Below are positions 1-64,000 of a stretch of DNA of 64,000 nucleotides, in pieces. Position numbers and translations under genes: made by a program. The notes under the pieces are model-generated. The model did not search any database. It was not told the DNA's origin and saw nothing but the letters and a program-made list of their open reading frames with translations. The stretch lies in IMG/VR virus record IMGVR_UViG_3300023311_000098, positions 134 through 64,133 of that record. One strand, given 5' to 3'. Source of the stretch: a virus. How positions within the stretch are numbered: the first letter of the stretch is position 1; each line of letters opens with the position of its first letter.

Positions 1-73
1 GAGCGCGACGGACGTAGGTCGCCATGGACATGGGGTAAATTAAATAACTTAGGCAGATTTTGATTTTATCCAT
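1..73 (-). CDS. 5' part of a glycosyltransferase that continues across the circular junction into 63992..63151
   Basis: ATG at 73 reads MDKIKICLSYLIYPMSMATYVRRA and continues in frame (LERRDDVELFVTGPYFGDWIPWSSG-MRLPTK) when the 8-nt terminal overlap is collapsed. Confidence 0.9.
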   Translation of the reverse strand, partial: MDKIKICLSYLIYPMSMATYVRRA

Positions 74-485
74 TTGTCCTCTTAAACAAAATATCTGCGC
101 TATTTTCTTGGGCATTGAGAGGCCAAATACTATTTACCGGGCTGGATAGGTTTTCACCGGTTTCGATCCAAACTTCTGTTGGAAGTCCATAGTTATCGGT
201 ATCCGGCCAAGCTTCAAGAACCCTTTTCAATTCTGCAACGGTAAGACCGTTCAGAAATTCATAAATCTTTATCTTACCCATTTTTTCATCATCCTCAATC
301 ACTAAAAAACAATGCAAGTTTTGTGTCATTCCAACCAATAATTTTTTTGATTTATATTCTACATATTGACCGGTGGGTTCGGATTTTATTTCTATTTTAC
401 AGTTCTTGGTAAATGAACCAAAACCAAACTTTTTTACCAATTCGATAGCGACTTCGTGAGGAATTTCTATTCTTACTTCATCCAT
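66..485 (-). CDS. hypothetical protein (possibly two fused small ORFs)
   Basis: 139 aa ORF overlapping both neighbours; internal MGKIKI could be a second start. Confidence 0.7.
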   Translation of the reverse strand: MDEVRIEIPHEVAIELVKKFGFGSFTKNCKIEIKSEPTGQYVEYKSKKLLVGMTQNLHCFLVIEDDEKMGKIKIYEFLNGLTVAELKRVLEAWPDTDNYGLPTEVWIETGENLSSPVNSIWPLNAQENSADILFKRTNG

Positions 486-1096
486 TTTTCCTCGAATCTC
501 TTCTGGTTTCTGCGCGTTATATTCTCGCGCGCTGGATTATAACCAAGCGTCCCCGCCCCCATGTGCTTCAAGAACGGGGTGTTCAATGCAAATACTGGAT
601 AACCCAACGCGTAAGCCTGAGTCGATAAATCCACGTCCTCGAAGTCATTCGGGGCAAATCGGGTATCGAAAGATATGTCATTCCATATCTCTTTGGAGGC
701 GGCGAGGAAATAACCCTCCAGATAGGGAAACACCTTACCATTGAACGTGTTCCAGCCTGTATTGTGGGAGAGAAGTGTATTCCCAACCAGAGAGAGCGGG
801 GAGGACCTAATCTGTTTCTCTACCAAGGGAATGAAGTCCCCTGTTACCAAGACATCGTTATTCATCAGGATTTTTATGTCGCCCTTGGCCACTACCAGTC
901 CGGCCCTCGAAGCGAACAAAAAGCCCATGTTCTCATTAACCCGACAAACAACAATGGACGGATTTTGATAGGGTACTTTCGACCCATCGTCGAAGACAAG
1001 TATCTCAGGTTCTTTGCCACAGTATTTTCGTAGCGAAAGTACGAGTTGATTCGTAAGTTCTGTTTTTTCAAAGTGGGGAATGATTACGCTAATCAT
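473..1096 (-). CDS. glycosyltransferase family 2
   Basis: SVIIPHF, VFDDGS, NMGF, LMNNDV and FEDVDL GT-A motifs; start trimmed to MISVIIP. Confidence 0.92.
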   Translation of the reverse strand: MISVIIPHFEKTELTNQLVLSLRKYCGKEPEILVFDDGSKVPYQNPSIVVCRVNENMGFLFASRAGLVVAKGDIKILMNNDVLVTGDFIPLVEKQIRSSPLSLVGNTLLSHNTGWNTFNGKVFPYLEGYFLAASKEIWNDISFDTRFAPNDFEDVDLSTQAYALGYPVFALNTPFLKHMGAGTLGYNPARENITRRNQKRFEEKWMK

Positions 1097-1259
1097 TTTT
1101 GTTGTCATCCTCGATTGAACCCAATAGAGACAAAACGGCATTTATTGTGACGACTCCCACCCACCACACTAAACTAAATGGTTCTATTCCGACGGTCTGC
1201 AAAAATAATACAGCCAGCACCCCATTAATTGTAACCCTCCACCATTTTATTTTTCTCAT
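1089..1259 (-). CDS. small membrane protein (56 aa, below ORF-track cutoff)
   Basis: MRKIKWWRVTINGVLAVLFL...; two hydrophobic segments; AGGAG SD and TATAAT upstream. Confidence 0.7.
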   Translation of the reverse strand: MRKIKWWRVTINGVLAVLFLQTVGIEPFSLVWWVGVVTINAVLSLLGSIEDDNKND

Positions 1260-1301
1260 ATTTATCTTTTCTCCTTACCCCATTATACATCAAAAACGGG
1301 T

Positions 1302-1535
1302 CTAATAATGACCCGTTTCAAACACTTTTATCTCCATTTCTCCCGCTTTATGACAGAGAGGTGTATTCATCCCACAACAGCCTCCCTTCAAAGACAATAA
1401 GGTCTGTACATCCCCTTCGTCCACCCAGCACAATGAAATAGAGTGTTCACAACCAAAAACATACTCATGCCCGTTCACAATAATGTATTTTGGAATAGGC
1501 TGGTAGTAACAAAGCGCGACTTTATTCTGATCCAT
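1302..1535 (-). CDS. small hypothetical protein with GGCCG motif
   Basis: 77 aa, coupled to the upstream gene in the post-capsid operon. Confidence 0.75.
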   Translation of the reverse strand: MDQNKVALCYYQPIPKYIIVNGHEYVFGCEHSISLCWVDEGDVQTLLSLKGGCCGMNTPLCHKAGEMEIKVFETGHY

Positions 1536-1761
1536 GAAGAATAGACTTGAGATTTCTTATGCAATCTGCATATCGCGAAGCGTTTATCGTCAACGTGCAA
1601 TTTGAAAAGTCTTTCTTGACTTGAGTGAAGTCAATCTCCCCTGTGAAGTGAAACGTCTTTCTTCCGGGACTGTTAACATCGTCCGTGGACATCTCGATAT
1701 ATTTAGCCCCTAGCGTCATATAGGCGGCGGCGAGGTAGAAATTTCTGGTGTCGGTATCCAT
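1522..1761 (-). CDS. DUF5659-like small phage protein
   Basis: T.NFYLAAAY...F.F...Y...IRNLKSIL pattern; GGAG SD. Confidence 0.7.
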   Translation of the reverse strand: MDTDTRNFYLAAAYMTLGAKYIEMSTDDVNSPGRKTFHFTGEIDFTQVKKDFSNCTLTINASRYADCIRNLKSILHGSE

Positions 1762-1822
1762 GTATTTATTCTCCTATTCCTAATTCTAGCAGATGGGAAT
1801 AACGATACGCAATACCGAATGT

Positions 1823-1847
1823 AAAAAGCCCTCGCTTCCGAGGGCTA
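1823..1847 (-). terminator. intrinsic terminator after the major capsid gene
   Basis: AGCCCTCG-GAAG-CGAGGGCT followed by TTTT on the minus strand. Confidence 0.85.
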
Positions 1848-1871
1848 GTCTAATTGTGATTTTGGGTCGTT

Positions 1872-3053
1872 TTAGCCGAGAGCCGTGCAGCCGGAGTAAG
1901 TACGACCAGAGAACACTGAACGATAGGCACTTTGAGCGCAATACTGCTTGATAACTAAAGCTGTCTTAGCCCATATTTCAAATGCCACAGACGTGCACAT
2001 TGGGACCAGGTCCACGAGCGCGAGAGGAATCTGTGTGCTTCGATAGACCAGCGGGAGGCCGTTATGCTGCATACGGAGAGCGTACACTGTAGAGGCGAAA
2101 GCACCGTTGCCCATGTCGGTTCGGGCGAAGTTCACATCAGACACGACGGTCAGGCGACCGATGGAAGTATTGACGAATCCGGCGAAATTGAAGCCAGGAA
2201 TCATCCGGTCACCACTCTGTTGGAATACAACCTGAGAACCTTGGAAGCCCAACTGGAAGTAAGCGGACAACATCTCTTGAATAGCTTGAGGATGACCGAA
2301 TACGTGAGTCGGTTTGGCACAGGTTTCAGAGAGGAAGCGGTCGAACCCGATGGCGGAGTAGGAACCTGATACCGTCATACCGGAAACGCTTGAGCCGGTG
2401 TTGGTATGCGCGCCATTGGCGGGGACTACCAGAGCTTCCATTCCGTCGAATTCCAACGGACGAGCGGTGGCGTTACCTTCGGCCAGAAGTCTGTCCCAGG
2501 CGTTCATCACGAGGGCCATTCCCAGACGGATTTCCTTGACTTTCAGGCTGGCGATTTCAGCGCGGGTGAAGGTCGTGGCATCGGAACCACCGGGCATTCC
2601 TTCGACAGCGGAGTATCCACCCATCAGGGCTGAGATACCCCATCCAGCCGCTTGTGAAGCGATGGAGTGCAGGATGTCGGAGATGGTCAAGGATTTCTTG
2701 ACACCAATATTCTTCAGATCGACGGTGCGATTGGAGCCATCGTGAGAATACTCTTCAGGGCAAGCCCCATCCGTGAAGGCGATATAGTTCGACCCAGACA
2801 CGAAGGCCAGGGTGGTCATTTCGCGCCAGTTCTCTTGCTTCAGAGAGGTGCGGATTTCGGGGATGTTCTGGAAAAGGGAAATATCCTCACACATGTCCAG
2901 AATTTCGGTATGATCCAGGGGTGTGGGGAATTGCGCGGCGAAATCTCCTGGGGTGACTACATTCACCGCGAGGGGATCGGTAGCGCGCTGTACAACTGCA
3001 TCGGAAACCGGGATGGGTTGTCCGGTGGTTACATCTAAGCCAGTTTCGGGCAT
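1872..3053 (-). CDS. major capsid protein (HK97-like)
   Basis: 393 aa after protease/scaffold; EGNATARPLEFDGM motif; strong SD AAGGAG; own terminator. Confidence 0.85.
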   Translation of the reverse strand: MPETGLDVTTGQPIPVSDAVVQRATDPLAVNVVTPGDFAAQFPTPLDHTEILDMCEDISLFQNIPEIRTSLKQENWREMTTLAFVSGSNYIAFTDGACPEEYSHDGSNRTVDLKNIGVKKSLTISDILHSIASQAAGWGISALMGGYSAVEGMPGGSDATTFTRAEIASLKVKEIRLGMALVMNAWDRLLAEGNATARPLEFDGMEALVVPANGAHTNTGSSVSGMTVSGSYSAIGFDRFLSETCAKPTHVFGHPQAIQEMLSAYFQLGFQGSQVVFQQSGDRMIPGFNFAGFVNTSIGRLTVVSDVNFARTDMGNGAFASTVYALRMQHNGLPLVYRSTQIPLALVDLVPMCTSVAFEIWAKTALVIKQYCAQSAYRSVFSGRTYSGCTALG

Positions 3054-3148
3054 GGCAAAATCTCCTTATAGAATAGGTTTATGCCGACGCTTGCTTGACC
3101 GGACGACGCTTTCGCTTTACCGCCCGACGCTCGCTTATACCGGGAGGT

Positions 3149-5113
3149 TTACTGAGGGGGAGTTAAACCGGCCCTCGTAAAGACAATATCGGTCAGGCTG
3201 GATTTCTTAGCCTTGGGTTGAACATTCGCCTTCTGAACCAAGGTGCGTACTTCGAGAGGGTTCAAAGAGCGAGGCTTTGGAATGACGGTTTGCGGAACGT
3301 TAGTGCGAGGTTGCGCAATCTGTGACCGCAAGATGGCCATATCGTTCTGGTTCTGGTCAAGTTTCTGCAAAGCCGCATCCAACTTATGTGAGAGTTGTGC
3401 AATCGCATCAAGAGGTTCAATTGGTTTTACTGGAGCAACCTCTGCTTTGATAACATCACCAAGGGCCTGGAGAACGGGCTGGATGGAAGTTAGTTTCTCT
3501 TCATCTGTCCCGGCCATGGACTTGGCGGCAACAACTGCATTGACCAGGGCTTCAATCGGCTCCATTAAGACTTGAGACTTGACCGAGACATAGGACTTCA
3601 ATAGATCGGTAGCCTTATGCACGGCCTCGCCCTTGGCAGCACTCTCTAACTCGGGACGATTGTAAATACTGTCCAAAAGACCATTCAGTTCTGCGAACAT
3701 GGCATCCAGGGTCTCTTGAGCGGTTCCGCGTTGCCATAGTTTGGGATTTAGCACCAGCGGAGGCATGTCCTGAGTATGAGAGGGGTCGTCGTCGCGAACC
3801 TGTGGAGCAATATCTAGCACGTTTGATTTTTCGGTCACTTCTTCACTTCCTTTCTTGGCTTCAACGCCTGCGGACTTTTCTCCGCGTTCGATACGTTTTC
3901 CAACCACGCCTTTACCACGATAACTGCCTTTTTCCTGCCCAAAGCGGGAAGCGGCGTTGGCGGCATGGGCTTTGTCCGGCATAGGATAACGATAATTCAC
4001 TGGGTCGCCCCATTTACTATCGGGGACGCTTGACCACTTGCCAGGTTTGGTAACATGCCCCTGTCCGAGAACGGCGATACCATACTTGGCAGCACGGGTT
4101 TTCTGTGAGGCTTTATTCTTTTCAAGGTCAGCCTTTTCCTCAACCAGAACTTCGGGGTAATCCTGAATTTCGGTCGCCTCGATGAATCCTTCTGGCTGTT
4201 CGGGAGATTCCGATACGTCTAGTACTTCTTCTTCGGTATCAGAGAATTCAACCAACGCCTCCGACTTCCCGACCAGCATAGCCTTCTGTTCAAGCTCTTC
4301 GGCCAGTTCGGGGTCGATGATGGTAGCGGCGTCCTGCTTACGTGTGATTTTAGCCATAGATTTATCTACCTCCACGCTTGCCCTTTGATTGACTGGTACT
4401 CTGGTGAGGGCAAAATGAACCAAATATCCATCCAAATACTTCTTGTCTCCAACTCCGTCCTCACATTGAGGGCAAGAATCGGTTAAAGACTGTCTTTTGA
4501 ACACCGGACCATCCCCGTGTTGGTGGGCGAGATCCAAAAATGCGATTGAAACACGAATTTTCTTGTCATCTGGTGAATTTTCATCATTTGAGAGGGATTT
4601 GTAGCAATTTCTGCCCAATTTTGTGTCAAAAAACTTGCCTTTTGACTTTAGAGCCTCTCCATCGGTGTAAACTGCCTCTGGAATTCCCGGAACCGCCTCT
4701 CCATTCAGGTCTGGGTAGTGCGAAATAGAGACATAGGGCATTCCACCCTTCCAATATTCAGATGTTACGATGCTTTGGAAGGCTTCGGGGACAGGTATTT
4801 TGTTTTCAATGTTCGAGATGAACGACTTATAGAGAGGCAAGGTCATCCTCTCGTCGTATAAATCCTTCTTGGTATCACTAGCGGTCATCTTCCAGCGCAT
4901 CGAAGCGCCGGGGGAGATAGCCATGGAGAACTCGACAAGCGCCTTTTCCTTGATCCACTTGCCGTCTACTTTTTTATAGCCTGCATTGGCGAGCGCGCCC
5001 CAACTTTTCTTTGCGGCGGTTTCGTCATTGTCCCCGGCTTTCTTAGAAGCGTCGTGGACTTTTTCCCACAACTTAAAACCGGGAGAACCTGCTGGTAAAC
5101 TCGAAAAAGGCAT
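3149..5113 (-). CDS. prohead protease/scaffold fusion with ChaB-like N-terminus
   Basis: lies between portal and capsid; N-terminal AAKKSWGAL..GYKKVDGKW, protease-like core (SISHY, RVSIAF, ALTRVPVN), acidic linker, helical C-terminus. Confidence 0.75.
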   Translation of the reverse strand: MPFSSLPAGSPGFKLWEKVHDASKKAGDNDETAAKKSWGALANAGYKKVDGKWIKEKALVEFSMAISPGASMRWKMTASDTKKDLYDERMTLPLYKSFISNIENKIPVPEAFQSIVTSEYWKGGMPYVSISHYPDLNGEAVPGIPEAVYTDGEALKSKGKFFDTKLGRNCYKSLSNDENSPDDKKIRVSIAFLDLAHQHGDGPVFKRQSLTDSCPQCEDGVGDKKYLDGYLVHFALTRVPVNQRASVEVDKSMAKITRKQDAATIIDPELAEELEQKAMLVGKSEALVEFSDTEEEVLDVSESPEQPEGFIEATEIQDYPEVLVEEKADLEKNKASQKTRAAKYGIAVLGQGHVTKPGKWSSVPDSKWGDPVNYRYPMPDKAHAANAASRFGQEKGSYRGKGVVGKRIERGEKSAGVEAKKGSEEVTEKSNVLDIAPQVRDDDPSHTQDMPPLVLNPKLWQRGTAQETLDAMFAELNGLLDSIYNRPELESAAKGEAVHKATDLLKSYVSVKSQVLMEPIEALVNAVVAAKSMAGTDEEKLTSIQPVLQALGDVIKAEVAPVKPIEPLDAIAQLSHKLDAALQKLDQNQNDMAILRSQIAQPRTNVPQTVIPKPRSLNPLEVRTLVQKANVQPKAKKSSLTDIVFTRAGLTPPQ

Positions 5114-5114
5114 G

Positions 5115-5420
5115 TTAGCTACTCACTACCAAAGTTCCAAAGACTTCCTGAAAACCTATCGAAAACAGATACACCACGAGCGAGATTATCGCTCCCGTTG
5201 CCAGTTCACTTACTACCGGGAAGTAAAACACCGATTTGAACAGGGCAACATGAAAAACCGCGGCAAGAAAGAAGTAAACCCAAACCCCAAGGCAGAAGTT
5301 ACATAAAAAAAGCTGGTTCAGAAAGGGTATCTTTATCTTCTGAACCAGCGGGAACTTCTGGATTGTGTAGATGCAGACCTTGCCGATCAGCATCAATAAA
5401 ACTAATTGTATGTCGCTCAT
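5115..5420 (-). CDS. DUF1360-like membrane protein
   Basis: hydrophobic helices with LFLCNFCLGVWV (CxxC..W). Confidence 0.7.
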   Translation of the reverse strand: MSDIQLVLLMLIGKVCIYTIQKFPLVQKIKIPFLNQLFLCNFCLGVWVYFFLAAVFHVALFKSVFYFPVVSELATGAIISLVVYLFSIGFQEVFGTLVVSS

Positions 5421-5674
5421 GCTTTAGGGCGACCGGCCTTTCGTACTTCTGTCGAAACGTTTGGTACAACATTCCGAACTTCGGCAACTACTGGTTCAAG
5501 GATATACAGCACCTTGAAGAAGCCAGCCATTTTTTCCTGGTCGTTGGTTGGTCCTAGATAAACGACACTGGACAGTTTCCAGCCAACCGGCAATTCAACT
5601 TCCGGCGAACTTCCGGGCGAACCAATTGTACGAACCATATTATAAATCTTTGACATTTTCAATCTCCTTATCAA
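5417..5674 (-). CDS. hypothetical protein
   Basis: coupled ORF ending in AT-hook-like RKAGRPKA; true start may be 5656. Confidence 0.7.
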   Translation of the reverse strand: MIRRLKMSKIYNMVRTIGSPGSSPEVELPVGWKLSSVVYLGPTNDQEKMAGFFKVLYILEPVVAEVRNVVPNVSTEVRKAGRPKA

Positions 5675-7667
5675 GTATCTTCTCTAAGATTTGCTGACCT
5701 GCTGTTTCTGCGGCGGTCATCAACTGCGGATAGGCTTCAACAAACTTATTTACCACAGAAGCAACAATTGTAGCTTTATTATCACTTTTTTCAACCGTAG
5801 GGTCAATAGTGAGTTCATCAAGTAAATCCGAGAATATTGTGGTCGCCATGATGGAACGCGCTATCTCGGTGGCTTCAGTGGAGGCTTTTTCCATGCAATT
5901 CGGTATATCTACTGAATGGATTTTCTGTTCGGCTTCGATTTCATCGTACCCATTTTCATACGCGTCGTCCGACTCAGACATTTTTAGATAGACCTTATCC
6001 CGAAGAGCCTGCTCGACTTTCGGCGCATCTTCCGAGTTGAATCGTACTTCGCCAAGCCCGTTGCGCTTTAGCGAACCCTGAATAGTTCTGCGTCTCTTTT
6101 CAACGTCCTCAATCATTCGGGCTTCTGGGTCGCGCCACCATAGAGCATCGGCAATGTGTTTTTTCCATGCCTCGACTTCTTCTGGCTTCATGTTCTTTAT
6201 TGTTGTGATAAAGTCATGGATTGGGGAATAGGCTTGCTTTACTGATTTGTCGGCCTGTTTTTTTAGGTCAATAATTCCACTATCGGCCAACGAAGCCTGG
6301 ACAGAACTGACTTCACCGCGTCCACCGTTATCGGCGGATACCTTTTCTCCGATAAGTCCGGGGCGAGTAGTGTTCCCAGACTGGGGCCATTCGATACTCT
6401 TGTCATCTAAAGTCTCGGGAACAGACACGGTAACAAGCCCATCCACAAGGGCCTGTGCGCGCATTTCCTGTGGAGTAAAGACGTGATTGCGAATCAGGAT
6501 TTCGTCTGCCTGTCCATTTGCCAATCTTGCGCGTCCCTGTGCAACGTTTTGGTCGGAGTCAAAGTCGATCCAGGTAAACTCAAGTTCTTCGGGAAGAATG
6601 TGGTCGTAGAATGATTTGAACTTCTTTTTCATAACCGAGAGAATGTTCTTCTTGGTCTTACGCTCATCCCGGATGGTTCCAGAGAGAGTTTCCCCGCCGT
6701 TGGAAGAACCACCCATCCCGATGTCTGAAGGACTCATTCCATACCCAGCACAGATTAGGTTGGCATAGCGCGCGGTGATTCGGTCGAACATCAATTCATT
6801 CGGATTCATCTGGAATGGAATCCACTCCACCTTGGTTGTGTGTTCGTAGAGGACGGGAATCTTCATCGGGTCAGTACCAGTAAATAAGTCCTGCGCCTCT
6901 TTCATCCACTCCTGTGCGGTTTCCTTGGTAGTATCTCCGAGGTCGAGGATACCAACCTGAGGGGTATTCAAAAGTAGTTCAGCGTAATACTTATCACCAC
7001 GCTTCATCAATTCAAAGGCTAGGTAAATCTGTTCGGGGGGAGCCATACCCCAACCCTCACGCCAAATATCTGAACGAGGACTCATATATTGACGTGCTAT
7101 TGAATATGCTGGAAACGCAATGGGTTCAGTAATCATGTTGGGAACGCGCTGAATAACAGGAAAATCAGCGTTTAGCGAGGGCATTAGAGTACCCGCGTCT
7201 AGGCAACGTATCCAGACTACTTTCCCATTAGGATCATCATTCTCGTGTCCCAATTCTGCGGCCATCCCAAAGGGCAGATCGAGCAAGTCTTTACCCAGCC
7301 ATTCGAGTCTACCCGTGAAATCAATTCCGTCATACATCCCCTCATTGTCAATTAATCGCGTGTTGTATTTTATTTTGGCTTTCAGCTCATCGGTCTTATT
7401 GGAGTCTCTTGCAACAATCTTCCAATCCAGCGCGGTGAGTTGAGAGATGGCGGTATTCCTACAGACAGTAGCGATGGGGACAGACATAACGAAATTACGC
7501 CATATCTGAGCCTCCCACCAATTGGGCGAATTCCACGCGGGGGCAACGCGATAAAGGAAATTCAAAACATTTCCACCGGGGGCAGAACGCTGAGATGGAA
7601 GGGTGGTTTGTACCAAAAGATCGGTGGGATTAAGTTGTTTTGCTTTAGTTCGTGTTTTGGCAGCCAT
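5640..7667 (-). CDS. portal protein with C-terminal extension
   Basis: GWGMAPPE, ICAGYGMSPSDIG and FTPQEMR portal motifs; position after terminase. Confidence 0.88.
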   Translation of the reverse strand: MAAKTRTKAKQLNPTDLLVQTTLPSQRSAPGGNVLNFLYRVAPAWNSPNWWEAQIWRNFVMSVPIATVCRNTAISQLTALDWKIVARDSNKTDELKAKIKYNTRLIDNEGMYDGIDFTGRLEWLGKDLLDLPFGMAAELGHENDDPNGKVVWIRCLDAGTLMPSLNADFPVIQRVPNMITEPIAFPAYSIARQYMSPRSDIWREGWGMAPPEQIYLAFELMKRGDKYYAELLLNTPQVGILDLGDTTKETAQEWMKEAQDLFTGTDPMKIPVLYEHTTKVEWIPFQMNPNELMFDRITARYANLICAGYGMSPSDIGMGGSSNGGETLSGTIRDERKTKKNILSVMKKKFKSFYDHILPEELEFTWIDFDSDQNVAQGRARLANGQADEILIRNHVFTPQEMRAQALVDGLVTVSVPETLDDKSIEWPQSGNTTRPGLIGEKVSADNGGRGEVSSVQASLADSGIIDLKKQADKSVKQAYSPIHDFITTIKNMKPEEVEAWKKHIADALWWRDPEARMIEDVEKRRRTIQGSLKRNGLGEVRFNSEDAPKVEQALRDKVYLKMSESDDAYENGYDEIEAEQKIHSVDIPNCMEKASTEATEIARSIMATTIFSDLLDELTIDPTVEKSDNKATIVASVVNKFVEAYPQLMTAAETAGQQILEKILDKEIENVKDL

Positions 7668-7729
7668 TACTATGATTATAAACTTTACTCACTATCATTT
7701 CATAGAGTGAGTTTATGATAAAATTAGGT
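7668..7729. promoter_or_regulatory. divergent -10 promoters with central inverted repeat
   Basis: TATAAT (-) 7680-7675, 7 nt before portal ATG; TGaTAAAAT (+) 7716-7724, 5 nt before ATG 7730; ACTCACT...AGTGAGT between them. Confidence 0.65.
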
Positions 7730-7864
7730 ATGTATATATGTCATTCTTGCTCGGGAGGATGTTTAGGACTTAGTTTCCATCACGGGAAATTTGGATGCGT
7801 TTATTGCGGTTGCAGAAAGACCGAGGAAGAAGTAGAGCAGAGTGGCGAACCTCCCAACTTGTGA
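7730..7864 (+). CDS. unannotated 44 aa Cys-rich protein
   Basis: MYICHSCSGGCLGLSFHHGKFGCVYCGCRKTEEEVEQSGEPPNL; two CxxC motifs. Confidence 0.6.
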   Translation: MYICHSCSGGCLGLSFHHGKFGCVYCGCRKTEEEVEQSGEPPNL

Positions 7865-7876
7865 TATAATTCTCTA

Positions 7877-7945
7877 GTTCTTCCTCCTTTCTAACGGCGG
7901 TATGCCGCCCTCCCTAAACTCGCCTCCTCCTCGGGCGAGTTTCCG
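7877..7945 (+). ncRNA. putative anti-Shine-Dalgarno small RNA
   Basis: extended -10 TGaTATAAT at 7862-7870; three CCTCC tracts; two hairpins, the last terminator-like. Confidence 0.55.
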
Positions 7946-7958
7946 TATCAGTTCGTGT

Positions 7959-8744
7959 TTATATTTTCAAAGATGTTCTGATTACTTCTACCGCCAATTT
8001 ATTAATTTTATCAATATCCGGCCCCTTAGGAAGTTTGCAGTTTAGATAAGCCTCTTCCGCCAACTTGAAAAGACAGTCTGATTCTTTTTCCACTTGCTCC
8101 ATAGTCCATTCGCCGCGCTTTATTTCAAGAAGTTGTGTAGCGTCTTCCCGTAGTACATAAAGACAACCATCTTTTAGATATTCAATACCCATGCGAAGTA
8201 GCCGAATAAGATGGGCGGCATTTTTGCAATCATATCCATACTTTCCAAACAATTCAATCCGCTTTTGGCCCATGTGACCGAGTTTCTGTCCATGAGTCAT
8301 TTTGTGTAATTGTCCATAAGCATAACCAGTAAATGAACGATAAACATGCCTTCCAACAAACGCGTCTCTATTTTCAATTAGTAGGTCAAACGCCGGTTCT
8401 TTCTTGATATAATAATTCTGGTCAAGATAAAGCAAAGTTAATGCATTGGGATTACCAACAGATAAAAGATGAATAAACTTATTGGCCTCATAAACAACAA
8501 TGTCCCATTCATCCTTTTTAATTTCTTTAGTTCCATTGGTTGGAAACATTCCCCCAACAGCGTGTAAACCGAAGTAATAATCAATCGGGGGGACGCATAC
8601 CCCCATTACGTCTTTATCGTCTATGGAATTTGGGTCGGTAGAGGGAATATACATTCCATGGGCGATACTACCTCGGTAGGCAATACAAATTGACCAATCT
8701 CCCAAACATAAATCTTCACGTAGAACGTCTTTGGGAATACCCAT
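7959..8744 (-). CDS. Pol-beta superfamily nucleotidyltransferase (RlaP-like)
   Basis: RGSIAHG...SIDDKDVMGV, NPN, GYDCKNAAHLIRLL and LLEIKRGE motifs. Confidence 0.9.
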   Translation of the reverse strand: MGIPKDVLREDLCLGDWSICIAYRGSIAHGMYIPSTDPNSIDDKDVMGVCVPPIDYYFGLHAVGGMFPTNGTKEIKKDEWDIVVYEANKFIHLLSVGNPNALTLLYLDQNYYIKKEPAFDLLIENRDAFVGRHVYRSFTGYAYGQLHKMTHGQKLGHMGQKRIELFGKYGYDCKNAAHLIRLLRMGIEYLKDGCLYVLREDATQLLEIKRGEWTMEQVEKESDCLFKLAEEAYLNCKLPKGPDIDKINKLAVEVIRTSLKI

Positions 8745-8799
8745 TTTTTATCCTTTCTCTATATTTCTATTATATCTTAATTTACGTTTCAACTCGTAC

Positions 8800-8935
8800 T
8801 TGACGTGAATAGATTCATAAGTTACACTTATATCGTTCAGGCAGTACGATGCGGTTTGTGATACAATATATTAATTCCCCGGAAGTTATCGGAATCTGCC
8901 TGAACAACAGACCGCAACTTTCGGGGTTTTTTATT
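8800..8935 (+). promoter_or_regulatory. sigma70-type promoter plus attenuator-like leader of the endonuclease gene
   Basis: TTGACG-17-TACACT (8800-8828); three interleaved inverted repeats ending in a hairpin and T-tract. Confidence 0.7.
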
Positions 8936-8945
8936 TGGAGATAGT

Positions 8946-9416
8946 ATGACAAATAAGATCGTTCCAGAAAAAAAGTGTTGTAAGTGTGGAGAAATAAAAC
9001 CATTTTCCGAGTTCCACAAAAACAGTAGAAACAAAGATGGAAAATGTCCTCGGTGTAAAACTTGCATTCGAGGACAAAATTCAGCAAGAAATAAGTATAT
9101 TTGGCAGAAGAAAAAGAGTGACCCGGACTTTGAAAGAAAGCGTAGAGACTATGTATTAAATTATAATTATGGAATATCCCTAGAGTTTTATGAAATCATG
9201 TTAAGAGATCAAAATGGAATATGTGCAATATGCGGAGCAAAAACAGCATACCCATATTTTATGAAACAAAAGAATTTTTTTGTTGACCACGACCACAAAA
9301 CCGGAAAAGTGCGCGGTCTTTTATGTTACAACTGTAACAAACTTTTGGGAATGGTAAAAGACGATACGGAGTTGTTGGAAAAGCATATAAAGTATTTAAT
9401 AGATACAAAAAGTTAA
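8946..9416 (+). CDS. endonuclease VII-type HNH endonuclease
   Basis: CxxC zinc finger, CAICG, VDHDHKTGKVRGLLCYNCN; opposite strand to its neighbours. Confidence 0.93.
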   Translation: MTNKIVPEKKCCKCGEIKPFSEFHKNSRNKDGKCPRCKTCIRGQNSARNKYIWQKKKSDPDFERKRRDYVLNYNYGISLEFYEIMLRDQNGICAICGAKTAYPYFMKQKNFFVDHDHKTGKVRGLLCYNCNKLLGMVKDDTELLEKHIKYLIDTKS

Positions 9417-10987
9417 TCCTTAGATTTCCCCCATGCTCCAACCTTTGCTTCTTCCTCTTTTTTTTGTTCTGGATTTTTCTGGCCTAAATGAGCAAACCGA
9501 ATACTGCTCCATTTACGAATAGGTGCAATAGACAAACGGGCCCCGGTGGTCGCGGTTATCCGGTCGTCATGGGTATCCTTAGCGGGGAAGGTGTCCAATT
9601 CGCCAAAAAAATTATCCGTCCATTTTCCACGAACCACCCACCAATGTCCTTGCGCCGCCTCCGCGAACCAGTGGTTAGCCGCTTCTACTCTATCTCCATC
9701 CTTCTTGGGGTCGTGCGCTCTCACGGTAAACCCAAATGGCTTTAAGAAATTGGCAATAGCGGCCACTTGGTTCTTACCGCCCGAGGCGGGTTCCTGCTCG
9801 ATATAGATGGGTACTTGTTGTCCATCTACCATGGCGGTATTTCTGATGTTTTCAAGAATTTGATCCCACAACCAATGTCCTCCGGTTTGATCTTCGATGC
9901 AAAAGTTTTCCTTCTTATCGTCATAGGAAACCAAACCACCTATTGTTTCGTCGGGGTCAGTACCAACTTTCTTCTCGGAAGCGGCGAGGTCATAATATCG
10001 AATCCGCCCTCTCCATTCGGGAGCCTTTTCTAAGATGTGCGATACTCCAGTAGTTGGATTGTGGGTAAACCATGTCCTATCACCAAGAGAACCTTCTTCG
10101 TTGGCTGCGATTCCCTCGATCTCGCGCTGTCTCAAATAACCAGACGGGAAGGATGATACCAGTGTAGCGTAAAAGATGGGGTCAAGGTTCTTGCGGTTCT
10201 CTTCCAGGGAAACGTGAAAAGACTCGATTAACTCGCGCCCCTGCATATCGGGGATGTCTTTCAGGAGGTCATAGACTTCTTGAGGAATCTCTTTCCGGTC
10301 GAATAAAGCGGCTATCCAAGAGTCTCTTCCGGCCGGAGTAGTGGTTAAGAACCGTTGGGTATTGGACCCAACGCGTACACCCGCGATAGCGTTCTTCCAG
10401 GCCAGTCCAGTTCTATCTCTACGGGCTTCGTCATACCATAACCAGTTTACGTTATGTCCACGGCCAGACTCGGGGTCACGAAGTCCACGACAATAAAGAA
10501 CGGCTCCATTTATGAAAACGATTGAAAATGGTCTGGTTACATCCCAAGACTCTGACCTTCTGACTCTGTGTTTTGGAATTACCATCTGCCAGGGTATCCA
10601 GCTTCGGAGTTCTGGCCAGGTAGAAGTCTTGAAGTTCTCCAGGTCTGGATTGACGACTATCCCTGTTCTACCTTCACGAATCTTACGAAGCGCTTTCTGT
10701 GCGCCGGCAGAAGTTTTTCCAGATCCTCTACCCCCTTGCATGGCTACAAAAACTCCGGGTGCATTTATGAAACTTAACTGTTCCCCCGCCGGGTCATAGG
10801 GCTTTCCCGCTCCATTTCTGCGAAAGAAGCCATTCTCATCAATATTCCATTTATCTGACCAGGCTATGTTGGCTTTGTCTACTTTAGGTATATCGAGATT
10901 CCTTGCCCTCATCTCTGTAAGTAGGGCAAGTAACTGTCTCTTATCCTTATCACTCAGATCTGTTCGAATCGTCTTGTTCGCTTGCAT
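9413..10987 (-). CDS. terL: terminase large subunit
   Basis: Walker A GGRGSGKT, Walker B WLWYDEA, motif TTTP, nuclease YDLAAS...HDDRI. Confidence 0.96.
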   Translation of the reverse strand: MQANKTIRTDLSDKDKRQLLALLTEMRARNLDIPKVDKANIAWSDKWNIDENGFFRRNGAGKPYDPAGEQLSFINAPGVFVAMQGGRGSGKTSAGAQKALRKIREGRTGIVVNPDLENFKTSTWPELRSWIPWQMVIPKHRVRRSESWDVTRPFSIVFINGAVLYCRGLRDPESGRGHNVNWLWYDEARRDRTGLAWKNAIAGVRVGSNTQRFLTTTPAGRDSWIAALFDRKEIPQEVYDLLKDIPDMQGRELIESFHVSLEENRKNLDPIFYATLVSSFPSGYLRQREIEGIAANEEGSLGDRTWFTHNPTTGVSHILEKAPEWRGRIRYYDLAASEKKVGTDPDETIGGLVSYDDKKENFCIEDQTGGHWLWDQILENIRNTAMVDGQQVPIYIEQEPASGGKNQVAAIANFLKPFGFTVRAHDPKKDGDRVEAANHWFAEAAQGHWWVVRGKWTDNFFGELDTFPAKDTHDDRITATTGARLSIAPIRKWSSIRFAHLGQKNPEQKKEEEAKVGAWGKSKD

Positions 10988-11501
10988 TAATGGCCGTTGC
11001 CTCTATGGGTTCTTCACCCATGAAGTGCTTTAGTTTCTTTTCCAACTCCTCGTTGGTTGCGGTACTCAATTCTGCGAAGTAAGCTGCCCAACCAAGTAAC
11101 TTATCCTGCAACTCTGCACCTTTTCCAATTGCCCGAATAGCATCGGCGGAGTTCTCAATGCCGTTCTTTTTTAGGTAATTCATCCCCATGTCTACGAGGT
11201 CTGCGCCAACGGTGGCCATCTTCTGAATAATGCCCTGGCGTTGTTTGATGATTTCCATATCCCCGGCTTGTTCGGCCTCTGCGTCTAACATATCGGCGTG
11301 GTCGTCCCAAGAATCTTCCTTATGCCACCACTGGAGAGTCGTAGTAGTTGGCGCTCTTCCGTCCTTGGATTGTTCTTTCAATAGCTTAACAATTTGTTTG
11401 AGTGGTGGTCTTTCCAGCTTATACCAAATAGCAAAGGCTTCCTGATGTATCTCTTGAGAGAAAGAAGAAGCTCTTGTTATATGCTTACGACTATCGGTCA
11501 T
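10950..11501 (-). CDS. putative terminase small subunit
   Basis: directly upstream of terL; HTH-like N-terminus (TLQWW...W) and helical body; start trimmed to MTDSRK. Confidence 0.7.
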   Translation of the reverse strand: MTDSRKHITRASSFSQEIHQEAFAIWYKLERPPLKQIVKLLKEQSKDGRAPTTTTLQWWHKEDSWDDHADMLDAEAEQAGDMEIIKQRQGIIQKMATVGADLVDMGMNYLKKNGIENSADAIRAIGKGAELQDKLLGWAAYFAELSTATNEELEKKLKHFMGEEPIEATAINASEQDDSNRSE

Positions 11502-11632
11502 CGAATTCCTATGGATGCCCCAAGGATAACCATGGCAAGTCCTAATACCGCCCACCAACTTACTGTCAATCCAATGATTACAAACCCTCCACCCAGGAGG
11601 GCAATGGAAATAACCCTAATCAAAATCTTCAT
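11498..11632 (-). CDS. small membrane protein (44 aa)
   Basis: MKILIRVISIALLGGGFVIIG...; ATGA-coupled on both sides. Confidence 0.65.
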   Translation of the reverse strand: MKILIRVISIALLGGGFVIIGLTVSWWAVLGLAMVILGASIGIR

Positions 11633-11937
11633 AGTATCGCTCCACAACTTGCACAGGTTTCATCCTCAGAATCGTTCTTTCTCCCGCAATAAGTACATTT
11701 CACTTTATTTTGGTCGCGATATGTGTTGGCACTGGATGCCCAATCATTGTATATGGAAATGTCGGACACCTTTAAGTCCATGAAATCAGAAATACCGGGA
11801 TAGTCATAATTAGAGCCAGATGGGGATAGAATTTGATAATATTCATCTATCCCAAACACCTTTCTTGCTCTATCTTTGCTCATATAACCACATTCAACAG
11901 ATTTTAGATATTCACTAATACCCATTTTTATCCTCAC
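11629..11937 (-). CDS. zinc-ribbon protein
   Basis: C-terminal CTYCG...CASCGA. Confidence 0.7.
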   Translation of the reverse strand: MRIKMGISEYLKSVECGYMSKDRARKVFGIDEYYQILSPSGSNYDYPGISDFMDLKVSDISIYNDWASSANTYRDQNKVKCTYCGRKNDSEDETCASCGAIL

Positions 11938-11943
11938 TTTCTA

Positions 11944-12429
11944 TTACTCTCCAAGTTTTTCGTCAATCAAGCGCCACTCATCCGATGCTTCCAACATTTG
12001 AATGATGTCCCAAACCTCGCGCTCAGAATTTCTCTGTTCTTCGAGGAAGAACTGTAAGAACTGAGTAACAAGGAACTCGCCCTCATCGTGCGCGGTCTTA
12101 TATATTTCTTCAATGGCGGCGGTAGTCTTTTGTTCGGCGGCGTAGGCGGAATAGAAATAATCCGTCAGCCTTCCATTTACCATTTCGATCTTCCGAATTG
12201 TATCGTAAATTGGGGTAATGTTCCGATCAACCAAGACTCCACAGAATTTATCTGCGTGAGTCAATTCATCATCACTAGACTTACGCATGAACTTGGCAGA
12301 CCCGCCCCAGCCCATATTATCAAGTTCATCCGCCATCTGTCTGTAAACGGCCGAATTGGTTCGTTCCAGTGTAACTTCGTTCTGTAGCATCTGTTCAACA
12401 AGGACAAACATAGTAGCCTCCAAGTTCAA
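11944..12429 (-). CDS. ferritin (non-heme type)
   Basis: 161 aa; E..Y, DE..HA, E...T, QFFLEEQ..E ferroxidase pattern. Confidence 0.9.
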   Translation of the reverse strand: MNLEATMFVLVEQMLQNEVTLERTNSAVYRQMADELDNMGWGGSAKFMRKSSDDELTHADKFCGVLVDRNITPIYDTIRKIEMVNGRLTDYFYSAYAAEQKTTAAIEEIYKTAHDEGEFLVTQFLQFFLEEQRNSEREVWDIIQMLEASDEWRLIDEKLGE

Positions 12430-12627
12430 TTATACACGCTTACCATCCCCAAAAGTAAGATAAGACTTTTTTGTAATTACCCGATATGCCAACGCGTCCA
12501 TGCCAAACCAGAATAAGAACTTGGCTAGGCGATGATATTTGGATGGTATATTAACCCAAATACATACTGGAATTGTAATGCCATCCCAGTTTTCTTGTAG
12601 GTATTTGTCAACGGGGTTTGTCTGCAC
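12430..12627 (-). CDS. hypothetical protein
   Basis: 65 aa ORF packed in the operon. Confidence 0.6.
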   Translation of the reverse strand: MQTNPVDKYLQENWDGITIPVCIWVNIPSKYHRLAKFLFWFGMDALAYRVITKKSYLTFGDGKRV

Positions 12628-12630
12628 ATT

Positions 12631-12987
12631 TTACCTGTAACTAAAGGCTGGAATTACTCCGCCGCCCCGTCTATTAAACGCGTGGTTTTTGTGAATAAGT
12701 TTATGATGATATGGGCAGACATATACCACATCTCCCTCCCTCTCTTCTCCAAGGCTCCGATAATGTAGGTGATGGGCATTCAAGTGTCTCCCATGCTTAC
12801 CACATCCTTTTACTGCACATAGCCAATTAGCATCTTGACCCACTACGTTTCTAACCCTCTTCCAGTGGTCGCTCTGCAAGTAATCTTGATATTCATCGTG
12901 CCTATCTATCCTTGGCTTAAATACCCAGTCCATTATCAAGAGAGTAATAATTGCCGCCAATGGATCATATCTTTTGTATCTTATCAT
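12631..12987 (-). CDS. HNH endonuclease
   Basis: YLQSDHW..R, C....C, AHHLHY, VCPYHH..H. Confidence 0.85.
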   Translation of the reverse strand: MIRYKRYDPLAAIITLLIMDWVFKPRIDRHDEYQDYLQSDHWKRVRNVVGQDANWLCAVKGCGKHGRHLNAHHLHYRSLGEEREGDVVYVCPYHHKLIHKNHAFNRRGGGVIPAFSYR

Positions 12988-13172
12988 TTCGGCACTTTAG
13001 GCAACTTTGCCCAATGACTTATCTCTATCATAGGATATTCATTCCTCTCCCATATCCCCACCCATGTACTTACGGATACATACTTCCTACTCCTGTCTTT
13101 TTTAGAAGCATAACAGACAAGATACTCCCCATTCTCTTTAGGACTTCGACTTATCGGATTCCATTTGGTCAT
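12984..13172 (-). CDS. DUF551-like small protein
   Basis: KWNPI...P...EYLV...ISHWAKLP; SD GGAGAAGGA. Confidence 0.8.
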   Translation of the reverse strand: MTKWNPISRSPKENGEYLVCYASKKDRSRKYVSVSTWVGIWERNEYPMIEISHWAKLPKVPK

Positions 13173-13190
13173 ATCCTTCTCCTTTGTTAT

Positions 13191-13327
13191 TGAGACGGGG
13201 CGGGGCTTGAGTACCCGCTATTAATCTTTGCCGGTAGATTCCTAATAGGTGGACGACTGAGGTCTAATTGTCGTCTTGTTTTGAGACCTTCTACACCTAT
13301 CGCGTGTCCTTCCACGCCGCCCGTCTC
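13191..13327 (-). ncRNA. tRNA-shaped ncRNA with pseudoknotted insert in place of the anticodon loop
   Basis: acceptor GAGACGG/CCGTCTC-A, D-like arm, 7-bp stem, variable arm, T-like arm; TATAAT 7 nt upstream. Confidence 0.75.
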
Positions 13328-13927
13328 GTTCTCTATTATACCCCAATTTGTTCGCATAGCAGGGGGATTTTGTGGAATTCGAGAACCGTAATTTCTGAGC
13401 ACGGTGCTGTGTTTCATCCGCCGCCAGCGTTGCCCAATTCTGGCTTGGGTTGTGTGTGCTGGATGCTGGATGGTGGATGGTGGATGGATGTAGCCAGGTC
13501 CTATGATATGCGCCCATGATGGATCGCTGGGTTATACGCTCTACTTACCGGGTATTCATAATTCATATTCGGAATATTGAATGTGACGTATGTCGTAATA
13601 ATCCAGTCAAATGTGACTATGTGCTCCCGGTCAAAAAGTCGTATCGTTAAAGGGTAGGAGGCAATAAATAAAGAGCTTCTTACACCGAAGCGGGCAAGGG
13701 GGGCAACGGGCAACGGAGAAACCGGGGAGGCTGGGTAGGAGGATGACCAACCACCGGGGCAACCGTCCAGGCGCTAGGCAACGACACGACCAACTGGATA
13801 ACGTATTACTCCCGGTTGGCGGGGCTGTGTACGGCTATAGTACGTGTATAGGCAGGGTAGGGCATGGGTGTGATGAGCGCCCTAGGGAGGTCCGATACTT
13901 GGATGGGTACACGTCTAGCATGAACAG

Positions 13928-14004
13928 CTATTGAACTCGAAACCCAGAGTGACGGAAGATCACCCTCTGGGTAGTATGGTAGTGGCCATACCTGATGAGA
14001 GTAG
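13928..14004 (+). ncRNA. hammerhead ribozyme, type II
   Basis: CTC-GAAA-CCCAGAG..CTCTGGG-TA-GTATGG..CCATAC-CTGATGA-GAG; all core residues and three stems present. Confidence 0.9.
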
Positions 14005-14018
14005 AGAGAGGTACAACA

Positions 14019-14201
14019 ATGATAAAGCTGGAGATTACTACCAAATGGCATCACGACGTTATCCAGGAAACATGCAAGACAATGGCGTCGTCCATTAGAG
14101 CGGCTACATCCGCCCATCCAATTGGATTACATATCACGCTTGACAGGGGTACTGACAAAGAGCGAGGGTATTGTCAAGTGACAAGCATCAAGGTACTGTA
14201 A
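14019..14201 (+). CDS. first early gene, hypothetical
   Basis: SD GAGAGG then ATG 14019. Confidence 0.65.
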   Translation: MIKLEITTKWHHDVIQETCKTMASSIRAATSAHPIGLHITLDRGTDKERGYCQVTSIKVL

Positions 14202-14206
14202 AGTAA

Positions 14207-14277
14207 GGGGAGGCTTGACGGCCTCCCCTCCAAACCAGACAGCACTACAATTCGGTAGTACTGTGTGTTATGGAGGC
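14207..14277 (+). promoter_or_regulatory. repeated structured leader, copy 1
   Basis: GGGGAGGC/GCCTCCCC hairpin, then CACTACAATTCGGTA hairpin, then GGAGG. Confidence 0.6.
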
Positions 14278-14284
14278 AGTAAAG

Positions 14285-14491
14285 ATGGAAGCAACGATTG
14301 AGTTTAGATCCCTTGGTGGTAAGTATAAACGAAAGATTATTGTCAAGCAATCCCACATTAATAACGGGTATGCTATTGACACCACGATAAAGACAGGGGC
14401 ATGGTATACACTTCGCCACCTAGAAGGCTTTCATACATTATCGGAAGCGCTTCTAAGTGCAGCGGAAACCGTCAAGGAATTACAATCATAG
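14285..14491 (+). CDS. hypothetical early protein
   Basis: GGAGG SD, ATG 14285. Confidence 0.7.
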   Translation: MEATIEFRSLGGKYKRKIIVKQSHINNGYAIDTTIKTGAWYTLRHLEGFHTLSEALLSAAETVKELQS

Positions 14492-14653
14492 CATCCCGGA
14501 GGCGGCTGATACCGCCTCTCTGATAGACTGGCAAGCGCAACGCGAGTAGAGCATAAGTCTACCATGTAGCCGCTCAATACCTCCCATAAGCCGCTTACCA
14601 GTCTATCAGACCCCATAACGCGGTTGTGGGGCAAGTAGAATGAGAGGATACCA

Positions 14654-14842
14654 ATGAACAAAAACCTAGTCGGTAAAGTATACAAGTTGGCGAATGGCAA
14701 TAAATGGGGCGAGGTTATAAGCCAGGTTGACTTGACTGCCGAAGTCAAGGTCCGTCTATCAGACGGGGCCGTTACAACTTTCGGTTATTACGAGGTTGTA
14801 TCATGGATCAAGGACGGGGTATTAATCGAGGTAACCCAATGA
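14654..14842 (+). CDS. hypothetical early protein
   Basis: GAGGA SD; 62 aa. Confidence 0.7.
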   Translation: MNKNLVGKVYKLANGNKWGEVISQVDLTAEVKVRLSDGAVTTFGYYEVVSWIKDGVLIEVTQ

Positions 14843-14991
14843 CCACACACCAGATAGTAACCACAGCCAAGATATACCGCAAGCTGGAACGCGAGTACAG
14901 ACTAGCCGGAGATCAGGTTAATGCGGATAAAGCCGCGGCTATGTACCGCAAGCTACAACGAGAACTTAAGCAGCGGCTAAACGAGGACTAA
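14839..14991 (+). CDS. hypothetical early protein
   Basis: ATGA coupling; helical 50 aa. Confidence 0.6.
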   Translation: MTTHQIVTTAKIYRKLEREYRLAGDQVNADKAAAMYRKLQRELKQRLNED

Positions 14992-14994
14992 GGC

Positions 14995-15017
14995 TTATTG
15001 ATAACGATTATCAATAA
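14995..15017. promoter_or_regulatory. palindromic operator resembling a Fur box
   Basis: TTATTGATAA-CGA-TTATCAATAA; core TGATAAC-G-ATTATCA. Confidence 0.55.
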
Positions 15018-15095
15018 CGTTCATATTCTGAATTCTGATAGGAGGCGCGATATGCGCGGGATACACAAAGCCCGCTAAAATCTAATCTGTAGAAT

Positions 15096-15163
15096 GGGGA
15101 GGCGTGGACCTCCCCCCTCTTATAGAGCACACTACAATTCGGTAATGTGCTCTAATCGGAGGC
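15096..15163 (+). promoter_or_regulatory. repeated structured leader, copy 2
   Basis: same architecture and identical 15-mer as 14207..14277. Confidence 0.6.
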
Positions 15164-15167
15164 TAAA

Positions 15168-15365
15168 ATGTACACTGTCTTTACTCGCAATTGGTGGAAG
15201 TCTAACTCAGCATGGCCCGGAGGACGTGAGCCGGGAGCGGGGCGGAAGTATACGCTATACCGCAATCTCCGCACAGAAGAAGAAGCGCGGCGGATATGCA
15301 AGCAATACAACGCAACACACAAACCAGGTAAGTTAAGCCATAAAGCAGAATACGACGAACAGTAA
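15168..15365 (+). CDS. hypothetical early protein
   Basis: GGAGG SD; 65 aa. Confidence 0.75.
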   Translation: MYTVFTRNWWKSNSAWPGGREPGAGRKYTLYRNLRTEEEARRICKQYNATHKPGKLSHKAEYDEQ

Positions 15366-15471
15366 ATGACGGCCTATAACTACGGATATTGTCCGGGCAT
15401 CCGTCGCCAGTAAGATGATTTTACTGGCGGTTAATGCCCTAGCAATTCACCAGGACAAGAGGATAAAGATA

Positions 15472-15705
15472 ATGAATACATTTGATTGTTTCATGGCAGG
15501 GTATCACGGGAGAACGTCAGAAGAGCCGCCCTATGCCTCTTCGATTAATGGCATGGCATATCAAGCGGGAAAGTGGTGTAGGGAATATAAAGTAGTGGCG
15601 CAAGAGATTAAACCATCCCGCGGCTATAAGATGATTGTCAACCGGACCTATGTACTTGACTTCAAACGGGATTCTTACAGCCCGGATGTAACCAGAGTAC
15701 ATTAA
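15472..15705 (+). CDS. hypothetical early protein
   Basis: GAGGA SD; start trimmed to MNTFDC. Confidence 0.65.
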   Translation: MNTFDCFMAGYHGRTSEEPPYASSINGMAYQAGKWCREYKVVAQEIKPSRGYKMIVNRTYVLDFKRDSYSPDVTRVH

Positions 15706-16006
15706 CAGCACTTGAGGAGGTGCTATTATGACAAACAAAGAGAGGCTAGTCGAATTCATGCGCACACAAGAGATTCGCAGATCACAAACTCAGATCATGC
15801 GCAATCTGGCAGAGATTGACAAGATGATTAATAAAACATTCCCAAAGGTGAAAAAATGACCCGTCAAGATATGCACAAACTTTTGACCCCAGACCATGAA
15901 CGGCCCGCGCGGTTTGTCCGTCAAGATATACCGCTCTTTCCATCCTTCCCACAGCGCGGAGCAATAGAGACAACGCAGTATCACGGAAAAACAACTCAAG
16001 TCACTG

Positions 16007-16255
16007 GTGGATTACATCAACAAAATCACCAACAGCCCGGCGGAATATTCGGATCAGGATACTGGGAAATTCCGCTCCCACGTGGGGCATTATTGCCTGG
16101 ACTGGGCATACAGCGGCGTCAACCTTCAGCGCGTTTGCAACGAGAGCGGCGGAGTATCGCAGCCCCTTGGCAGCGGCTTCTGCACAAAGCGCGAACTGTA
16201 TGAGAAAATGCACGCTTTCATCCGGGGTATCGAGGAAGGAAAGGCGATCAAATGA
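16007..16255 (+). CDS. hypothetical phage protein (5' end uncertain)
   Basis: GHYCLDWAYSGVNLQRVCNESGG; frame stays open upstream without an ATG. Confidence 0.65.
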   Translation: MDYINKITNSPAEYSDQDTGKFRSHVGHYCLDWAYSGVNLQRVCNESGGVSQPLGSGFCTKRELYEKMHAFIRGIEEGKAIK

Positions 16256-16416
16256 TTAAGCCTGAAATACACCTGTACAAAGTCCCGCGTCAATCCATCG
16301 GCTTTTATCACACCTGGAAGCACTACTGGCGGCATATCCTCAGCCTGTACTTTTATCTCGGTAAAGGCTGGAAGCTGGATATAACCATCATGGAAGCGTA
16401 ACCGCGAAAGGAAAAT

Positions 16417-17163
16417 ATGTTAACTAAAACTTTGAAATTTGACGTTGCAACCCTCGACACTCTCAAAGCTATGCAATGGGAGAATGACGGGAAACTAGGC
16501 AAGATTACCGCCCAGCTTGACCGCCCCGCCTATGTCGCAATAAACAAAGCACTTGAGGCAATGGGCGGCAAGTGGAACCGCGGCGCAGGCGGCCATGTAT
16601 TCCCAACAGATCCCCGCCCACAAGTTGAAGGACTGCTCGATTCTGGTAGCCTGACGGTAGACCGGGATGGTTTTTTTGAGACCCCGGAAGAACTGGCGCA
16701 GCTTATGGTACAGCGCGCAGATATTCAGCCCGGAGATTTTGTACTTGAACCCTCTGCCGGACTCGGTGCAATTGCGCGGCACTTCCCATTTTTTGAGAAT
16801 GTTTACATGGTGGAGAAGAACCATCAGCGCATTTGTGAATTAAGAAAAACGTTTCCGCTTGCGAAGGTATGGGAGGGCGATTTTATCACGCTGCCCCTAA
16901 CCCCCGGATACAACAAGATCATAATGAATCCCCCCTTCGAGGACGGGCAAGACATGGCACACGTAAGAATGGCCTATACATTACTGAACCCAGGCGGGCG
17001 GATAGTGGCGATTATGTCCCCTCACGCTTTCTTCGCAAATGACAAAAAGTCTGTAGCCTTCCGGGAATGGTTCACGGGAACCACGGAGGACTTGCCCGCG
17101 GGAACCTTCAAGGCAAGTGGTACAAATGTCATCGCCAAACTTGTTGTAATCGACAAGCCGTAA
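16417..17163 (+). CDS. SAM-dependent amino-(N6-adenine-type) DNA methyltransferase
   Basis: FFETP, VLEPSAGLGAI, IIMNPPF, F..SGTNV motifs. Confidence 0.88.
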   Translation: MLTKTLKFDVATLDTLKAMQWENDGKLGKITAQLDRPAYVAINKALEAMGGKWNRGAGGHVFPTDPRPQVEGLLDSGSLTVDRDGFFETPEELAQLMVQRADIQPGDFVLEPSAGLGAIARHFPFFENVYMVEKNHQRICELRKTFPLAKVWEGDFITLPLTPGYNKIIMNPPFEDGQDMAHVRMAYTLLNPGGRIVAIMSPHAFFANDKKSVAFREWFTGTTEDLPAGTFKASGTNVIAKLVVIDKP

Positions 17164-17319
17164 AGTCCGTGTTGTATCGTAACCTAAAATGAAAAGATAA
17201 AACTATGTGTACCAAAGAATGTCAACCACGCTGGACAAAAGGCAGAGGATCATTTATTGGATGGTATCTGAAAATATGCCGCAAGCATCAGATAATACAC
17301 GCCATGAAGAAAGGATGAA

Positions 17320-17718
17320 ATGACAAATAACCCAAACATTATCAGCATGAAGCAATGGGTTGAAGCCATGGCAGCATTGAAGCGCGAGGAACCGACATTA
17401 CTACGCGGCTTCAATGCCCTGCACCCACTGACCCCGGCGCAGTCCTTTGAGTACACCGGGGAGCGTGTCAGCAATAAAACCAGGCATGTTTTATCTTACA
17501 TCACCGCCTTGGACGCAGACGGAAAGCCGATAGACGCGTTTACAATCAACCGCGCAAAGTACTATATTTCGATTGGGAATATCCAAGGCTTTATTTCGCA
17601 ATCCAGTGACCCAGTAACAGCGCGCAAGATCAACCGGCCAGAGGGCGAACCATGCCCAGACTCAAGCTCCTATCTTTGGAGTAATCACTCTCAATGCTAT
17701 GTTCTGAAAGGAGAATAA
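17320..17718 (+). CDS. hypothetical protein
   Basis: AAGGA SD; 132 aa. Confidence 0.7.
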   Translation: MTNNPNIISMKQWVEAMAALKREEPTLLRGFNALHPLTPAQSFEYTGERVSNKTRHVLSYITALDADGKPIDAFTINRAKYYISIGNIQGFISQSSDPVTARKINRPEGEPCPDSSSYLWSNHSQCYVLKGE

Positions 17719-17719
17719 T

Positions 17720-18235
17720 ATGTGTGAATTTATCAGTTTCAAAATCGAGAAATCCCCGGAAGGATTGAAAATCATCACCGCCCCTGATCTGGAAAACCAT
17801 GACAAAATTCCCGGCAACGGCCATGAAGGCGAATGGGGCAAATATGGCACCCTTGACATACGCATCCCCCTAGAAACATCCGATAATGTGAAAGCGGAAT
17901 TGGAGGCGTTTGTCAAAAAGACCTATAAGACGCGCCAAAAGATGATTGACAAGTTAATTGTTCAGTACCTTGCGTCTGGAATCCTGCCAGACCATTTTTA
18001 CGAACATTCAAAGCTGAACAACCGAAAGTTGCGCCTGTTCGCTTGTGACTGCGCAGAGCGGGTATTGCCCATTTTCGAGAAGGCATATCCAAACGACAGT
18101 CGCCCGCGCGTATCCATTGAAACTGCACGAAAGTTTGCCAATGGACGGACAACCAGAGAGGAAATGGCTGCGGCTCGGGATGCGGCTAAAAAATGGCAGG
18201 CAGAACGACTGCTTCAATATATCAAAGGAGAATAA
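17720..18235 (+). CDS. Imm5-like domain phage protein
   Basis: LRLFACDCAERVLPIFE..YPND.RPR..IE.AR motif. Confidence 0.75.
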   Translation: MCEFISFKIEKSPEGLKIITAPDLENHDKIPGNGHEGEWGKYGTLDIRIPLETSDNVKAELEAFVKKTYKTRQKMIDKLIVQYLASGILPDHFYEHSKLNNRKLRLFACDCAERVLPIFEKAYPNDSRPRVSIETARKFANGRTTREEMAAARDAAKKWQAERLLQYIKGE

Positions 18236-18239
18236 TAAA

Positions 18240-18563
18240 ATGTACGAATCATTTTTAATCAACCCAAAGACAAACGAAGTCAGGACCGTAGGCACTCCGC
18301 ACGAAGAACACGAACTAAAAGCGCAGGGGTGGCAGCCCATCCCCGAAGGCGTGTACTCCCAGCTCCTGGACTTCAACAAGATCAAACAACTGAAGGAGCA
18401 GAACACAAAGACCATCGCGGTACTTAAAGAAGCGCGGCGGGAACTTAACTTCTTTGACAAGAACTGTCTTATCAAGTCCCGCGCAGGTGGCGGTTATGTT
18501 GAGATTGACCCTTCCCTAATCGACTCTCTCGATTATGCAATCAAAGAAAACGAGGATAAATGA
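18240..18563 (+). CDS. hypothetical protein
   Basis: AAGGAG SD; start MYESF. Confidence 0.7.
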   Translation: MYESFLINPKTNEVRTVGTPHEEHELKAQGWQPIPEGVYSQLLDFNKIKQLKEQNTKTIAVLKEARRELNFFDKNCLIKSRAGGGYVEIDPSLIDSLDYAIKENEDK

Positions 18564-18817
18564 TACCCGTAAACTTCTTTTCCCCCGAGTACAAACTTCC
18601 CATAAAACAATCTCTTGAAACCGACCTACGCGACGAGATTGACACACTGAAGGAGCAGAACGCGCGGCTTGTCAGCGCGTTGAAAAGTCTCATTGACGCA
18701 ACCGTACAAATTCCGGTTGACCGACGCGCAAAATGGGCATCCGAAACCAGCGAGAACGCACGCTTGTCTATTGACATGGCTCAAGACGCAATCAAAGAAA
18801 GCGAGGCGCAGAAATGA
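18560..18817 (+). CDS. hypothetical coiled-coil protein
   Basis: ATGA coupled. Confidence 0.7.
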   Translation: MIPVNFFSPEYKLPIKQSLETDLRDEIDTLKEQNARLVSALKSLIDATVQIPVDRRAKWASETSENARLSIDMAQDAIKESEAQK

Positions 18818-19008
18818 CCATACAGACAGAAATCAAAGCAACTGGATACCTGACCATCAAAGGCATCGCGGCCCGGATCGTTGACCTGGAGGGCGCAGTC
18901 TCAGACCTGCTCACACTGGCAGACAACCTCGCAGGCGCGTCCGCGCAGATGTATGAGGTCTACCAGCGCGCCCAAGAAGTCCTGGCGCAGAAAGTTGGTG
19001 GAGAATGA
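18814..19008 (+). CDS. hypothetical protein
   Basis: ATGA coupled. Confidence 0.65.
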   Translation: MTIQTEIKATGYLTIKGIAARIVDLEGAVSDLLTLADNLAGASAQMYEVYQRAQEVLAQKVGGE

Positions 19009-19198
19009 AAAACTTAAATCTTGATTGGGGCTTTGACTTTGGAATGGTTTACCGATATGAGCCACGCTCGTATTTCCAAATCCTGCATAACGATGATTGG
19101 GGCAGGGGCGAGGGATGTTTCAGTGTTTTCTATATTGCATTCGCTGGATTCGCAATTGGACTGTACTGTTTCTACGACCACGACGGGCGGGTATAACC

Positions 19199-19555
19199 AT
19201 GACCAGCAGCCTATCATGGCCCGCGTACTGGGCAACCAAACCCAACCCTGACGCAGAGTTTTACCGCTGGTTCGCATCCAGAGACGCACAGACGCAAAAA
19301 GAAATATTGACAGGCGCGCCCCCGGAAGTCGTCGCAAGATGTACACAACCCACCAATGTATCCCACGCGGGCAATGAAGCCCTCCGGTACTGGCAGAATA
19401 AATCCATCCAGAAGGCACCCACAACAAAAGCCCCCGCGCAGAAGGTTGTCAAGCCAAAGAAGAAGAGTAGACATCTCTGGACGTGGATCATCTTGGGCTA
19501 TGGATTGATATTTCTCGCGTGCGTTCTCCCCGCTCTTTTGAGGATGATAAAATGA
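19199..19555 (+). CDS. hypothetical protein with C-terminal TM helix
   Basis: KKK then LWTWIILGYGLIFLACVLPALL. Confidence 0.6.
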   Translation: MTSSLSWPAYWATKPNPDAEFYRWFASRDAQTQKEILTGAPPEVVARCTQPTNVSHAGNEALRYWQNKSIQKAPTTKAPAQKVVKPKKKSRHLWTWIILGYGLIFLACVLPALLRMIK

Positions 19556-19659
19556 GGCCATCTTGGAAGGAAATCGCTCTAACTGTTCTGATCGTTGTAC
19601 TGGCTATAGCAGCAGTGGCCGTATGGCTGTGTGTACCTATTCCATGAAAGGAGGATAAA

Positions 19660-19974
19660 ATGTCAAATTGGCAATATCATCTTGAAATGAAAGACTTGCG
19701 CGAAAAGTATGACAAGGACATGGACATCAAGGCTCTCGCGCAAGGATGTGTAGAGCGCATCACGAACCTTGTTGCCAAGCTCCATCTAAACCACATGGCG
19801 ATTATCAGAGAGGACATGGCAGACGAACTTGAAAACGATGTCATGCCTCTGTTTGAAGAAATCGCGGAAGAAGGCGGAGAAGTAGATGAATTTGATTATG
19901 CTCTTGAAAGTCTGTACGACTGGGCAGATACCGCCCAGATGACCATTTTGGCGGCAAGAAAATGTGTTGGGTAA
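19660..19974 (+). CDS. hypothetical acidic protein (possible 3' frameshift)
   Basis: AAGGAGG SD; FDYALESLYDWAD. Confidence 0.75.
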   Translation: MSNWQYHLEMKDLREKYDKDMDIKALAQGCVERITNLVAKLHLNHMAIIREDMADELENDVMPLFEEIAEEGGEVDEFDYALESLYDWADTAQMTILAARKCVG

Positions 19975-20169
19975 ATTGTAGATAAACTGTCATTGACGAA
20001 ATCAATCAAAGAAAGAAGGATAAAAATGAAGGCAGTTCTAGGAACAAGTACGATAGTATTTACCGACGATTCAGAGAGGTTCGCTATCGGTCTTGACGAA
20101 GAATTAACCCTGCACGACTTACTCCGTTTGATTAAGTTCTTCGTATCGGTGGCGCTTAAAATAGAAGGG

Positions 20170-20724
20170 TCAAAGCCCCCATTCTAATAACTTCTTGATC
20201 CATTCTCGCAGAACCTTAAGGGCGGCTTTTGTCAGCGCCCTCAAGTCCTCGGATAGATTGATTGACTCGCAGTCCTCCCATAATCTCTGGACCTCACGCC
20301 CGACCTTTTCAACTCTACGCATAAAAGACTTGAGCGGGTCTGCATCATGGGCCATGGAAACTTCGATTGACATCTCTCTCACGCTCGCGCCGACTTCCTC
20401 CGCCCAGGTCAGCCACTCCCGGCAATCATCATCTGAGAGAGTATACCTATCCCGCAACCGAGACAGCACAGCGAAGTGCGACACGCTCAGGGGAGAATCC
20501 GATTTGACTAGTAAACTCTTTAATTCCCACGCATCCCGGAGCGAGTAAATCAAGTCGGTTGATTTTCGTAACCTCGCACACAGTCCAGCGGTCAGGCCTC
20601 TCGTATAGCTAGGGAATTCTGCGTATGCCGTTGCAACGGCTTCGGACAGTTCCCATTTTGAGTATTCTGCCCTATCCCCCAATTTTCCAATGGCTTCCAC
20701 GACTTCAGAAAGTTCATCAGTCAT
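20170..20724 (-). CDS. hypothetical helical protein
   Basis: 184 aa in a short minus-strand operon. Confidence 0.7.
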   Translation of the reverse strand: MTDELSEVVEAIGKLGDRAEYSKWELSEAVATAYAEFPSYTRGLTAGLCARLRKSTDLIYSLRDAWELKSLLVKSDSPLSVSHFAVLSRLRDRYTLSDDDCREWLTWAEEVGASVREMSIEVSMAHDADPLKSFMRRVEKVGREVQRLWEDCESINLSEDLRALTKAALKVLREWIKKLLEWGL

Positions 20725-20896
20725 TGTCGCCGCATTCTCTTACAAACTCTGCTATCTTCTCAAGTTGTTGGGCAGAGAAACTTCCATCGAGTTCTACTAA
20801 AATCACGTCGGGAGAAAAGTCTAATATTTTGACATGCCAGCCACGTTCTTTCCATTGCGATTCAAACGCCCTTACATCTTCCGGGTTCTTCGACAT
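20717..20896 (-). CDS. hypothetical protein (59 aa, below track cutoff)
   Basis: MSKNPEDVRAFESQWKERGW...; fills the gap and overlaps the next start. Confidence 0.55.
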   Translation of the reverse strand: MSKNPEDVRAFESQWKERGWHVKILDFSPDVILVELDGSFSAQQLEKIAEFVRECGDND

Positions 20897-21329
20897 AGAC
20901 GCTCCTATTCTGCAATCGTTCTAATTCTGCTTTGAGATTATCGCGGATCTCCCGCAAATGAATAATACTCCATTTCCATCCATTAAAAGATGCGCGTTCC
21001 GACAATTCCAGGCAGACACCATACCCATATTTTTTCAACATGAACGCGTCATAATAGCCGGTGTAATTATTATGTCGCCCGTTGCAGTTTGAGCATTGGC
21101 AATTCACGTTCCGAAGGTCGTAACGTGTATATTGCTTGGCGCGCTTCTGCCAGTGGGAAGCTGTGAGAAATCCCCCACAGGAAGCCCCAGGCGTGACGCA
21201 ACCCCCGTCCCGGAGCCGGACTATCTGCTTGAGGCATTCCATGCACTCCAGATCAAGCAGGGTGCGCTCTGGGCGGTACTTCCCGCGCTTCTTCTTTTTG
21301 ACTTTGATGGGCTTGGGCTTGGGGGTCAT
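20862..21329 (-). CDS. NinG/Rap-like recombination endonuclease
   Basis: VRLRDGGCV..C...ASHW...TRYDLRNVNCQCSNCN. Confidence 0.85.
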   Translation of the reverse strand: MTPKPKPIKVKKKKRGKYRPERTLLDLECMECLKQIVRLRDGGCVTPGASCGGFLTASHWQKRAKQYTRYDLRNVNCQCSNCNGRHNNYTGYYDAFMLKKYGYGVCLELSERASFNGWKWSIIHLREIRDNLKAELERLQNRSVYVEEPGRCKGV

Positions 21330-21572
21330 TCGATCACATAAATATCTTCTGGGTGAAATTCTTCTGCTTGCTTACTACGACAATAAAGGCAGATTGGATT
21401 TCCTACCAGCCACCACCAGAATAAAAGCGCAAGGTATGGCAATCCCAATAATAACCGCTGCCAATGCGGTAAATCTGGATTGCTCCATAAATACATTCTT
21501 CCGGGCGGGCGGTTATTCATTCTCTCCATCCTTCCTTGAAAGTACGTGACGTATCGGAAACTCGACAAAGCA

Positions 21573-21620
21573 ATTATACCATAGAGTATTGACAAGTAAT
21601 GGATAGTATGCTAAACTATC
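21573..21620. promoter_or_regulatory. divergent promoters with operator
   Basis: TTGACA-17-TAAACT (+, 21589-21617); TGgTATAAT (-); GATAGT..ACTATC inverted repeat over the -10. Confidence 0.75.
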
Positions 21621-21636
21621 TACCAAAGGAGCAAAT

Positions 21637-21858
21637 ATGGCAAACGTGAGATTACAGGTTATTGTACCAGAAGAACTTGGAAAACAACTCGAGGCAGAGG
21701 CGTTGTCTCATAATGCCACCCTGTCTTGGGTTATCCGAAATATCCTGATGGGATATGTCAGGAATAAACCCATTCGCATCCCGTCCATTCCGTTCACTGG
21801 CCGCGGGGATGAGATAGGCGAAGGCTTCGGAGAACACGGCGAAAGCGAGGAGGCATAA
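21637..21858 (+). CDS. ribbon-helix-helix transcriptional regulator
   Basis: VRLQVIVPEEL...LE..A.....TLSWVIR..L. Confidence 0.75.
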   Translation: MANVRLQVIVPEELGKQLEAEALSHNATLSWVIRNILMGYVRNKPIRIPSIPFTGRGDEIGEGFGEHGESEEA

Positions 21859-21860
21859 CT

Positions 21861-22229
21861 ATGAGAACAAATACTGCGCCCTGGGACTTTAAGCGTATGC
21901 CATTCGATCTTCCTCCACTTAATGACACCTGCCCGGAATGCGGACAGCCCTGTTTTAGCGGAGCCATCCCGAATGGAAAATTGTACAATTGTCCTGCATG
22001 TAAATCAGAAACACGCACCTATGACGAGGAGCGCGAGAAAGATATGTGGCGGAGAATGTTTGACCGTCTCGACCTATTCCTAGAAGTCAAAGAACTCGTC
22101 CACGCTGCCCGCGCAATCCGCGCGTGGTGGGATATGCCCCTGAAAGATAAAGAGGCTGTAATCCAATACGGGATGGAGCTTGACGGTTATCAAACCGGAC
22201 AAGAGATAAGGAGTTCGCTGGGTATTTAG
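21861..22229 (+). CDS. zinc-ribbon hypothetical protein
   Basis: CPECG...CPAC. Confidence 0.7.
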   Translation: MRTNTAPWDFKRMPFDLPPLNDTCPECGQPCFSGAIPNGKLYNCPACKSETRTYDEEREKDMWRRMFDRLDLFLEVKELVHAARAIRAWWDMPLKDKEAVIQYGMELDGYQTGQEIRSSLGI

Positions 22230-22301
22230 GCCACCCACCAAAGCACGAGATAGACCTATCTTAGAGGCATAGCCTCAAATTACCTAAAAAGGAGATTTAC
22301 A

Positions 22302-23276
22302 ATGAGATCATTTGACGAAGGTTCAAGAAGTGGATATGTAGAACTGCCCGTCCCCGCCGCGTGGATGCGGTGGGCTAGGGGAGATGCTAAACTGGCATCG
22401 GTAAAGAAAGATGACCCAGCCGCGTTCTATGGCGGTTGGCGCGCCTTTCTACAACACAAAGAACGTGGAAGCGACACCCAAGTAGACAACCCCGCGCTAC
22501 CTCTGCCCGTGGTTGAACGCGTGTCTGAAAATGGCGAACACGCTTACAAGGTGTACGTAACCAACGTTCTGAATTTTCTGCCCCTCCAGTGGAGACTTCG
22601 GTACGAATACCGGGTCAAAGTCAAAGATGAACAAACTGGACGCGAAACAGAAAAAGTTATGGAGTCTTCTCCAGATAGAAAGCCTGGATACCAGCCCAAT
22701 AAGCAAATTTTTGGTTTGGTTTTCAATTCAAAAACGGATGAGTACGCTCCGGCAATTCTGTTCATCAGCACATGGAGCGCGTTTATTTCCATGAATAAGG
22801 CGGCTGAGGCATGGAAGAAGGTCAACAAGTCTACCCCGGAAGGACAAGTGCTTATCCGCCGCTATGGTTCCACTGGTGTTAACAGCGGCGCAACCCCAAA
22901 GTTTGAGATTTATGGACAGGGGCGTAGCACTCCAATTGATGCAATCGGAACAGACAAACCTCGCTACATTGCGGATAGCCCGGAGTTTGACAAACTCTTT
23001 GATGATTCAATTGCATGGAAAAACTGCCCGGCCTGGAACGTCGAAGGAAAGGTAACTGAGGAAGACCCCGCCAATGGTGGTGGAAACCCCGACCTGCTAC
23101 GTTTCGACCAACTTGCCGATGAAATGGGCCTGAGCAATATCGAAAAAACCCAACTGGTTTCCGAGGCCGGAGGCAATTACAAACGCGCCATTGAAATGCT
23201 GGATTATGGCAAAGACACCCCGGCTACTGACGCGGACATTAATCAACTGCTCGCGGATAGTGATATTCCGTTTTAG
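22302..23276 (+). CDS. putative single-stranded DNA-binding/annealing protein
   Basis: 324 aa, beta-rich, acidic tail ending DSDIPF; strong SD; followed by a hairpin. Confidence 0.55.
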   Translation: MRSFDEGSRSGYVELPVPAAWMRWARGDAKLASVKKDDPAAFYGGWRAFLQHKERGSDTQVDNPALPLPVVERVSENGEHAYKVYVTNVLNFLPLQWRLRYEYRVKVKDEQTGRETEKVMESSPDRKPGYQPNKQIFGLVFNSKTDEYAPAILFISTWSAFISMNKAAEAWKKVNKSTPEGQVLIRRYGSTGVNSGATPKFEIYGQGRSTPIDAIGTDKPRYIADSPEFDKLFDDSIAWKNCPAWNVEGKVTEEDPANGGGNPDLLRFDQLADEMGLSNIEKTQLVSEAGGNYKRAIEMLDYGKDTPATDADINQLLADSDIPF

Positions 23277-23329
23277 CAATCCCAATCCCCGCCGCACAAT
23301 CGGCGGGGAATATGAAAGGATAAAATATC

Positions 23330-23533
23330 ATGGAAGAACAGCACATCTATCATCACAACGACTCTGACGGAGTACGGATCAACGTCAAGGTCGAGAAGAA
23401 CACGAAGGGCTATAACTACGAAGCCACCGTAACCGGCGCAAAGACCGTCGAAGAGGCTATGGCAGCCCTTGATAAGGCACAGGCGGCGCTACAGGCCCGC
23501 TTTGGCGAACCATCCATCCCGCCAACTATATAA
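23330..23533 (+). CDS. hypothetical protein
   Basis: VKVEKNTKGYNYE; AAGGA SD. Confidence 0.7.
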   Translation: MEEQHIYHHNDSDGVRINVKVEKNTKGYNYEATVTGAKTVEEAMAALDKAQAALQARFGEPSIPPTI

Positions 23534-24399
23534 TCCATTCCTCTGCCTCTCTTGCGACTGATAGGAACGGATACCGAAAATCCGAAGAAAGCGCATACAC
23601 GCTGGAGTAGGATAGGTAGGCATGACGGCGGGTGCGGAGGCATATTGAGAGGAGATAACATGAAAGCAAAATCAAACGGAATCATACTTGAGCTTACTTT
23701 TGAAGAGGCTGTCGTCCTGAACCATCTTTTAGGAAATCTTTCAAAAGACGCCGCGGAAGTATGTGGACTGGAAGAGGATGAGACGGATATATTGCGGAGA
23801 ATGTTTTGGACGCTTTCGGCATATCTCCCCAACGAGGAGGACGGATGAACCCTATTTGTGATAGCCTAATCATCCTGGCAATCATCGGTGGCTTGTTATT
23901 GATCTATTCCTGCTGCAAAGTCGCCGGGGACGCAGACCGGCGCATGGAACAGATGCAGGATGAACAGCAGAAAGTAGAGGAATAAATGCACGAATGCCCT
24001 GAGTGTGGTCAAGCCTGCGATTGCGATGGCGAAGATACATGGTTCGACAATTACACGAATTGCGAACACGAATGCGATGAATGGGAAGAAGATAATCTTG
24101 GAGAGGAGGAAGAATGACCCGTAGACACAATCTCCCGTTTCTCGCCACGATGCTTGCCACCATAGCATCCAACGCGCTTCCGCCCCAACCAGAGACGATA
24201 CATTTATCCTCACGGGCGCACGATGCGTATCTGAAACAATTGAAGAACAACAAGAGAAAGAGGGTGAAGAAATGACCTGCACCTGCCCATCGAAGGATTG
24301 GTTCCACTTCGATCAATCCTGGATACAATTCAACCCGGATTGCCCCGAGCATAAAGACCTTGTACCGGATGGAATAATGCCGACAGAAAGTGAGGAAGA

Positions 24400-24786
24400 A
24401 TGACAAACATAATCACAGTACAGCATCAAATAGACCTGAAAACTACCGAATGTTGTGAGTGTGGAATAATATTCGGTATGCCGTCTGATTTATACGACTA
24501 TCGGGTAAATGACCACGGTAATTTTTATTGCCCGAATGGACATGGACAATCTTTCGTCGGTAAATCCGAAGCGCAACGATTAAAGGAGAGGCTGGCAGAA
24601 GAACAACGCAAATTATCCCAAGCTCAGTTTGAGTTAATGGCAACCGAAAAGAAGGTCAAACGTTTAGAGAAACGCGCCAAGAATGGAGTTTGCCCTTGTT
24701 GCCATCGGCAGTTTGTATCAGTTGCACGCCACATGAAAACCAAGCACCCTGATTTTGCAAACGAGGCGAACCATGCTGACAATTGA
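24400..24786 (+). CDS. zinc-finger phage protein
   Basis: CCECG, FYCPNGH, coiled coil, C2H2 CPCC...HMKTKH. Confidence 0.8.
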   Translation: MTNIITVQHQIDLKTTECCECGIIFGMPSDLYDYRVNDHGNFYCPNGHGQSFVGKSEAQRLKERLAEEQRKLSQAQFELMATEKKVKRLEKRAKNGVCPCCHRQFVSVARHMKTKHPDFANEANHADN

Positions 24787-25228
24787 GAAACACGCTTCCG
24801 AATTGCGCAGACTGCGCGCCGAACTTGACCAATGGAAGAAAACCTCCCGGATTTTCGAGGACGGATTAAGCGAAGCCAGCAAGGAAGTGTTGGCGCTCAA
24901 TACCGATCTCGAAATCAAGCAATATTTGCTGGACGAGGCTATCCGCAAGGGGCTGCAATTGTGTGAACAGAATGGCGATTTATTGATGCAACTCGCCGCG
25001 GCAAAGGCTGATAATGATGAACTCAGCAAGATTGTTGACGATGCAATAGCTTTTCACGAGGGCGACGATAGCCCCCACGCACAACTTGAGCAGGAGAATG
25101 CCCGACTTAAGGCGGAACTGGCAGAGGCACGGAAAGTGATGGGATGGATTGCAACTCACGACGCCTGGCAATTTGACGCAACGGGCGCATGTAAGGATTA
25201 TCTTGCCGCCCATCCGGAGCCGAAATGA
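24773..25228 (+). CDS. coiled-coil hypothetical protein
   Basis: GAGG SD; heptad-rich. Confidence 0.7.
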   Translation: MLTIEKHASELRRLRAELDQWKKTSRIFEDGLSEASKEVLALNTDLEIKQYLLDEAIRKGLQLCEQNGDLLMQLAAAKADNDELSKIVDDAIAFHEGDDSPHAQLEQENARLKAELAEARKVMGWIATHDAWQFDATGACKDYLAAHPEPK

Positions 25229-25321
25229 TCCGCCGCTTCTTGGCATGGCTACGCTGGTCCCTGACCGGGGCTGAATGGAACACCGGACGCTTGACCATCA
25301 CATATAAAGATTGGAGAAAAT

Positions 25322-25525
25322 ATGAGCAGATTGGATTATGTAATGTCTTTAGAGATATCCGCTAATAATTATCCGTTTTGGGCATTGGTAATGGCCGCTA
25401 TCCGCCAATCCGATTCGCATAATTTTGAGAAATTCGAGCAGATGTTCCCCGATGTTATGGCCGAGTTTCAGGAACGGTATCATACGCCCGGTGGCCATCT
25501 CCCAGGAGAGGAAGATCCGAATTGA
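25322..25525 (+). CDS. hypothetical protein
   Basis: PFWALVMAAIRQSD...RYHTPGG; GGAG SD. Confidence 0.75.
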   Translation: MSRLDYVMSLEISANNYPFWALVMAAIRQSDSHNFEKFEQMFPDVMAEFQERYHTPGGHLPGEEDPN

Positions 25526-25582
25526 CCATCAGCCGGGAGCAGTGGCGCAGGTACGCGAAGGTATGAGGTATACTGAAAACAT

Positions 25583-25661
25583 GCGTGAGTTGGGCAATGG
25601 CAGCCCCTCTGACTGTAGATCAGACGCCTCGGCTATACAGGTCCGAATCCTGTCTCACGCA
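25583..25661 (+). tRNA. tRNA-Tyr(GTA)
   Basis: GCGTGAG/CTCACGC-A acceptor, GGGC/GCCC D stem, TCTGA-CTGTAGA-TCAGA anticodon arm, long variable arm, ACAGG-TCCGAAT-CCTGT; no encoded CCA. Confidence 0.9.
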
Positions 25662-25841
25662 CTTGCACCCTAACATTTGCATAACGGGAGCGGCGCATAT
25701 GCCACTGGTGAAATATCCTGGATTGCGGCGGCCCGCTCCCTGAATGCTCTACCTCCGCCGTGGCCCTAAACTATCGGACGGAATGGCGAAACCTATCGAG
25801 CGGCGGAGGTAGAAAGAACGTGACGAATCGGAGGTTTTATT

Positions 25842-26036
25842 ATGAGCGGACACTATGAACCCGTTTTAGAATGGGTAGAGGACGATCCCGAAGATGAACT
25901 CGATGATATTGACCCGAAAGAAATCGAGGAAGAAGAAAATCTCGAAAAAGGCACATGTATTTGTGGCGCGTGGGTTTGGAGCGACAAACAAAAGAAATTT
26001 ATCCATGTTGCCGATTGTTGTTGCGGGAGAACATAA
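25842..26036 (+). CDS. small acidic Cys-rich protein
   Basis: GGAGG SD; CICG...HVADCCCG. Confidence 0.7.
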   Translation: MSGHYEPVLEWVEDDPEDELDDIDPKEIEEEENLEKGTCICGAWVWSDKQKKFIHVADCCCGRT

Positions 26037-26118
26037 TCATCCAACCTATCACACAGACGACGCGCAGGAAGATATGCACCCTTGTACAAAATAAGAAAGT
26101 TGTGATAATATTGATAAC

Positions 26119-26228
26119 GCTGAGAGACACCATGCAGAACGCGAATTTTCCTTTTCAAAAACCCGCATTTAATCTTACCGACTCGCGTCGGTGTCTCTCA
26201 GCAGAGCCAAGATTGAGTGCGGGATTTT
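26119..26228 (+). promoter_or_regulatory. attenuator-like leader of the replication gene
   Basis: two interleaved, mutually exclusive inverted repeats (13 bp and 15 bp). Confidence 0.65.
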
Positions 26229-26265
26229 GCATCGTGAGAGTACGCTACAATTCGGAGATTCGGTT

Positions 26266-27387
26266 ATGAGCGAACAGGCACCCGATGGACAATATACACA
26301 GCTTGATCTAATTCGCCGCGAAGAAAAAGCGTTTCAGAAATTCGCCGCCATTTGCGCGGCCAACGAAGACGCAGTAAATATCCCCAAAATCTATTATGAC
26401 GTCACAGATGGAGACCATGCTGCTGCCGCCGTTCTTGACGAAATCCTGTTCTGGACTTTGCCGAATAAGAAGCGCAATAGTACCGCACTACGGGTTCGCA
26501 AAGATGGTATTCTGTGGTTGGCAGTATCTAGGGCGGAGTGGTGGGAAAGGAAGCGCCTGAGTGAGCGGCAAGCCGACCATGGAATAGAAAAACTCCTCGA
26601 GTTGGGCATCATCGACAAATGTATCCACCGTTTCAATGGTCATGGGCAAATGCACTTGAGGGTAGTTGGTCCGGCGTTTTTTGATCTTTACGGAAAGGCG
26701 CTTCAAAAGGCATTCTTGGAAGATGCCGACATAGATGAAAATTCAATCACGGAGATAAACGACCTGTATGAAATGATGGGAATGAGTGATTCACGGATTC
26801 GTGATTCACGAAACGGGGACACTGATTCACCAAACGGTGATAGGGAATCACCAAACGGTGATACTCTTAACAGCCTCCAACCAGCCTCCAATAAAGCCCC
26901 CATAATTGCGCGTGAGCCACTTTCGCAAGAAAATCTTGACAAAGCAAACCGGAAAGTTGATGCTATTCTTCAACAGGACGCTCTTGCACGAGAGAAACAA
27001 TCTTCCGGGTCCGCCTGGACTGGGCGCGAGAAAATCCCCGAGCCGATCCGGGACCTGCTCGATGTTTATGTTCAGATTACCGGACAGAAACCCGCCAAGA
27101 ATCAACTGATGGACTGGCTACAAACCGGGCAGGAGTGGCTCGAAATAGGCATAAGCGCCGATGATCTGCGCGAGGCCTATCGCAAAGCAAAACCAGATAG
27201 CGGGGAGGGCTTCATGGTTGCCCGCCCAGGAAGCCTCACCCGAACCGCTGGCATGTTCGCGGGGGAGCGCAGAAAGAAGATAAGCGGGGAGGTTATTATT
27301 GCCACGCCCACCACGAAGAAAATCGAATCAGTTTATTTTGATCCCGACAAGCCGTTTTATCAACAATTCCCCGAGGAGACAGCATGA
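26266..27387 (+). CDS. replication initiator protein (winged-helix N-terminus)
   Basis: AAAVLDEILFW...SRAEWWE...LSERQ...IEKLLELGII wHTH; internal DNA repeats. Confidence 0.75.
   Translation: MSEQAPDGQYTQLDLIRREEKAFQKFAAICAANEDAVNIPKIYYDVTDGDHAAAAVLDEILFWTLPNKKRNSTALRVRKDGILWLAVSRAEWWERKRLSERQADHGIEKLLELGIIDKCIHRFNGHGQMHLRVVGPAFFDLYGKALQKAFLEDADIDENSITEINDLYEMMGMSDSRIRDSRNGDTDSPNGDRESPNGDTLNSLQPASNKAPIIAREPLSQENLDKANRKVDAILQQDALAREKQSSGSAWTGREKIPEPIRDLLDVYVQITGQKPAKNQLMDWLQTGQEWLEIGISADDLREAYRKAKPDSGEGFMVARPGSLTRTAGMFAGERRKKISGEVIIATPTTKKIESVYFDPDKPFYQQFPEETA
26787..26863. repeat. iteron-like repeats, probable replication origin
   Basis: TCACCAAACGGTGATA twice at 21-bp spacing plus two degenerate GATTCACG copies. 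Confidence 0.7.
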
Positions 27388-27761
27388 ATATCCCGGCTCA
27401 AATTCAATCTGCATTACGCAATCCGTCCACCAAGAAAGCCTGGATTAGTGAATATCCCGTGATTGGGGCTGCCTGCACGAACTGCGGCGGTTCCGGCGTG
27501 GTGGTAGCTTTCATAGCAACTGAAGGCCCATACGACCAACCTGGAGGCCCCTATCTTGTCAAGAACGGCGTGAGGCTGACTTCCCATTCCGATACTATCA
27601 AGGGACAGGTTAAGTTTTGGGTTGGACAAACTATTTCTCTGCCCTGCCCGGAATGTCAAAACAAGATGGCTCCGACCTCAATCACTCCGGGTCATACCTG
27701 GAACGGCGCGAAACAACTGGCCGCGAAAATGGACGTGCGCGACGATTACGCCGATAAATAA
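27384..27761 (+). CDS. zinc-binding protein downstream of the initiator
   Basis: CTNCGGSG...PCPEC; ATGA coupled. Confidence 0.7.
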   Translation: MNIPAQIQSALRNPSTKKAWISEYPVIGAACTNCGGSGVVVAFIATEGPYDQPGGPYLVKNGVRLTSHSDTIKGQVKFWVGQTISLPCPECQNKMAPTSITPGHTWNGAKQLAAKMDVRDDYADK

Positions 27762-27790
27762 TGCCTGATTATACCTAGAAAGGTGAACCC

Positions 27791-28000
27791 ATGAGTATAT
27801 TTGATCCACCCTCAGACCCATACGGCGATGAAAAAAGTTGCCCGTTTTGTGATTATCCCTTACAGGACAAAGGCATACTAAATTTTCACGATTGGGTATG
27901 TACTAATCCAGAATGTGAACACAGCACATGTTATCAGGAACCGGAAACCGTAATTGATTTTCGCGGACATGAAGATGACCCAAGTTGGGTGCCGTTTTAG
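27791..28000 (+). CDS. small zinc-ribbon protein
   Basis: CPFC...CTNPEC. Confidence 0.65.
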   Translation: MSIFDPPSDPYGDEKSCPFCDYPLQDKGILNFHDWVCTNPECEHSTCYQEPETVIDFRGHEDDPSWVPF

Positions 28001-28113
28001 AAAACATATCATATCGTTGACGCCGACCATATTACCGATGCTGGATAAATGGTCTAGTCGGTGTATTTTTGTAACCGACTGAATTTCCGATAAAGTGAGA
28101 TGAGGAGAATAGC

Positions 28114-28440
28114 ATGGATACAAAAGCGATTGAAGAAATCAAGGCGATCATCGAATCCAACGAGAAAATAGGCAGGGTCGTAGTATGGACGCTTGAAGGA
28201 CTTGCGAGTATGCCGCTTGCAGAAATCATCAAGCAACCCACAGAAGGATTGTTATACGACCTGAACCGGGACAAGGCAACTGTCTGGACGCTGATGAAAG
28301 ACGATAAGTGGGTGAATGATTACGCCTGCGCGCTGGTGATAACCGCTCTCAAGTCGAAGTTGGCGGATGCAGAATTATCATTGGAACATTATGCGAATAC
28401 CTATGGAGGAGTGCGTAGGCCCCTTCATCCCGAGAAATAG
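28114..28440 (+). CDS. hypothetical protein
   Basis: GAGGAG SD; 108 aa. Confidence 0.7.
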   Translation: MDTKAIEEIKAIIESNEKIGRVVVWTLEGLASMPLAEIIKQPTEGLLYDLNRDKATVWTLMKDDKWVNDYACALVITALKSKLADAELSLEHYANTYGGVRRPLHPEK

Positions 28441-28606
28441 GCCGAGAAATGATAACCGAGGAAACGTTTTCTGACAAAACAGCAAAGGACGATTTTTTCG
28501 ACGAAGATTATCAATCCATCTGCTCTATGCCAAACAATCGTCGTGAATATTGCGAGGCAGATCGACTAGATTGCTATGGATGCCCATGGTGTACATTGGA
28601 GGAGAA

Positions 28607-29038
28607 ATGAGCGAATTAATAGACTTTGTTCAAAAGGCACACGGCAATCAAAAATATGGCGACATGCCATACATCGTTCATCTTTTATTGGTACAGAGAC
28701 ACTTTATAGACGAACCAAGAAAAACGGTAGCACTTCTCCATGATATTGTTGAAGATACCAGTATAAGTATTATGGATATTCAGAAAAAGTTTGGGGATGA
28801 AATAGCCTGGGCCGTGATGGCTATTACCCATTCCGACTCAACAGAAGATTATCTGAAAGAATATATCCCTCGTTGTGCAAAAAACGATATTGCCAGAGAT
28901 GTGAAGATAGCCGATCTGGAAGAAAACATTTATTCGGCAGAAAATAATTACCCTGAATTTTCTGGTTTATTGAAACGGTATAAAAAGGCTCTTTGGTTTC
29001 TCCTACAGGAAAAATATAAAAGAAAGAAGGCAAAATGA
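28607..29038 (+). CDS. HD-domain hydrolase, small alarmone hydrolase (Mesh1/SpoT-HD)-like
   Basis: AH.NQ.Y...PYIVH, ALLHDIVEDT, VKIAD...N. Confidence 0.85.
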   Translation: MSELIDFVQKAHGNQKYGDMPYIVHLLLVQRHFIDEPRKTVALLHDIVEDTSISIMDIQKKFGDEIAWAVMAITHSDSTEDYLKEYIPRCAKNDIARDVKIADLEENIYSAENNYPEFSGLLKRYKKALWFLLQEKYKRKKAK

Positions 29039-29166
29039 TTGCATATCATCTGACCCCCGACCCATATTGGTGGATACCTTTAGTCGCGCTGGTCGCCGCC
29101 TGTGTGCTGGCGTGGGCGTGCGGAAGGAATGAGCAATGACCAGCAAAGCAGAAAGGATGTGATGAA

Positions 29167-29661
29167 ATGAGCGAAACACTTGAACAACGATTGCGAAGAC
29201 TTGCAAAAGAAGATGATGCGACTTTATGTCAAGTTTATCCAGGAGATGTTGTTGAATTGCTGGATGAGAGGGATAAACTCTCAATTACGATTTCTACTCG
29301 TATCGAACAGATGGAGGACGTTAAAATGAAATTAAACCTAAGCGAAGCAATTGAAATTTTACAAAAAGAGATTGTTTGGTGCCTAGACCATCCCGATAAA
29401 GAATTAAATAATGACCAACAAATGGGGTTTATGAATGGATTGAGGCAGGCACAGACACTTTTAAGAAAAGCAGAAGCAGTAGTAAGTGGAAACACTCAAG
29501 AAACAAAACACAATGAGGTTATACAAGATTTAATTTATGCAGTAAAGATTTGGCGCTCAAGAATGCCCGCGGACATTAAGGGATATATATTGCCAAGAGA
29601 TGTCATTGATGTGATCCGCGCCATTGATGAATATGACGAAAATGTAGGTAAATATATATAA
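29167..29661 (+). CDS. hypothetical protein (possible fusion of two ORFs)
   Basis: internal GGAGG plus ATG (MKLNL). Confidence 0.6.
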   Translation: MSETLEQRLRRLAKEDDATLCQVYPGDVVELLDERDKLSITISTRIEQMEDVKMKLNLSEAIEILQKEIVWCLDHPDKELNNDQQMGFMNGLRQAQTLLRKAEAVVSGNTQETKHNEVIQDLIYAVKIWRSRMPADIKGYILPRDVIDVIRAIDEYDENVGKYI

Positions 29662-30151
29662 ATTGTTTAATTAATAAAGATTAAGTCATAGGAGTTTATG
29701 ACTTTCTGTATAAGGATACAACGAGGCCAACATGTTAATAATTCCAATCTATGACACGGGCGGGGTATACAGTTTGGCAGTGGACCCCGCCAATTTGCCT
29801 GAATGGCTGAAACGATGGATGGAGGTAAAATGAATACTAAATTACTGCAAAATGGCGAGAATTATGGACAGTATATTGATAGGCGTATTGAGGAGATATT
29901 CAGCGACCTGGCATCCGAGTCTGGTGAACAGTTTGCGAAAGAATACGGTGTAAACATGCCGGCCGGCGCATTGGCATTCGACCTGATGGACAAATCAATG
30001 CGTCTACAAAGTGCGTGGAAAAAGATAGCGGAATCCCGCAACGTATCGGAGGCACGATTATGATAATACCATCCTACTATTGCACGCTTCCCCTTGTTCT
30101 ATTTGCGGCGATCATGTTGGGAATTGAATTAATAATAGAGCGGAGGAAAAA

Positions 30152-30583
30152 ATGACCGCACCTGACATAGACATCCTTATTCCCTATGAAGGAGATAAGA
30201 AATTCGATCTGAAAGTTTCCAATAGAATTGACATTCTCGTCAAGGTACAGCCACTCTTGGAGCAGGCCAATGGGACGACCGACCCCGAAATATTATTGCG
30301 TGTGGCTGATGAGTGCGAGAAAGCCAGTCTATACCGATTGGCCGAGCATTACAGGATGCGCGCCGGGATACACCAGCCTGGAAAGGCAGATAAGAAAAGA
30401 GAATATCTTTCCAAGGCCATCGGGTTCATCGAATCCAGGGGCAGGGCCGAGTCTAAGGAAATCCGCCAGTACCTGGGTATTTCCAAACACGAGTTCTACC
30501 CCGTTCTGACGGCGCTGCGGAAATGTGGTAAGGTTGTCTTTATCGACTTGCACTATGTGCCGAAAAGCGCAATGCTGTTTTGA
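30152..30583 (+). CDS. winged-helix protein
   Basis: C-terminal SKEIRQYLGISKHEFYPVLTALRKCGKV. Confidence 0.7.
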   Translation: MTAPDIDILIPYEGDKKFDLKVSNRIDILVKVQPLLEQANGTTDPEILLRVADECEKASLYRLAEHYRMRAGIHQPGKADKKREYLSKAIGFIESRGRAESKEIRQYLGISKHEFYPVLTALRKCGKVVFIDLHYVPKSAMLF

Positions 30584-30598
30584 TGAAAGGATGATGAA

Positions 30599-30790
30599 AT
30601 GGAATTTAGAGTACAGAATGTGAGTTATTTCAATTCCTCCGAAGAGTTAGAGGGGTGGCTGAAGCCATGGGGCGAGGATGGCTGGACAATTGCGGCTATG
30701 AATGATAAATATATTGTCATGCAGCGCCCCCCCGCAGAGATTGCGGAAATAGATTCGGTATGGGAAGCTATCACGAATAATGCGGGATAG
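30599..30790 (+). CDS. DUF4177-like small protein
   Basis: EFRV...LEGWL...GEDGW.I......MQRP. Confidence 0.65.
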   Translation: MEFRVQNVSYFNSSEELEGWLKPWGEDGWTIAAMNDKYIVMQRPPAEIAEIDSVWEAITNNAG

Positions 30791-30805
30791 GTGTATAATG
30801 GAGTT

Positions 30806-31035
30806 GGTTGCATCGAGGGCTTCAACACCTCGCCAGATTGGTCAATTCCAATCTTTCAGGGCGAAAGAGATTGAGCGACCTGGACAACCCTCCTGAGCGG
30901 GCCAGGGTATCGTTGTTCCGCAATATAGGCAGAGCTGGGATCTCCCAGAACACTCCGCCCTAGGGAGTCGCCCCGGCCAGATGGTCAGTGTGAGCGTCAA
31001 TGTAGAACCCCTCCGCGTGGGAGGGGTTCTCATGT
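30806..31035 (+). ncRNA. putative structured ncRNA
   Basis: TATAAT 30794-30799, multiple stems, terminal hairpin AGAACCCCTCC/GGAGGGGTTCT; no credible ORF. Confidence 0.6.
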
Positions 31036-31177
31036 TTATAATTCCACCACTTTCATTTTTCAGCGCGCGACTGAAAGTTCAAAATGGGTGAAAATAAATC
31101 TTTTCACTGTGAATGAAAACTATTTCACAGTAAAATTAATGCCGTCTTTTTTTCATGGGAAAGTGCCTCAGTAAAAT

Positions 31178-31423
31178 TTATTTCACCAGCCTATACGCCA
31201 CCTGCCGCCCGCACAATCCAACCCGGATCATTCTGCCCGCCTCGATTTCATTATTGATAATAGACTTTGCTCGATCACTTGTTATCCCGTTTGCCCCGGC
31301 ATACATGAGGGTGGTGAACTCGTCGGATCTGAGGGTGTAATGTTCTTCGTGGAATCGGCGTAGTTCTGCAATCATAAAATCTGCTGCAACCAGTTCATCA
31401 TTCAATGATGGGGTTGTCATCAA
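31178..31423 (-). CDS. small winged-helix-like protein
   Basis: coupled to the phosphoesterase. Confidence 0.6.
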   Translation of the reverse strand: MMTTPSLNDELVAADFMIAELRRFHEEHYTLRSDEFTTLMYAGANGITSDRAKSIINNEIEAGRMIRVGLCGRQVAYRLVK

Positions 31424-32282
31424 TCACCTCGCGGGTACGTACATCAAGAGTTTTAATGGCCACCTTTACATTGGTCAATCTGCCGTCAATGGTCTCGAAA
31501 AATGTGCCACCCAATGTAATAAGATAGGGGCTTTTTACAACCTTGCGGGCATAATCGTCCAGGCAACACAATGATGGACAGACAACAATAGTGGATTCCA
31601 CCTCCGATCCATTAACCATCATGCTGATTGTTTCCTTCACAAAGTTGTGATAATGTGCCCGCATTACCAAACGCGGCGGAACGCGCCCGGCCATTAATTC
31701 AGTTGTCATCAGACTTCGGAGATAATATCTTGCTTCGTTACCCTCCAGCCATGCGTGCCTGCCTGTGGGAGGGCCGTGGTGAGCCAGGTCAAGAGTTACG
31801 CCATTGTACGTTGGATTGTTATGATATAAAACTCTCACGTCTTTACCCGGATTGGAAATTGAAAGAAATTCCCCTACCTTAGATTCACTGTCCCCACTTC
31901 CAAAAACATGCACGCCTGTTCCCTTGATAATCCTTACCGCCTTGCAAGTCGGAAGCGCGTCAATCGCTCTTTGTAAGTTTCTTGCCCCGACTGTTTCTTG
32001 TACTGATTCGGATGGGGATATTAAAGAACCATGTACCCCACCTTGGGTTAAATCGCCATTGTGGATAAATAGTATTTCATCTCCCTGGGCGTATTCCTTT
32101 GCCACCTCCAAAAGCCATTCAAATATTCCATTGAGATAGACCTGTACGGGATTTAATGGAAGTTCATAATCTACCTGTTCCCCGTCGGGTTTTTCCATTT
32201 TCACAAAAGTTCCGGGAGAAAGAAGACCGAACGATTTTCCTCCGTGCGTATCCGCAAGAACAAAACCTATTTTTCGTTTCAT
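31398..32282 (-). CDS. calcineurin-like metallophosphoesterase
   Basis: ADTH, NGD, GT.VH, AHH, RAHYH motifs. Confidence 0.85.
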   Translation of the reverse strand: MKRKIGFVLADTHGGKSFGLLSPGTFVKMEKPDGEQVDYELPLNPVQVYLNGIFEWLLEVAKEYAQGDEILFIHNGDLTQGGVHGSLISPSESVQETVGARNLQRAIDALPTCKAVRIIKGTGVHVFGSGDSESKVGEFLSISNPGKDVRVLYHNNPTYNGVTLDLAHHGPPTGRHAWLEGNEARYYLRSLMTTELMAGRVPPRLVMRAHYHNFVKETISMMVNGSEVESTIVVCPSLCCLDDYARKVVKSPYLITLGGTFFETIDGRLTNVKVAIKTLDVRTREVIDDNPIIE

Positions 32283-32298
32283 AAAACCTCCATTCATG

Positions 32299-32329
32299 CA
32301 GAGGCGGTTACAAAACGTAACCGCCTCTG
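32299..32329. terminator. strong hairpin after the lysis genes
   Basis: CAGAGGCGGTTAC-AAAAC-GTAACCGCCTCTG. Confidence 0.65.
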
Positions 32330-32362
32330 TGAAATCCTATTTGATTGTCTTGCCAAATATGT

Positions 32363-32578
32363 CTATTTCTTCACCCCTTTCAATCGAGTGAAAAGCTGCT
32401 TGACCGTGTTGTTGGTCAGATAGTTCAGTACCAACGTGAGGCAGCCAATCACCAGGGCAATGATAGCCGGGATGGTGTAAGTCCCTACCGAGAAGAAGTT
32501 CATCACCAGTCCAAGAATGCCAATGGCGATAGTCAGTCCGGCCAGAACCCAGGTCAGTACAACAGATGGAATTGTCAT
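32363..32578 (-). CDS. two-TM small membrane protein (holin-like)
   Basis: two hydrophobic helices, basic tail; AAGGAG SD. Confidence 0.75.
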   Translation of the reverse strand: MTIPSVVLTWVLAGLTIAIGILGLVMNFFSVGTYTIPAIIALVIGCLTLVLNYLTNNTVKQLFTRLKGVKK

Positions 32579-32587
32579 GGTTCTCCT

Positions 32588-32803
32588 TTATGGCAAGTGT
32601 ACGCCGACTAATGGCAGCAGCACGATGATCGCCACAATCACAAGGACAAGGTAAAATACCCACTTGGCCTGAGCAATTGGAGGCGGGAACGGAATCATAC
32701 TGATGAGCCACCAGATCAGGGCAAAAATCAGTATGTAGACCAACAGCGTAACGAGAATTAACATTGTATTTTTCCTTTCTTCTAAATCAGGGCGTACTCG
32801 CAT
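32588..32803 (-). CDS. small two-TM membrane protein
   Basis: LIWWLISMIPFPPP; real start likely 32764. Confidence 0.7.
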   Translation of the reverse strand: MRVRPDLEERKNTMLILVTLLVYILIFALIWWLISMIPFPPPIAQAKWVFYLVLVIVAIIVLLPLVGVHLP

Positions 32804-32951
32804 TCATAGATCTATTTTATCACAAAAATTAGTGCATTAATACGTAACAGAATTCCAATTGCTAGGTAAAGCGGGAGCAGCCCGAGGAAGATTGCGTAGA
32901 GTATCAGTCCTATGATGCCCCATCCTTGCGGGCAACCGTCGAGTTCGTGTT

Positions 32952-33413
32952 TCATGGCGCTATCGGGAGAATGAATTTCGGGATGCCCAATAAAATCATC
33001 GTTCCATCCCATATATTCGGAACGTAGGTGGCTATCGTGTACATGATAATAAAGCCTAAAAATATAGTGATGTAGAAAGTTTTCTTCTTGAGCAGGTCGG
33101 AGAAGTGTTCGGTCTTGTGATGCGTATTCACCGAGGCGGTAAGTTCCACCACGCTGATGGTTAATCTTTGCAGCATTTCCCCTGTCTTTGCAATCGTCCG
33201 GTCTGTTCTATCAATGACAACCTCGGATGTAGTGGTAGAAACCTTTACCGCTTCCTCCGCCTTCATCCTGGCGACCTCTGCATTTGTGGAAACCGCGTTT
33301 AGTTTTTCCTCGATGCGGGCAGTTCTGACCAGCAGCCCCTCACCATTTTTTCCGATAACGGCAAGTTCGATCCGGTCTAATTGGCTGTTCTTCGTCGGCG
33401 TTTTGGTTGGCAT
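32952..33413 (-). CDS. coiled-coil protein with C-terminal TM helix (lysis region)
   Basis: GKNGEGLLVRTARIE, C-terminal TM. Confidence 0.75.
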   Translation of the reverse strand: MPTKTPTKNSQLDRIELAVIGKNGEGLLVRTARIEEKLNAVSTNAEVARMKAEEAVKVSTTTSEVVIDRTDRTIAKTGEMLQRLTISVVELTASVNTHHKTEHFSDLLKKKTFYITIFLGFIIMYTIATYVPNIWDGTMILLGIPKFILPIAP

Positions 33414-33436
33414 GTTTGTCTCCTGCCCTGCTAAGA

Positions 33437-33781
33437 TTAGCCTTTCGGCTCAATGGTGGGGGTCGGTTTGGTATCCGGTAAGGTCAGGACATGCCCCTCG
33501 TTTGCCAAAGTCACAGATGAGTCTGGTACGGTTATCTTGGCGGACTGGTTCCAGACCTGTGCAAGTTGCAACGCCATCTCCTCTTTTACTTGGGGTGGCT
33601 TATTTCCGGCTATCTGTTCAATTGCCTGTACCGCCAGCTTGGAATTTGCCTGCATGGTCTTGACCTGCTCGCGCGCCTGCCAGCGCGACATTGCCACGCC
33701 AACCACCGCGCTGACGCCTGCGACAATGACAGTCAGGAGCGGGGTAAAGATTGCGAGAATGGTTTGCACGGTTGGGTTCAT
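33437..33781 (-). CDS. putative holin (LL-H-like)
   Basis: N-terminal TM then AVQAIEQ...KEEMAL; downstream of the lysin. Confidence 0.65.
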   Translation of the reverse strand: MNPTVQTILAIFTPLLTVIVAGVSAVVGVAMSRWQAREQVKTMQANSKLAVQAIEQIAGNKPPQVKEEMALQLAQVWNQSAKITVPDSSVTLANEGHVLTLPDTKPTPTIEPKG

Positions 33782-34130
33782 ATCGTACCTTCTTCTTTCT
33801 CGTCCGACTCTTTGGGATATTCCCAATGATACCAAATCTCATTGATATGCTTTACCAATATGGGTACGATATAGGTTACGCTGGTTTGATATTCTCTTTC
33901 AAGCGGCAATGGCATAGAGCAGGCGCATGTACCAGTTGGACGACCAGATATATCTAAACACATATCACACCTTCTTCTTTGCTTGTTCGGCCAGTCTGTA
34001 AAGTCGCCCAAAAGCTCGATACATCCTTTTATCTTCTTCAGATAAATGAAACTTCCCATCACAGAATGTATGAGTAACCATTCCTCTAATATGAAATCTT
34101 GTATAACGATGTTTTATCATTGGTTTCATA

Positions 34131-35051
34131 TCACACCTTCTTCAAAAACTGAGTTGCGATAAACCCGCCATTCGTGAACTCTGGAATGGGTTGGAAGTGG
34201 CTATACCCGCCGGAGATATATGTGTCCACATAAACAGACGTATCCTTGGGTAATGTGCCAATCAGGTTGTCTTTTTCGCCCTGTGCGGGCTTGTAGGCGG
34301 CGCTACGCACGTTTACCATAACCACGGTCACGTATTGCGGATACGTTGAAGGCGTTGGCGTGGGAGCAGGCTGGGGGACATTTCCTACCCATTTGTGCAA
34401 GTCGTCAACCGTTCCATTGAATACATTTAGGTCAAGTCCTGCCGATCCCACGCCATATTGATGCCCAAGTCCGCCCTGTCCATTACAATCGTATTGCCAT
34501 ATCTTCCAGTTACGGGGCATATTCTCCGCGCCACTGACTGTCCAGTAATTCGGTTGTGCGTTGGGGTCAGGTGTGTACCAGTAATGAGCAATCCACAACC
34601 CGATATTTATATCTGTTCTGGCAAGGAAGTTGATAATCTGCTCTTGGATGGGTTTATACCATGTTCCCCAAATGTCTGGGTTCATGTAGAATAATCCAGC
34701 CTTCTTGGTTGTCTTGGCGATATACTCTATCGCCGGAAGAATGCCATTGATAAAAATACCGGAGTTGGTGTTGTAACTCTTCTCCACGTCCCATGCAAAG
34801 ACATTGTATTTCCCGGCCATTAAACCGATAAAGAAATCGGCCTGCGGTTTCCAATTAACCGCGCTGGATAGATAATGGAATGCACCCGTAACGCCTGCTT
34901 TCAAAACTCCGGGTTGCATTGAATCCAGTCCACTATCTTTTATCAGTCCATAAGACGTTCTCTGAATGACAAAATCAACCGGGCGCGGCGGATTTGCCAC
35001 TGGGGTATAGGAAGTCTGCCAGGATGAAATATCTGCTCCGTGCGCTTTCAT
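34131..35051 (-). CDS. endolysin, GH25 muramidase with SH3-like C-terminus
   Basis: GADISSWQ, GAFHY, DVE, LWIAHY, WKIWQY, LDLNVFNG; Pro-Thr linker; VNVRSA. Confidence 0.92.
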   Translation of the reverse strand: MKAHGADISSWQTSYTPVANPPRPVDFVIQRTSYGLIKDSGLDSMQPGVLKAGVTGAFHYLSSAVNWKPQADFFIGLMAGKYNVFAWDVEKSYNTNSGIFINGILPAIEYIAKTTKKAGLFYMNPDIWGTWYKPIQEQIINFLARTDINIGLWIAHYWYTPDPNAQPNYWTVSGAENMPRNWKIWQYDCNGQGGLGHQYGVGSAGLDLNVFNGTVDDLHKWVGNVPQPAPTPTPSTYPQYVTVVMVNVRSAAYKPAQGEKDNLIGTLPKDTSVYVDTYISGGYSHFQPIPEFTNGGFIATQFLKKV

Positions 35052-35902
35052 TTTTTCATCCCGTTCTTCATCAGGAACGCAAACAATGAACTACAGCCCG
35101 GATTAGCAGGCGAAGGGACAGCCGGCTCCGGGATAGGTAGCGCCCGGCCGGTAAGGATCTGATAATCAGCCGCGAGCGCGTCCATGTCAATCCCCTCGAC
35201 AAACTGCCGGGTCAAGAAATTTTCGGGCCACAGGCACACCCAGGCTTCCCCGCTGCGGCAATTGTCCACCAAGTTGTCCCAATAGTTGTCCGTCATTCCG
35301 GTTTCAGCGCCCCAGGTGATAAATCGGACATCATCCCGAGACTGACCGAGATAGCCGCCCGCCAGTACTGCATGTCCACCAATGACTGGTTCTCCGGGGT
35401 GATAATCCCAGGGTACACCGTTTGCAAAATCATATTGGTTGGCTCCCTGGACTTCGATACCCAGGAGCAGGCCGCCGAAAATGTACAATGCTGCTTTGAC
35501 TTCTTCGAGGTTGGATACATTCACGCTCGCGAAGGCTACCAATTTCACCCCGTCCGGGCCGCCGTTGTGGTGTAGGCATTCAAGCGCCGATTGCATATCC
35601 ATGCCGTCATCGTCCTGCGGGAAGTTTGGATTCTGCGTTTTGTACAGGTCGTACACTTCCTGTTGGCTGGGGTAATACTCTTTTCCGGTGAGCAAAAGGG
35701 TGGTGAAGCGCCTCCCATTTGCCCAGGCTACAGCCATGCAGTCGCCGTGGGCATCATTGCCAAGGATTTTCCAGTTTGATAACTGGCTTAGATAATCCTC
35801 CGCTAACGGATGCTCCGGTATCGCCTTTACGATGCTGGCGAATTTCAGGGCGGGTGCACGCTTTGGAAAATTACGACCATAACAAAACTGAGGTAGTGGC
35901 AT
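35048..35902 (-). CDS. papain-like cysteine peptidase
   Basis: LGND..GDC..., GGHAV..GY, ITWG catalytic pattern. Confidence 0.8.
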   Translation of the reverse strand: MPLPQFCYGRNFPKRAPALKFASIVKAIPEHPLAEDYLSQLSNWKILGNDAHGDCMAVAWANGRRFTTLLLTGKEYYPSQQEVYDLYKTQNPNFPQDDDGMDMQSALECLHHNGGPDGVKLVAFASVNVSNLEEVKAALYIFGGLLLGIEVQGANQYDFANGVPWDYHPGEPVIGGHAVLAGGYLGQSRDDVRFITWGAETGMTDNYWDNLVDNCRSGEAWVCLWPENFLTRQFVEGIDMDALAADYQILTGRALPIPEPAVPSPANPGCSSLFAFLMKNGMKK

Positions 35903-35929
35903 ATTATTCTCCTTGAGTCAATTATACTT

Positions 35930-37534
35930 CTAGAGTCTCACTACTGATAGGTCATCAAAAGCGGGGGTTGTATCATTATTGTCTACCCGGAAACCAACCA
36001 ATGTATTTTCACAGAATGTCGCATCCATGTAATCTATCTCTAAAATTGAGTTGACGAAAACCTGTATCCTGGTTTCGGATACCCAGACAACAACGACATC
36101 TCCATTAGTGGGAGCCTGCGTTGTACCAGACACCAAATATGAATAACTTCCTCCGCTGCGCCTAAATAGCGTGTACTTCCCTCCCGGATAGTTGGTATAG
36201 ATTAGATAATTATCCTGCCCATTCGCTGAACATCTAACCAATATTCCCCCTTCAACCGGAATGGTGACAATCGTTGCGGTAAGAATATATCGAGCCGTTC
36301 CCGTTCCCCAGACAACGTACTTTTCGCTCGCCGTTCCCAACGGGACAAGATGGTCAGAACTTATTCCCCATCCCGTAGATGCCCCGTTGATTACCAATGG
36401 CATATCTCCAACCTGAGGCATCCCCACCCCCGCGCCATTGGCACGATTAAAGTCATCGTAAACAAGTATGTTACTTGAAGAACCAGTTCCTCCAACCGCA
36501 CTTAGAACGCCAGACGGGGAAACGGAAAGACCAGACCCGACCTTGAAGCCGCCAAGAATACTTGCAGAGCCGGTGGGTAAGGAATAAGAAGAAGTGCCCG
36601 TAGAGAAACTTCCGGTTACATTAAGTGTCCCGTCTGGATAAATCGAAAGCCCAACCCCAACCCTAAAACCACCGAGGATGCTGGACGACCCGGTTGGTAG
36701 TGAATAATTTGAACCAGTAGTAGATGACCCAGAAACAATAGCCCATCCCGCATTCTTTCGTCCGTAAATATTACTATCTACGGGGGCTTCTGGTATGCCC
36801 CCCCCAGAACTCCCCGATACGTTTGAAACGCCTCCAAAATACTGCCTTATGTCATACAGATTGTCCCACGTGAACGAAGTCGTCCCCGAGGGTATTCTGA
36901 CCATCGCCACGGGAAGCCCTAAAGCACCTGAGAAGGCAGGCAGATAGGGTATCAGGTCGTTCTTAACTGTCAGTCCTGAGGGGGCTTCTGTCCCCGGCAG
37001 CCACGCTGGATTACCAGAAGGCCCATCTACGTAGAGTAGTAAGACACTTTGCTTGGTTGAGTCAGAGGGTAAGATAATGGTTGAAGTACCCGTGTTTCCA
37101 CCAGACACCCAAGCGCCGTTCCAGTTATAGACATAAGAGGCTATCTGTAGAGATGTTCCCGATGGAAAGACAAGTAAAGGTGTGAACTGTTCGGATTGTA
37201 CCCACAGCGTATCTCCGCCTCTCAGACTGTGCGAATAGGCGTGGTTAGGTAAATAGGGTGAACTTGTCCAGGTATTGTAGCGATTAATATCTCTTCCGAG
37301 GACAACGTATTTTGTCCCATCCCACTGAACGGTTACGGGAACATCGAAGGTGGATGAGACAGTCGCGTTATAAGCCTGAATGACCTCGCTCGTATTACCT
37401 AAAAGCCTGACGTAAGAGAATCCGGGACGTGTTGGAACATTGACTACATTTACAGATAGTCCAAGAGAACCGGAAAGCATGGAGGGTTTTACGGGGTTCT
37501 TCAGCGAGCGGAGGGACTTCTGCAAATTAGGCAT
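35930..37534 (-). CDS. tail fibre/receptor-binding protein with foldon and fibre repeats
   Basis: IPEAPVDSNIYGRKNAGW; two YSLPTGS..ILGGF.VG.GLS repeats; DDFNR lectin-like C-terminal domain. Confidence 0.75.
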   Translation of the reverse strand: MPNLQKSLRSLKNPVKPSMLSGSLGLSVNVVNVPTRPGFSYVRLLGNTSEVIQAYNATVSSTFDVPVTVQWDGTKYVVLGRDINRYNTWTSSPYLPNHAYSHSLRGGDTLWVQSEQFTPLLVFPSGTSLQIASYVYNWNGAWVSGGNTGTSTIILPSDSTKQSVLLLYVDGPSGNPAWLPGTEAPSGLTVKNDLIPYLPAFSGALGLPVAMVRIPSGTTSFTWDNLYDIRQYFGGVSNVSGSSGGGIPEAPVDSNIYGRKNAGWAIVSGSSTTGSNYSLPTGSSSILGGFRVGVGLSIYPDGTLNVTGSFSTGTSSYSLPTGSASILGGFKVGSGLSVSPSGVLSAVGGTGSSSNILVYDDFNRANGAGVGMPQVGDMPLVINGASTGWGISSDHLVPLGTASEKYVVWGTGTARYILTATIVTIPVEGGILVRCSANGQDNYLIYTNYPGGKYTLFRRSGGSYSYLVSGTTQAPTNGDVVVVWVSETRIQVFVNSILEIDYMDATFCENTLVGFRVDNNDTTPAFDDLSVVRL

Positions 37535-37554
37535 TTACGATACAACTCGTACTT

Positions 37555-38097
37555 TCAATTTTGCTCCAAAATCATTTGGATGATATTCGTTTGGACAATA
37601 CCATACGGGTGCGTTCTAACCACAAAAGAACCAGAAAAATCATTTAGTCCGCTTTGGGTAACATCGTATGGGGTTTCCCATGTATTATCTTCAAGAATAT
37701 GTCCATCATCTCGCATCCTAATGTCTGGTTTTATGTACAGAGGTGAGTGACCATAATCCGTAAAGTCATCGGCATGGAGTACAAAATCAATTCGATAATA
37801 CTGATAATCTATACTGCTATAATTTTCGGGTTTCCAAAACCAAGTCCTTTCCTGATACCAGGCATTGGGACCTGGTCCAGACGTTAGGTCATTCCCGCTA
37901 TCCGAAAACGTCCAAGAATATTTTATATTCGCTGGTATCTCTGGGGTATAATAGCCTTCATAAAACCCCGCCGCGCCCAAGGACGTTATGGTTATCTCAA
38001 AAGACCAATTTACAGCAGGGAAGAACCCATAATGAGTATTGTAATAGTAAATAAACGGTGATACGTCATTGACTTCTGGGACTTGGTTTACTGTCAT
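37555..38097 (-). CDS. hypothetical tail-region protein
   Basis: aromatic-rich 180 aa, ATGA coupled. Confidence 0.65.
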   Translation of the reverse strand: MTVNQVPEVNDVSPFIYYYNTHYGFFPAVNWSFEITITSLGAAGFYEGYYTPEIPANIKYSWTFSDSGNDLTSGPGPNAWYQERTWFWKPENYSSIDYQYYRIDFVLHADDFTDYGHSPLYIKPDIRMRDDGHILEDNTWETPYDVTQSGLNDFSGSFVVRTHPYGIVQTNIIQMILEQN

Positions 38098-40415
38098 ATT
38101 GTTGTTGCCAATGTTGCCACGAATTGATTGGAACTACCACTTCCAGCCGACACTCCGGTGATGTTCAACCAGAACCAATAATTCTGTATGAGGATGTTAT
38201 TTGCGAAAGCCATGGATGATTCTGTTGCCGAATCCACAGTTAAATCAGATGATAATAGATTCGACCCAGACCCATACAGAACTGGACCTGTGATGATATT
38301 GAATGTTACCGACGTTCCAAAGGCTGCTCCGTCCACGCGTAAGACTGTGTTTGTCGAAGGCAATCTCGTCCCCGGTATTAATCCCACCGCGGGGTTACTT
38401 ATCACCCATGTATAAGTTTTACCTCCCCATATCGAAGGCACTTGAAACGGAGGAATAGGAGGGATGCTGGGTATTCCCGGCATATTGGGGTAAGATGGAA
38501 CAACCGGGTTGGGAATGGTTATTTCCGGGACTGTCGGGGCGGCGGGGATTGTCACAGTCTGGGCCGTTGCGTCGGGAGTTCCTACAATTGCCTCGGTCTG
38601 TCCCTGAATACCGTTAGTCAGTTGTGCAAACTTAATCTGCGGGTAAATAGACCCATTTTCGGAGTCATAATGCCAGTCCATTTGAACCGGATGGAAGGGT
38701 GCGTTGAGGAAACTTATCCCTCTATTTGTGTCCGAACCAGAGATATTTAACTGGCATTGAGACAGTGGGAAGATGTCAATGTTGTTGTAGTTCCCAGCCA
38801 TCTTTAGTGTCACCGCGTATCTGGCGTTTTGATAAGCCCATAAATCGCCGGCGACTTGGTTAATCTGGCTTTGAGAGGTTGCTATAAACCCTTCGAGAGA
38901 GTTAATCTTCCCTCTCACTCCTGGAGCCATTCCGGGGGCGATACAAAGAATAGCAGTACTCGTCCCGGTTCCATTGACTATCCCATTGAATACAACCCCT
39001 CCCAGTTCCATGGATGAGTATTGAGGGGTGATGTTTTCTTCAATGCTTGGTTCCCCCATCCAGTCTTGTTTTGTGATGGACATATTGACAGGAATGTTCG
39101 AGGCGGATTGGTGAACTGCGCCGGCGGATATTTCTGCGAATATCTGGCCTATTCGGTTACTACCGACCTCTCCGATAATCCCATTCTTCAGGAACGTATT
39201 AAGAGCATCGTAAATCGAGTCTCGGTTGGTGTCGAAATACTGGTGCGCCCTTGCATCTCCGAGATATTGAAAGTCGGTACAGTCCAAAACGGTAGTGTGC
39301 CATCTCAGGTAGTGATAGAGAGCTTTTGAAACGGTCATGTTCTGGATTTCGTACCAGACTGCCGGAGAGGTGGCATCGTTACAGGAGACAGAAAATCCCT
39401 CGATGTCTTTCAGTAACTCCGCTACACTTACAGCAGTAAACTCTACCGAGGAGGTCTGGTAGTCGTAGACTATCGTACCTTTCTCGATATATCCTACAAA
39501 CTTTAGAGGGCTTCCGACAACCGTTTTAGTATTCCCATAACTCGTCTGGTCTGCAAAGATAATAACCAGCGCGCCATCGTAGACGTTACTAATCTGATCC
39601 CACACTTTGATACTGACAGAATAACCTCCCTCTGACCTGCTTCCCTGTATTTCAGAGGTAGACCATCTTTGGATAGGAGGTATCGCGTCTCCATTCGCGG
39701 ATCTTGAATAGATGGATACAAAACGATAGGTAACATCGGACGAACCTCTGCTTCCACTGACGGTCAGTTTGGTTTTGTAATGACCGGGAGTAGAGTAGCT
39801 GACGTTCCCCGGAGTAATTCCAGAATAGGTTGAAGGAGTTCCGCCCTCGAACACCCACGCGTAGGTCATTGAATCCCCGCCCACATGATTTGTCCCCGAG
39901 GCGGTGTAATAAATCTGTGCCGTGCCACTGACGTTCAGGAAGGCGGCTTGGTGGGAACCGGCGCAAGGAAAGGCTCCCAAAACCGAGTTCTGGTTAGTAT
40001 AGGCGATGTCATAGTCTTTGTAGAAGATTACCGGGTCGCCGTTTGAACTTGTCCCCGAGATTATTCGAGGGTAGATTGGATTGAGGTCGATGTAGTTAAG
40101 TGCAGTGAGATAGAGTCCGGTTTTCCAGGGGATATCGTAGTTCTCCGCGACGGTGAAGTTCGACCCATCTACCGATCTGATACGGACTTTCCCAACGTCC
40201 GAAGCTCCCGGAGTAGACCCAACCAAAAGAACCGAGTTATGGAAAACACTTGAGTAGCTACCGGATGAATTGTTGTAAGGAATGACCCGCGCGCCCTGTG
40301 TAATAGCACCATTAACCTGCGCTGAGAAAATTGTCGTAGGCTGATAGACACTAAGAAATAATTCTTCGTAGTGGGGTTGGCTTCTCAGAAGGGCGAGGTC
40401 GGGAGAAGAGGTCAT
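38094..40415 (-). CDS. minor tail/hub protein with PKD domain
   Basis: YAWVFEGGTP...YSTPGHY...LTV PKD motif; Pro-rich linker. Confidence 0.75.
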   Translation of the reverse strand: MTSSPDLALLRSQPHYEELFLSVYQPTTIFSAQVNGAITQGARVIPYNNSSGSYSSVFHNSVLLVGSTPGASDVGKVRIRSVDGSNFTVAENYDIPWKTGLYLTALNYIDLNPIYPRIISGTSSNGDPVIFYKDYDIAYTNQNSVLGAFPCAGSHQAAFLNVSGTAQIYYTASGTNHVGGDSMTYAWVFEGGTPSTYSGITPGNVSYSTPGHYKTKLTVSGSRGSSDVTYRFVSIYSRSANGDAIPPIQRWSTSEIQGSRSEGGYSVSIKVWDQISNVYDGALVIIFADQTSYGNTKTVVGSPLKFVGYIEKGTIVYDYQTSSVEFTAVSVAELLKDIEGFSVSCNDATSPAVWYEIQNMTVSKALYHYLRWHTTVLDCTDFQYLGDARAHQYFDTNRDSIYDALNTFLKNGIIGEVGSNRIGQIFAEISAGAVHQSASNIPVNMSITKQDWMGEPSIEENITPQYSSMELGGVVFNGIVNGTGTSTAILCIAPGMAPGVRGKINSLEGFIATSQSQINQVAGDLWAYQNARYAVTLKMAGNYNNIDIFPLSQCQLNISGSDTNRGISFLNAPFHPVQMDWHYDSENGSIYPQIKFAQLTNGIQGQTEAIVGTPDATAQTVTIPAAPTVPEITIPNPVVPSYPNMPGIPSIPPIPPFQVPSIWGGKTYTWVISNPAVGLIPGTRLPSTNTVLRVDGAAFGTSVTFNIITGPVLYGSGSNLLSSDLTVDSATESSMAFANNILIQNYWFWLNITGVSAGSGSSNQFVATLATTI

Positions 40416-40750
40416 TTGACGTTCAAGGCGATTAACTTGACCGAGCCATAGAACCCCTCAAAAGAGTTGTTGTAGGTTGGTTCGGTGAGAGTAGCTGAAT
40501 AGGTAGCAAAGCCTCCGGTTGCGCTTCCCCAACACGGTAGACTTATCTGACAGGTTCCAGAACACGAGAGATAAAACCCCTCCAGTTGGGCAAAAGCATC
40601 TGGCTCCAGCCAGTCCCAGTCCATTTCGTACTGCCTGGGGGTTGGGTACACCGGATGGGCGTTTCCATCGTATCCGAGTGCGTTTCTGGCAACCCACTTA
40701 TGGTCGGATGGTTGGGTGATAAACGAGGTGTTATTAATTGCGAAGGTCAT
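40412..40750 (-). CDS. distal tail-like protein
   Basis: 112 aa directly after the tape measure. Confidence 0.6.
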   Translation of the reverse strand: MTFAINNTSFITQPSDHKWVARNALGYDGNAHPVYPTPRQYEMDWDWLEPDAFAQLEGFYLSCSGTCQISLPCWGSATGGFATYSATLTEPTYNNSFEGFYGSVKLIALNVK

Positions 40751-43209
40751 TGCTGCCTGTTAATTCGATCTATTGAGAGGGCGACATTATCCAAGGACGT
40801 TTGCACAATTTGAGCCTGTAAGTTTGGGTCGAGCGTGACCTGGAGTTGTATTGAGCCACCATTCTGCCCAGCCATTGCAATAGAAGGCGCGCCCTTGAAG
40901 CCCGTACCCAAAGGTAGGAACATAGCCAATTCCGGCCCCGCCTCTCCGAAAGTAACCGAGGTAGGTTTGTTGGCGAAGAGAGAACCGCCCGAGGCCATGC
41001 CCGTTACAGCGACATTAGCTGCCGGTGTTCCGAATCCTATATTCCCATACGCCTGTGCAACTGCCGCGGCTTCTGCGGCCACCTGTCCCATTCTAGCGAT
41101 AAGATAACCATAAACCTGATCCACGTATCCATTGGGTCCAAAGTAAGTCCTGAGTAAAGCATAGATGTTCTGTACCTGTTGGGAGGTCAGATTATATTGA
41201 GTCATTAATCCGTCTGCCCACGCCTTCAGGCGATTGTTAATATCGGTAGTCTCGGCCTCGGTCTCTCTCTGTGCGGCAAGATTGGCGGCGGCGATTTCCT
41301 GGTCTCTTTCTGTAGCAAGAGCGGCCTGTCTCTGGGCTATGTCTGTGTTCAGGTCTTGAATTTCCTGAGTACGTTGAGTGGCAAGAGCCTGCGCCCTCAC
41401 CTGGGTATCTACCTGTAATTGCTGTAATTGATAAGCCTCTTGCTGTTTCTCGAGGTCGATTTCTTGTTGATAATTCTGCTGGCGAATAGTTTCCGCGTCG
41501 GCATACTGTTGTGCTTTTTGTGTCTTTTGTGCATCGTACTGTTCTATCAAGCGAATGATGGTCTTTGCGTCTCGGGCGCGAAGGGCATCTTCCAGATCGA
41601 GATTCAATGTATCATTGAGACTCTGTAATTCCTCCTGATACTTTTGTTGGGCCTGGAGTTCATCTAATTGATATTTTTCCGAGTCCGTTAGAAGCGTTTC
41701 GTTGGTGTTGGCTTGAATTGCCTGTGCTTTATTGGCTTCGTCTACATACAAAGCCTCAAGGTCGCGGGCATACTTGGTTTCAATTGCCTGAAGTTTGTCA
41801 GCTTTATCTACCGCCAACGCTTCCATGGAGGCGTTGTATTTTGTCTCAATGTCCGTTATCTTATTTACCTTGTCTGTTTCAATTTTTGCAAGTTTGGCCG
41901 CTTCGTCATCCTGAATGGAGATAATTTCCTTCTCGGCTTGTGCTGCGAGAGTAACAGATGACTCCTGTTGAGGAGTAGAGGTCAGTCCAGAAATTACCGC
42001 CTTTCCGGTTACATCGGTAACGTTGCTTCCGCCACCAGTCCCAAGAGGGGTTGTAGAGGGGCTGGATGGCGATCCAGTAACGGCAGTAGGAGGGGGATTT
42101 GTGTAAAGATTATATGCTTGGTTAAATTTACTCAAATAGTCTTGCATTATTTCTGCGCCAGTCCAAGTTCTATTAAATCCTCCGGTCATTATGTCTATAA
42201 ATGTTCCCAGCGCGGCGGCCCCAGCGGATATTTGACCAACTAGGTCATGGAATAAATCGACAAGTTTCGGCATTATGTTTGTGACTGCTATTCCAAAACC
42301 AGTCCATAAATTATCCCATGCCGCGCCAAGTGATTTTACCTTTCCGGGCGCTACATCCAGATAGGCGGATTCGTTTTTTCTAAGGTCTGCCAAATGCTCT
42401 TCAAGAACGGCTGTTCCTGCAATTACTTTGGAATTATCACTAAGTTGAGTATAGGTCTTTGCTCCATTATCAAGACCAAGCTGAACGGCCTTGTTGTAAA
42501 TATCTATTGCGTTCATTTCTACAGCGGTCATTTGATATATCCGCCTGGCCTGCATGTTGGTCATATTCAACAGGGCTGTTTGAATCTGTGTTGCATTAGT
42601 CACAATATCCCCGCCAACTCTTTCTACCGCAACAGCCGAAAATTCCACCAAATCAGATACTTGTTGGGCGGTCAATCCGAATTGACCTCCAAGGGCCGCA
42701 ACCTGTCCAACCGCCTTACTTAAGTCTAGGTTGGAAAATACCTGTAATTTTGGTCCGAGGTCTGTAACGATATTAGACAGGTCTTTGAACTGAACATCCA
42801 CCCCCGCCTCGCGCATCTGGCTTACCGCGGAATCAATCAAGAACATAGCTTGTGCGAAATCCAGACCGTCTTTAATCCCTCCCTTGATTAGATTGAGTGT
42901 GTTATTGACTATCTGGTAAACACCTAATCCAAAGGCCATCTGGAGGGCGGTACCGGCTCTCTGGAATGCGCCGGCGAGGGCATCGGTAGCCCCTTCTGTC
43001 TCTTTCTCGGTTGTTGCAACTTTTGCAGTATTGTCAGATATATCCTCCAAGTTCCCATTCATTATCGCCAAAGCCTTCATAAGAATAAGGAACTGTTCAC
43101 TTAAATCGGAAACCTCATTCCTTAACCTAGGTATATCCTCAAGGGCTTGGCTATCATTTACGATAACATTCGTGATAAGGGTATCTTCGGAATCACTCAT
43201 GTAATCCAT
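40747..43209 (-). CDS. tape measure protein
   Basis: 820 aa Ala/Gln-rich helical protein; C-terminal GMASGG...GEAGPE. Confidence 0.88.
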   Translation of the reverse strand: MDYMSDSEDTLITNVIVNDSQALEDIPRLRNEVSDLSEQFLILMKALAIMNGNLEDISDNTAKVATTEKETEGATDALAGAFQRAGTALQMAFGLGVYQIVNNTLNLIKGGIKDGLDFAQAMFLIDSAVSQMREAGVDVQFKDLSNIVTDLGPKLQVFSNLDLSKAVGQVAALGGQFGLTAQQVSDLVEFSAVAVERVGGDIVTNATQIQTALLNMTNMQARRIYQMTAVEMNAIDIYNKAVQLGLDNGAKTYTQLSDNSKVIAGTAVLEEHLADLRKNESAYLDVAPGKVKSLGAAWDNLWTGFGIAVTNIMPKLVDLFHDLVGQISAGAAALGTFIDIMTGGFNRTWTGAEIMQDYLSKFNQAYNLYTNPPPTAVTGSPSSPSTTPLGTGGGSNVTDVTGKAVISGLTSTPQQESSVTLAAQAEKEIISIQDDEAAKLAKIETDKVNKITDIETKYNASMEALAVDKADKLQAIETKYARDLEALYVDEANKAQAIQANTNETLLTDSEKYQLDELQAQQKYQEELQSLNDTLNLDLEDALRARDAKTIIRLIEQYDAQKTQKAQQYADAETIRQQNYQQEIDLEKQQEAYQLQQLQVDTQVRAQALATQRTQEIQDLNTDIAQRQAALATERDQEIAAANLAAQRETEAETTDINNRLKAWADGLMTQYNLTSQQVQNIYALLRTYFGPNGYVDQVYGYLIARMGQVAAEAAAVAQAYGNIGFGTPAANVAVTGMASGGSLFANKPTSVTFGEAGPELAMFLPLGTGFKGAPSIAMAGQNGGSIQLQVTLDPNLQAQIVQTSLDNVALSIDRINRQQ

Positions 43210-43474
43210 CCACTTTCAAGCGGGGCAGTAAATCCAAACGGTTCATCGTAAAACCTTCCAGTAAGGCAGTTAATCTATCATTCTGTTCGGCTTTCAGGAT
43301 GGTCTCTTTATCTTCTCCGGTAAGTAACCCAAGACACTCGATATAATTCTTTCCACCGACAATCTTTGGGAATGCAGAAATATCCTTCGGGTCATCGAGG
43401 AATTTCCGTATCAACTCGTACATTTGGAGTGCTTCTTCAAGATTTAGGAGTTTCGCTTTCATATCCAACACCAA
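43193..43474 (-). CDS. putative tail assembly chaperone
   Basis: position before the tape measure. Confidence 0.5.
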   Translation of the reverse strand: MVLDMKAKLLNLEEALQMYELIRKFLDDPKDISAFPKIVGGKNYIECLGLLTGEDKETILKAEQNDRLTALLEGFTMNRLDLLPRLKVDGLHE

Positions 43475-44051
43475 ACACCAATCCTTGCGGTAGGAGGTCT
43501 TTTCTTATTTTCATCTTCTTTGGTGCTGGTACTATCTTCTGCATCCAATCCGGTCTAGGAAGTTCTTGGAACTCAGACTTCTTCGTATCTTTATTATACG
43601 GATAGGCTATCTCGGTAAGTGACCATTGCCATTCTCTATTCAACTGCTCGTGGATAAGTATTTCCTGTAAAAGCCCAAGAGCCGTGTCTATGTCTAAACG
43701 AGCAATCTGTTCTTCACTCCATCCATAAGCAGTTGAAAAGATGTGTAACCAGTAGTACCAGGTTCTTCCTTCGTACTCCCATGGCATCTTAGTGTTCTTC
43801 TCTTTCGACTTCAAGAGAGGAAAAGAATGTTGCGGGAGGTTCGCGTTCAGAGCCGCTTCATAATCGTTGACCGTCTCAAACCAGACAGACTCTTTATATT
43901 CAACAGAAGAAGCGGCGGAAATATAGCCTCGGACGGCGGCGGAAATTTCCGCGTAGTCCTTTCTAATTCCTGCCGCTTCTAAGAGTTTAGTCCGTATCTC
44001 CTCAAGGGCTAACCATTCCTTGAGGAGTTTTCTTTCAAATATTACACTCAC
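43437..44051 (-). CDS. putative tail assembly chaperone
   Basis: follows major tail gene; YGWSEEQIARL. Confidence 0.55.
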   Translation of the reverse strand: MSVIFERKLLKEWLALEEIRTKLLEAAGIRKDYAEISAAVRGYISAASSVEYKESVWFETVNDYEAALNANLPQHSFPLLKSKEKNTKMPWEYEGRTWYYWLHIFSTAYGWSEEQIARLDIDTALGLLQEILIHEQLNREWQWSLTEIAYPYNKDTKKSEFQELPRPDWMQKIVPAPKKMKIRKDLLPQGLVFGVGYESETPKS

Positions 44052-44057
44052 TTATCC

Positions 44058-44684
44058 TTAGGGCAACGCGTTGGCATCCATCCGAGCGAGGACACCGAAC
44101 ATCTGGTTAGCGGGCTTGGTTTCGTCAATCAGGGCAGTGACCTTTATTCCGGTCAATTTATGACCCGACAGAGCCATATCCCAAGTGAAGTTTCCGGTAA
44201 TCTGGCAGCGATGCAACTGCATCATAATCCAGTACCCGGCGACCTCATCATAGACCTTCGGCGCATACAATTGATAGTAAATGTTGTTGTTGATCTTCGA
44301 GATACCAACATACTCCTTACCCGAGACGGTGGTTGAGTTGAACATGTTCATCAAAACCGCCGAAACACTCAGGGGCAGGAGGCTTATCAAACTAAAATCA
44401 ACTGTCAGGAAGTTGCGCTTTTGGATAGCGGCCTTGTCACCGACGGTATCACAGCGAATCATATTCAGGGTGACATCTTCCGTCAACTTGACGTCCTGGA
44501 TGCAACCAAGCGAGTAAATCGGATACGTTGAGGTTCCAGAAAGGTTCCAGTAATATCCGTTCGCGTCAGGATGGTTCAATGCGCCCGCGCGGTAGTCCTG
44601 AATGTACAGGTAGGGAGCACCTTCAAGGTACTTCTCTTCCTGTGTCAGGATATTTCCAAGTGGTGATCCGGTTACGATAGTCAT
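44058..44684 (-). CDS. major tail tube protein
   Basis: 208 aa beta-rich; canonical position. Confidence 0.75.
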   Translation of the reverse strand: MTIVTGSPLGNILTQEEKYLEGAPYLYIQDYRAGALNHPDANGYYWNLSGTSTYPIYSLGCIQDVKLTEDVTLNMIRCDTVGDKAAIQKRNFLTVDFSLISLLPLSVSAVLMNMFNSTTVSGKEYVGISKINNNIYYQLYAPKVYDEVAGYWIMMQLHRCQITGNFTWDMALSGHKLTGIKVTALIDETKPANQMFGVLARMDANALP

Positions 44685-44962
44685 TAGACCTCCGATACTT
44701 CAAATATGCGATTGGCGTCACCACCTGCACAACAAGGGCGTCCGCCTAATATCAAATTTCGTAGCGCATTTGTATCTTCGGCCTGCACAGCAATACATTC
44801 CCCTGGTTGCCATTCGTACCTTGTATTTGTGACCGCTCCGTATCGAATCACGCGAGAAGGTAAGCGATTGGTAACATAATTGTATGTTACTGAAGGCTGA
44901 GGGTCAATATCGAGTTCTACGATAGGTTTATTGTCGAGTGAACGATTACTTCGCTTCGCCAT
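44684..44962 (-). CDS. small hypothetical protein with PCCAGG motif
   Basis: coupled ORF before the major tail gene. Confidence 0.65.
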   Translation of the reverse strand: MAKRSNRSLDNKPIVELDIDPQPSVTYNYVTNRLPSRVIRYGAVTNTRYEWQPGECIAVQAEDTNALRNLILGGRPCCAGGDANRIFEVSEV

Positions 44963-45360
44963 GTTAACTCATCCTGTCTGATTGGAGGGACGATCTGGTC
45001 TACATAAAATCTCACAAAGTCCACTCCATTCAATACGCCGGGTTGCTTTCCATGAATTGTTGCTACGATACTTGCTAGTTGAGAACACTGCTTACTGGAT
45101 TTCTGTTCCGAGAAACAGAGGACATAAAAAGGTAAAAGCCACTTACCGCATTCCGGTTCGCCAACAGACCTCGCTATGCCCATTTGAAGTCTGACAGAGG
45201 GATAGGTAAATGCCTCGCCCTGCCAGAAATATTCTTTGACCTGCGAAGAACTTCCCGAGGGAGAAGAGGCTGTAGTCAAGGCAACGTTGAGGGCAGACAT
45301 TGACTTAAGGTAACTGATTATTGCGGCCTGAGCCGTTTCGATGGGAACTACGTTACTCAC
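44917..45360 (-). CDS. tail terminator/completion protein
   Basis: Q.AI..YL...YPSV; synteny. Confidence 0.7.
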   Translation of the reverse strand: MSNVVPIETAQAAIISYLKSMSALNVALTTASSPSGSSSQVKEYFWQGEAFTYPSVRLQMGIARSVGEPECGKWLLPFYVLCFSEQKSSKQCSQLASIVATIHGKQPGVLNGVDFVRFYVDQIVPPIRQDELTWRSEVIVHSTINLS

Positions 45361-45823
45361 GTTTCCACGCTTCCTGTATCGTCAATCTAACCGCGCTTCC
45401 GACCGCTTGTTTCAACATCTCCATCGCCACCGGTCTGACTGCCTCGTTTGCTGGGTGCATATAAGGACGCGCTCCAACGCCGGGATGAGAAACGTGCTGA
45501 GTTATAACCCATGGATTACCATATCCATGCGTACCAAGAAACGCCAATGCGTTTGCATTCTTTGGAACAATATCATACGTTTCTCCGGTTGGCCCATGAA
45601 TACCAGAACCGCGTTCAAAAGCAAGTGCTTCCGGGGCCGAGTTTCCGATGGTAATCATCATTCCATCTGAAAGTTCGGTTACTTCACTCAGATGGAAAGA
45701 ACTTGAAATGTGTTTAGACCAGGATGATAAAGAGATGGCTTTTTCCATTATCATACTGGCGATCTGAATGAGAACCCCGCGTTCTTGAGCGCGTAAAGCG
45801 GCAACCGCATCACTGGATGCCAT
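45353..45823 (-). CDS. HK97 gp10-like neck protein
   Basis: A.AFERGSG...IVPKNANALAF...VSHPG..ARPYM.PA. Confidence 0.8.
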   Translation of the reverse strand: MASSDAVAALRAQERGVLIQIASMIMEKAISLSSWSKHISSSFHLSEVTELSDGMMITIGNSAPEALAFERGSGIHGPTGETYDIVPKNANALAFLGTHGYGNPWVITQHVSHPGVGARPYMHPANEAVRPVAMEMLKQAVGSAVRLTIQEAWKRE

Positions 45824-46202
45824 GGGCGATTACACTCCGCTTGCAGGATACCAAAAGGATACCTCTCTTGTCATTGGGATGATAGCCTTCGCGCATAGGG
45901 GAAATGACACGGAAGTATTTGTGATAATCTTGGTTATTGGGAGGATTAGTGATTTCCAGTTCGTCATTCTCTCTCACGTCGATTGTGGCGGGGTAGAGTT
46001 CAAAAAGATTATATCTACCAGACTCCAATCCCTGTTCACCCTCTGCAAGGATTGGAATTCTGCGGATGTGAACAAGATGGTCTATCCGGCGTCCTTGAAT
46101 GTTCTGGTAAATAGAAGTACCAGACGGGACACTGCCCCCCACATCGTCATCAATATAGGTAAACCGAAAAACCTCTACCCTAAGATTGAATCCGGCAGGC
46201 AT
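45810..46202 (-). CDS. head closure protein
   Basis: DDDVGG, DVREND.L; synteny. Confidence 0.7.
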   Translation of the reverse strand: MPAGFNLRVEVFRFTYIDDDVGGSVPSGTSIYQNIQGRRIDHLVHIRRIPILAEGEQGLESGRYNLFELYPATIDVRENDELEITNPPNNQDYHKYFRVISPMREGYHPNDKRGILLVSCKRSVIAHGIQ

Positions 46203-46900
46203 TACCGCCTCATCCTTCCGATGGCCCTCGCTCTAAGGTTAGCGACAAGCCTAGTTATTTGCTGGCTCACGGGGCTTGCCCCGAACACAGATTGTCCCAA
46301 TGGGGTTCTATGCTCAGAATAGAGTTCGTTTGAAAAACTTTGTATCCCAATTCCTCCGGGTGCTTCGTTGGAAAGAAATCCATCCGTACTCATCTCATTC
46401 AGAACAAGTTGCGCCGCCATGGCAAGACACCAGAGCATATCCGGTTGCGTAGAAGTTCCTGTAGGAAGTCCGGCATTATAGGTCACTAAAATACTGTAAG
46501 GCTGTAAGGAAGCGAGAGGATAGGCCGTAGAAGATATTTGAAACAACAGCGGCCCCGATTGAATATCTACAATACCGTATTTGGCGTCACGAATAAATAC
46601 TGCCCTCGCCATTTCATTCGCGCTGTAGACATAGGTGGTGTTCAAGTTGGTCTGAACAGAAACACCGTAAATTGCGTTGATGTATCCCCAGTCCATCTCG
46701 AAGGGATTTCCCGCGTTCCAGTTATACGACCCGCTAACGTCCGTGGGTTGTAATAGTGTATTGATATGGGAGGACATCTCTTTCTCTGCTATGAAATAAG
46801 CCGCGGCGCGAGAAAAAGATGTCGAAGTTCCGGTTTGTCCACCATAATTGGTGAAAACCGTATCGGTCAGGTAAAGCGCATTATTAAATGGATAGTTCAT
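46202..46900 (-). CDS. head-tail adaptor protein
   Basis: VTYNAG...A.LV...IQSFS; synteny. Confidence 0.7.
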   Translation of the reverse strand: MNYPFNNALYLTDTVFTNYGGQTGTSTSFSRAAAYFIAEKEMSSHINTLLQPTDVSGSYNWNAGNPFEMDWGYINAIYGVSVQTNLNTTYVYSANEMARAVFIRDAKYGIVDIQSGPLLFQISSTAYPLASLQPYSILVTYNAGLPTGTSTQPDMLWCLAMAAQLVLNEMSTDGFLSNEAPGGIGIQSFSNELYSEHRTPLGQSVFGASPVSQQITRLVANLRARAIGRMRR

Positions 46901-46964
46901 TTATTTCCTTCGTTCAACAGGTCGTTCACCGTGCAGTAGATCTGTGCAGCCGTCACCGAATTTG

Positions 46965-47111
46965 TCATATTTTGCCTGATTTCTTTTCCATCAATTGTTC
47001 CGTTGATTGATCGGCAAATCGTTTTTCTTCTTCCAGCGCACATCGCAGGCATTTATCGCCTGCCCAATAATCATCATCGTCTACATCAAAACCACAAACA
47101 GGACATTTCAT
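46965..47111 (-). CDS. small zinc-finger protein (48 aa)
   Basis: MKCPVCG...KCLRC; GGAG SD. Confidence 0.6.
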   Translation of the reverse strand: MKCPVCGFDVDDDDYWAGDKCLRCALEEEKRFADQSTEQLMEKKSGKI

Positions 47112-47124
47112 CATTACGCTCCAT

Positions 47125-48246
47125 TCATAGGTTGTTTGAGGACGTACCGTTGGTTATGCCGTATTGCGCACCTCGAGCATTGGCAACGATATTATCCGAG
47201 AACGATAATCCAGTTCCAGTTCCGCCAGAATAAATACCAAGCCAGCAATTATTAATTTGGTTGGCAGAGATAACACCATTGGCGGCATCTCCCTCTACGG
47301 AAATTGCCGACGGTCCATCGGCGGTATCGGTATCATTTATCATATTTTCCGATACGACAAATCCATCTACGCCTGCACCAACACTAATTCCTGTACCATA
47401 CGAACCAGCACCAAGCGTCTGGTCAATGATGTTCCCGTTCACCACCACGTTTTTACACGTTCCACCACTCTTTATATTGATGGCCCTGTTCGGACAACTT
47501 CTCATGATATTGCCAGAGATAATTAGATTGGTTAGATTTCTTGCATCATCGGGTGAGGATGCAATTCCGATACTGTCACCATTTGACTTGTTGAGGGAAA
47601 CAATCACTCCATCCTGGTTTATCAATCCACCTACTGTCGGTAGAACCTCAATTCCCGCCAGCCCGTTATTTCTGGTGCGGTTATGGGTAATCTCAATATC
47701 TGAACCCCAAACCTCGAACCCATCTACGGCGTTTGCTTTGGAGATACAGTCATGCGCTGAGTGTCCGCTACCCCGGAGCAATACCCCACTCCAGCCCGCC
47801 CCATCCAACCAGCAATTCGAGAGCTTGCAATCTACGGAATTTATTCCAAATAAAATATTATGCGTAATTGTTCCAATCCCCGTCGGTGTCCATCCGCCTG
47901 AAACCCTAAGTAAATCTATAACAACATTTTCTCCCGGAGCATAAATCATTCCCGAAACAAACGTAGTAATTACCGTCTCATCTGATATGTGAGTAAAACC
48001 TTGATTAGCCCATGATACAATCTGAGAACTATAGCCGTCTCCGAACAATCTAAAATTGGACGGCAGAACCAGCGGAGCCGGGCCAATTACATGTATTCCT
48101 GGAACGTACAATTGTCCGCCACTTGGCATGGCGGCCACGGCATGATAAATATCGGCGTAATCTCGTACATCCAAAACGCGAGTAGCCAAAATATTATGGT
48201 CACTCAAATGTCCGGTATCGCCTGTTACATGCGTGCTTGATAACAT
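47125..48246 (-). CDS. right-handed beta-helix (pectin-lyase-like) protein
   Basis: LDVRDY, LFGDG, repeated IxxNxI...GI units. Confidence 0.85.
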   Translation of the reverse strand: MLSSTHVTGDTGHLSDHNILATRVLDVRDYADIYHAVAAMPSGGQLYVPGIHVIGPAPLVLPSNFRLFGDGYSSQIVSWANQGFTHISDETVITTFVSGMIYAPGENVVIDLLRVSGGWTPTGIGTITHNILFGINSVDCKLSNCWLDGAGWSGVLLRGSGHSAHDCISKANAVDGFEVWGSDIEITHNRTRNNGLAGIEVLPTVGGLINQDGVIVSLNKSNGDSIGIASSPDDARNLTNLIISGNIMRSCPNRAINIKSGGTCKNVVVNGNIIDQTLGAGSYGTGISVGAGVDGFVVSENMINDTDTADGPSAISVEGDAANGVISANQINNCWLGIYSGGTGTGLSFSDNIVANARGAQYGITNGTSSNNL

Positions 48247-48298
48247 TAATATGAGTCTCCGTACTTGTCTGTGTAAGCGTATGACTGGTCGCCACCGA

Positions 48299-49027
48299 CT
48301 AAGGGTTTATATAAAACCCTTTGGTAGTATTGTATAACGCCAATACTGCCGCATCCGAGGGGGCGATGTTATACAGACCTAAAACTCCCATATTTCCAAC
48401 CATTCCTGACGCGCCGCCATTCCATGAACCGACTTCGATTGCTCCAGTTCCGTCAGGAAGAGAAGCGGGAATAGTGGTTGTATTGTTTGCCTTAGTGGTA
48501 TTTATCCAGTTTGAAACGCTGGTTGAAGGGATATAACGACCCGCTACAAATGTCCATCCGGTCGTAAAAGCACCCAGAGACGCGATGCCAATTAGACTTG
48601 CGGAAGTGCCTAGTGCGGTTACAGTCCATTGCAACAAACCCGTATTGGTACGATACAAAGCGTAGCAACGCTGGTCGCCTGCCGAAGTCCATTTGGCTAG
48701 ATAGGTTTCCTGCGCAGCGGCATTTCCATCGTGGTTTATCCAACCCGCAATAAACAGCGCGCCAGTGATTGAGTTCCACACATCGTCAGCCGCGTTCCAG
48801 TAGGCCGCCGCCAGTTTGTGAGAGTACAACCCACCGCCAACCGCTTGACCGAATGTCACGCTGCCATGTTGGGCGAGATTGTGCGCATTGCCGGAGATGT
48901 CCAGTAGAGCGGCGTTGTTTTGCATCGGCCATAATGCAACCAGACCAGGTAATGCTTTGAATGGTTGGTTAAAGGGAGCACTATTTCCCATCAGCAACAT
49001 TCTTCCCGGTGGGCTATTTATTCGCAT
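48299..49027 (-). CDS. LamG/concanavalin A-like virion protein
   Basis: LVALWPM, DISGN, GWTFVAG, V.ALY. Confidence 0.8.
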   Translation of the reverse strand: MRINSPPGRMLLMGNSAPFNQPFKALPGLVALWPMQNNAALLDISGNAHNLAQHGSVTFGQAVGGGLYSHKLAAAYWNAADDVWNSITGALFIAGWINHDGNAAAQETYLAKWTSAGDQRCYALYRTNTGLLQWTVTALGTSASLIGIASLGAFTTGWTFVAGRYIPSTSVSNWINTTKANNTTTIPASLPDGTGAIEVGSWNGGASGMVGNMGVLGLYNIAPSDAAVLALYNTTKGFYINP

Positions 49028-49073
49028 GGTCGCCTCTCAATAAATGGCTTATTTGATTGGGTATGGCCATCCT

Positions 49074-50069
49074 CTAATCCTGTGCGGAACCCAGTTTGAT
49101 TGCAATATTTCCGGTAGCATAGGCCGGAGAACCGCGCGTTACATAGCATCCAAAGACAGATGTACCTCCAGCGGAACATTTATAGGGTCCGACATAATCA
49201 GGATGTCCCTGAGAAATACTTGAGACTCCACTTGTGTAGTAAGTGCTGAATGGGATTATGGCAATCAAGTGTGACATATCTGCCGCGCTCAAAGTCCACG
49301 CTGCCGAGTCTGCGGGAGGAGTTATGGTCTGGTCGAACAGCCACAATTCACCAGAAATACCCTGTTTGGCATAATCAAAGAGAGTTGCGCCCGGAAGATA
49401 GAACGTGCCTCCGGCATTACGGGCTACATTGACGAACTCCATTGGTACACCAGAGACTCCCACGTAATCTCCGGTGACATAGCTCGATCCGGTTGTCAAG
49501 GATAACGTAACTGGGGGTACGGCCGAGAAGCCTCCTACCAGACCCGAGATGGTTGTTGGATGAGAGGCTACTGGACTTGAGTATCCGACAATCGTTACTG
49601 TTCCATAACCATAACTTGCTATACGAGCTTGGATAAAGGCAATTCCGGCTACACTAATGCGATAAATTCCGTCTACGGTAGTGGATACCGAGAGATTTCC
49701 CGCCACCCCAATTTGATGGGCCTGAATGGGGAAATAGTTAATCCCATTCTCTGAGGCATAGAAATTGACCGAGGTACCGCTTGCCATGGAGGGGCTGGAA
49801 ACAATCTGAAGCATGGCTACAGCTTGACCAGCCACATTCATGCTCGACCCCGTTGCATTTCCAGACACGGCGCTTTGCAGGTTGGTTGGCAAGGGCATTG
49901 TTGCGGCGTTTTCGGAAACTAACCACGGGTCGGTTCCCTTTGCGCCCTGAGCCACCTTTCCAATGGTAAGTCCGCTTGCGTCAATCTGGGCATCCACACC
50001 CAGTCTGAAAGTACCGTCCCCGTTAGGAACTAATGTGGCATCTGGGAAAGATTGAATTATAGGTGACAT
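49074..50069 (-). CDS. putative virion structural/decoration protein
   Basis: Ser/Gly/Thr-rich beta protein; AAGGAG SD. Confidence 0.6.
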   Translation of the reverse strand: MSPIIQSFPDATLVPNGDGTFRLGVDAQIDASGLTIGKVAQGAKGTDPWLVSENAATMPLPTNLQSAVSGNATGSSMNVAGQAVAMLQIVSSPSMASGTSVNFYASENGINYFPIQAHQIGVAGNLSVSTTVDGIYRISVAGIAFIQARIASYGYGTVTIVGYSSPVASHPTTISGLVGGFSAVPPVTLSLTTGSSYVTGDYVGVSGVPMEFVNVARNAGGTFYLPGATLFDYAKQGISGELWLFDQTITPPADSAAWTLSAADMSHLIAIIPFSTYYTSGVSSISQGHPDYVGPYKCSAGGTSVFGCYVTRGSPAYATGNIAIKLGSAQD

Positions 50070-50150
50070 AGAAAATCTCCTTTAGTAAACGCAATTCTGT
50101 GATATTATTATAAGGGTTTCGAGCGTCTAGTAGCAAGATGGAGAATAGCG

Positions 50151-50675
50151 ATGCTTGTTTCGGAATGGTTGGTGAGTAGATTGATCGAACTTGGAATCGA
50201 ACGCGTATACTGTTTGCCGGGCGGTTTTGTTCAGGAGGTCGTGGATAAACTCTCTCATTCAGAATTACAAGTAATCTGGTGTTTAGACGAAGCAAGCGCG
50301 GTGTGGGCAGCTATAGGAGATTCACAAATTACGGGACAATTAGGGGTGACGTGTACTACCGCCGGTCCGGGTTCTACTAATTTACTTACTGGAATTGCTT
50401 CGGCCTGGTGTGACAGTATTCCCATCCTATCTATCTGCGGGGAGATAAACACACCAGAATTAGAAGTAAAGAACAAGTACAATCTCCGTGAAGGTAGCGC
50501 GCAAGACGTGGATATGACAAGAGTGGCGCGTCCAATTACAAAATATGTGGAATGTGCTATGGGGGCGAATGTGGTAAAGTGGATATTCAATAATGCGGTA
50601 AAGTTTTCCTTGGAGGATAGGAGAGGGCCGGCGATGGTAATTATTCCACTTGACGTTCAGGGTGCAGAGATATGA
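50151..50675 (+). CDS. ThDP-dependent enzyme, N-terminal (PYR) part
   Basis: YCLPGG, DEASA, TAGPGSTN, AWCDSIP, RRGPA...PLDVQ. Confidence 0.9.
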   Translation: MLVSEWLVSRLIELGIERVYCLPGGFVQEVVDKLSHSELQVIWCLDEASAVWAAIGDSQITGQLGVTCTTAGPGSTNLLTGIASAWCDSIPILSICGEINTPELEVKNKYNLREGSAQDVDMTRVARPITKYVECAMGANVVKWIFNNAVKFSLEDRRGPAMVIIPLDVQGAEI

Positions 50676-51763
50676 GCGGAGTACCAGAACTGCTTGATAT
50701 GTGGTTGGGGTCTCAACGACCTATTATTTTATTAGGGGCCGGCGCAAGGAAAGCCTCTTCCGAGATAATTTCTTTCGCTGAGAAATGGCAAATTCCAATC
50801 TTGACGACATGGAATGCGATTGACTTAGTTGAATGGGAACATCCTCTCTTTATCGGCAGGCCGGGGATTGTGGCGACACGGGGGGCTAACTTCGCTTTAC
50901 AGGGCTGTGACTTGCTCCTATCCATTGGAGCGCGATTAGACCCCGGAACAATTGCTTTCAAATATGATAAGTTGTCCCCGAGGGCAAAAAAGATATTGGT
51001 AGATGTTGATTTGAGTGAGGCATTGAAGATACCGAATTTGGATCTGTTTATCCACCAAGACTCGCTTGCGTTCATCCAAGAACTGAGCAAACATGAATTC
51101 GGGTTATATCCAGACTGGTTAAAGAAATGCCAGGATTGGAAAGCAAAGTATGGGCCGGAAATGGATTCGACTACTTTTCAACTATGTAATACTTTGAGCG
51201 AAGTTTTATCTCCCGAGGACGTGATTGTGTTCGATACCGCGGGGAATGAGGGGGGAACAATATTTCCAGCCTTCTTCAAGCAGAAGAAGGGACAGAGGGT
51301 AATCTTATCCTCCTGTGGCCTTGGCTCAATGGGAGGGGGAATTCCGGTGGCCATCGGAGTGGCTTTGGCGAGTAAAAAGAGGGTTATTCTTATCGAGGGA
51401 GATGGGTCGTTCTGCCAGTGTATGCAAGAATTGGAAGTGGTGCGCCGTTTGAATTTGAACATCGTTATTTTTATCATCGAAAACGGAGGTTACGCATCAA
51501 CTCGGAATTCGGAGATGAGGGCGTTTGGGAGAACCGGAGAGGGTAGGACGTTCCCAAACATTCAGAATGTGGTTAGGGCGTTTGACATTAGTACGGTAAA
51601 TTTATATGACCAAGACCTTACTTGGTTTGACTGGTTGTCCAACACTAATGGGCCGTTTGTATATATTGTTAACGCCCCCCAAGAAGAGCCGATTTATCCA
51701 CGTGTTCTATTTGATGGTAAAGGACGTTTAGACCTGATGGCACCCTATGAGGACGAAAAATGA
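50672..51763 (+). CDS. ThDP-dependent enzyme, middle and C-terminal part (acetolactate synthase/YerE-like)
   Basis: RPIILLGAG, GSMG...AIG, GDGSF...ENGGY ThDP motif. Confidence 0.92.
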   Translation: MSGVPELLDMWLGSQRPIILLGAGARKASSEIISFAEKWQIPILTTWNAIDLVEWEHPLFIGRPGIVATRGANFALQGCDLLLSIGARLDPGTIAFKYDKLSPRAKKILVDVDLSEALKIPNLDLFIHQDSLAFIQELSKHEFGLYPDWLKKCQDWKAKYGPEMDSTTFQLCNTLSEVLSPEDVIVFDTAGNEGGTIFPAFFKQKKGQRVILSSCGLGSMGGGIPVAIGVALASKKRVILIEGDGSFCQCMQELEVVRRLNLNIVIFIIENGGYASTRNSEMRAFGRTGEGRTFPNIQNVVRAFDISTVNLYDQDLTWFDWLSNTNGPFVYIVNAPQEEPIYPRVLFDGKGRLDLMAPYEDEK

Positions 51764-52728
51764 AGATACTTATGACCGGACATGATGGTTATATCGGAAG
51801 TGTAATGAAGCCCATGTTGGAAAAGGCGGGGCATGAAGTTATGGGGGTAGACCAATGTTATTTTTCAGATAATAGATTAAGGGGAGAGTTGCGGGATGTT
51901 ATTTTCGGAGGTTGTGATGCAGTTGTTCATCTTGCCGGTCTGTCGAATGACCCGATGGGAGAACTTAATCCGACTCTTACTGCTAAAATAAACCATGAGG
52001 CAACCGCAAGACTTGCATATTTGGCATGGGAAAAAGATGTAAGGCGTTTTCTTTTTTCTTCATCGTGTAGCGTTTATGGTTGCTCAGATGGGATTGCTGA
52101 CGAGCAATCAGAACTTCATCCTCTGACAGCCTATGCCACTTCTAAGGCGAAAGCTGAAGCGGATTTACTACACATTAGGAGCGATGATTTCAGTCCGGTC
52201 ATTCTCCGTAATGCCACCGCCTTCGGTTGGTCGCCCAACTTCCGCTCCGACCTCGTTCTGAATACCATGACCTGCTCTGCTTATTCACAAGGAAAGGTCA
52301 ATATCGTTGGAGATGGAACACAATGGAGGCCGCTGGTTCATGTCCAAGATTTATGTCAAGCGTTCTTACTTGCCCTCGAAGCGCCAAGAGAGAAGGTTCA
52401 TAACCAGATATTCAATATTGGAACAAGGAACTATCGGGTGAAGGCAATTGCCGGGGCTGTGGCAGAGTCGTTTCCGAATTGTATCGTAACTAATTCAGAG
52501 ATGAGCGACATTGACCCGCGTAGTTATCAAGTGGACTTCTTGAAGGCGAAAAAGGTTTTAGGCTTTACTCCTTCTTGGAGTATATGGGATGGAATTGAAG
52601 AAATGAAATTCAAGTTTGACTATCTGCTGATGAAAGACTTCTCTGGCTATGTCAGACTTGCCAGACTAAAATACCTGATGGAAAGTGGTAAAATAGATAA
52701 AGACCTCAGATGGACAATGAAAGGATGA
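51760..52728 (+). CDS. NAD-dependent epimerase/dehydratase (extended SDR)
   Basis: TGHDGYIG, HLAGLSND, SSCSVYG, YATSK. Confidence 0.93.
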   Translation: MKILMTGHDGYIGSVMKPMLEKAGHEVMGVDQCYFSDNRLRGELRDVIFGGCDAVVHLAGLSNDPMGELNPTLTAKINHEATARLAYLAWEKDVRRFLFSSSCSVYGCSDGIADEQSELHPLTAYATSKAKAEADLLHIRSDDFSPVILRNATAFGWSPNFRSDLVLNTMTCSAYSQGKVNIVGDGTQWRPLVHVQDLCQAFLLALEAPREKVHNQIFNIGTRNYRVKAIAGAVAESFPNCIVTNSEMSDIDPRSYQVDFLKAKKVLGFTPSWSIWDGIEEMKFKFDYLLMKDFSGYVRLARLKYLMESGKIDKDLRWTMKG

Positions 52729-53019
52729 TGAGATGAGAAAACACAAATTAGATGAAACTGGTTTCTGTTATGGTTGTGCTGAGTATGTAGATAACATCAC
52801 AACAAAGTGTATACCAAAGACAGAACGGGAAATCAAAGAAAGATATGAAAGAAGTCAACAATACCAACAACAAGTTCTGAAACCGGCGTGGTGGCAATTT
52901 TGGAGAACGAATATTGGATAAGGATTTACGGTGAGTACATTCCTCTTAATGTTAATTGGGGTGGCTTCAATACTTGTCATTCTCTATATACTTGATTCAA
53001 TATTGCCTAAGGATGAAAA

Positions 53020-53736
53020 ATGAAACATATCAATGTATTAATGTCAGGGGCGACGGGGTATGTAGGTACCTGGATGAACAAAACCGCGCCAGATAATGTC
53101 AATGTCTTTGGAATGGGGAGTATTGCTTATCAAGAGAATTGGGAACATCTAAACTTCGACATAATTGTCCACCTCGCTCCAATATCTCCCTCGCGCGTCC
53201 TGAAATATGCCCAGAAGAATAAATGCAAGGTTCTCTTTGCTTCTTCAGGGGCGGTCTATGAAGGACGAGGAGAATACGCTTATCATAAGAGACTGTGGGA
53301 AGCGGAATGTGTTCATAGTAATGTGGATGTGGTTATCGCCCGTCTCTTTGCTACCTCAGGTTTACCATTCCAAAAGAACAAGGCTCTTTCCGTTTTCATC
53401 CAGAGCGCATTGGCGGGAAAGCCTATCGAAGTGTGGGGAGATGGATTGACGGTTAGAAGTTACCTTTATGGAGAAGAAGTCGCGACATGGTTCTGGAAGA
53501 TGTTATTGGATGGCGAAGGGGTTTATGATGTTGGTTCAATGCTACCTTATTCCATGGGAGAAGTCGCGAGAATGGTGTCTAAAATCATTCCTTCAAAAAT
53601 AGAATTCGTTGAACACGAGGAAACGCCAACCCCGAGATGTTATGTCCCAGAAAATGTACAACGCGCATTGGAGTTGGGTTGCAAAGAAACGATACCCCTG
53701 AAAGATTCTATAAAAAGGATGGCCAAAGATGCGTAA
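53020..53736 (+). CDS. NAD-dependent epimerase/reductase (SDR)
   Basis: SGATGYVG, ASSGAVY, YAYHK, GDG.TVRSYLY. Confidence 0.88.
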   Translation: MKHINVLMSGATGYVGTWMNKTAPDNVNVFGMGSIAYQENWEHLNFDIIVHLAPISPSRVLKYAQKNKCKVLFASSGAVYEGRGEYAYHKRLWEAECVHSNVDVVIARLFATSGLPFQKNKALSVFIQSALAGKPIEVWGDGLTVRSYLYGEEVATWFWKMLLDGEGVYDVGSMLPYSMGEVARMVSKIIPSKIEFVEHEETPTPRCYVPENVQRALELGCKETIPLKDSIKRMAKDA

Positions 53737-54736
53737 TTGCCCGACCTGTGGAAGTGATAAACGAATCGTCGCGTGGAGTATGGAATTCGTTGTTCCCGAT
53801 GGATGGGAACTGCCAATAAAGAATGACATCTGCCTGTGCGAATGTGGGATGATTTACTACTACAACGACAAGAACCAATCTGATTACGACAACTATTATC
53901 ATTACCGATACGACTCGGAACTTACTCTATCGGGTAAAGAAACCCATGACAGACTAGATGGTCTGATTGACTTCGTTATGGACACCGAGGAAAGGAAAGA
54001 TGCCCGGATTGTTGACTTCGGAGGAACCGAGGGATATGTCGAAAGACAGCTCCGCAAGTTCGGCTATGAAGATGTGACGACCGTGAATGTTGGCGATGAA
54101 CTTCCTGTCGGCATCGACCTATTGATCGCCTCTCACGTCCTCGAACATGTCTACGATATGAAGTCTGTCATGGATAAACTGACCTCACACCTAAACGGAA
54201 AGTTCATCATAGACATCCCCGATACAATTCAGATGGTCAGAATAAACACCCTGCCCATCATGGATTACTCACAGAAGCATATTAATCATTTCTCGACGCG
54301 TACCCTGAATGCCCTGCTTGCAAAATACGATTATTACCCAACGACCATTCACAACTATGTAGTCACGAGTCACGACTACCCGGCCTTTCGTATCCTCTAT
54401 GAAAAGCCGGATGAGGTAGGAACTTACTATCGGTCAAAGGAATGGTGTGACAGTAATATTGCTGCGAAAATCGAAAAGATGAAGAAGATTTCCGGACCCG
54501 TGGTTGTATGGGGGGTGGGAGATATTTGCCTTTTACTCCTAAAACAAGTTCCCCTGGATGTGGTTCATTATGTGGACATTGATCCGGCCTTCAAAGACCA
54601 GACCATCGGAGGAGTTCCGGTCTACGACCATTGTGAAAGCGATGCCCCCATTGTAGTTATCGCCCAGATGCAAAGAGAACTGGTGATTGATAGTATCCGA
54701 AAGGCTGGGCTAAAAAATAAAGTTATCGTGGTGTAA
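53729..54736 (+). CDS. SAM-dependent methyltransferase (sugar C-methyltransferase-like architecture)
   Basis: N-terminal CPTC..C.CG, DFGGTEG, HVLEH, HINHFS, C-terminal VVWGVG. Confidence 0.85.
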   Translation: MRNCPTCGSDKRIVAWSMEFVVPDGWELPIKNDICLCECGMIYYYNDKNQSDYDNYYHYRYDSELTLSGKETHDRLDGLIDFVMDTEERKDARIVDFGGTEGYVERQLRKFGYEDVTTVNVGDELPVGIDLLIASHVLEHVYDMKSVMDKLTSHLNGKFIIDIPDTIQMVRINTLPIMDYSQKHINHFSTRTLNALLAKYDYYPTTIHNYVVTSHDYPAFRILYEKPDEVGTYYRSKEWCDSNIAAKIEKMKKISGPVVVWGVGDICLLLLKQVPLDVVHYVDIDPAFKDQTIGGVPVYDHCESDAPIVVIAQMQRELVIDSIRKAGLKNKVIVV

Positions 54737-54738
54737 GA

Positions 54739-55566
54739 ATGAAAATGGCGTTCTGCATTTACGGCCAACCCAGAACATGGAGTTTTTGTTTCCCATCCCT
54801 AAAAAAACACTTATTGGACGTTTATCACCCCGACGTTTTTTTATGTACCGATGGGGAACAGGAACAGATGGAAAAAGCCTATCATCCAACGGCTATGGAG
54901 GCCATTTCCCCGGAAGAACAGATAAAGATTATTGGAAAGAGATTTGAGTGGTATGGGGATACACTTCCCAACCCTGGCCCCTACAAAGACCATCCCCTCA
55001 AACCTAAAGGGGATTTATTATTTCTCTACAAGGGCTGGCGTTGCCGGGAAATGCTGAGAGATTACGAGCAGAAACACGGTGCCTATGATATTGTTGTTAG
55101 CACCCGCTTCGATGCCAAGTTCCTTAAAATACAACCTATCAAGAAACCAAATAAGAATACCTTTTACATCCCTAGAGTGGATGCCTTTGGAAAGTCTGCC
55201 GACAATAATGGGATATTTTGGGGGATGGGATTGTGTACCCATATCTGGTGGGCAGATTCTCCTACCGCCTGTTTCATGCTTAACTCTTACAACTGGTCAG
55301 ATGATTACTATAAAGAGACTGGGAATTGGTGCGGGGAGGCAATGACCCAGTATATCTGCGCCAAGATGAAAATAGACGTGCAATACACCGACGTTACCTT
55401 CATGCTCATTCGGGGATCAAGCGAGAGACCTCTTGAGGGACTTCCGCCATGGCTGCCCCTGTCTGAAAAGGTACATCCTGAATATATGGCGCAAGAGTGG
55501 GAAAAGAAAAAGACAAACAAAAAGGCGGTCAAAGAACCGCCCCATGCTAAGGGATTTTTCTGGTAA
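54739..55566 (+). CDS. putative glycosyltransferase-like protein
   Basis: AFCIYGQPRT, YDIVVSTRFD; paralog of 59163..59903. Confidence 0.6.
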   Translation: MKMAFCIYGQPRTWSFCFPSLKKHLLDVYHPDVFLCTDGEQEQMEKAYHPTAMEAISPEEQIKIIGKRFEWYGDTLPNPGPYKDHPLKPKGDLLFLYKGWRCREMLRDYEQKHGAYDIVVSTRFDAKFLKIQPIKKPNKNTFYIPRVDAFGKSADNNGIFWGMGLCTHIWWADSPTACFMLNSYNWSDDYYKETGNWCGEAMTQYICAKMKIDVQYTDVTFMLIRGSSERPLEGLPPWLPLSEKVHPEYMAQEWEKKKTNKKAVKEPPHAKGFFW

Positions 55567-56406
55567 TTAAAGCATCTCGAATTCGGACCACGTGAACGCG
55601 CCGGGCCACCTTGTATGTAAAATCATTTCATTGAATTGCATGGGAGGTCTTTCAACCTGTTTCATAGACTGGCCAACGTAATGAAATGCCTGTGCGTCAG
55701 TGTCAATGAAAACCCTACCCCATAACTTCTTAATCATAAAGCATAAGTCCACATCCTCGAAGTATCCAGTTCCATAGCCCTCGAAGAAGCCACCAGTATT
55801 CTCAAAGGCTCCCCTTCGTACCATAAAACATCCTCCCGTTACCGAGACAACTTCTCTGGAAACACAGCACTTTGGATTGTCCGCCGACCAACCCAAGAAG
55901 GGATGGGTGATTTGACCGCGAATATTGATTCCATGCCCGACGTGTTGTACTGTCCCGGCGGGGCCAGACTCGTTTGAATCCAACGGGAACAATAGTTTGA
56001 GTCCACATATCCCGACAGTCTTATCATCCATACGTCTTACCAGGGCGTCCAGACATCCCGGCTTCAAGATAATATCGTCCGTGATGAACAAAACCAGCGG
56101 AGCGTGTCCAGATCGAATTACTCTATTCGCGCCGGCGGGGAACCCAAGTCTTTGGGCGGATGAAGTCATTCTTGAAAGCGGAGGAAGTTCTGGATAGTTA
56201 TACTTATTGACGATGGGGCCGTTCTGGAAAACGATGAGGCGCGAAGGGATGGACTCCATCTCGCTTTTGATTGCGTCAATGCACTTCCTGAATATTTCTG
56301 GTTTGACCATCGAGCAGGTCAGAAGGCAAATATCAACCAAGTTTTCAGACAACTCTTTGGACAACTTACTGGACAGGTTCTTGGACTTTATTCGAGACAT
56401 CTTCAA
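55567..56406 (-). CDS. glycosyltransferase family 2
   Basis: LGFPAGAN, FITDD, VTGGCFMVRR, YFEDVDLC. Confidence 0.92.
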   Translation of the reverse strand: MKMSRIKSKNLSSKLSKELSENLVDICLLTCSMVKPEIFRKCIDAIKSEMESIPSRLIVFQNGPIVNKYNYPELPPLSRMTSSAQRLGFPAGANRVIRSGHAPLVLFITDDIILKPGCLDALVRRMDDKTVGICGLKLLFPLDSNESGPAGTVQHVGHGINIRGQITHPFLGWSADNPKCCVSREVVSVTGGCFMVRRGAFENTGGFFEGYGTGYFEDVDLCFMIKKLWGRVFIDTDAQAFHYVGQSMKQVERPPMQFNEMILHTRWPGAFTWSEFEML

Positions 56407-57502
56407 TTCCTTTGAGCAGTTGATTGACAGATTTATCCCAATTCCGATTCAACACGTACTTTCGGGATTCTTCAGTGTTGGGAACTGTAATCTTTTCGAC
56501 AAAATCGAGTAGAGACAAAGCGCAATGCGCCCTGTTTATCATATCCCTGCGAGAGTTTCCCCAAGTATCCGTAAATGAGTATTCTGGAGGAACCAAGATA
56601 CCGCGCCCGTTGTCAAGGTGTTCGATTAGCACGCCAGTCCGAACTGCCATCACTGGAAGCCCACAGGACATTGCTTCCAACACGGGGAGTCCCAGTCCTT
56701 CAGCCTTGGAAACGAGTAGAAACACATCTGCGGCAGCAAACAGACCCCACAGTTGTTTGAACGGCATCCCACGCTCGAATATCATTGTCTCCTGCGACAC
56801 TCCATGAATTTGCGATAAATCTCGGAGTCTGTATCCGACAAATTGGTTCTCTCTTGTAACCAACCAGTACTTAAAGGGCTTCTTGCATTTATCCTTGAAT
56901 ATCTCAAGCGAGGCGAATGCGCCCCACAGGTTCTTCCGCTCTTGATTATCTGCGACGGTTAGGATGACAAATTCATTCGTTACACCCAAAGACTCCCTGA
57001 GCTTATCTCGTTCTTCTTTGGTGGGTTGCCTCCACGCCTCTGTGTCTACTCCAATAACCAGATGTTCGGCGTTTATCCCCATCTTCTCACATTCTTTTAC
57101 TGCAAACTCAGACATGACATAGCATTTACTGACTTGAGCCAAAATCATTGCCCAGGTTGCACAGAGAGGGCCGTTCTCCATGGGGGTGATGCAGATATAG
57201 GGGATCTGAAATTCTTTTGCCATCTTACAGAGAGGCTCTTGGTTGGGAATGTCAGCCAACCCTATTACCACATTTGGATTGAAGAGAGTTTTCATCTGGT
57301 AGAGCATGTTGTAGGCATCGTTCAATCCCACACAAGGAAAGAGCGAGAACTTGAAGTTGTGTTCCTGTCCTTGATAGGAAAGACCGATAATCTTGACATC
57401 GTGTCCTAGATTGGCAAGTCTACTTCCAAGTGCGGTAGTGATGGACGCGTAACCAGACCCCGTTGCGTCCATGTCTGAGATGATTACGATTTTGAATGTC
57501 AT
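56366..57502 (-). CDS. glycosyltransferase family 4 (GT-B)
   Basis: NQERKN, ADVF, EGLGLPVLEAMSCG.PV. Confidence 0.95.
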   Translation of the reverse strand: MTFKIVIISDMDATGSGYASITTALGSRLANLGHDVKIIGLSYQGQEHNFKFSLFPCVGLNDAYNMLYQMKTLFNPNVVIGLADIPNQEPLCKMAKEFQIPYICITPMENGPLCATWAMILAQVSKCYVMSEFAVKECEKMGINAEHLVIGVDTEAWRQPTKEERDKLRESLGVTNEFVILTVADNQERKNLWGAFASLEIFKDKCKKPFKYWLVTRENQFVGYRLRDLSQIHGVSQETMIFERGMPFKQLWGLFAAADVFLLVSKAEGLGLPVLEAMSCGLPVMAVRTGVLIEHLDNGRGILVPPEYSFTDTWGNSRRDMINRAHCALSLLDFVEKITVPNTEESRKYVLNRNWDKSVNQLLKGIEDVSNKVQEPVQ

Positions 57503-57804
57503 AATGTATCTTTTCGATAGGCGACGTTCTCCCCAAGAACCAACCAGTCAATCCTTCCAACAATAGTCGCTTTGTCTACTGTGTCTTTAATAACATCGCC
57601 TTCGACTTTGGTAAATTGGTCGGGGCTACCTGCAAGGTGCTGGATGCGCCAAATTCCATCTTCGTCGTACCACATCTTCAAAAGTGTTCCATCTGACGCG
57701 GCAATTAAATAGCGGTCGCCTTCTTCTGGGCAGACATTGAACTCTTCGCTAATGTCACCTTCGACTTCGATTAGGTCGTCACTCGCTCCGTAAATTGTAA
57801 TCAT
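57499..57804 (-). CDS. hypothetical phage protein
   Basis: IYGASDDLIEVEGDISEEF. Confidence 0.75.
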   Translation of the reverse strand: MITIYGASDDLIEVEGDISEEFNVCPEEGDRYLIAASDGTLLKMWYDEDGIWRIQHLAGSPDQFTKVEGDVIKDTVDKATIVGRIDWLVLGENVAYRKDTL

Positions 57805-57820
57805 CTCATTTATCCTTTCT

Positions 57821-58819
57821 TTATGATGCGAAAACTTTGTCCCATTCTTTTAGTATCCTTTCTGGGGAAAAGCGCGTTCTTGATAAGTTTCTCACATTGC
57901 TTCTGTGTTCATCCATGGGCGAAGTAAGAGCGTGAACAACCCTGTCTACAAAATCACCCTGGGAGGCAAACCACCCCATATTGGTTGTGTTCAGCGCTCC
58001 AATATCATAAGTGATTGGAAACGCCCCGGCCACCTGTGCCTCCATGGCCGCGTAACACGCCAACTCGTTGTAGTTGCATGGATATGCAAAAACTTCCGCC
58101 CTCAACTGTTCTTCAATCAAACGTGGTCTCTTCACCGCCCCCAACATGGTCACTCCCGGTACTCTCATGGCCTGAGTTACATACCTTTCTGTCCCGGCGA
58201 ATGGAACGCCCCAAAGTCGGTAATCCGAGGTCACTACAAGGCTTGCGCCTGGAACCGATGCTAAAATCATTGGCCACATCGAAAGAAGTTCTCCAAGTCC
58301 TCTGTCTGGAACCGACGTGAAGATGCAACGATGAGGTACTTTGGGAATGTTCTGTTCGTACTCCCATGTTCTTACTGGTAAGTCAATCGTGATTGTGTTA
58401 TCAATCCCGTACTCTTTTTTGAAGTATTCGGCGTGAAATTGTGAAATTGTCACAATTTTATCTACGTGAGGAGCGAAATCTTTGAAGGAACCGATGGTGA
58501 ACTGATCCGTGCTCCACCAGATTTTCTTTCCCTTCGCGCCATCTACACGATAGGTAGGGCTGCGGAAAACAATGAGGACGTCCCTATCCTCAGATCCATT
58601 GAAGTCCTGGATATTGGATTGGTGAAACTGGGACTGTTCAAAACTGCGCGGGTTGTTGTAAAGATTGACATCGTGTCCCGCTTTCGCCCAAAGCTCACAC
58701 ATGGTCAAGAGGGCGAGTTCGGCTCCTCCACACCCTATTTGATGGGGGTCGTCCCCTCTCAGTGTTGCCACTGTGACTCCGAGCGGACTTCCATCCGAGC
58801 ATAGAATTGAGATTCTCAT
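57821..58819 (-). CDS. glycosyltransferase family 4 (GT-B)
   Basis: GGAE, TSVPDRGL, AYP..E.....AMEAQ.AG. Confidence 0.92.
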   Translation of the reverse strand: MRISILCSDGSPLGVTVATLRGDDPHQIGCGGAELALLTMCELWAKAGHDVNLYNNPRSFEQSQFHQSNIQDFNGSEDRDVLIVFRSPTYRVDGAKGKKIWWSTDQFTIGSFKDFAPHVDKIVTISQFHAEYFKKEYGIDNTITIDLPVRTWEYEQNIPKVPHRCIFTSVPDRGLGELLSMWPMILASVPGASLVVTSDYRLWGVPFAGTERYVTQAMRVPGVTMLGAVKRPRLIEEQLRAEVFAYPCNYNELACYAAMEAQVAGAFPITYDIGALNTTNMGWFASQGDFVDRVVHALTSPMDEHRSNVRNLSRTRFSPERILKEWDKVFAS

Positions 58820-59151
58820 TTCTTATCTTCCTTTATAATACCGTTGCGGAACAAAACATCTGTTAGTGCCAAAGAGAATATATCAAGTTCATCGTGGCCG
58901 CGCTCATTTGTTTTTATATTGAACGCTTGAAGTTTCAGTTCGTTTTCTATACCATGTAAAATCTCGTGGAGAATTGTTTCAAAGATGTCTTCGTAAGGAC
59001 GTTTGCCATCATCAAATACTCTAATAGAACGAGTCCAGTAATCTATTTGTCCCCAAAAGGATTCGTGCTTATTAATGTCAACTTCTGACGGTTTATCAAC
59101 GTAGGTAATTGAATATTCAATCCCGAGAATGTTAATTTTATCCAGTGTCAT
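58816..59151 (-). CDS. zincin-like metallopeptidase domain protein
   Basis: TILHEILHG (HExxH). Confidence 0.75.
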   Translation of the reverse strand: MTLDKINILGIEYSITYVDKPSEVDINKHESFWGQIDYWTRSIRVFDDGKRPYEDIFETILHEILHGIENELKLQAFNIKTNERGHDELDIFSLALTDVLFRNGIIKEDKK

Positions 59152-59162
59152 ATTTTATCCTT

Positions 59163-59903
59163 TCATAGATATTCTGGATAGCGTTCCATTGAACCAAAAT
59201 CGTGGGCAAGTGGTTCAATGGAAGTGCCTTTTATAATCATTGCCCCAATGTTAACAAACTGCCTTCTAATCCCCTTGGCATCACAGACATATTTCAAGAG
59301 CTTTTCTGGTTCGTCGTTTACCTTGAAGCCAGACTCTCTCACATAATCAACGTCTCCGAAAAGAGTCTCTCCAATCAGGTTGTCGGCGGTTTTGGAGGTC
59401 ATCCAACACAGTTGATTGGAATATCCTTTATAGGTCAGCCCATCCGCCCCCGGAAACTGCTGGTGGGCATCCTTGAATGGGATATAGAGTACGTTTTCTT
59501 CCACTTTTTCGATGGGTTGAATATAACAATATTTGACATCGAACCTGCCGACAATAACCACATCGTATTTGAAGTTACTACTCAGCTCGGAACTTTGTTT
59601 CATCATATTACAATGAAGAACTTTCCAGTTTGCTTCAAGGTCTTTTTCTTTGAGAAGATCATATTTAGGAATACCGTGTTTTGCGGTTCTAAACCATATC
59701 GCCTCTCCTATAATAAATTCACTTGATAGAATAGCATAGTCTTTTGGATGATACAATTCGACGGTTTTGACGCATTCCGTGTTGGTGCATAGGAAAACGT
59801 CTGGATTGTATACATCCAAGATATGTTTCTTGGTTGATGGAAAGCAGAACTCGTAGGTCTGCGCGTTCCCGGTAAGTAAAAAGGCTACTCTCATTGTGTG
59901 CAT
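59163..59903 (-). CDS. putative glycosyltransferase-like protein
   Basis: VAFLLTG, YDVVIVGRFD; paralog of 54739..55566. Confidence 0.6.
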   Translation of the reverse strand: MHTMRVAFLLTGNAQTYEFCFPSTKKHILDVYNPDVFLCTNTECVKTVELYHPKDYAILSSEFIIGEAIWFRTAKHGIPKYDLLKEKDLEANWKVLHCNMMKQSSELSSNFKYDVVIVGRFDVKYCYIQPIEKVEENVLYIPFKDAHQQFPGADGLTYKGYSNQLCWMTSKTADNLIGETLFGDVDYVRESGFKVNDEPEKLLKYVCDAKGIRRQFVNIGAMIIKGTSIEPLAHDFGSMERYPEYL

Positions 59904-59913
59904 CCTTTTATTA

Positions 59914-60702
59914 TCAAAACCCTATTCCACATACAACACAGGGCGATTGTTCATCCATTTGACACAAATCCATTCGCCCGTCTACCGCCTCGTATTCTTT
60001 TCGGAGTTGCTCAAGTGTCAAAGATTCTGTTTCCTTTCCGTTCATGCGTTTTAGAATAGAGCGTTTACTGTGTTTCTCGGATAGTTGGCGCATCTCTTTT
60101 TCCCATTGTTCAATTTCTGTGTATCGTTGTGGAAAGTTTATTAACGTTCGTATCCAGTCGCCTTGACCTTGCTTGCAACATCTGCCCCCACAATTCGCGT
60201 GAGTATAGCCCATCTTATACATTCGGGGCGGTTCTATTCCCCAATCTTCTTTGACTACCTTTGAATAAGTTCGAAACTCGTAAGGCTTCCACATAAGTGG
60301 AAAATCCACTTTATAACCCATTTCTTCATACCCCTTTTTTGATCTATCCATGCGCTCCATTTCGGTATAGTCAAAACCAATGTGTATCGTAATCTCTTGG
60401 TCTGGTAAGGTCTCTAGCCACGCCTTGAATATATCCACCTTCAAACGGAAGGAACATGGCGCAAGAAGTGAGTTGGGTATCACGCGCTCAGCGCGTGATA
60501 CCTCGTAGGGAGTTCGTCCTTCATAGAGTTGGATAATTATTTTATTCCATCGTTTCTCACAATCTCGTAAGAACCGATAATTATCTTCGTCCTCAAATGC
60601 TACATCCTCGAATACCAATAGGGTGGCGGGGTATTTTTTGATAAGTCGGTCACACATAACGGCAGAGGATAGGCCGGAAGAAATAGAACCAATACTAATC
60701 AT
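59914..60702 (-). CDS. PP-loop/PAPS-reductase-like protein with Cys cluster
   Basis: SISSGLSS, EDEDNYRF, PCS..LK, HANCGGRCCKQG. Confidence 0.8.
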   Translation of the reverse strand: MISIGSISSGLSSAVMCDRLIKKYPATLLVFEDVAFEDEDNYRFLRDCEKRWNKIIIQLYEGRTPYEVSRAERVIPNSLLAPCSFRLKVDIFKAWLETLPDQEITIHIGFDYTEMERMDRSKKGYEEMGYKVDFPLMWKPYEFRTYSKVVKEDWGIEPPRMYKMGYTHANCGGRCCKQGQGDWIRTLINFPQRYTEIEQWEKEMRQLSEKHSKRSILKRMNGKETESLTLEQLRKEYEAVDGRMDLCQMDEQSPCVVCGIGF

Positions 60703-61601
60703 TGTCTACATCCTTTCTTTATCGTATCCATAACATACTCTCTTATCTCTGTCTTGTCCACGTCAATCCAGAACGACTTGTTCTTCATAATTTCCGTGTT
60801 CTTGTTGGTTCCAATCAACTTGTAGCCATGATAATTCTGAACAGGTAATTGGTGAGTAAGTATGCCTTGTTTCTTCAAGTATTGTAACAGCTTTTCGCGG
60901 TCTCCACGGCAAACAACACAAAATCCCTGCCAGTTCGGGTCAGCCATATGATGAGGTTCTGGCAGGATGAAATGCTCGCTCAGTTCACTCTCAAAAGCAT
61001 CGTGATAGTACTTCCAGTTCTCACGATGAATTTTTATGTTATTAGGAATGAGTTCTATCGAATAATGACCGTGACAATAACTCTTTAGAAGTTCTTCCAA
61101 GTGAATACTATCGGTCAAAACTATGCCGTTATTTTTGAAAGAAAAGGTCGAAAGATTGCCAAAGTTTCCAATCGGCTGCCCCTCATAAGTCCCTGTACAC
61201 GTTCCTCCGATAGACGAACCACAGTCAAACACTCCCCAAATGTAACTACCTTCTAAAATCCTATCTGAAATATATTGAATTGCTATCGGATTGCCAAGTG
61301 TGTGTTGTAACAAGATCGCCCCGGTATTCTCGTTTACCGCCTCTTCCACCAGGCATGGATTGGCATTGTAGGTTGGTATGTCCACATCCACGAAAACCGG
61401 AGTCAATCCAAGTTGTAAAATGTCCGGTAATGTTGTACCAATAGTGGAAAGAATAACCTCTTGTCCAGCTTTCAAACGTTTCTTGTTCTTATCCGACATG
61501 GCAGATAAAAGAGCCATGTAGTTTGGATTGGAGCAGGCGATTCCATACCCACGGTTGCTTTTCTGGGCTATGTCTTTCTCGAACTCGTCTTTATCATTCA
61601 T
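60699..61601 (-). CDS. degenerate DegT/RfbH-like PLP-fold sugar enzyme
   Basis: GLTPVFVDVD..TYN, HTLGNP, G...GNFG.LSTFSF; start trimmed to MNDKD. Confidence 0.75.
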   Translation of the reverse strand: MNDKDEFEKDIAQKSNRGYGIACSNPNYMALLSAMSDKNKKRLKAGQEVILSTIGTTLPDILQLGLTPVFVDVDIPTYNANPCLVEEAVNENTGAILLQHTLGNPIAIQYISDRILEGSYIWGVFDCGSSIGGTCTGTYEGQPIGNFGNLSTFSFKNNGIVLTDSIHLEELLKSYCHGHYSIELIPNNIKIHRENWKYYHDAFESELSEHFILPEPHHMADPNWQGFCVVCRGDREKLLQYLKKQGILTHQLPVQNYHGYKLIGTNKNTEIMKNKSFWIDVDKTEIREYVMDTIKKGCRQ

Positions 61602-61603
61602 GT

Positions 61604-62002
61604 TTAATCGTGAGAACCATCCATGTGCATCCCCCCATGACTTGCCGAGAATATACAAACCACCATTTGTCCGGCCGTTGTGCTATCTTCTTTAGTTGTT
61701 GGGGATGCGTCATGGGCATAAACATTCGAGCCTGTAATAGCCGCCGGAGACCCACAGCTACACATTGGCGACCAACGACCGACAAAGCGAGGTTCTTTCG
61801 GCCACTCCCCCGTTTTCTCGTTCATATCCGGGTCTACATAAATAAAATTTGAGCCATAATCGGCGGTACGAACCATTCCATATTCCTTACCCATGTAAAT
61901 CTGTTTGCGGCGGTAAACAGTTTTCCCGTTCTCGGTCACGCCCGACTTTCTATCGCCGGTAAATTTAAGAACCTTGATTGGATTTAGTTTTGGTAATGTC
62001 AC
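61604..62002 (-). CDS. hypothetical protein (possible Zn ligands)
   Basis: CSCG...C...H...H; ATGA coupled. Confidence 0.7.
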   Translation of the reverse strand: MTLPKLNPIKVLKFTGDRKSGVTENGKTVYRRKQIYMGKEYGMVRTADYGSNFIYVDPDMNEKTGEWPKEPRFVGRWSPMCSCGSPAAITGSNVYAHDASPTTKEDSTTAGQMVVCIFSASHGGMHMDGSHD

Positions 62003-62751
62003 GATGCGTCTCTTTCCGACTCTTCCAAGAGTCTTGCTTGTCTCTCATTGACAGGATGATAACCAGGAGCCAACCATTCCGGGTAAACTGGCGTCAAATG
62101 AAACTGATGATAACATGAAATTCCCTCCACAGTCTTTGATTCTATTCCCAATACTCCGCTTCTAATAACAACGTCCTGATCCAGCCACAAATGTCCTCTC
62201 TCATTATTTCTAAACCATCCAAACCAATCCCATCTCTCTCTCGTCCATCCGATTACATGAGACAAGAGACTCGCGTCAGTTCTATCACGGTTGGGCTTGT
62301 TCTGATATTCATATTCCCCGAAACCTGGAAGCGACTCAATCAATCTCGGGTTATTCTCCCAGTCTATCGTATCGAGAGCGTCTGTGAGGGCTGCGCCGAG
62401 GAAGTAGGTATTCAGGGTACAGCGTTGTTCTCCGTATTCGACCATCTTTTGAAGAACATCTGGCGTGACTATCTCGTCTGCCATGGCAAAGACAACATAC
62501 TGTCCGTTGGAGAATTGTCCATATTCATTCCAAATCTTGTTAACTCCAACGTGTCCTTGGTGGACAAACTTCAAATCTTGAATTTTGCCAAAGAAACTTT
62601 GGGCGAGTTCTGCAACTCCATCATGGTTCTTGCTTCCATTGTCTATCAAGAAGAACTCATAATTGGGATAAGTTACTTTAGACCAAGAGGTCAAGGTTCT
62701 CTTGAGGTTGGTCAATCTATCGGTACAACTCATTATGACGGATACTTTCAT
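61999..62751 (-). CDS. glycosyltransferase family 2
   Basis: VSVIM, IDNGS, FAMADE, D.D, YHQFH. Confidence 0.9.
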   Translation of the reverse strand: MKVSVIMSCTDRLTNLKRTLTSWSKVTYPNYEFFLIDNGSKNHDGVAELAQSFFGKIQDLKFVHQGHVGVNKIWNEYGQFSNGQYVVFAMADEIVTPDVLQKMVEYGEQRCTLNTYFLGAALTDALDTIDWENNPRLIESLPGFGEYEYQNKPNRDRTDASLLSHVIGWTRERWDWFGWFRNNERGHLWLDQDVVIRSGVLGIESKTVEGISCYHQFHLTPVYPEWLAPGYHPVNERQARLLEESERDAS

Positions 62752-63011
62752 GTTTTTTGCTCACGATAATGAGGACATCCAACCGTATCACAATTGCCCT
62801 TTGATTTTCCGTGTATGCACGCAACTATACCAATCGTTCGTTGCGCCTCTTCTAATTGCAACCTAATCAAATATTTTTTGTGCGCATCCCATCCCAATGT
62901 GAAATTACCCAACCAACCAAGCCACATATTACGCTCTTCTGCCGACCCGTATTCGTATAATTGACCATGTTGTTCACAAAACATTTTCATCATTTCATCA
63001 TGTTCGCTCAT
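62748..63011 (-). CDS. hypothetical protein
   Basis: 87 aa, C-terminal C.H...C...C. Confidence 0.65.
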   Translation of the reverse strand: MSEHDEMMKMFCEQHGQLYEYGSAEERNMWLGWLGNFTLGWDAHKKYLIRLQLEEAQRTIGIVACIHGKSKGNCDTVGCPHYREQKT

Positions 63012-63061
63012 ATTAATTCACACTCCTTTAGTATTTGTTAGACTCATTATGACAGAGACTT

Positions 63062-63157
63062 TCATAGGTGTCTGTTCCAATAATCCATTCCCTCTATAAA
63101 TCCAATACAAATCCCAAGCAAAAAAACTATAAACATCAATATTGGCATTGTTAGCAT
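63062..63157 (-). CDS. 31 aa membrane peptide
   Basis: MLTMPILMFIVFLLGICIGFIEGMDYWNRHL; AAGGAG SD; coupled. Confidence 0.5.
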   Translation of the reverse strand: MLTMPILMFIVFLLGICIGFIEGMDYWNRHL

Positions 63158-63992
63158 AACCCACACTCCTTTAGAATCTGTTCAACGCGTAAATCCCAAG
63201 TATCTTCTTTCCATACCTTATCGTGCGCGTTTTGTGCAATCTGAAGTGCCTCTTCTGAGTTATTTAGTGCAATCTCAACCTTCTGCACCGCTTCGTCCAT
63301 CGTTGTAAATCCGTAATAATGAGTATTTTCAATGAAGCCCAATTTCTCCAAATCTGGCACGCGATTGATTATTGGTACTCTCCGCATCCCCATTATCTCA
63401 AAGACTCTGACACAAACATCGTTCAGGCTTGACCAGTTCAATCCTAAAGAGGCTCGGCAATTCAACTGCCTATACTCATCGAAGATGGGTCCGAGTTCAT
63501 AGATAACCGAATGACCAAGTTCCCTCAATCGCCTCACCCATATATTCCGATTGTCGTAGTGGAGTCCGATAAGACAGGCATCGGTATCTTCGGCTACGAG
63601 AGGATCGGGGAAGTGAACGGTAGGGTCGAATGCGTAAGGCAAGAAGATGTCACCCGGTTTCATGTAGGTTGCCTGCATCCCAAAGAACTTATCCGAGTAA
63701 GAACGAGGCGCATCATAATTCAGAACGTGCGGGTCTGTCCCTACCGTTGCGGTTAGGCAATCTGGTTTATCTGCGAAATGAAATCCGGCGTCCACTTGTA
63801 AAACCAGGTCTGGTTTCCACGGGAGTTGCGCTTTGATGATTGACCAAGGAGGATAACTATATTGTGCGGTAGGCAGAGCGAAGTCTACGGGTTGAACGTA
63901 CTTTGTTGGCAAGCGCATACCAGAACTCCAGGGTATCCAGTCTCCAAAGTAGGGGCCGGTAACAAAAAGTTCAACATCATCTCGACGTTCAA
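63151..63992 (-). CDS. CgeB-like GT-B glycosyltransferase (3' part; starts at 73)
   Basis: LPYAFDP..H, LN.S....RVFE..G, TW..R. Confidence 0.88.
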
Positions 63993-64000
63993 GAGCGCGA
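63993..64000 (+). repeat. terminal overlap with 1..8 (circular sequence)
   Basis: GAGCGCGA at both ends, with reading-frame continuity. Confidence 0.9.

What the first reader, a model, noticed from the sequence alone, without database searches (positions are those of the whole stretch)
13928..14018. Consensus type II hammerhead ribozyme at the head of the early operon
Seen: stem II ACTC (13935-38)/GAGT (13999-14002); GAAA 13939-42; stem III CCCAGAG/CTCTGGG; GUA triplet with predicted cleavage after 13973; stem I GTATGG/CCATAC; CUGAUGA 13992-98. Established: this matches the full hammerhead core including the G10.1-C11.1 pair. The 3' strand of stem II abuts the SD of the first early gene (ATG 14019). 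Inference: self-cleavage creates a 5'-OH mRNA with a 45-nt leader, which could stabilise it or free the ribosome-binding site.
Basis: partly seen in the sequence, partly recalled or inferred. Interest (0 to 1): 0.85.

Follow-up and report, generated by a model that had tools for sequence, protein, structure and literature searches.

The report
Hammerhead ribozyme before phage early gene
The reported self-cutting hammerhead RNA motif is really there and very probably genuine, but it is an ordinary example of a kind already described in phages, sitting just before the start of a small gene.

Summary
The window is a complete 64-kb phage genome with terminal repeats.

A descriptor search finds it as the only such motif on either strand. 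None of 300 shuffled genomes gave one as good.

Rfam's hammerhead models do not report it. The type II model also misses 3 of 4 equally well-formed hammerheads in other viral contigs, so this says little. A model built from two of those finds one significant match in the window, this site. Eleven such hammerheads, this one included, show strong compensatory changes.

Most relatives have the same tight layout: stop codon, hammerhead, ribosome-binding site, start codon. The closest relative phage lacks the ribozyme and carries an unrelated first gene in that slot.

The ribosome-binding site is predicted open both before and after cutting, so "freeing the RBS" is not supported. Defining and protecting the mRNA 5' end is plausible but untested.

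This scan has noted similar phage hammerheads on other DNA. Verdict: new member of a known kind, modest interest.

The parts
13935..13938 (+). Stem II, 5' strand (positions 11.4-11.1, ACUC)
   Evidence: sequence; pairs with 13999-14002; descriptor
13939..13941 (+). Core G12 A13 A14
   Evidence: invariant GAA in all 11 aligned hammerheads
13942..13972 (+). Stem III hairpin: A15.1-U16.1 closing pair, 7 further pairs, then an inner 4-5 bp extension capped by GGAA (13954-57)
   Evidence: folds; mean pair probability 0.93 in all contexts tried
13973..13974 (+). Predicted cleavage site: after A17 (13973), before G1.1 (13974)
   Evidence: Position follows from the hammerhead core numbering (established knowledge) applied to the sequence; no cleavage data
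13974..13991 (+). Stem I hairpin: 6 Watson-Crick pairs, a U.G wobble and a 4-nt loop; it would be the 5' end of the cut mRNA
   Evidence: pair probability 0.88-0.99; U.G at this position in 7 of 11 aligned hammerheads
13992..13998 (+). Core C3 U4 G5 A6 U7 G8 A9 (CUGAUGA)
13999..14002 (+). Stem II, 3' strand (10.1-10.4, GAGU)
   Evidence: stem II is only 4 bp, with pair probability 0.6 in isolation and 0.08-0.18 in long contexts
13928..13933 (+). 5' flank CUAUUG, a candidate pseudoknot partner of loop I (UAGUGG, 13980-85); uncertain
   Evidence: 6 consecutive pairs (3 Watson-Crick, 3 G.U), 1 nt from stem II, p about 0.02; the same feature occurs in 1 of 9 other hammerheads (L015b)
14004..14011 (+). 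Shine-Dalgarno-like GAGAGAGG, 7 nt before the ATG
   Evidence: predicted mostly unpaired
14019..14201 (+). First small gene after the ribozyme (60 aa, no relatives found, no family)
13743..13934 (+). 63-codon ORF whose stop codon abuts stem II; whether it is a real gene is uncertain
   Evidence: no homologues; codon test inconclusive; AGGAGG lies directly against its ATG
13548..13600 (.). Block conserved with the sister phage, containing the palindrome ATATTC-G-GAATAT (13565-77); probably the operator/promoter region of the divergent operons
   Evidence: 75% identity to L001 4941-4889; no sigma-70 consensus promoter found

Best explanation
Window 13935-14002 (+) encodes a genuine type II hammerhead self-cleaving ribozyme within the rightward transcript of small, early-type genes of an uncultured tailed phage. 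Once transcribed, stems I and III fold as stable hairpins. The short stem II (ACUC/GAGU) closes the three-way junction, and the RNA cuts itself between A13973 and G13974. The upstream product would be an estimated 350-400 nt if transcription starts near the conserved block at 13548-13600. It possibly carries a 63-codon ORF, and it would end in a 2',3'-cyclic phosphate behind the long stem III hairpin. The downstream product begins with a 5'-hydroxyl and the stem I hairpin, followed 12 nt later by the SD and then the ATG at 14019. The likely effect is to detach the downstream message from whatever precedes it, giving it a fixed, hairpin-capped 5'-OH end that RNases sensing a 5'-monophosphate handle poorly. 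This is what engineered hammerhead insulators such as RiboJ do. Shown: the motif, its non-random nature, its fit to a covarying group of phage hammerheads, and the shared stop-ribozyme-SD-start layout. Inferred: transcription of this strand, cleavage itself, and the effect on stability or expression.
For: The core and all three helices are present as read. It is the only descriptor hit in the window, and 0 of 300 shuffles gave one as good. The hammerhead fold costs -24.8 kcal/mol against an MFE of -25.1, and it is the MFE itself in a 301-nt context. Covariance model R1, built from two other viral hammerheads, gives with filters off one significant hit in 64 kb, at 13936-14001 (27.8 bits, E about 7e-6; next best 10.1 bits). 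With default filters the score is 40.5 bits. Four pattern-only matches without stems I and III score 19.7-21.1 bits, so about 20 bits come from parts not fixed by my search pattern. In the 11-sequence alignment, 97.3% of cells are paired against 67.2% in shuffles (0 of 500 reach it), 12 of 17 pairs change on both sides, and slid controls give 29-41%. Layout: in 8 of 9 other hammerheads of this design an ORF starts 10-40 nt downstream, and in 5 of 9 an ORF ends within -2 to +6 nt upstream; in the window the gaps are 16 and 0 nt. Precedents from passages read: in haloviruses HF1/HF2 a hammerhead lies 13 nt upstream of the first early ORF and the mapped 5' end is within 3 nt of the cut site, and clustered prophage hammerheads cleave in vitro and in vivo (PMC3088659). 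Three type II hammerheads of Desulfovibrio vulgaris cleave in vivo (PMC8782182). RiboJ-type insulators normalise the 5'-UTR, and uncleaved mRNA was modelled as decaying faster (PMC7536230).
Against: No Rfam hammerhead family reports the site, whether at gathering score, at E<=10 on a 251-nt stretch (roughly 14 bits or more), or with RF02276 on the whole genome. There is no homologous copy. The closest relative phage (TerL 94% identical) has other DNA in this slot, no hammerhead was found in the records of 4 of 4 relatives, and both flanking ORFs have no relatives. Conservation of this particular copy therefore cannot be shown. Stem II is only 4 bp. A competing register (CUC pairing with G8-A9-G10.1, plus 5 further pairs) is the MFE of the 91-nt stretch. 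Stem II pair probability falls to 0.08-0.18 in long contexts, though 6 of 9 other hammerheads are at 0.04 or below as well. There is no 4-bp-or-longer pairing between loop I and the first 14 nt of the 3' tail, the kind typical of published type II hammerheads; the only 4-bp runs (G.U allowed) reach 14027-30, inside the coding region. No sigma-70-like promoter was found, so transcription of this strand is inferred from gene orientation and strand skew. The seed sequences of R1 were found with a pattern taken from this very motif, so part of its score is circular.
Confidence: 0.72

Rival explanations
1. RBS-unmasking switch: before cutting, the ribozyme or its flanks hide the SD or start codon of the gene at 14019, and cleavage frees them and turns translation on.
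For: The 3' strand of stem II ends 1 nt before the SD. In the 91-nt MFE an alternative helix extends to 14004, the first base of the SD.
Against: The predicted unpaired probability of SD 14004-11 is 0.72-0.80 in five uncut contexts and 0.70 in the cut RNA. For GAGG 14008-11 it is 0.67-0.73 uncut against 0.48 cut, so the site is no more open after cutting.
Confidence: 0.06
2. The motif is real, but its job is intercistronic. It separates a translated upstream cistron (ORF 13743-13934) from the downstream genes so that the two messages decay and are translated independently. A ribosome terminating at UGA 13932-34 may cover stem II and gate the cutting.
For: The ORF ends 0 nt before stem II, and 5 of 9 similar hammerheads have an ORF ending within -2 to +6 nt. 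The ORF was called as a gene on 17 contigs of the protein collection. PMC3088659 proposes processing of long phage transcripts into single-gene mRNAs.
Against: The ORF has no homologue or family. Its AGGAGG lies directly against the ATG with no spacer. Its codon-usage score (-0.10 bits per codon) is the lowest of the in-frame scores, and the test did not discriminate. Its G+C content is above that of its neighbours. Ribosome gating is pure inference.
Confidence: 0.25
3. Passenger of a swapped-in cassette: the ribozyme arrived with a block of about 670 nt (13600-14273) that replaces unrelated DNA of the sister phage. It persists as part of a portable junction without a phage-specific role, or is decaying.
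For: Window 13600-14273 has no counterpart in L001 4889-4532, while both flanks are conserved. Hammerheads of the same design are flanked by unrelated genes: among 15 flanking proteins no pair scores E<0.01. G+C is higher in 13700-13999 (0.57) than around it.
Against: All core positions and all three helices are intact, which argues against decay. The tight placement before an SD recurs, which suggests selection for a function in expression.
Confidence: 0.15
4. Chance look-alike or an untranscribed motif with no cleavage in vivo.
For: The Rfam models are silent, there is no homologous copy, no promoter was identified, and stem II is weak.
Against: 0 of 300 shuffled genomes gave an equal motif. 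Of 49 pattern matches (core plus stem II) in 596 Gb of cellular genomes, 0 have stems I and III, so the full motif does not arise readily by chance. The R1 hit stands about 18 bits above the next best in the window.
Confidence: 0.08
5. One half of a two-ribozyme unit that releases a circular or unit-length RNA, or a ribozyme that also cuts other sites in trans.
For: Clustered hammerheads exist in other phages (PMC3088659; two each on L015 and L016).
Against: Only one hammerhead of any type was found in the whole genome. The only other parse is a 144-nt type I-like one with stems of 4/3/3 bp, at chance level. The substrate strand has only 2 other matches at 3 mismatches against 1.0 expected, and 9 of 100 shuffles reach 3 matches.
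Confidence: 0.02

Closest known systems
Type II hammerhead ribozymes of bacteria and phages (Perreault et al. 2011, PMC3088659; Rfam RF02276)
   Same: Open stem II with stems I and III closed by loops; full consensus core CUGAUGA / GAA / A15.1-U16.1-H17; phage context next to small genes of varying identity.
   Different: It scores below about 14 bits on RF02276. The Rfam consensus, seen aligned to L008, has a 2-bp stem II, a short stem III, a loop I of about 10 nt and a 3' tail that pairs with loop I. This copy has a 4-bp stem II, a 31-nt stem III hairpin, a 4-6-nt loop I, A17, and no loop I pairing within the first 14 nt of the 3' tail.
Hammerhead of haloviruses HF1/HF2 (passage of PMC3088659 read)
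   Same: A single hammerhead a few nucleotides (13 nt there, 16 nt from stem II here) upstream of the start codon of an early-region gene, producing the 5' end of a polycistronic message.
   Different: That one is a core variant in an archaeal virus, in front of a helicase, with a mapped 5' end. Here the core is consensus, the gene is an unrelated 60-aa protein with no relatives, and no RNA ends are known.
Clustered hammerheads flanking single genes in prophages (PMC3088659) and hammerhead arrays joined to ribosome-binding sites in uncultured phages
   Same: The stop codon - ribozyme - SD - start codon junction; I re-measured this layout on 9 hammerheads from 7 viral or metagenome loci.
   Different: This phage has one copy only, with no array and no trans sites.
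Engineered ribozyme insulators (RiboJ: hammerhead plus hairpin; PMC7536230 passages; Lou et al. 2012 recalled, not read)
   Same: A hammerhead in the 5' leader that removes upstream RNA and leaves a defined, structured 5'-OH leader before the RBS.
   Different: RiboJ is synthetic, is a type III (sTRSV-derived, as recalled) hammerhead, and carries an added 23-nt hairpin after the ribozyme. Here the natural stem I hairpin itself becomes the 5' end.

Membership tests
Hammerhead ribozyme (class) | Conserved core: C3 U4 G5 A6 N7 G8 A9, G12 A13 A14, A15.1-U16.1 pair, H17 not G | tested here: met
   CTGATGA 13992-98, GAA 13939-41, A13942-T13972, A13973; the core list itself is established knowledge
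Hammerhead ribozyme (class) | Three helices around the core, with a 10.1-11.1 pair (usually G-C) | tested here: met
   Stems of 7, 4 and 8 pairs by the descriptor; G13999-C13938; the fold is within 0.3 kcal/mol of the MFE
Hammerhead ribozyme (class) | Site-specific self-cleavage giving 2',3'-cyclic phosphate and 5'-OH ends | not testable with these tools
   No RNA run was listed for this DNA; needs an in vitro or in vivo assay
Hammerhead ribozyme (class) | [quoted passage not shown] | tested here: inconclusive
   No loop I pairing of 4 bp or more within the first 14 nt of the 3' tail. A candidate 6-bp pairing of loop I with the 5' flank 13928-33 has p about 0.02 and is shared by 1 of 9 others. 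U.G caps stem I in 7 of 11 aligned hammerheads.
Type II topology | Stems I and III closed by loops; stem II open, formed by the 5' and 3' ends | tested here: met
   Order ACUC-GAAA-hairpin III-UA-hairpin I-CUGAUGA-GAGU
Rfam RF02276 Hammerhead_II | Score at or above the gathering threshold of 37 bits | tested here: not met
   No hit at gathering score, at E<=10 on 251 nt, or in the whole genome. Control: only 1 of 5 other records scored (31.9 bits), although 4 of them hold descriptor-perfect hammerheads.
Rfam RF02276 Hammerhead_II | Pseudoknot between loop I and the nucleotides just 3' of stem II (majority of published type II, PMC3088659) | tested here: not met
   Best complementarity with the first 14 nt of the tail is 3 bp. 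The 4-bp runs found reach 14027-30, inside the coding region.
Phage hammerheads with ACUC/GAGU stem II (group assembled here) | Significant match to a covariance model built from other members, with covarying stems I and III | tested here: met
   R1: 27.8 bits with filters off; 40.5 bits with default filters against 19.7-21.1 bits for pattern-only matches; covariation. Caveat: members were collected with a pattern taken from this motif.
Phage hammerheads with ACUC/GAGU stem II (group assembled here) | Placement: an ORF start 10-40 nt downstream, and often an ORF stop within a few nt upstream | tested here: met
   Window gaps are 16 and 0 nt; others 8 of 9 and 5 of 9

The most novel reading that the evidence does not exclude
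The site belongs to a phage-borne, Rfam-invisible design of type II hammerhead: 4-bp ACUC/GAGU stem II, 6-bp stem I capped by U.G, and no pseudoknot with the 3' tail. In two of ten cases, including this one, loop I instead pairs with the six nucleotides just 5' of stem II, a mirror image of the published pseudoknot. This design would act as a portable 'stop codon - ribozyme - SD' junction that moves between unrelated phages together with small genes that have no known relatives. Because the upstream stop codon abuts stem II, a terminating ribosome could decide whether the ribozyme folds and cuts.
Probability: 0.2. Interest if true: 0.55.

Novelty: new member of a known kind. Interest (0 to 1): 0.3.

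Why it matters
If it cleaves, this adds one more natural case of a phage using a hammerhead to set the 5' end of an early-side message, the same principle as engineered ribozyme insulators.

It also shows that Rfam's type II model misses well-formed phage hammerheads. Here it scored only 1 of 4 descriptor-perfect examples, and that one below its threshold. Surveys that rely on it therefore under-count them.

The tight stop-ribozyme-SD junction, and its absence from the sister phage, make this a simple system for asking what such ribozymes do for a phage. The biological role of bacterial and phage hammerheads was still called unclear in the 2011 survey (PMC3088659, passages read). My two literature searches for later functional work on phage hammerheads listed none.

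Tried and rejected
Rfam. Searches at gathering score on the whole window, at E<=10 on 13850-14100 and on 13400-14300 gave no hammerhead or other credible family near the site. RF02276 on the whole genome gave none.

Relatives by TerL. Four loci came back. None holds a hammerhead, and only one DNA block downstream of the site matched in the first BLAST.

Relatives by neighbouring genes. The 60-aa gene gave none in viral contigs, and only itself in the protein collection. The second early gene gave none as a single protein. As a two-row alignment it recovered only the L001 contig again. It gave none in metagenome contigs.

Other searches for relatives:
- An exact pattern for this stem III plus core in viral contigs gave 0 matches.
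- blastn of 13600-14500 against GenBank phages gave no match.
- TerL in genome contigs gave none.

RNA evidence. No RNA holder was listed.

Promoter. The sigma-70 scan found none in 13300-14600. A repeated motif, AGGCWGGGTAGG, and two other motifs occur at chance frequency in the window.

Leader. The 13620-13934 leader is not unusually structured (z = -0.31).

Trans-cleavage sites. The substrate strand occurs at chance frequency elsewhere in the window.

Minus-strand ORF 13806-14117 across the site. It has no family and no homologue, so I rejected it as a gene.

Codon-usage test of the 63-codon ORF. It did not discriminate.

Alignment. A MAFFT alignment of nine hammerheads (A2) misaligned stem III, so it was not used for a model. 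I used the gapless two-sequence alignment A3 instead.

They might already contain hammerheads of this design or with a 5'-flank pseudoknot.

Full report
WHAT THE WINDOW IS. The window is nearly all of a 64,133-bp IMG/VR virus record with direct terminal repeats, estimated complete.

- Minus-strand genes run from about 13,400 down to 473. They include a large terminase (9413-10987) and an HNH endonuclease (12631-12987).
- From 14019 rightwards there is a run of small plus-strand ORFs without known families, then a methyltransferase at 16417-17163.
- AT and GC skew change sign near 13,300-13,550.

The finding therefore lies in the roughly 600-nt divergent region between a leftward packaging/structural operon and a rightward operon of small early-type genes. 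"Early" is an inference from gene content.

THE OBSERVATION.

- Stem II: ACTC 13935-38 / GAGT 13999-14002.
- GAAA: 13939-42.
- Stem III: CCCAGAG 13943-49 / CTCTGGG 13965-71, closed by A13942-T13972.
- A17: A13973, so the cleavage triplet is GUA and the predicted cut is 13973|13974.
- Stem I: GTATGG 13974-79 / CCATAC 13986-91.
- Core strand: CTGATGA 13992-98.
- 10.1-11.1 pair: G13999-C13938.

Stem III continues inward for 4-5 more pairs to a GGAA loop (13954-57). Stem I gains a U.G wobble, leaving a 4-nt loop. The order of parts (open stem II, hairpins I and III) is the type II permutation.

IS IT MORE THAN CHANCE?
- I wrote a descriptor requiring CTGANGA, GAAA, U-H and three helices in type II order. 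On both strands of the window it gives this locus only.
- In 300 first-order Markov shuffles of the window, both strands, there were 15 loose hits (stems >=4/3/4) and none with stems >=6/4/7.
- Descriptors for types I and III gave one marginal 144-nt parse with stems of 4/3/3 bp, which I regard as chance.
- A further control came from a scan of 596 Gb of cellular genomes for the pattern "stem II + GAAA ... CUGAUGA + stem II". It gave 49 matches, below my rough uniform-composition estimate of about 130. None of the 49 has stems I and III. The full motif does not arise easily.

THE RFAM RESULT AND WHY IT WEIGHS LITTLE. No Rfam hammerhead family reports the site. This held at gathering score, at E<=10 on a 251-nt stretch, where 13.7 bits already gave E = 5, and with RF02276 on the whole genome.

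As a control I ran RF02276 on five other viral records, four of which hold descriptor-perfect type II hammerheads. Only one scored, at 31.9 bits, below the 37-bit threshold.

The alignment of that one shows what the model expects:
- a 2-bp stem II;
- a 6-bp stem III with a 7-nt loop;
- C17;
- a loop I of about 10 nt;
- a 3' tail that is part of the published loop I pseudoknot.

The present copy has a 31-nt stem III hairpin, A17, a 4-6-nt loop I and a purine-rich tail. It is not a member of RF02276 by score, but it meets the defining features of the ribozyme class.

RELATED SEQUENCES.

No homologous copy exists in what I could reach.
- The closest relative (L001, TerL 94% identical) shares blocks at 13333-13442 and 13548-13600, and again from 14273.
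- Window 13600-14273 and L001 4889-4532 are unrelated. L001 has a different small first gene directly after the shared block.
- No hammerhead was found in the loci or records of 4 of 4 relatives. Their estimated completeness is 94, 16, 50 and 9%.
- The 60-aa gene and the 63-codon ORF found only themselves in the protein collection.

Hammerheads with the same stem II and core do occur in other uncultured viruses.
- Of 8 pattern matches in viral contigs, 4 pass the descriptor strongly: L007, L008, L009 and L012. A fifth, L011, matches by covariance model.
- Of 4 matches to a longer pattern in metagenome contigs, 3 pass: L015, L016 and L017. L015 and L016 each carry a second hammerhead with a different stem II.

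A covariance model built from L007 and L008 alone gave these results.
- Run on the window with filters off, it returns one significant match, 13936-14001, at 27.8 bits and E about 7e-6. The next best is 10.1 bits.
- With default filters the site scores 40.5 bits, in the range of the other hammerheads (31.9-76.1).
- The four pattern matches that lack stems I and III score 19.7-21.1 bits.
- About 20 bits are therefore there by construction, because the seeds were found with a pattern taken from this motif. About 20 bits are independent of it.

On the 11-sequence model alignment:
- 97.3% of cells are paired, against 67.2% in shuffles (0 of 500 reach the observed value).
- 12 of 17 pairs change on both sides.
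- Sliding the partner by 1-3 columns gives 29-41% paired.
- The alignment was fitted to the structure, which favours it.

A U.G pair caps the 6-bp stem I in 7 of 11 sequences, including the window.

LAYOUT.
- In 8 of the 9 other hammerheads, an ORF of 40 aa or more starts 10-40 nt after stem II, usually behind a GGAG-type SD.
- In 5 of 9, an ORF ends within -2 to +6 nt of the 5' edge.
- In the window the figures are 16 nt (ATG 14019, SD GAGAGAGG 14004-11) and 0 nt (ORF 13743-13934, stop TGA 13932-34).
- The flanking proteins are unrelated to one another: among 15 proteins no pair scores E<0.01. Most have no family; exceptions are a RecT-like and an Ant-like protein on L015.

This agrees with the statement in PMC3088659 that the genes flanked by prophage hammerheads "are not constant".

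HOW IT PROBABLY WORKS.

Fold.
- Stems I and III are predicted with probability 0.88-0.99 in every context tried.
- Stem II is only 4 bp. The hammerhead fold costs -24.8 kcal/mol against an MFE of -25.1. That MFE uses a shifted register pairing CUC with G8-A9-G10.1.
- In a 301-nt context the MFE contains the exact hammerhead fold.
- In partition functions, stem II drops to 0.08-0.18. The same weakness is seen in 6 of 9 other hammerheads, and the 2011 survey says stem II is commonly very short.

Products.
- Cutting would leave a downstream RNA that starts with a 5'-OH at G13974 and the stem I hairpin, followed by the SD and the ATG.
- The upstream RNA would end with the stem III hairpin.

Effect on the RBS. 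The SD is predicted unpaired at 0.72-0.80 before cutting and 0.70 after, so I find no support for RBS unmasking.

Likely role. The more likely role is removal of upstream RNA and a defined, protected 5' end.
- If the shared block at 13548-13600, with its perfect palindrome ATATTC-G-GAATAT at 13565-77, marks the promoter/operator region, the piece removed is about 350-400 nt.
- No sigma-70-type promoter was found, and the host is unknown.
- That 5'-OH ends and 5' hairpins slow decay is established knowledge about RNase E and RppH-type pathways (recalled).
- For engineered hammerhead insulators, PMC7536230 states that they normalise the 5'-UTR, and it models uncleaved mRNA as decaying twice as fast.

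Upstream ORF. Whether the 63-codon ORF is translated is open.
- It was called on 17 contigs.
- It has no homologue, its AGGAGG abuts its ATG, and its codon score is inconclusive.
- If it is real, the ribozyme is intercistronic rather than at the head of the operon.

A POSSIBLE TERTIARY CONTACT.
- The published type II pseudoknot (loop I with the 3' tail) is absent. The best pairing with the first 14 nt of the tail is 3 bp. The 4-bp runs found over a longer stretch reach into the coding region.
- Instead, the six nucleotides CUAUUG (13928-33), 1 nt from stem II, can pair with the whole of loop I, UAGUGG (13980-85). That makes 3 Watson-Crick and 3 G.U pairs, with p about 0.02 against shuffled flanks or random window 14-mers.
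- One other hammerhead, L015b, has the same feature with 5 Watson-Crick pairs and 1 G.U (p about 0.03).
- The other eight do not. Two of ten at this level is only marginal, so I report it as a candidate.

COMPARISON WITH WHAT IS KNOWN.
- PMC3088659 (passages read) already describes type II hammerheads as common in bacteria and near prophage genes. It describes clusters flanking single genes, with cleavage shown in vitro and in vivo.
- The same paper describes a hammerhead 13 nt upstream of the first early ORF of haloviruses HF1/HF2, whose mapped mRNA 5' end lies within 3 nt of the cut site.
- PMC8782182 shows three type II hammerheads of Desulfovibrio vulgaris, near phage-like genes, cleaving in vivo.
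- Earlier notes of this scan describe hammerhead arrays joined to ribosome-binding sites in other phages.
- Two literature searches listed no later functional study of phage hammerheads in the held library.

The present case is therefore a new member of a known kind. It is notable only for being invisible to Rfam, for its absence from the sister phage, and perhaps for the 5'-flank pairing.

VERDICT. My probability that this is a genuine self-cleaving hammerhead acting on the rightward transcript is about 0.72 for the whole statement; for cleavage competence alone it is higher. Interest is modest, at 0.3.

Noticed in passing
window 14207-14277 and 15096-15163: Two copies of a leader element before the next genes. 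Each is a GGGGAGG/CCTCCCC hairpin, then a long stem with the identical apex CACTACAATTCGGTA, then a GGAGG SD and the ATG (14285; 15168). The sister phage has similar hairpins at L001 about 4640-4545. This is the subject of another first-reader note (e1-6139242). It shows that the operon carries other RNA punctuation besides the hammerhead.
   Followed up: partly
window 13548-13600 (palindrome 13565-13577); L001 4941-4889: A block conserved with the sister phage (75% identity) containing the perfect palindrome ATATTC-G-GAATAT, followed by two AATGTGAC-TATGT-like repeats. It looks like an operator/promoter region for the divergent operons. No sigma-70 consensus was found by the scan.
   Followed up: partly
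window 13333-13442; L001 5326-5268 and 5096-5006: A stretch including TGGAATTCGAGAACCGTAA that is conserved with the sister phage, where it occurs twice. It overlaps the region another note calls a tRNA-shaped RNA on the minus strand (e1-6139239). Not analysed here.
   Followed up: no
window 13700-13790: A G-rich stretch with four or five GGCAAC repeats (GGGGCAACGGGCAACGG ... GGGGCAACC ... AGGCAACG) inside the leader upstream of the ribozyme. G+C is 0.57 here against about 0.45 nearby. Its meaning is unknown.
   Followed up: no
window 13675-13691 (minus strand): A terminator-like hairpin followed by a T-run on the minus strand, between the conserved block and the ribozyme. It could stop leftward antisense transcripts coming from the early region.
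   Followed up: no
L008 1053-1117 (minus strand): The hammerhead plus the downstream SD of L008 also gives a sub-threshold match (22.8 bits, E 0.11) to Rfam freshwater-2 RNA (RF02980). That consensus is two hairpins followed by AAAGGAGAAA and AUG. Some freshwater-2 members might be related to hammerhead-SD junctions.
   Followed up: no
window 25583-25662: A phage-encoded tRNA-Tyr (anticodon GTA) with a long variable arm. It is the only Rfam hit at gathering score in the window.
   Followed up: partly
L015 (two sites) and L016 (two sites): These metagenome contigs each carry two type II hammerheads. On L016 they lie about 220 nt apart. On L015 they lie about 2 kb apart, and the second follows a RecT-like gene and precedes an Ant-like gene. 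These are examples of the clustered arrangement.
   Followed up: partly

What the first reader, a model, noticed from the sequence alone, without database searches (positions are those of the whole stretch)
14207..15167. Repeated leader element with invariant CACTACAATTCGGTA apex and covarying stems
Seen: two copies (14207-14277, 15096-15163) of a GGGGAGG/CCTCCCC hairpin, then a long stem capped by an identical 15-mer, then the GGAGG SD. The stems differ in sequence but keep pairing (ACAGCACTAC/GTAGTACTGT versus AGAGCACACTAC/GTAATGTGCTCT). The CCTCC strand can alternatively pair with the SD. A partial CTACAATTCGG at 26245-26255 overlaps the initiator SD. Inference: a protein-binding translational switch or processing site; alternatively a DNA hairpin promoter, since it contains TACAAT.
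Basis: partly seen in the sequence, partly recalled or inferred. Interest (0 to 1): 0.7.

Follow-up and report, generated by a model that had tools for sequence, protein, structure and literature searches.

The report
Repeated promoter-hairpin cassette in phage
Two copies of a roughly 80-base control module sit in front of two small early genes of an uncultured 64-kb pond phage; each has two hairpins, a probable promoter core at the tip of the second hairpin, and a ribosome-binding site, so it is a real but fairly ordinary variant of phage early-gene cassettes.

Summary
Two copies (14207-14277, 15096-15163, + strand) share a GGGGAGG/CCTCCCC hairpin, an identical 15-mer and a GGAGGC Shine-Dalgarno. 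The spacer between them is at random-level identity. The long stems align in register over 13 positions with 4 compensatory double changes. A third site (26237-26255) is 17/19 identical to the 5' arm plus loop of copy 2.

No homologue was found. The closest relative (terminase 94%) lacks the element but shares two other covarying leader hairpins.

My best reading (about 0.42) is a PeSL-like composite cassette. The invariant 15-mer would be positions -15 to -1 of a -10-type promoter (TACAAT), and the first variable base, a purine in both copies, would be +1. The octamer TAYAATTC is enriched in intergenic gaps (7 of 13). On read-through RNA the same DNA folds into two hairpins that hide the Shine-Dalgarno (P unpaired about 0.2).

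Rivals are a pure RNA operator or processing site (0.28), minus-strand small RNAs whose apex pairs over 19 bp with the start region of a replication-like gene (0.12), and DNA-level sites (0.08).

No RNA data exist. This scan has noted PeSL-like promoter/hairpin cassettes in other phages before, but not this sequence.

The parts
14199..14201 (+). Stop codon (TAA) of the upstream 60-aa ORF 14019-14201, 5 nt before hairpin 1 of copy 1
   Evidence: read from the sequence
14207..14228 (+). Copy 1, hairpin 1: GGGGAGGC / GCCTCCCC arms; both arms are invariant between the copies
14236..14267 (+). Copy 1, second palindrome: 13 in-register stem positions around the 6-nt loop AATTCG, with one C.A and one G.G mismatch
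14243..14257 (+). Copy 1, invariant 15-mer. It contains TACAAT (14246-14251), read as -15 to -1 of a -10-type promoter with inferred +1 at G14258
   Evidence: the +1 is inference
14272..14277 (+). Copy 1, Shine-Dalgarno GGAGGC of the 68-aa gene (ATG 14285); predicted mostly paired on read-through RNA
15053..15079 (+). 8-codon mini-ORF with a strong Shine-Dalgarno, ending 17 nt before copy 2. It sits where the relative L104 has a real gene start
   Evidence: read from the sequence
15096..15115 (+). Copy 2, hairpin 1: GGGGAGG / CCTCCCC
15123..15154 (+). Copy 2, second palindrome: 13 stem positions with one C.A mismatch
   Evidence: (I11)
15130..15144 (+). Copy 2, invariant 15-mer with TACAAT at 15133-15138; inferred +1 at A15145
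15158..15163 (+). Copy 2, Shine-Dalgarno GGAGGC of the 65-aa gene (ATG 15168)
26237..26255 (+). Third, half-size site: 17/19 identical to the 5' arm plus loop of copy 2, with no 3' arm. It ends in the first two bases of the GGAG Shine-Dalgarno, 8 nt before ATG 26266 of a 373-aa replication-like ORF

Best explanation
Each copy is a composite intergenic control cassette of the phage early region. The closest published layout is the PeSL (promoter-early stem-loop) cassette of T4-type phages.

At the DNA level (inferred), the invariant 15-mer is the -15 to -1 part of a -10-type host promoter: CAC-TACAAT-TCGGTA, followed by a purine at +1 (G14258, A15145). A transcript started there has a 27- or 23-nt unstructured leader with a free GGAGGC Shine-Dalgarno for the small gene behind it.

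At the RNA level, the fold is computed and its function is inferred. A transcript that reads through from upstream carries the whole cassette. It folds into the G-tract/C-tract hairpin just after the upstream stop codon and into the long hairpin, whose base helix (CCUCC with GGAGG) hides the Shine-Dalgarno. Read-through RNA would therefore be poorly translated, attenuated or processed at this point.

On this reading the stems covary because the RNA hairpin matters, and the apex is invariant because RNA polymerase reads it as DNA.
For: 1. The conserved block has promoter geometry. It runs from 3 nt before TACAAT to 6 nt after it. The first non-conserved base is a purine in both copies, exactly 7 nt after the hexamer. 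A hairpin operator does not predict this asymmetry of 6 nt of the 5' arm, the loop, and only 3 nt of the 3' arm.

2. TACAAT lies 33 and 29 nt before the ATGs with the Shine-Dalgarno in between. Two clear TATAAT sites of this phage lie 24 and 37 nt before their genes.

3. TAYAATTC occurs 13 times on both strands, and 7 of those are in the 11.9% of the window that is intergenic (binomial p 3e-4). Leaving out the three sites at issue, it is 4 of 10 (p 0.023). TAYAAT as a whole is 20 of 76 in gaps (p 4e-4).

4. Most other candidate promoters of this phage also lack a good -35, and several follow a hairpin directly. The missing -35 is therefore not disqualifying here.

5. The relative L104 has TTGAAT-16 nt-TACAAT at the head of its early operon.

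6. RNA side. Folds are -36.1 kcal/mol with z -3.9 and -5.3. There are 4 compensatory changes in 13 stem pairs. Mean P(unpaired) of the Shine-Dalgarno is 0.20 and 0.17, against 0.72 and 0.60 at two other leaders.

7. PeSLs are described as running from the stop codon in an AT-rich stretch, through a sigma-70-like promoter and a stem-loop often made of polyG then polyC that may overlap the -10 or -35 box, to the Shine-Dalgarno and ATG (PMC2839356, section 14, read in full).

8. Homology with L104 starts at the ATG of the 68-aa gene, and the leaders are swapped between genes, as expected of modular cassettes.

9. A second, unrelated leader hairpin (15388-15446) shows the same geometry. It has a -10-like TAAGAT at the stem/loop junction, a conserved apex, and 4 compensatory changes between the window and L104.
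Against: - There are no RNA data at all, so every functional step is inferred.
- There is no -35 (CTCCCC sits at that position) and no TG extension. The consensus scanner lists no promoter at either copy.
- AT-rich hairpin tips resemble -10 boxes fairly easily.
- The gap enrichment partly rests on the sites in question.
- All 7 in-gap TAYAATTC sites are on the + strand, three of them in regions whose genes are on the - strand. That is odd for a plain promoter motif.
- At the third site the same core would give only an 8-nt leader without a Shine-Dalgarno.
- Hairpin 1 has no U-tract on the + strand, so a terminator role is doubtful.
- Related hairpin 1 copies in the 'type 2' leaders (14498-14519; L104) are not followed by a -10 in the window.
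- Each long stem has a C.A mismatch on the + strand, and the - strand folds better.
- There are only 2 copies, whereas the PeSL paper describes its regions as densely populated by such motifs.
- Template-switch mutation in quasi-palindromes could create 'compensatory' changes without selection.
Confidence: 0.42

Rival explanations
1. This is a pure RNA element on the + strand: a structured leader or intercistronic signal with no promoter. The apex 15-mer binds a phage or host protein, or the roughly two-turn irregular hairpin is cut by RNase III. That frees or blocks the Shine-Dalgarno held by the CCUCC tract. The GGGGAGG arm of hairpin 1 acts as an anti-anti-Shine-Dalgarno.
For: - Stable folds and a masked Shine-Dalgarno, and covarying stems.
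- Two other leaders of the same operon (14492-14653 and 15388-15446) are conserved with covariation in L104, so structured RNA leaders are a theme here.
- The 3' arm of hairpin 1 matches the type of Shine-Dalgarno behind it in 4 of 4 leaders: CCUCC with GGAGG, and CCUCU(C) with (G)AGAGG. This was read.
- Hairpin 1 starts 5-7 nt after the upstream stop codon in 3 of 4 leaders.
- The invariance of hairpin 1 (7 of 7 pairs) is explained if it must mimic the Shine-Dalgarno.
- The third site lies in a translation start region.
Against: - No homologue keeps the fold. The flanked pattern gave 0 hits in genome contigs and metagenome contigs. All 20 exact 15-mer hits in IMG/VR lie in unrelated contexts.
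- No Rfam family matches.
- No RNA-binding protein was identified; there is only a weak CvfB_WH hit, E 0.0011.
- The asymmetric conserved block and the purine right after it are unexplained.
- Each stem has a C.A mismatch on this strand.
- The base helix that hides the Shine-Dalgarno is only 4-5 bp.
Confidence: 0.28
2. The functional RNAs come from the - strand. They would be two paralogous small RNAs, each a long hairpin followed by the GC hairpin as terminator. Each is antisense in cis to the start region of the gene it overlaps. Through the shared apex, each also acts in trans on the start region of the 373-aa replication-like gene.
For: - The - strand folds better: -38.2 and -41.1 kcal/mol, z -5.6 and -6.8.
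- Both C.A mismatches become G.U pairs on that strand.
- The - strand RNA of copy 2 can form 19 contiguous pairs with 26237-26255 (-33.2 kcal/mol). Copy 1 gives -24.0 kcal/mol.
- Both differences between the third site and copy 2 are transitions that keep pairing as G.U.
- The paired stretch covers -29 to -11 of the target, including the start of its Shine-Dalgarno.
- The tail after the GC hairpin is more U-rich on the - strand (UUACUUU in copy 1).
Against: - There is no sigma-70-like promoter on the - strand for copy 2 and only a modest one for copy 1 (TTGCTT-17-TATACT, 8/12).
- The tail of copy 2 (AUUCUAC) is a poor terminator.
- No in-gap TAYAATTC lies on the - strand.
- Cis-antisense pairing needs no conservation between copies, so only the trans target would explain the 15-mer.
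- The last two conserved bases do not pair with the target.
- The wobble evidence is two events only, and it is mixed in the other leaders (read).
Confidence: 0.12
3. This is a DNA-level site that works as a hairpin, a cruciform or a protein-binding palindrome. Options are a supercoil-dependent hairpin promoter, an operator for a dimeric regulator (CACTAC-N6-GTAGTG), a recombination site with a 6-bp asymmetric core, or part of a replication origin bound by the replication-like protein.
For: - The centre is invariant and the 6-bp spacer is asymmetric.
- The two copies are directly repeated 887 bp apart.
- A third, single-arm site lies next to the replication-like gene.
- Hairpin 1 is a perfect 7-bp inverted repeat whose arms never vary while its loop does. 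Relative to the inferred +1 it is centred near -40, the place of a class II activator site (geometry recalled).
- An unrelated IMG/VR phage (L143) has a hairpin 1 look-alike followed by an operator-like 18-bp palindrome and a Shine-Dalgarno.
Against: - The outer arms differ between the copies but stay complementary within each copy (6 of 7 and 7 of 7 positions). A protein that reads half-sites does not require that.
- Recombination between the copies would make non-palindromic hybrids.
- No ORF of the size of an N4-type polymerase was seen in the ORF list, where the largest is 820 aa, and no recombinase or HUH nuclease came up in the family scans of 21 proteins. Only 21 proteins were scanned, so this is weak.
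Confidence: 0.08

Closest known systems
PeSL (promoter-early stem-loop) cassettes of T4-type phages (Arbiol et al. 2010, PMC2839356: passages and section 14 read; Comeau et al. 2014, PMC4122927: abstract and outline read)
   Same: [quoted passage not shown] Both have a stem-loop made of a G-tract then a C-tract, a -10 box that a stem-loop may overlap, and a Shine-Dalgarno at the 3' end. Both sit in front of small orphan early genes, and the leaders are exchanged between close relatives with the breakpoint at the ATG.
   Different: There is no -35 box and no clear AT-rich UP region. There are two hairpins instead of one and only 2 copies (plus a half site), where the PeSL paper describes dense arrays. 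The host and phage type are unknown and not T4-like. Neither promoter nor terminator activity has been shown.
RNase III processing signals between early genes of phage T7/T3, for example R1.1
   Same: Both are irregular hairpins of roughly two helical turns between cistrons of a long early transcript, with sequence blocks shared among sites of one phage. In both, cutting can free a masked ribosome-binding site.
   Different: In T7 the shared sequence lies around the internal loop and cleavage site, not at the tip. Here the stem is 13 bp plus a 4-5 bp base helix. No cleavage data exist.
Lambda nutL/nutR boxB and HK022 putL/putR antitermination RNAs (recalled)
   Same: Both are two copies per phage of a leader RNA hairpin (put: two hairpins, about 70 nt) with an identical recognition part, downstream of early promoters.
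   Different: boxB is a 5-bp stem with a pentaloop next to boxA. The two copies here are in tandem on one strand, and no N-like protein or boxA was identified. No Rfam family reached its gathering score here; the best match over the cassettes had E 2.1.
Phage N4 early hairpin promoters (recalled)
   Same: In both, a promoter element is presented at a hairpin-forming inverted repeat and no -35 is used.
   Different: N4 needs its roughly 3,500-aa virion RNA polymerase, and its stems are 5-7 bp with 3-nt loops. This phage has no ORF above 820 aa, and its stems are 13 bp with a 6-nt loop.
Antisense control of replication or immunity genes: plasmid R1 CopA, phage P1 c4, P4 CI (recalled)
   Same: In both, a hairpin RNA has an exposed part that pairs with the ribosome-binding region of a replication or regulatory gene. 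Here the potential pairing is 19 bp at the 26266 gene.
   Different: Those RNAs have mapped promoters or processing sites. Here the - strand has no convincing promoter for copy 2, and expression is unknown.

Membership tests
PeSL cassette | [quoted passage not shown] | tested here: met
   Copy 1 runs from the stop at 14199-14201 to ATG 14285. Copy 2 runs from the mini-ORF stop at 15077-15079 to ATG 15168.
PeSL cassette | Stable stem-loop, often a G-tract then a C-tract, that may overlap the -35 or -10 box | tested here: met
   The GGGGAGG/CCTCCCC hairpin sits at the -35 position, and a second hairpin has TACAAT at its tip.
PeSL cassette | Sigma-70-type -10 box at a working distance from the start codon | tested here: inconclusive
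   TACAAT lies 33 and 29 nt before the ATG with a purine 7 nt downstream, and TAYAATTC is enriched in gaps. This is sequence evidence only.
PeSL cassette | Sigma-70-type -35 box 16-18 bp upstream of the -10 | tested here: not met
   CTCCCC sits at that place in both copies, and the scanner finds no -35/-10 pair there.
PeSL cassette | Many copies per genome, clustered among orphan early genes | tested here: not met
   The covariance model finds only the 2 copies in the window. There is one further half site.
PeSL cassette | Recombination points that swap genes between close relatives | tested here: inconclusive
   Homology with L104 begins at ATG 14285, and a different leader precedes the same gene there. 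This rests on a single relative.
PeSL cassette | Measured promoter and terminator activity | not testable with these tools
   No RNA run is listed for this DNA.
RNase III processing signal (T7 type) | Irregular double-stranded stem of about two helical turns between cistrons | tested here: inconclusive
   The stem is 13 bp plus a 4-5 bp base helix with internal loops, about 17-18 bp in all.
RNase III processing signal (T7 type) | Cleavage by RNase III | not testable with these tools
   No RNA ends are available.
N4-type hairpin promoter | Phage-encoded giant virion RNA polymerase | tested here: not met
   The largest ORF is 820 aa.
N4-type hairpin promoter | Stem of 5-7 bp with a 3-nt loop | tested here: not met
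   The stems have 13 positions and the loop is 6 nt.
Trans- or cis-antisense small RNA | Own promoter on the strand of the RNA | tested here: not met
   Copy 2 has none scoring 8/12 or more. Copy 1 has one 8/12 candidate.
Trans- or cis-antisense small RNA | Extended complementarity to a translation start region | tested here: met
   There are 19 contiguous pairs with 26237-26255, at -33.2 kcal/mol.
Any Rfam family | Score at or above the family's gathering threshold | tested here: not met
   Only a tRNA is found in the window. Nothing over the cassettes has an E-value below 2.1; the one lower match in that scan (mcrA, E 0.62) lies at 15373-15388, outside them.

The most novel reading that the evidence does not exclude
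Two unrelated leader families of this phage place a -10-like hexamer at the stem/loop junction of a hairpin that evolution keeps paired. Type 1 has TACAAT and was compared between its two copies. Type 3, at 15388-15446, has TAAGAT and was compared with L104. In both, the first three bases of the hexamer are in the stem, the last three are in the loop, and there is no -35. This could be a class of hairpin-apex promoters for the host polymerase. Extrusion or single-strand presentation of the -10 would replace the -35 contact, which is N4-like logic without an N4 polymerase. Alternatively it could be a device that yields two messages from one site: an open one from the cassette's own promoter and a masked one from read-through.
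Probability: 0.12. Interest if true: 0.7.

Novelty: new variant of a known kind. Interest (0 to 1): 0.4.

Why it matters
If the composite reading holds, it shows how a phage can make one short stretch do two jobs. RNA polymerase reads the tip of the palindrome as a promoter. The arms fold on read-through RNA and hide the ribosome-binding site. The same gene would then be translated from its own transcript but not from the long early transcript.

It would also extend PeSL-like mobile control cassettes to an uncultured phage lineage that is far from T4. The best terminase match among deposited phages is 31% identical, over 42% of the protein.

The third site offers a testable link between these cassettes and expression of the replication-like gene.

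If the reading is wrong, the element is still a clean two-copy case of a covarying hairpin with an invariant tip. That makes it a good substrate for 5' end mapping and reporter work once the host is known.

Tried and rejected
**Homologue searches that led nowhere**
- The exact 15-mer in IMG/VR gave 20 hits, all in unrelated contexts by their printed flanks.
- The 15-mer flanked by CCTCC and GGAGG gave 0 hits in genome contigs and 0 in metagenome contigs.
- blastn of 13900-15500 against deposited phages gave no match.
- Relatives of the 68-aa gene in IMG/VR: none with the single protein, and only the L104 record with the two-sequence alignment.
- Relatives of the 373-aa ORF in IMG/VR: none.
- Terminase relatives in genome contigs were two short MAG contigs at 40-46% identity and gave no host clue.
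- Of 4 terminase relatives in IMG/VR, only L104 reaches the early region.

**Is the leader tied to the 65-aa gene family? No**
- 468 metagenome stretches encode a relative, and the best 80 were fetched.
- None of the 80 upstream regions shows the element by eye.
- The covariance model gave 0 of 80 matches in front of the gene, and one weak hit elsewhere (L033, E 0.054).

**Hairpin 1 plus GGAGG as a pattern**
- There are 112 IMG/VR stretches, of which 80 were listed and read. They are mostly generic terminator hairpins, and none has the 15-mer.
- The model matched 7 of 80 at E <= 0.01. This is by construction through hairpin 1 and the Shine-Dalgarno.

**A trans-acting hammerhead whose arms match the repeats**
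The only CUGAUGA core in non-coding DNA is a cis-type arrangement at 13935-14002, and its arms do not match the 15-mer.
- No Rfam family reached E 10 as a hammerhead there, and the Hammerhead_II model found nothing in the record.

**Other readings rejected**
- A peptide reading of the 15-mer fails, because the two copies are read in different frames from the near-cognate starts in hairpin 1 (by eye).
- A trans antisense RNA complementary to the tip, elsewhere in the genome, was not found. 8-mer complements occur only inside coding regions.

**Sequencing runs**
- No RNA holder is listed.
- Contigs of 4 DNA runs were laid on the region. Three are identical over the region. The fourth covers only short, diverged pieces that do not span either cassette; one piece stops at 15097, two bases into copy 2. 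No natural variants of the element were seen.

**Tools and files**
The 27 contigs that carry the identical 65-aa protein could therefore not be fetched.
- Supplementary files were not consulted. Supplementary fig. S1 of PMC2839356 holds the PeSL promoter and terminator assays and may bear on the comparison.
Full report
**What the DNA is**

The window is nearly the whole of a 64,133-bp IMG/VR virus record with direct terminal repeats. The same DNA is held by pond and viral metagenome runs of four studies, and a fifth study holds only a small share; no RNA run is listed. The best terminase match among deposited phages is 31% identical, over 42% of the protein; matches covering at least 80% are 24% or less, so the host is unknown.

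Minus-strand genes, including the terminase at 9413-10987, end near 13172. A run of small plus-strand genes starts at 14019 and goes on to about 30790. The finding lies in the first 1.2 kb of this plus-strand early block.

**The observation**

Both copies are as described.
- Hairpin 1 lies at 14207-14228 and 15096-15115. Its pattern occurs twice in the window against 0.02 expected.
- The 15-mer CACTACAATTCGGTA is exact at 14243-14257 and 15130-15144 and nowhere else in the record.
- CCTCCCC and the 15-mer are in register in both copies, while the 14 bases between them are 4/14 identical.
- Aligned without gaps, the second palindromes have 13 stem positions. Six never vary, four changed on both sides, and three have one unpaired cell: C.A in each copy and G.G in copy 1. 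All seven pairs of hairpin 1 never vary.
- With two sequences the shuffle control bottoms out near 1/16 (35 of 500). Sliding the partner by 1-3 columns gives 0-1 double changes.
- Each copy folds far better than shuffles on either strand. The minus strand is more stable because the two C.A mismatches become G.U.

**A third site**

The partial match noted at 26245-26255 extends to 26237-26255. It shares 17 of 19 bases with the 5' arm plus loop of copy 2 (three sites with at most 3 mismatches against 0.02 expected). It has no 3' arm. It ends in the first two bases of a GGAG Shine-Dalgarno, 8 nt before ATG 26266.

The 373-aa product has no Pfam or PHROG hit. Its protein-atlas look-alikes are named replication or DnaD proteins at score 0.96. 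This is a lead, not proof.

**Relatives**

No homologue of the element was found in IMG/VR, in the metagenome collection or in one-per-species genomes. No Rfam family matches.

The 65-aa gene behind copy 2 belongs to a widespread family: 25 protein clusters and 468 metagenome stretches. None of the 80 fetched relatives has the element in front of the gene. The leader therefore belongs to the phage, not to the gene.

The one relative that reaches the early region is L104, in record G001, with 94% terminase identity. It is syntenic but has no copy of the element.
- In L104 the homologue of the 68-aa gene follows a different leader. That leader is the counterpart of window 14492-14653: a GGAGGC hairpin, a long CUGAU..AUCAG stem, and a hairpin whose 5' arm again reads CACACTAC. 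Homology between the two phages starts at the ATG.
- A third leader hairpin (window 15388-15446) is also shared with L104. All 15 pairs are kept, 4 changed on both sides, and the tip is conserved.

Structured leaders that are exchanged between genes are thus a feature of this early block.

**Reading the 15-mer as a promoter core**

The block is CAC-TACAAT-TCGGTA. The next base, the first that differs between the copies, is G or A. That is what -15 to -1 and a purine +1 of a -10-type promoter look like.
- The hexamer lies 33 and 29 nt before the ATGs, with the Shine-Dalgarno in between.
- In this genome TAYAAT is enriched in intergenic gaps: 20 of 76, where gaps make up 11.9% of the window (p 4e-4).
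- The octamer TAYAATTC is more enriched still: 7 of 13 (p 3e-4). Without the three sites at issue it is 4 of 10 (p 0.023).
- Most other candidate promoters, with a perfect TATAAT, also lack a good -35, and several follow a hairpin directly.
- L104 has TTGAAT-16-TACAAT at the head of its early operon.
- The layout matches the published PeSL cassettes: stop codon, G/C-tract stem-loop, a -10 overlapped by a stem-loop, Shine-Dalgarno, ATG. In PeSLs the stem-loop may overlap the -10 or the -35 box, and the cassettes mediate gene shuffling (PMC2839356, section 14 read in full; PMC4122927, abstract).

A transcript started at the inferred +1 would lack the 5' arm and so have a free Shine-Dalgarno. A read-through transcript would fold and hide it: mean P(unpaired) is 0.20 and 0.17, against 0.72 and 0.60 at two other leaders. 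This two-message idea is inference.

**What speaks against it**

- There is no -35 and no TG, and the scanner finds nothing at either copy.
- AT-rich hairpin tips look like -10 boxes fairly easily.
- All in-gap TAYAATTC sites are on the plus strand, even where the genes are on the minus strand.
- The third site would give an 8-nt leader without a Shine-Dalgarno.
- Hairpin 1 has no U-tract on the plus strand.
- There are only two copies.
- No RNA data exist.

**Rivals**

*(a) A pure RNA operator or processing site.* This explains the masked Shine-Dalgarno. It also explains the never-varying Shine-Dalgarno-like hairpin 1, its position 5-7 nt after the stop codon in 3 of 4 leaders, and the match between the 3' arm and the type of Shine-Dalgarno in 4 of 4 leaders. 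It does not explain the asymmetric conserved block, and it has no candidate factor.

*(b) Minus-strand small RNAs.* Support comes from the better folds, the G.U pairs, and a 19-bp contiguous duplex between the copy 2 minus-strand hairpin and the start region of the 26266 gene (-33.2 kcal/mol). No minus-strand promoter is seen for copy 2, and its tail is a poor terminator.

*(c) DNA-level sites (cruciform promoter, operator, recombination site, origin).* The outer arms differ between the copies yet pair within each copy, which half-site recognition does not require. No N4-type polymerase is present. No recombinase was seen among the 21 proteins scanned.

Template-switch mutation in quasi-palindromes could also create apparent compensation without selection (recalled).

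**Comparison and novelty**

The element works most like a PeSL cassette. It fails two defining features, the -35 box and the copy number, so I do not file it as a member. It is a new variant of a known kind.

Earlier notes of this scan describe PeSL-like cassettes in other phages, some with a promoter inside the hairpin. I did not test those. They make this layout less surprising.

**Verdict**

The mechanism is open between a composite promoter-plus-hairpin cassette (0.42), a pure RNA element (0.28), minus-strand RNAs (0.12) and DNA-level sites (0.08), with the rest unassigned. Interest is 0.4.

Noticed in passing
window 13935-14002 (+): A hand-read hammerhead-like core lies just upstream of the first early ORF. 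It reads ACUC-GAAA, then a closed 8-bp stem (13942-13949 with 13965-13972), then A, then a closed 6-bp stem (13974-13979 with 13986-13991), then CUGAUGA-GAGU. Stem II is open, as in a type II layout. No Rfam model recognises it. A contig of another run shares 13971-14003 and then diverges.
   Followed up: partly
window 14492-14653 (+); L104 6630-6513 (-): A 'type 2' leader is conserved between the two phages. It has a GGAGGC hairpin right after the stop codon, a long CUGAU..AUCAG stem of different sequence and length in each phage, a 9-bp hairpin, then CAAGUAGA and the Shine-Dalgarno. In L104 it precedes the gene that follows copy 1 in the window.
   Followed up: partly
window 15388-15446 (+); L104 5607-5551 (-): A 'type 3' leader hairpin keeps all 15 pairs in both phages, with 4 changed on both sides. 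Its conserved tip GTAAGATGA holds a -10-like TAAGAT at the stem/loop junction and an ATG.
   Followed up: partly
window 13562-13586 and 15021-15039; L104 about 6924-6900 and 6096-6078 (-): An operator-like near-palindrome TTCAYATTCKGAAT.. occurs at the head of the early block and again just before copy 2, and at the matching places in L104. It is a candidate repressor site. The only DNA-binding candidate seen is a weak ribbon-helix-helix hit, below Pfam's cut-off, at 21637-21855.
   Followed up: no
window 7865, 24324, 31037, 43342 (+): The octamer TAYAATTC is found in intergenic gaps only on the + strand. Three of these sites are in regions whose genes are on the - strand. Two of them follow a hairpin directly (24324 and 31037). 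They may drive small RNAs or antisense transcripts.
   Followed up: no
window 15053-15079 (+): An 8-codon mini-ORF (MRGIHKAR) with a strong Shine-Dalgarno sits where L104 has a real gene start. It may be a recombination remnant or a leader peptide ahead of copy 2.
   Followed up: no
window 26100-26235 (+); G001 15050-14919: A structured stretch of about 130 nt ahead of the 373-aa replication-like ORF is conserved in G001 (74%). There, however, a different gene follows it, and no homologue of the ORF was found in G001:1-39904.
   Followed up: partly
window 15168-15365 (+): The 65-aa protein has invariant positions F5, R7, W9, W10, N13, E21, P22, H51, P53 and G54. It belongs to a widespread family with no Pfam or PHROG model: 25 clusters and at least 468 metagenome stretches.
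   Followed up: partly
L143 2432-2502 (-): An unrelated IMG/VR phage has the same GGGGAGGC/GCCTCCCC hairpin, followed by a perfect 18-bp palindrome and then GGAGGC and ATG. The general layout therefore recurs with a different second palindrome.
   Followed up: no
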